A stretch of DNA of 11,478 nucleotides. It comes from an uncultured Thermoplasmata archaeon. Lineage in GTDB: Archaea; Thermoplasmatota; Thermoplasmata; Halarchaeoplasmatales; Halarchaeoplasmataceae. Of this stretch, positions 1 through 11,478 are shown one piece after another. The first letter of the stretch is position 1; every line of letters starts with the position of its first letter. The stretch is from NCBI GenBank assembly GCA_964399335.1, contig CAYNQI010000001.1, positions 1 through 11,478 of the forward strand, given 5' to 3'. Below the pieces are notes generated by a model. It saw only the letters and a list, made by a program, of their open reading frames with translations, did not search any database and was not told the DNA's origin. The position numbers were made by a program, and so were the translations under genes.

Positions 1-23
1 TATCCAGACTAGGCCACACGCCC
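1..23 (-). tRNA. 5' end (nt 1-23) of a tRNA gene truncated by the window edge, probably tRNA-Arg
   Basis: The minus strand from 23 to 1 reads GGGCGTG TG GCCT AGTCTGGATA: a 7-nt acceptor strand, T8-G9, D-stem GCCT and a D-loop with G18-G19-A20. This matches the archaeal tRNA-Arg pattern, and A20 is an Arg identity element. The anticodon lies outside the window, so the isotype is inferred. Confidence 0.75.
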
Positions 24-50
24 TGGTTGTTTTGTTGTGGACTGGTGTGG

Positions 51-58
51 ATATAAAA
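51..58 (-). promoter_or_regulatory. Putative TATA box of the edge tRNA
   Basis: The minus strand reads TTTTATAT, ending 28 nt upstream of tRNA position 1 (base 23), which is typical archaeal spacing. There is no convincing BRE. Confidence 0.55.
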
Positions 59-79
59 GGAATCTTTGATTCCTAGGCA

Positions 80-90
80 TATCCAGACTA
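80..90 (-). repeat. Exact copy of tRNA nt 13-23 (D-loop)
   Basis: Plus strand 80..90 TATCCAGACTA is identical to 1..11. Confidence 0.9.
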
Positions 91-91
91 T

Positions 92-119
92 ATTCAAGGG
101 CATCATGATGGCCTTGAAT
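92..119. repeat. 28-bp near-perfect palindrome
   Basis: ATTCAAGG-G-CATCATGATG-G-CCTTGAAT is self-complementary except for the 100/111 pair. Confidence 0.9.
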
Positions 120-124
120 GTTCG

Positions 125-145
125 GGGAAAATTTTTAATTTTCCC
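125..145. repeat. 9-bp stem hairpin
   Basis: GGGAAAATT (125-133), TTT loop, AATTTTCCC (137-145). Confidence 0.9.
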
Positions 146-149
146 AGTA

Positions 150-162
150 AGGCCACACGCTC
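150..162 (-). repeat. Copy of tRNA nt 1-13 (12/13 identical)
   Basis: Minus strand 162..150 GAGCGTGTGGCCT versus tRNA GGGCGTGTGGCCT. Plus strand 150..160 AGGCCACACGC is identical to 11..21. Confidence 0.9.
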
Positions 163-220
163 TTGATTTTGGGATTCTAGCAATAACAAGTGTTTTAGAT
201 AAGTCTTACGCCCTGCTATT

Positions 221-3200
221 TCACCTATACCGCTTATATTTGAATGAGTCATATCCATATATTTGATTATACTCGTCGAGTGACACCTTCAAATTTTTAA
301 TATCTGATTTAGGCGTTTTAAAAACATTCCAGACCCCATAAGAGAGTAAAACAGATGTCATAATCAATAATGTTAAAAAGAGATAGGGATTGTAATAAAA
401 AACATAAAATGTTACCTCTTCAACTGCTATGTTCCCAGCTATATCAACAGCCCTAACCTCGACGACGTGTCTACCATTTTTAAGACCTTCAAAATCATAT
501 TCAGATTCATGACCTAATCTAATCCATTCCCCTCCATTTATCCGTATCTCATAATAATCGATAGATGATATCTGATTCTTACCATCCCATCTCACAACGA
601 CTTCGTCTGTATTGATCACGGAGTTAATCCTAGGCTCATTTATCTCTATCAGTGGTTTGATATTATCAACTGTAAAAAACACGGTATCATTCTGTTTTTG
701 ACCGGCATTATCAAAAACTTCTACATAGATTAAGTTCCTTCCATTACTTAAGCCAGTCAACTCATACTTGGTCAGATTCCCTACATCTACCCACTCAGCC
801 CCTTCTACACGAATTCGATGTTCTCGTTTCCCGATGCCCCCTTCGGAGTTCCAGCGAACTATTTGAGAATGACTATTAAGATAAGTATCATTTTCAGGAT
901 ATTTTATATTGATTTCCATGTGAGTGTACGGTTCAATGAGAGGATACTGATCGATAAAACCGTTTCCTTCATAAGGATCATCTGCTATACCGTCACTACC
1001 CGATTTATTCTGACCCGGACCTGAATATAGATCTTTACTTTCATGTTCTGTCCAATAATTCCCACCTTCGGGATAACCTTTATACCACCTATTTTCATGC
1101 CCTGTATCTCTACCCGGACCAAACTCACTCTCAAAGAAGTTATTATGGTAAATTGTATTTTTTCGTGAATTGAATAGTAAGCTCACACCTCTATTACAAC
1201 CAATAAACTCGTTAATAAAAATCACATTACTCTTAGATTCCACAAGGATTAAGCCGTAACTATCATTCAAAAAGGTGCTGTATGAGATATGATTTTTATT
1301 CGAATAAAATAATGTTATACTTTGAGTATTATCAACAGAATTAATGTTTTTTAATAAGTTATGATTAGAGTCCCGTAAGTAAATACCCCATGAGTTGTTG
1401 TAAAGTGATACATTATCTAAGGTATTGTTATTAGAAAATCCCATAGTAATAGCGTCCCCTATCTTTGAGAAGTTCTGATCTTTTATTGTAACTCCGGTAC
1501 AATTTGCAAGTATGATCTGACCAGCATCAAAAGGTACTGTCCCCTCTGTCTTATTACTCCAATAATAAACCGGGGCACCATTCACTAAATTATCTGCATC
1601 GATAAGATGGGTGTTCCAATACTCCAATTCTATACCATCCAACATTATACCGGCATTTACCATATTATTAAATTTAAGTGTGTTTCTCCTAGAGTTCAGT
1701 ATCGCTATAGCATAACTACTATCGGATATATAATTCCCAAGTAATAATGTATGGTTAGAGCCATATACTCTAATTCCATTAATTTCGTTACGTAGAGCAA
1801 TGTTAGATAATATCTCATTATTGTCTGATAAAAATGAATATATCCCGATTAGATTATTAGAAACGGTGTTGTTAGAAAGTGTGTTATAATCGGAAAAAGC
1901 TAAGGTTATTCCAATAGAAGCATTATGTATTGTTTGGCCCTTAACAGATATTTCAGTACAATTTACCAGTATGATCTGACCAGCACCTGACGGTACAGTT
2001 CCACCTTTTCGGTCCGCCCAGTAATATATCGGATCGCTTTTAACCGTATTTGTAGTATCTATAGAATGCGAGTTCCAGTATTTCAATTCGTTCCCCGAAA
2101 TCATAACTCCTGAATTATCCAAATTATTTTGTTTAAGACCTGAATTTAAAGAATTAATAAGAGATATCCCGATATCATTCTTAGTACCTATATTGTTTTT
2201 TAAAATATTGTCCTGAGAACTCCAAATACTCAAAAAGATTGTGTTGTTAAATCCTTTATTTTCAATAATGGTACAATTATGGGAGAAAAATAAATCTATA
2301 CCATATACATTTTCTGATAGATTGTTTTCCTCAAGATAGATATTATTTGAGGCAGATACTAGTAATCCTACATAATTATCGATAAATCTATTCGATTTAA
2401 ATGTATGATTTCTACCCCCATAAGCAAAAGTACCATAGATATTTTTTGAAAACTCATTAGAACTAACGAAACTATGATGCGATTGTATAAGTAGAAGACC
2501 GTCAAAAACATCCTCTATTTTGTTTTGAATCAATTCAGTATAGTTAGACCTTTCAATTAACAACCCATATCGATTACCAAATATGTGGTTTCCTTTGAGA
2601 GTGTTTCTGTTAGATGAATATAATCTCATACCATAAGGATTGTCAGTAAGATTATTTTCAGCAATATTATTATGGTGGGAATCTCTTAAAGATAGACCCG
2701 CTTCTTTACCAATGGTGACATTTACAGTTTTTTCCTTTTCCCAATCTTCAACTCTAGCTATAAAGGTCAATTCTACGTCACCATGTACTTCAGGATACCA
2801 CTTCCCAGAATAATATCCATCATCTTCGACCTGGTCACATCCGATTCCATCATCTTCTAAATATATCGGATCTTCACCAGTACTAAATTTCACACTTATG
2901 TTAGCTCCTAAAATCGGATAAATACCGTCATTTAGAGAGACCATCACATTAGACTCTCTGAATACATCTCTTTGAGATCGATTACCCGGGGCATGGATCC
3001 ATAAATTTATTTCGTCATCTGGGGTCCTTGTTAAGGTTTTCGAGGCATTTATCCTCCCTGATGTCAAAGTCTTGTCTTCTAAGCTGTCCAGCCTGTCGAC
3101 TGAGGATATGATCATGTTTTTAATATGATTATAATCGTAGGCCCCATCTTTTGCTGATATCAGTGCAGCTAATCCAGAGACGTGTGGAGCCGCCATGGAG

Positions 3201-4894
3201 GTACCTGAAGAATACATATACGTGTTATCTGGGGCAGTACTGTTTATACGCTCTCCAGGGGCCCCTACATGAACACTATTAGCACCGTAGTTAGAAAAGC
3301 TTGTTCGGTTGTCTTCTTTAGAGGTAGCTCCAACTGATATTATATTGGTTAGTTCATAACTAGCCGGGTAAGATGGGTTTTCTTCAATATCCCTATTACT
3401 ATTTCCAGCAGCTGCAACAAATAGGATTCCTTCGTCTCTATGTTTTTCTATAGCCTCCATTAAGAGTCTGCTCTCGCTAGCACCACCCCAGCTATTACTC
3501 GTAGCTACTACATTGGTTCCTTCTCTTTTTCTTTCAAGAACATATTCCAAAGAGGCTATCGCGTCTGATATAGTACCTCTTCCTGTTTCATCGATGAATT
3601 TCAAGCTCATCAAACTGACGTTCCAGTTAACACCCACAACACCTAGATTATTGTTACCCACAGCCCCGATTGTCCCGGCTACGTGTGTACCATGACCGTG
3701 ATCATCCATGGGATAAAAAGAATCGTTAACGAAATTGTATCCGTGGGAACCATTATGATCCTCCCACATGTTAGCTTTCAGATCAGGGTGGGTGTAATCA
3801 ATGCCTGTATCTATTACAGCGATAACTATTTCTTCACTACCCGTGGTAACCTCCCAGGCACCCGGGGCATCGATAATCTGCATCCCCCAAAGAGATCCGT
3901 ATCCTGGGTCATTAGGTTCGTTCATCAGTTGGACTGTCCTGTCTAATTCAGCATACTCGACAAGCGGGTGATTTGATAAAACTTTCACAGCTGTTTCTGG
4001 GTCTACGCCTTTATCTAAATTCAATCGGCCCCCATTTATAAAAGTAAATACTCGATCCACCGAAAATTCTAGGTGATTATTTAGTCCTATAAGTTCGTTC
4101 CGGAGAAAACTTTCTTTTGAGTTTTGATTGATATTCTCCGGAATTTTAGAGGATTTGAATTTCACTAATACACTATTAATTTTGGAATCCTCATTTTCAA
4201 CTATCTCCTCACTATCCTGGATCGAATTCTCTGAGATAGTGTTGTTCTCAGCATCTAATAAAAAGATTCCCGGACCTATGTTCCCCATAATTGTGTTACC
4301 GTTTACTGTATTGTTCCAAGATTTTTGAATGTAGATGCCGTACCTATTATTTGTGATTGTATTGTTTTTTATTACACCATTAGTGGTATTATACAGATAT
4401 ATTCCACTATCCCTGAAGTACAAACGGCTATTACCTTCAGCATTATGTAGATAACAATTTTGGACCCTAAAGTTATACGTCACATTACCTATGTATATTG
4501 AATAACCCTCGTCAGCACCGTTAATGGCATAGTTTTCGATGATGAATGGTGCATAAGAACTACCGTTTCCAGGCCATTCCTGATCTTCTGCTAGATCCCT
4601 AAATTCATCATCTGAATCTACACGCACCGGCCTAATCCCCTCAAGATCAAAGGGTAATTGAGACGTATTTAGAGAATTATAACTGCGTTCCAGCCTTGAA
4701 CCATTCTCATACATCATCGGTACTCGATCAACTTCAGAATCAGATACACTAGAAGTTGATAGTATCGATGGATCAGAAATAGATTCGTACTCCTCAGTAC
4801 CATCGTCAACAGTGGTGTGCCTGAATGGTAGAGAAACTATACTAACTAATAGGATTGCTAATGCTATCATCACTGTTAGCTTGATATCTTTCAT
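221..4894 (-). CDS. Membrane-anchored S8 (subtilisin-family) serine peptidase with NosD/parallel beta-helix repeats and C-terminal Ig-like domains, 1557 aa
   Basis: The N-terminus is a hydrophobic signal. The catalytic motifs are intact: VIDTG (D362), HGTHVAG (H401), AAAGN (oxyanion N498) and GTSMAAPHV (S566). Many G[I/L]xLxxSxxNxIxxN beta-helix repeats lie on both sides of the protease. Two Ig-like repeats (IxxPxxxxxxN..VxW) precede a C-terminal TM helix (LFLTLLIMTSVLLSYGVWNVF). Confidence 0.93.
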   Translation of the reverse strand: MKDIKLTVMIALAILLVSIVSLPFRHTTVDDGTEEYESISDPSILSTSSVSDSEVDRVPMMYENGSRLERSYNSLNTSQLPFDLEGIRPVRVDSDDEFRDLAEDQEWPGNGSSYAPFIIENYAINGADEGYSIYIGNVTYNFRVQNCYLHNAEGNSRLYFRDSGIYLYNTTNGVIKNNTITNNRYGIYIQKSWNNTVNGNTIMGNIGPGIFLLDAENNTISENSIQDSEEIVENEDSKINSVLVKFKSSKIPENINQNSKESFLRNELIGLNNHLEFSVDRVFTFINGGRLNLDKGVDPETAVKVLSNHPLVEYAELDRTVQLMNEPNDPGYGSLWGMQIIDAPGAWEVTTGSEEIVIAVIDTGIDYTHPDLKANMWEDHNGSHGYNFVNDSFYPMDDHGHGTHVAGTIGAVGNNNLGVVGVNWNVSLMSLKFIDETGRGTISDAIASLEYVLERKREGTNVVATSNSWGGASESRLLMEAIEKHRDEGILFVAAAGNSNRDIEENPSYPASYELTNIISVGATSKEDNRTSFSNYGANSVHVGAPGERINSTAPDNTYMYSSGTSMAAPHVSGLAALISAKDGAYDYNHIKNMIISSVDRLDSLEDKTLTSGRINASKTLTRTPDDEINLWIHAPGNRSQRDVFRESNVMVSLNDGIYPILGANISVKFSTGEDPIYLEDDGIGCDQVEDDGYYSGKWYPEVHGDVELTFIARVEDWEKEKTVNVTIGKEAGLSLRDSHHNNIAENNLTDNPYGMRLYSSNRNTLKGNHIFGNRYGLLIERSNYTELIQNKIEDVFDGLLLIQSHHSFVSSNEFSKNIYGTFAYGGRNHTFKSNRFIDNYVGLLVSASNNIYLEENNLSENVYGIDLFFSHNCTIIENKGFNNTIFLSIWSSQDNILKNNIGTKNDIGISLINSLNSGLKQNNLDNSGVMISGNELKYWNSHSIDTTNTVKSDPIYYWADRKGGTVPSGAGQIILVNCTEISVKGQTIHNASIGITLAFSDYNTLSNNTVSNNLIGIYSFLSDNNEILSNIALRNEINGIRVYGSNHTLLLGNYISDSSYAIAILNSRRNTLKFNNMVNAGIMLDGIELEYWNTHLIDADNLVNGAPVYYWSNKTEGTVPFDAGQIILANCTGVTIKDQNFSKIGDAITMGFSNNNTLDNVSLYNNSWGIYLRDSNHNLLKNINSVDNTQSITLFYSNKNHISYSTFLNDSYGLILVESKSNVIFINEFIGCNRGVSLLFNSRKNTIYHNNFFESEFGPGRDTGHENRWYKGYPEGGNYWTEHESKDLYSGPGQNKSGSDGIADDPYEGNGFIDQYPLIEPYTHMEINIKYPENDTYLNSHSQIVRWNSEGGIGKREHRIRVEGAEWVDVGNLTKYELTGLSNGRNLIYVEVFDNAGQKQNDTVFFTVDNIKPLIEINEPRINSVINTDEVVVRWDGKNQISSIDYYEIRINGGEWIRLGHESEYDFEGLKNGRHVVEVRAVDIAGNIAVEEVTFYVFYYNPYLFLTLLIMTSVLLSYGVWNVFKTPKSDIKNLKVSLDEYNQIYGYDSFKYKRYR
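1509..1985. repeat. Intragenic duplication (about 153-aa unit) marked by an 18-bp identical segment
   Basis: AGTATGATCTGACCAGCA occurs at 1509..1526 and 1968..1985, 459 bp apart. The protein repeats are YWNSHSIDTTNTVKSDPIYYWADRKGGTVPSGAGQIILVNCT and YWNTHLIDADNLVNGAPVYYWSNKTEGTVPFDAGQIILANCT. Confidence 0.9.
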
Positions 4895-4965
4895 AAATTC
4901 TATATCGATTAACCTCGCCGGTAGGTTTTTTACTTTTTGGTGCCCAATAAGTCTGCTTCAACGTG

Positions 4966-4971
4966 AAAAAA
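4966..4971 (-). terminator. Possible archaeal oligo-T terminator
   Basis: A T6 tract on the minus strand starts 2 nt after the TAA stop at 4974..4976. Confidence 0.4.
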
Positions 4972-4973
4972 TT

Positions 4974-5792
4974 TTACTCGGTATCTTTTTCCTCTAAAAA
5001 ATTCTCCTCATCGCTAAGTATCCTACCACAGTATTCACAGTAACCTGACCCATCAGGATATATCTTGAATTCTTTACTGCTGCATTTAGGGCATACCTTC
5101 TTTAAAGGTGCTCCTTGATTTTCTGTTTCACTGTTCCTATCTGGAGTGACTGTCGCTACTTTTTTGTAACCTATAGACAATAAGAAATATCCAAGAGCTA
5201 TGACAAGAACCATCACCGATAGCGCCCTCAGTGTAGTCAACAACACATCGATCAGTTCAGCTCCCAATGGTATGAAATAAATACTCCAAATTATTCTCGA
5301 GAAAGACATAATTATCAAGAGGGCAGCACCGATATAAAGGTAATTTTTAGCTTTCTTCTTTGCGATATCATGTACCAAATAAACGAAAGCCAGTACATAA
5401 CATATCTGCTGTAGCATTTCTAATCCACCAGAAACCATCATAGAGTGCCTTAAGGCTTCTACGGATTCAAAATTCATGGAGGGGCTAGCTAAGCCAAAAA
5501 CGAAACCAAGAATGATTAGTACCACTGCCATATTGACATTCTTCTCATGCTGGAATGATACTTTCTTCGAACCTTTGTACAATTTATATATCCCGATCAG
5601 ATACAGTATACCTGCGATTATGGCGAGAACAGATAGAAAACATGTTGTGCTAGAAGGATCATCTACCGGATCAAAACTCCAATATAGAAAAAAGACCCCG
5701 ATAATTACATTGAAAAATATCGTAATATATAGACCATATCTCATTACATCTAATCCCATCTGGGTATCATCATCAAATCGTCCCTCGATCAT
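4974..5792 (-). CDS. Uncharacterised polytopic membrane protein (about 6 TM) with a C-terminal zinc ribbon, about 272 aa
   Basis: Six hydrophobic stretches are followed by CPKC-x15-CEYC and an acidic tail. The ORF track starts at 5867. I prefer Met26 (MIEGRFDD, ATG at 5792) because the upstream codons are AT-rich and contain a TATA-like AAATAAATA at about -30. Confidence 0.8.
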   Translation of the reverse strand: MIEGRFDDDTQMGLDVMRYGLYITIFFNVIIGVFFLYWSFDPVDDPSSTTCFLSVLAIIAGILYLIGIYKLYKGSKKVSFQHEKNVNMAVVLIILGFVFGLASPSMNFESVEALRHSMMVSGGLEMLQQICYVLAFVYLVHDIAKKKAKNYLYIGAALLIIMSFSRIIWSIYFIPLGAELIDVLLTTLRALSVMVLVIALGYFLLSIGYKKVATVTPDRNSETENQGAPLKKVCPKCSSKEFKIYPDGSGYCEYCGRILSDEENFLEEKDTE

Positions 5793-5811
5793 GGTGATCA
5801 GTTTGAAGATG

Positions 5812-5951
5812 TGGCGAAAGTATTTATTTGTTTTGACAGATAGTTTCAAAAAAAACAAGATAGGCATAATGCCTCTTTATAAGGTATGACCTAGGTAAAA
5901 ATCTAGGAGGAGATACCATATATATGGGGGCGAAAATATTATATTTCGCCA
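5812..5951. promoter_or_regulatory. Divergent promoter region with three TTTCGCC motifs and palindromes
   Basis: TTTCGCCA occurs on the minus strand at 5819..5812 and on the plus strand at 5944..5951, each directly after an AT-rich TATA-like box. GGCGAAA-N8-TTTCGCC forms an inverted repeat at 5929..5950. CCATATATATGG at 5916..5927 is a perfect palindrome. Confidence 0.5.
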
Positions 5952-5976
5952 AGGACATCACAATATTTATCTTAAT

Positions 5977-8805
5977 ATGGATAATATGAAAATGAAAATC
6001 CTAACAATAGCGTTTGTATTTATTTTAATACTTAGTGGAGTTATTGTATTGTTCGTAGGAGATGTCAAAAGAGAAAATAAAAATTTTGAATACGATGGAT
6101 ACAATATTATACGACAGATCTATGATTGGTATGACCTGGATAAAGTAAATGATAATTTAGAGGCCGACTACATATTGATGAATGATCTCGACGAAGATAC
6201 ACCAGGATATGAGAAATACGTCGATACGGGAGAAGGTTGGGAACCTATCGGAGAATGGGGTGATCGATTTACAGGTTCTTTAGATGGAAATGGACATGAG
6301 GTCAGAGGGCTTTACATTCATCAACCAAATGAGGGCTACATGGGACTGTTTGGATGCTTTGATGATGGAGCTGAAATTTACAACTTGAGTCTTGTGGATG
6401 TCCACATTACTGGTGGTCGGCGCGTCGGAGGAATCGTTGGGTCTAATCCGGGTCATGAAACTTTGGTGGAGAACTCATCTGTAACCGGTGAGATAGATGG
6501 CTATCAGTTTGTAGGAGGACTTATAGGATGGAACAGAGGGGTTGTGTCCAATTCATATTCAGCTGTCAACGTTAGTGGGCATGATAAAATAGGAGGGATA
6601 ACAGGAGCTAGCTCTAATACCGTGATTGATTCTAAAGGTTCCGGTAACATAGACGGAACAATATACGTTGGGATGCTAGTAGGCGAGAATAGGGGCATGG
6701 TAGATAATTCATATGCTGAAGGAAATTTGAGTGGGGAGAAATATCTAGGGGGACTTGTTGGAAGTAACTTGAGTAGAGGAACTGTGAAGGACTCATACGC
6801 ATCTGTGAATGTTACTGGTGGTGAACATGTAGGTGGTGTTACAGGAAGAAATTATCATAGTACAGTTTCTAACTCTTATGCTACTGGGGACGTGAGCGGA
6901 GATAGAAATGTAGGCGGACTTGTCGGCCTTAATAATGCGATTAATAAAAAAACTTTGATAGAAAGTTCCTCGGCTTTTGGAGATATATCCGGTGGTGAAT
7001 TTATCGGGGGGCTCGTTGGAAAAAATCGTGGATTATTTGAAGATGCATTGATAAATAACTCTTATTCAGCGGGAAATGTACATGGTGATGAATTTGTAGG
7101 AGGTTTTGTAGGAGAGAATTATCGTAGTATTATACTTGACTCATATTCTACAGGTGATGTAAAGGGTGAAAAACATGTAGGAGGTCTTTTAGGCAATAAC
7201 CATGGGACTGTTTCAAATACTCATTACAACATCGATAAAGTACTTATCAACGGCGGCCATCACGTCACTATAGGGGGTCTTTTTAATAACCAGTATCAAG
7301 ATTGGATAGAAGATAAAAATCTTGATATAGAGGATTACAGCGATAATCTGGAATTTTCTGAGGAATATTACGAAATAAGTGGGACCAGGGGATTAAAAGA
7401 TCTTCTTGGGTTTGCGGATTATGAAGGATACAAATTCCGTTTAACAGGAGATGTAAATTTATCCGCTGAACCGGGACTATATATACCATATTTTGAAGGG
7501 ACTTTAGATGGTGGAGGCAATACAATTTCGAATCTTCATATAGACATGCATTTTGCTTCAAATATAGGTATGATCGGACATCTCAATAATGGAGAAGTTG
7601 CTAACATAGGTGTTAGAAACGTATATCTGAACGGCACAGCCTCTATAGGGGGTCTTGTAGGGCGGAATGCAGAGGGAACAATATCGGAGTCGTATAGTAT
7701 TGGAAAAATAAGTGGATACAAAGAAACAGGCGGACTGATCGGATATAACGATGGTGAAGTATCTGATGTGTACACGGCCGGTTATGTAAGTGGAGGTTTT
7801 GAGATTGGTGGGTTAATAGGGATCAACTATGGGATAATGACTAATTCTTACACAACAAAAAATGTAAGTGCGAACCGAGTAGTTGGTATGTTGATAGGGA
7901 GTAACAATGGAGAGGTATCCAATTCTTTTTTTGAAATCAATTCATCTAGATGGTATACCACCAATGTTGGGGCTGGCAAAAATTCTGAAGAAATGAAAGA
8001 TGTGGCCACATTTACAGATGAAAATACTGAAGGTTTAGAAGAATCATGGGATTTTTCAGCTAATCCGTATGATGATGGAAAAGATGAAAACATATGGGAT
8101 ATAGACATTTATGGACGAATAAACGAGGGGTATCCATTTTTATCGTGGGAAGAAGAGCGTGAACACAAGCTTGATATCGACATAGAAGGTCGAGGTTCAG
8201 TGAAGATCAATGGAACAGAAGTTAGATGTGGGTGGGCCGGCACTTTTAAAGAGGGAGATATTCTAGAGATCACTTATGAGGTTTCAGAAAATTGGTATTT
8301 CGATAGATGGACAGGAGATATCAGTGGTGCTGATAGTGAGATCTCAGTAACTATGGAAGAAGATATGACTGTAACACCTGAGTTTAAGCATTACGTTACT
8401 ATAGAGATTCAAAACGTAGAGGGTAACGGAACTGTTTTCATAGATGGAGAAGAAGTTACGGCTACTCCATTTGAGAAATATTATGAGCAGGGTGAAGAAG
8501 CTGATATCTCAGCTTATCCAGATCAAGGCTGGTACTTTGACGAATGGGAAGGGATTGATCAGAAGGAAGCGGACACGACGATAATAATTAACGAAAATGT
8601 TTCCATTAGCAATGTTCTATTCGAAGAGTATGAAAAACAGCACGAAGAACGAGAGGGAAGTTTCGGACCGGTTATAGGTGTATTTGGTATCTTGATGATA
8701 TTACTTACGTTGATAGGATATACTTTGAAAAATGCTAGAAAAGAATCTAATTCAAATATGGAAGAATACAAAAAAGATTCGATACCAAACCATGAAAACG
8801 ATTGA
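5977..8805 (+). CDS. GLUG-motif repeat cell-surface protein with two divergent InlB B-repeat-like domains and a C-terminal TM anchor, 942 aa
   Basis: It has an N-terminal hydrophobic signal and about 14 [V/I]GG[L/I][V/I]GxN...NSY[A/S]xGxVxG repeats. Two C-terminal repeats follow the pattern GxGxV...G..V.I......GWYF..W.G. The TM helix VIGVFGILMILLTLIGYTL is followed by a charged tail. The exact start Met (5977, 5986 or 5992) is uncertain. Confidence 0.88.
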   Translation: MDNMKMKILTIAFVFILILSGVIVLFVGDVKRENKNFEYDGYNIIRQIYDWYDLDKVNDNLEADYILMNDLDEDTPGYEKYVDTGEGWEPIGEWGDRFTGSLDGNGHEVRGLYIHQPNEGYMGLFGCFDDGAEIYNLSLVDVHITGGRRVGGIVGSNPGHETLVENSSVTGEIDGYQFVGGLIGWNRGVVSNSYSAVNVSGHDKIGGITGASSNTVIDSKGSGNIDGTIYVGMLVGENRGMVDNSYAEGNLSGEKYLGGLVGSNLSRGTVKDSYASVNVTGGEHVGGVTGRNYHSTVSNSYATGDVSGDRNVGGLVGLNNAINKKTLIESSSAFGDISGGEFIGGLVGKNRGLFEDALINNSYSAGNVHGDEFVGGFVGENYRSIILDSYSTGDVKGEKHVGGLLGNNHGTVSNTHYNIDKVLINGGHHVTIGGLFNNQYQDWIEDKNLDIEDYSDNLEFSEEYYEISGTRGLKDLLGFADYEGYKFRLTGDVNLSAEPGLYIPYFEGTLDGGGNTISNLHIDMHFASNIGMIGHLNNGEVANIGVRNVYLNGTASIGGLVGRNAEGTISESYSIGKISGYKETGGLIGYNDGEVSDVYTAGYVSGGFEIGGLIGINYGIMTNSYTTKNVSANRVVGMLIGSNNGEVSNSFFEINSSRWYTTNVGAGKNSEEMKDVATFTDENTEGLEESWDFSANPYDDGKDENIWDIDIYGRINEGYPFLSWEEEREHKLDIDIEGRGSVKINGTEVRCGWAGTFKEGDILEITYEVSENWYFDRWTGDISGADSEISVTMEEDMTVTPEFKHYVTIEIQNVEGNGTVFIDGEEVTATPFEKYYEQGEEADISAYPDQGWYFDEWEGIDQKEADTTIIINENVSISNVLFEEYEKQHEEREGSFGPVIGVFGILMILLTLIGYTLKNARKESNSNMEEYKKDSIPNHEND

Positions 8806-8830
8806 TATTATGCATGAACCAATAGATGAG

Positions 8831-8904
8831 TGGGCCCGGCCGGATTTGAACCGACGACCATCTGGTTATGAGCCAGACGCTCCGCCAAACTAAGCTACGG
8901 GCCC
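8831..8904 (-). tRNA. tRNA with CAT anticodon, most likely tRNA-Ile2 (agmatidine type)
   Basis: It forms a full cloverleaf: acceptor GGGCCCG/CGGGCCC, anticodon arm TCTGG-CTCATAA-CCAGA, T-loop TTCAAAT, discriminator A, no encoded CCA. G1:C72 excludes the archaeal initiator (A1:U72). The GGGCCC acceptor resembles Ile rather than elongator Met; this isotype call is inference. Confidence 0.9.
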
Positions 8905-8930
8905 TTGAGATGGTTCATAACAATACTTGT

Positions 8931-8938
8931 TATTTAAA
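8931..8938 (-). promoter_or_regulatory. TATA box for tRNA-Ile2
   Basis: The minus strand reads TTTAAATA, the archaeal consensus, ending 27 nt upstream of tRNA position 1 (8904). Confidence 0.7.
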
Positions 8939-8953
8939 GATTGATGTATGGTA

Positions 8954-9045
8954 TGGGCCGAGGCGGAATTGAACCGCCGATCTTCGCCTATCCTACCGTT
9001 TTAGCGGTTGTAAGGGCGACGTCATGACCCCTAGACCACCGGCCC
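8954..9045 (-). tRNA. tRNA-Val(TAC) with a 19-nt canonical 37/38 intron
   Basis: Acceptor GGGCCGG/TCGGCCC, D-arm GTC/GAC, anticodon stem TCGCC/GGCGA, loop CT-TAC-A|A, T-arm GGCGG-TTCAATT-CCGCC. The mature length is 73 nt, without encoded CCA. Confidence 0.93.
8990..9008 (-). other. tRNA intron with a complete bulge-helix-bulge motif
   Basis: The intron is ACCGCTAAAACGGTAGGAT. Exon C32-T33-T34-A35 pairs with intron TAGG as the 4-bp central helix. The 3-nt bulges are C36-A37|A and A-T|A38, and the inner helix is CCG/CGG. Confidence 0.92.
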
Positions 9046-9080
9046 ATTTGGTTTACTATTCAAGATGAATCAGATTAGTC

Positions 9081-9092
9081 TTAAATATTTAA
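9081..9092. promoter_or_regulatory. 12-bp AT palindrome, probable TATA region of tRNA-Val
   Basis: TTAAATATTTAA is self-complementary and lies about 36 nt upstream of tRNA-Val position 1. A purine-rich AAAAAGAG precedes it on the minus strand. Confidence 0.45.
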
Positions 9093-9122
9093 CTCTTTTT
9101 GACTGTCTCCTTCCAAAAGACT

Positions 9123-9137
9123 AATAACGTTGTTATT
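9123..9137. promoter_or_regulatory. Inverted repeat, candidate operator upstream of fprA
   Basis: AATAAC-GTT-GTTATT has perfect 6-bp arms and overlaps a TATA-like TATTTATT (9134..9141). Confidence 0.45.
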
Positions 9138-9162
9138 TATTGATACTACATAAATTGAACAC

Positions 9163-9168
9163 GGAGGT
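9163..9168 (+). promoter_or_regulatory. Shine-Dalgarno site of fprA
   Basis: GGAGGT lies 6 nt upstream of the ATG at 9175. Confidence 0.8.
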
Positions 9169-9174
9169 ATAGAT

Positions 9175-10365
9175 ATGGCCGTTAAAAAAATAAAAGAAGA
9201 CATCTTTGAAGTGGGAGCACCACACTATGATCGAGAACTGTTTGACGAACTTATCCCTTTACCGGACGGTACTACATACAACGCCTACCTGATCAGAACC
9301 GATGGTAAGACCATCTTACTGGATACAGTGGACCCGATTAAAACCGAGAGACTCATGAAAAACCTCGATGCTTTGGATGTGGAAAATATAGATTATTTAA
9401 TATCACATCATGCCGAGCAGGATCATTCTGGATCGATACCCGCAGTTCTAGACAGATACCCAGAAACCATAGTTTTGACTAACAAAAAGTGCAAGGGGAT
9501 GCTCATAGATCATCTTGAGATTCCGGAGGATAAATTCCAAGTGGTCGAAGATGGACAAGAGATGACCATCGGTGATAAAACCTTCAAGTTCATGGACATG
9601 CCTTGGGTACACTGGCCTGAAACCATGGTCACTTACCTAGAAGATGATAAGATACTGTTCTCATGCGATTTCTTTGGGTCCCATCTAGCGACGAGTAATC
9701 TTTTTGTAGAGGATAAGAAGAAAGCATATCTTTCAGCCAAGAGGTATTATGCCGAGATCATGATGCCTTTCAGAACTCCGATCAAAGGACATCTAGAAAA
9801 ACTAGATGACATGGATATAGATATAATCGCCACAAGTCACGGACCGATCTACGACGAACCAGAATTTATTCTTGACGCATACAAGGAATGGGTTTCCGAT
9901 ACCGCAAAGCCTCAAGTTGTCGTACCGTACGTTTCGATGCACGGAAGTACAGACAAGATGGTCGATCACTTTGTAGATCACCTGACAGAGCAAGACTTTA
10001 AAGTGATGCCTTTCAACCTCACCACTACGGATCTTGGAGAGTTAGCCATGGCACTGGTTGATGCATCGACTGTTGTGATAGGAACTCCAACGGTTCTGGC
10101 CGGACCTCACCCAAAAGCAGTTTACGCTGCATACCTGGCAAATGCACTTAGACCTAAAATGAAGTTCGCATCGATCATAGGGTCTTACGGCTGGGGTGGC
10201 AGGATGCCCCAAACAATAAAGGATCTTTTGAAGAGTTTCAACGGAGAATTCATCGAACCGGTGATCGCAAAAGGACATCCTACAATGGATGATTTCAAGA
10301 GCTTAGAAGAGCTAGCAGACAAGATAATCGAGATGAATGAGGGATCAGAGGAAGTAGAAGGGTAA
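9175..10365 (+). CDS. fprA: Flavodiiron protein (FprA family, type A flavoprotein; O2/NO reductase-like), 396 aa
   Basis: The metallo-beta-lactamase domain has diiron motifs SHHAEQDHSGS, PWVHWPETM, CDFFGSH and SHG. The C-terminal flavodoxin domain has YVSMHGST and GSYGWGG. The N-terminal GTTYNAYLI motif is typical of the family. There is no rubredoxin fusion. Confidence 0.95.
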   Translation: MAVKKIKEDIFEVGAPHYDRELFDELIPLPDGTTYNAYLIRTDGKTILLDTVDPIKTERLMKNLDALDVENIDYLISHHAEQDHSGSIPAVLDRYPETIVLTNKKCKGMLIDHLEIPEDKFQVVEDGQEMTIGDKTFKFMDMPWVHWPETMVTYLEDDKILFSCDFFGSHLATSNLFVEDKKKAYLSAKRYYAEIMMPFRTPIKGHLEKLDDMDIDIIATSHGPIYDEPEFILDAYKEWVSDTAKPQVVVPYVSMHGSTDKMVDHFVDHLTEQDFKVMPFNLTTTDLGELAMALVDASTVVIGTPTVLAGPHPKAVYAAYLANALRPKMKFASIIGSYGWGGRMPQTIKDLLKSFNGEFIEPVIAKGHPTMDDFKSLEELADKIIEMNEGSEEVEG

Positions 10366-10373
10366 ATTCTCTT

Positions 10374-10415
10374 CCAAAGATTTTATGTATATCTCATATA
10401 ATATCAATATGGTGA
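10374..10415 (+). promoter_or_regulatory. Possible BRE/TATA plus Shine-Dalgarno for the ferritin-like gene
   Basis: CCAAAGA followed by TTTTATGT (10374..10388), and GGTGA at 10411..10415, 4 nt before the ATG at 10420. Confidence 0.5.
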
Positions 10416-10419
10416 TAAT

Positions 10420-10707
10420 ATGTTCGCGAAAGAACCCATAGATTTGAAGAAGCTAAAGAAAGAAAATTCTGATAAGGAGATATTGAGGTTCGCTCTAGCT
10501 GCAGAACTAGACGCGATAAACTTCTACGAACAGATGGCAGATTATACGGATAATAAACATCTGAAACAAGTTCTTTTAGATGTGGCAAAGGAAGAAAAAG
10601 AACACGTCGGCGAGTTCCAGACTCTTCTGTTGAGATTGGATAAACAACAAGTTGAGATGATGGAAGAGGGCGAAGAAGAAGTAAAGGAACTCTTGGGAGA
10701 AGACTGA
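10420..10707 (+). CDS. Small ferritin-like protein of the encapsulated-ferritin (EncFtn/Flp) type, 95 aa
   Basis: It is a two-long-helix half-ferritin with AELDAINFYEQ and EEKEHVGEF. E29, Y36, E59 and H62 have the same spacing as the EncFtn ferroxidase ligands E32, Y39, E62 and H65 of Rhodospirillum rubrum (numbering recalled, not aligned). Confidence 0.85.
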   Translation: MFAKEPIDLKKLKKENSDKEILRFALAAELDAINFYEQMADYTDNKHLKQVLLDVAKEEKEHVGEFQTLLLRLDKQQVEMMEEGEEEVKELLGED

Positions 10708-10719
10708 AAAAACCCTTTC

Positions 10720-11478
10720 CTATTCTTTTAATATATCTATCAAGCTTTTGGCATTCTCGAACATCTCGAAATTGTTAAACATACAGTACACCTTTTCGAA
10801 ATCTCTATCTAAGCCTTTCAACCTTCCAGCTAGCTTCATCAATTCTTCTTGTGAATAATTGTAGTCATAATTATATAGGTCCTCATTGAGTCCATGTAAT
10901 CTTACGTAAGCAGTATGATCTTTTGAAAGCGGTCTTTTCCTCATTATATCCACACTATGGATCAGATCAAATTCACTGCATATCTTTCTGATCTCATCTT
11001 CATTCTCATACCAGTCACCTCTTGGTTCCCAAGCGATATTTAGTTCACCTTTATCGATCTCCTGGAAAAACTCGCCCATATTTTCTTTGTTCTCTTCAGT
11101 GCACTCAAAGCTCGGAGGAGTCTGTAAAACCACTACTTTTGCATCTAATGCTTCAGCAATCTTCTTCGTTTCATACCAAGCATCGAAGACATCTTCATTA
11201 GGTCTTAGATAACCAAAATTCTTTTTCTGATCTTCAGTTAAATATTCCTTGTTTTTACTCCATGTAGGACTATCCGTGGTGTGAGTCAAGGCCTGCCAAG
11301 CCTTCATGGTGAATTCGAAATCGTCGGAAGCCTCTTCTCTCCATCTTTTTGCGGTTTCTAATTTCGGTAAACTGTAAAAGGTTTTGTTTATCTCACCACA
11401 CGGATAAGCATGGCTGTAAGCCTGCAATTTGCTTTCATAATTTTCTTCCCAATCTTTCCCGGGTTTGTAATATCTGTA
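10720..11478 (-). CDS. DUF72 family protein, 5'-truncated by the window edge
   Basis: Family motifs include EINKTFY, FTMKAWQALTH, VLQTPPSF, AWEPRG, YVRLHG, YDYNYSQEEL and YCMFNN. The frame stays open from the TTG at 11427 up to base 11478 (YRYYKPGKDWEENYESKLQAY...), so the true start lies outside the window. Confidence 0.88.
   Translation of the reverse strand, partial: YRYYKPGKDWEENYESKLQAYSHAYPCGEINKTFYSLPKLETAKRWREEASDDFEFTMKAWQALTHTTDSPTWSKNKEYLTEDQKKNFGYLRPNEDVFDAWYETKKIAEALDAKVVVLQTPPSFECTEENKENMGEFFQEIDKGELNIAWEPRGDWYENEDEIRKICSEFDLIHSVDIMRKRPLSKDHTAYVRLHGLNEDLYNYDYNYSQEELMKLAGRLKGLDRDFEKVYCMFNNFEMFENAKSLIDILKE

What the first reader, a model, noticed from the sequence alone, without database searches (positions are those of the whole stretch)
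80..162. Split copy of the neighbouring tRNA 5' end, bridged by two hairpins (possible split-guide or decoy RNA)
Seen in sequence: on the minus strand, 162..150 reproduces tRNA nt 1-13 (one mismatch) and 89..80 reproduces tRNA nt 14-23 exactly, in the correct order. They are separated by a 60-nt insert (149..90) that is almost entirely two hairpins (92-119 and 125-145) with short linkers of about 3-5 nt. Folding both hairpins would bring the two segments together, so a plus-strand transcript could pair contiguously with tRNA nt 1-23 (or with that DNA) in a multi-way junction. The AT box at 52..59 reads TATAAAAG on the plus strand, which would place a start site near base 80, where the first complementary arm begins, and a short T-tract (167..170) follows the second arm. 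Inference: this could be a ~85-90-nt antisense or guide RNA acting on the tRNA or its locus, a same-sense tRNA decoy, or an att-like scar (a duplicated tRNA 5' end interrupted by a small palindromic element). I know no named element with this layout, and no protein partner is visible in the window.
Basis: partly seen in the sequence, partly recalled or inferred. Interest (0 to 1): 0.72.

Follow-up and report, generated by a model that had tools for sequence, protein, structure and literature searches.

The report
Hairpin-split tRNA start copy upstream
Just upstream of a tRNA-Arg gene, an uncultured sediment archaeon carries a truncated copy of that tRNA's first 25 bases, split by a conserved two-hairpin insert; the same modular element sits upstream of four tRNA species across one Thermoplasmata family, fits no described class, and has no known function.

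Summary
On the minus strand, 162..151 copies tRNA nt 1-12 (one mismatch) and 90..78 copies nt 13-25. A 59-60-nt two-hairpin module (M) lies between them. By synteny the neighbouring gene is tRNA-Arg(CCU), cut by the contig start.

A covariance model finds M in 23 of 43 genomes of one uncultured Thermoplasmata family. It finds none in 134 genomes of 28 sister families. Every one of about 50 copies lies between nt 12 and 13 of a truncated, same-strand copy of the tRNA immediately downstream: Arg-CCU, Arg-UCU, Ser-GCU or Met-CAU. The arms match each resident tRNA. Hairpin B covaries strongly. Copy number varies from 1 to 4 or more, and arrays are gained or lost within a genus.

The element sits between the tRNA's ancestral promoter and the tRNA, so it is most likely transcribed as a long 5' leader.

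It is not a BHB intron, a dispersed MITE/REP, an integrase att scar or a known guide RNA family. My best reading is a tandem duplication of leader plus tRNA 5' part, colonised by a site-specific structured module, with arms kept uniform by short-tract recombination.

Wobble pairs favour the plus strand, but base composition explains most of that. Function is unresolved. The scan had not noted this element before.

The parts
1..23 (-). First 23 nt of the downstream tRNA gene, cut by the contig start; tRNA-Arg(CCU) by synteny
   Evidence: the window begins at contig base 1; the same-genus genome G002 has the identical layout, continuing into a complete tRNA-Arg(CCT). An uninterrupted partial copy, as seen in G003, cannot be fully excluded.
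24..57 (-). Spacer, or duplicated leader, between the pseudo-copy and the tRNA; holds a TATA-like box (52-59) 28-35 nt upstream of tRNA +1
   Evidence: One search gives the sequence. family D1: 11-31 and 150-170 are 81% identical, so the duplication includes leader bases. Relatives carry T-rich boxes at the same distance.
58..74 (-). H3 inner hairpin: a 5-6-bp stem with a 5-7-nt loop, anticodon-arm-sized
   Evidence: folds. The same AGGAA..TTCCT hairpin follows arm 2 in G002, G001, L030, L038 and L041.
45..88 (-). Outer hairpin in which the D-loop copy (79-88) pairs with an anti-D-loop segment (45-54)
   Evidence: pair I2 (10 nt, 90% complementary). G002, G003, G004 and L012 have CCAGACTA opposite TAGTCTGG.
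78..90 (-). Arm 2: copy of tRNA nt 13-25
   Evidence: exact and unique match; sequential gene positions 14-17 and 19-21 match the resident tRNA in 27-31 of 31 units.
91..149 (.). Module M: hairpin B (92-119, with one conserved C.C/G.G mismatch), linker (120-124), hairpin A (125-145) and a 4-nt tail
   Evidence: covariance-model hit at 90-149, 82 bits, E 2.6e-16; covariation in hairpin B; both hairpins are predicted in all 50 distinct copies.
151..162 (-). Arm 1: copy of tRNA nt 1-12, with G2>A
   Evidence: arm 1 is identical to the resident tRNA in nearly all intact units.
163..203 (-). Leader upstream of arm 1, with the conserved box CTTATCTAAAAC (192-203) that is a candidate for the ancestral tRNA promoter
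   Evidence: the box and its flank are conserved in G002, G003 and G004 upstream of the first copy. A similar box lies upstream of the array-less tRNA-Arg(TCT) on G000:C30. That it acts as a promoter is inferred.

Best explanation
Window 45-162 is one unit of a lineage-restricted, modular 'pseudo-5'-half' array in the leader of a tRNA gene.

Origin:
1. A tandem duplication of the leader plus the first ~25-38 nt of the tRNA put a truncated same-strand copy between the ancestral promoter and the intact gene. This is shown by layout and by an empty-site/filled-site comparison.
2. That copy is interrupted exactly between tRNA nt 12 and 13 by a conserved ~60-nt two-hairpin module (M). M has spread to equivalent copies of four tRNA species (shown).
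3. Arrays expand, contract and are lost by unequal or short-tract recombination between the copy and the gene. This also keeps the arms identical to the resident tRNA (inferred).

Expression: the unit is transcribed with the tRNA as a long, structured 5' leader and removed by RNase P. This is inferred from promoter position.

My reading: M, and the companion modules H3 and N, are site-specific, probably self-propagating structured insertions that persist only in the dispensable upstream copy. An insertion in the real gene would destroy it. They are not a trans-acting guide. Whether the host gains anything, for example control of pre-tRNA folding or processing, is not shown.
For: - **Conservation.** The same layout is present at 74-91% identity in same-genus genomes and in other genera, and the full locus in G002 shows the element upstream of tRNA-Arg(CCT).
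- **Distribution.** Model R1 finds M in 23 of 43 family genomes and in 0 of 134 genomes of 28 other families of the class. A pattern scan of one genome for each of 185,579 species gave only these Thermoplasmata MAGs plus bacterial hits in the number expected by chance.
- **Position.** Every hit examined lies in an array directly upstream of, and co-oriented with, tRNA-Arg(CCT), Arg(TCT), Ser(GCT) or Met(CAT). The arms are specific to that tRNA and M lies at nt 12/13.
- **Arms.** Arm 1 is identical to the resident tRNA in nearly all intact units. Sequential gene positions 14-17 and 19-21 match in 27-31 of 31. Matches fall to about 30% beyond nt 25.
- **Empty versus filled site.** G000:C30 tRNA-Arg(TCT) has no array. 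The orthologous locus in G001 has one behind the same upstream flank, with TCT-type arms and an M 91% identical to the CCT-linked M in the window.
- **Promoter position.** The GGTGAA..ATTTATATC box lies 35-40 nt upstream of the tRNA in an array-less genome and the same distance upstream of arm 1 in array-bearing relatives. Spacers of 27-39 nt between M and the tRNA hold no TATA box.
- **Dynamics.** Arrays hold 1 to 4 or more M copies. G003 has two perfect 88-nt M-free units. L031 and L096 have near-identical duplicated units. L012 has a 6-nt footprint. Contigs break at these loci in at least 7 MAGs.
- **Structural constraint.** Hairpin B is 93.5% paired, and 10 of 11 pairs show changes on both sides. 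The covariation score is 0.516 against 0.212 for shuffles (0 of 500 reach it) and at most 0.15 for slid controls.
Against: - No mechanism is known that would place a 60-nt module at the same tRNA coordinate in genes sharing only 5-7 nt of flanking identity. No transposase or integrase is linked: Y1 transposase presence does not track M.
- Conservation of M over family-level divergence, with invariant bases, and of perfect 12-nt arms could equally reflect a host function.
- Short-tract conversion should erase the recurrent T>C change in arm 2, but that change persists in about a third of units.
- Stem mismatches are mostly C.A on the tRNA-sense strand, which are wobble pairs on the plus strand: 52 against 4. 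This is unexpected if the sense RNA fold is what selection maintains.
- No expression data exist.
Confidence: 0.42

Rival explanations
1. Plus-strand bipartite antisense or guide RNA. A transcript of the window's plus strand carries anti-arm 2 (78-90) and anti-arm 1 (151-162), held together by hairpins B' and A'. It pairs contiguously with nt 1-25 of the nascent or unfolded tRNA, leaving a junction at nt 12/13. There it would direct or block an event such as cleavage, modification, or folding and turnover.
For: - Arms are conserved exactly over the stretch that would pair and follow each of four tRNA species.
- All 50 distinct M copies fold more stably on the plus strand, by a mean of 5.2 kcal/mol.
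- Internal wobble pairs flanked by Watson-Crick pairs number 52 on the plus strand against 4 on the minus strand. They include an invariant U.G at the base of hairpin B and a conserved one in H3.
- Of 19 transitions between arm 2 and the tRNA, 18 are T>C or G>A, which would leave G.U pairs with the tRNA.
- In this window an AT box lies about 24 nt upstream of anti-arm 2 and a T4 tract follows anti-arm 1.
Against: - Composition alone predicts 3.8 of the 5.2 kcal/mol, and z-scores are equal on the two strands, -5.6 and -5.8.
- tRNA leaders in this genome are G-poor on the sense strand anyway, 10% G at -20..-1. That bias also produces C.A mismatches and T>C or G>A changes.
- There is no conserved plus-strand promoter. 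In many arrays only 16-28 nt separate arm 2 from the tRNA, and a plus-strand T5 tract often lies there.
- All arrays are in cis and co-oriented with their target, which a trans-acting RNA does not need.
- Hairpin loops are A-rich on the minus strand.
- The target region is buried in the folded tRNA.
- No C/D or H/ACA boxes are present and Rfam gives no hit.
Confidence: 0.2
2. Functional cis-acting sense leader. The upstream copy of the acceptor 5' strand and D-arm, together with anti-D-loop segments (the 3' strand of hairpin A and the outer H3 stem), competes with or chaperones folding of the real 5' half. This would tune how much precursor becomes mature tRNA, or when RNase P can cut.
For: - The element lies between promoter and tRNA.
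- Arm 1 stays fully complementary to the tRNA's 3' acceptor strand in all four tRNA species.
- D-loop copies are paired with anti-D-loop segments in H3 and in hairpin A.
- In secondary-structure models the arm 1: 3'-strand conformer is as stable as or more stable than the native one in 9 of 10 arrays.
Against: - Shuffling the interior of the leader gives the same preference for the alternative conformer, so the energy result is generic and not evidence of design.
- About half the family genomes, including close relatives and this genome's own tRNA-Arg(TCT), do without the array.
- C.A mismatches weaken the sense-strand hairpins.
Confidence: 0.2
3. DNA-level scar or miniature mobile DNA. Either an att-type partial tRNA duplication left by integrative elements that target the tRNA 5' part, or a single-strand hairpin element (IS200/IS605-derived PATE or REP-like) inserted in the D-arm DNA.
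For: - The pseudo-copy keeps the original upstream flank while the intact gene abuts 'new' sequence, as at attL/attR.
- A mirror-image 17-19-nt copy of the tRNA 3' end lies downstream of tRNA-Arg in some relatives.
- M inserts without a target-site duplication and shows strand-asymmetric hairpins, as IS200/IS605 ends do.
- Y1 transposases occur in the family.
Against: - All uninterrupted 5' 21-mers in 43 genomes lie at the tRNA or within 90 nt upstream, so there are no distant att partners.
- No integrase is adjacent, and there are no matches on viral contigs.
- M is never found outside tRNA 5' copies, so a 4-5-nt target cannot explain it.
- Y1 transposase presence does not track M: counts are 15, 8, 9 and 11.
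- The ends of the genome's IS200/IS605 copy do not resemble M.
- Scars would not keep covarying hairpins.
Confidence: 0.12
4. Intron-bearing or split tRNA. M is a non-canonical intron, or the unit is a 5'-half gene that is spliced to a 3' half.
For: - This lineage has canonical tRNA introns.
- M sits at one fixed tRNA coordinate in different tRNAs, as transposed introns do.
- Some copies end in the anticodon loop near 37/38.
Against: - No bulge-helix-bulge can be drawn at either M boundary or at the nt 25 junction. The 4-nt strands that would have to pair are not complementary (by inspection).
- No M-bearing copy continues into a T arm and 3' acceptor strand.
- An intact intron-less gene always follows, so any spliced product would be redundant.
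Confidence: 0.04

Closest known systems
Partial tRNA duplications at att sites of integrative elements (SSV/pNOB8-type archaeal integrases; tandem accretion of ICE/CIME elements)
   Same: There is a direct repeat of part of a tRNA gene next to the intact gene. The displaced copy keeps the original flank. Repeats can stack in arrays.
   Different: Here the 5' part is duplicated, not the 3' part. The 'element' between repeats is only about 55-250 nt. There is no integrase and no distant partner copy. The copy is itself split by a conserved covarying module.
Non-canonical archaeal tRNA introns, intron transposition, and split or tri-split tRNA genes (Thermoproteales, Nanoarchaeum, Caldivirga; from general knowledge)
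   Same: A similar insert sits at the same tRNA coordinate in different tRNAs, and there are fragments equivalent to 5' halves.
   Different: There is no BHB motif and no 3' half. An intact gene always follows. The lineage is Thermoplasmata.
REP/BIME, MITE and IS200/IS605-derived PATE palindromic elements
   Same: A short (~60-nt) unit of two imperfect hairpins, with no coding capacity, tandem copies and strand-asymmetric mismatches.
   Different: It is not dispersed: one copy in this genome and 1-9 per genome in the family. It occurs only at nt 12/13 of tRNA 5' copies. There are no terminal inverted repeats or target duplication, and no link to Y1 transposases.
Bipartite guide RNAs: the H/ACA pseudouridylation pocket, snR4/snR45-type C/D guides, and IS110 bridge RNA loops
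   Same: On the plus strand, two antisense segments flank a structured scaffold and would pair on either side of one target position.
   Different: There are no ACA, C/D or K-turn signatures, no lower stem and no unpaired target nucleotides. There are no Rfam hits, no partner protein, and the element is always in cis to its 'target'.

Membership tests
Archaeal BHB tRNA intron | Bulge-helix-bulge at the exon-intron junctions: two 3-nt bulges separated by a 4-bp helix | tested here: not met
   By inspection, the 4 nt upstream of the 5' junction (GTGG or TGGC) have no complement 2 nt before the 3' junction (TGAA or GAAT). The other geometry gives at most 3 bp. No dedicated BHB-finding program was run.
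Archaeal BHB tRNA intron | Lies in a complete tRNA gene whose exons make a cloverleaf | tested here: not met
   ARAGORN and the Rfam tRNA model find nothing in the unit. Copies end at nt 25-38.
Split tRNA 5'-half gene | A separate 3'-half gene and complementary leader/trailer sequences that form a BHB | tested here: not met
   An intact full-length tRNA always follows within 27-260 nt. No complementary flank or BHB was found.
MITE / REP / PATE | Many dispersed copies in the genome | tested here: not met
   There is one M in G000. All family hits lie in tRNA-upstream arrays.
MITE / REP / PATE | Terminal inverted repeats or target duplication, or ends like a resident IS200/IS605 element | tested here: not met
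   Empty and filled copies differ by the module alone. The ends of the IS on G000:C101 are unrelated to M.
Integrative-element att scar | Direct repeat of a tRNA segment bounding an element with (or once with) an integrase | tested here: not met
   The repeat is present, but all copies lie within 90 nt of the gene when uninterrupted. No integrase is adjacent, and there are no viral-contig matches.
H/ACA guide RNA | Pocket flanked by lower and upper stems, a K-turn, and an ACA box 14-16 nt from the target | tested here: not met
   No ACA box lies at that distance on the plus strand (163-166 reads CTTG). There is no lower stem and no Rfam hit even at E up to 5.
C/D box sRNA | Conserved C (RUGAUGA) and D (CUGA) boxes with 10-12-nt guides | tested here: not met
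   The window has an AUGAUG in the loop of hairpin B, but it is absent in G002 and G004 and there is no CUGA. No Rfam hit.
Structured RNA or single-strand element under selection | Compensatory base changes that keep the helices | tested here: met
   Hairpin B: 10 of 11 pairs show double changes and 0 of 500 shuffles reach the score. Hairpin A is present with many different stem sequences in all 50 copies.
Independent plus-strand RNA gene | Its own promoter and terminator, conserved across relatives | tested here: inconclusive
   The window has an AT box and a T4 tract. Relatives lack a conserved box and often lack room for one. No expression data are available.

The most novel reading that the evidence does not exclude
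The plus strand encodes a new class of archaeal bipartite guide RNA. In this reading, each guide gene arises by tandem duplication of its own target's 5' end plus insertion of a portable two-hairpin scaffold (M). The RNA then pairs with nt 1-12 and 13-25 of nascent tRNA-Arg(CCU/UCU), Ser(GCU) or Met(CAU). A still unknown protein would act at the nt 12/13 junction.
Probability: 0.18. Interest if true: 0.9.

Novelty: new variant of a known kind. Interest (0 to 1): 0.6.

Why it matters
If the best reading holds, this is a previously undescribed family of small structured insertions with an unusually long and specific target: nt 12/13 of tRNA 5' copies. It lives inside pre-tRNA leaders.

It shows that tRNA genes in an uncultured Thermoplasmata family carry dynamic 5' pseudo-half arrays, and that these arrays break metagenome assemblies and can mislead tRNA annotation.

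It bears on how fragmented, split and intron-bearing tRNA genes arise, because it provides natural intermediates: 5' halves duplicated in tandem and interrupted at fixed positions.

If instead either functional reading is right, it would be a new mode of tRNA-specific regulation in archaea. That would be either a leader that mimics the tRNA's own 5' half or a bipartite antisense guide.

Tried and rejected
- **Assembly artefact.** Rejected. The layout is conserved in MAGs from independent studies.
- **Hidden tRNA with introns.** ARAGORN with intron search and the Rfam tRNA model find nothing in the unit.
- **Rfam at E up to 5 on six loci.** Only the true tRNAs and noise.
- **Strand by folding energy.** The plus strand is more stable in 50 of 50 copies. 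Composition predicts most of this and z-scores are equal, so it is not decisive.
- **Precursor competition model.** Pairing of arm 1 with the 3' acceptor strand beats the native fold in 9 of 10 arrays. Shuffled leaders behave the same, so it is not evidence.
- **Transposase link.** Y1_Tnp presence against M presence gives 15, 8, 9 and 11, so there is no association. The IS200/IS605 ends on C101 are unlike M.
- **Distant att partners.** None found.
- **Viral contigs.** The tRNA 5' 23-mer gave 0 hits and the M pattern gave 2 chance hits without M structure.
- **Type-N insert.** Seen at nt 7/8 in G016 and inside an M in L029. It is absent from this genome.
- **Leader peptide or small ORF across the unit.** The start codon is not conserved (by inspection).
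- **Literature.** A second returned nothing relevant.
- **Earlier scan notes.** Nothing on this element.

Full report
**Observation**

The window is the first 11,478 bases of an 88-kb contig of a 1.57-Mb, 80%-complete MAG. The contig starts inside a tRNA gene on the minus strand, so only its first 23 nt (23..1) are present.

- The 13-mer of tRNA nt 1-13 recurs at 162..150 with one mismatch. Nothing comparable occurs in 200 shuffles.
- The 12-mer of nt 14-25 recurs exactly at 89..78.
- Between them lie 60 nt made of two inverted repeats, 92-119 and 125-145.

One correction comes from relatives whose tRNA has A or C at position 13: the break is between nt 12 and 13.

**What the neighbour is**

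A same-genus genome (G002) has the same layout at 79% identity, and there it continues into a complete tRNA-Arg(CCT). The body of that tRNA is absent from this assembly. Record titles identify the family as uncultured sediment Thermoplasmata.

**The element is a family, not a one-off**

Upstream regions of tRNA-Arg(CCT) and tRNA-Arg(TCT) from 43 family genomes show the same grammar in about half of them. The order, in tRNA sense, is:

1. Arm 1 (nt 1-12).
2. One to four or more copies of a module M: hairpin A, a conserved linker, and hairpin B with one conserved mismatch.
3. Arm 2 (nt 13 to about 25, sometimes reaching the anticodon loop).
4. Often a third hairpin (H3), whose outer stem pairs the D-loop copy with an anti-D-loop segment.
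5. A spacer resembling the leader found before arm 1.
6. The intact tRNA.

A covariance model of M gave these results:

- It hits 23 of 43 family genomes.
- It hits none of 134 genomes from 28 other families of the class.
- A pattern scan of one genome for each of 185,579 species returned only these MAGs, plus about as many bacterial hits as chance predicts.

The additional model hits revealed arrays upstream of tRNA-Ser(GCT) and of an intron-bearing tRNA-Met(CAT). In each, the arms are copies of that tRNA's own nt 1-12 and 13-22 or 13-28, and M sits at the same coordinate. In this genome M is single-copy and no other tRNA has an M. However, tRNA-Thr(TGT) on contig C6 has an M-free unit of the H3 type.

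**Constraint**

- Arm 1 equals the resident tRNA in nearly all intact units.
- At sequential gene positions 14-17 and 19-21, arm 2 matches in 27-31 of 31 units.
- Identity collapses beyond nt 25. M itself has only 63% mean column identity.
- In G001 the array sits at tRNA-Arg(TCT). Its arms carry the TCT-specific bases, while its M is 91% identical to the CCT-linked M of the window.
- Hairpin B is 93.5% paired, and 10 of 11 pairs change on both sides. The covariation score is 0.516 against 0.212 for shuffles and at most 0.15 for slid partners.
- Hairpin A is predicted in all 50 distinct copies, with many different stem sequences.

**Dynamics**

- This genome's own tRNA-Arg(TCT) on C30 has no array. 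Its ortholog in G001 has one behind the same flank, giving an empty site and a filled site within one genus.
- G003 has two perfect 88-nt M-free units. L031 and L096 have duplicated units. L012 keeps only a 6-nt footprint. L094 has at least three tandem M copies running off its contig.
- Contigs end inside these loci in at least seven MAGs, including here.

**Which strand matters**

Sense transcription is close to certain.

- A promoter-like box lies at the same distance upstream of the tRNA in an array-less genome as upstream of arm 1 in array-bearing relatives.
- Many arrays leave only 27-39 nt between M and the tRNA, with no TATA-like box in that space.

The stems nevertheless look better on the plus strand.

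- All 50 modules are more stable there.
- Internal wobble pairs number 52 on the plus strand against 4 on the minus strand.
- Arm 2 differs from the tRNA mostly by changes that would leave G.U pairs in an antisense duplex.

Three results weaken this.

- Composition alone predicts 3.8 of the 5.2 kcal/mol, and z-scores are equal on the two strands.
- tRNA leaders in this genome are G-poor on the sense strand, a bias that produces the same mismatch types.
- Hairpin loops are A-rich on the sense strand.

I therefore treat the strand of the selected fold as unresolved.

**What it is not**

- No BHB can be drawn at the module boundaries, and no copy has a 3' half. It is therefore not an intron or a split tRNA.
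- It is not dispersed, has no terminal repeats and shows no link to Y1 transposases. It is therefore not a MITE, REP or PATE in the usual sense.
- There are no distant partner copies, no integrase and no viral matches. It is therefore not an ordinary att scar.
- It has no C/D or H/ACA signatures and no Rfam match.
- A model in which arm 1 competes with the true 5' strand for the acceptor stem looked attractive. It proved generic on shuffled controls.

**Verdict**

I commit to the following reading, with modest confidence of about 0.4.

- A tandem duplication of leader plus tRNA 5' part is carried in the pre-tRNA leader.
- It is colonised at nt 12/13 by a site-specific structured module that moves among such copies.
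- Its arms are kept uniform by short-tract recombination with the gene.

The rivals are a cis-regulatory leader and a plus-strand bipartite antisense RNA, each at about 0.2. A DNA-level scar or mobile element stands at about 0.12. An intron or split tRNA stands at about 0.04. Expression data would settle the main question.

Noticed in passing
G000 contig C6, about 14,900-14,969 (outside the window): tRNA-Thr(TGT) in the same genome is preceded by an M-free unit: a copy of its nt 7-23, a GTCAG..CTAAC hairpin homologous to the H3 hairpin of the tRNA-Arg arrays in G003 and G004, and an anti-D-loop segment specific to tRNA-Thr. This makes a fifth tRNA species with this kind of leader unit.
   Followed up: partly
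L051 (G021 CCT locus) and L081 (G021 TCT locus), downstream of the tRNA: A 17-19-nt copy of the tRNA 3' end (T loop to discriminator) lies 90-245 nt downstream of tRNA-Arg. The stretch between them holds a conserved GGGATGAGAACC..GGTTC element that is also seen after tRNA-Arg in G001, G003 and G008. It could be an sRNA gene or a 3'-side counterpart of the 5' arrays.
   Followed up: no
L022/L023 (G016), L029 (G055), L095 (G017): A second insert type (N, about 55 nt, starting CACGTTGGAAC) sits at tRNA nt 7/8 of distal arm 1 copies, inside an M, or after arm 2. It is absent from this genome.
   Followed up: partly
window 8953-9046 (-) and 8830-8904 (-): ARAGORN's default call of a 4-base anticodon is a tRNA-Val(UAC) with a canonical intron of about 19 nt, followed by tRNA-Met(CAU). 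In several relatives this Val-Met pair lies directly upstream of the tRNA-Arg(CCU) array, but here it is about 8.7 kb away.
   Followed up: partly
window 1 (contig start); also contig ends in G001:C38, G004:C91, G017:C7, G021:C17/C119, G045:C28 and G049:C15: Assemblies repeatedly break inside these tRNA-leader arrays. Copy numbers are therefore lower bounds, and tRNA-Arg is often missing from these MAGs.
   Followed up: partly
window 201-221: A weak third match to arm 1 and its leader (67% over 21 nt) overlaps the stop codon of the 1557-aa S8/NosD protein gene. The flank GCGTAAGACTTATCTAA is conserved in the genus. It may be an older degenerate unit or the promoter region.
   Followed up: no
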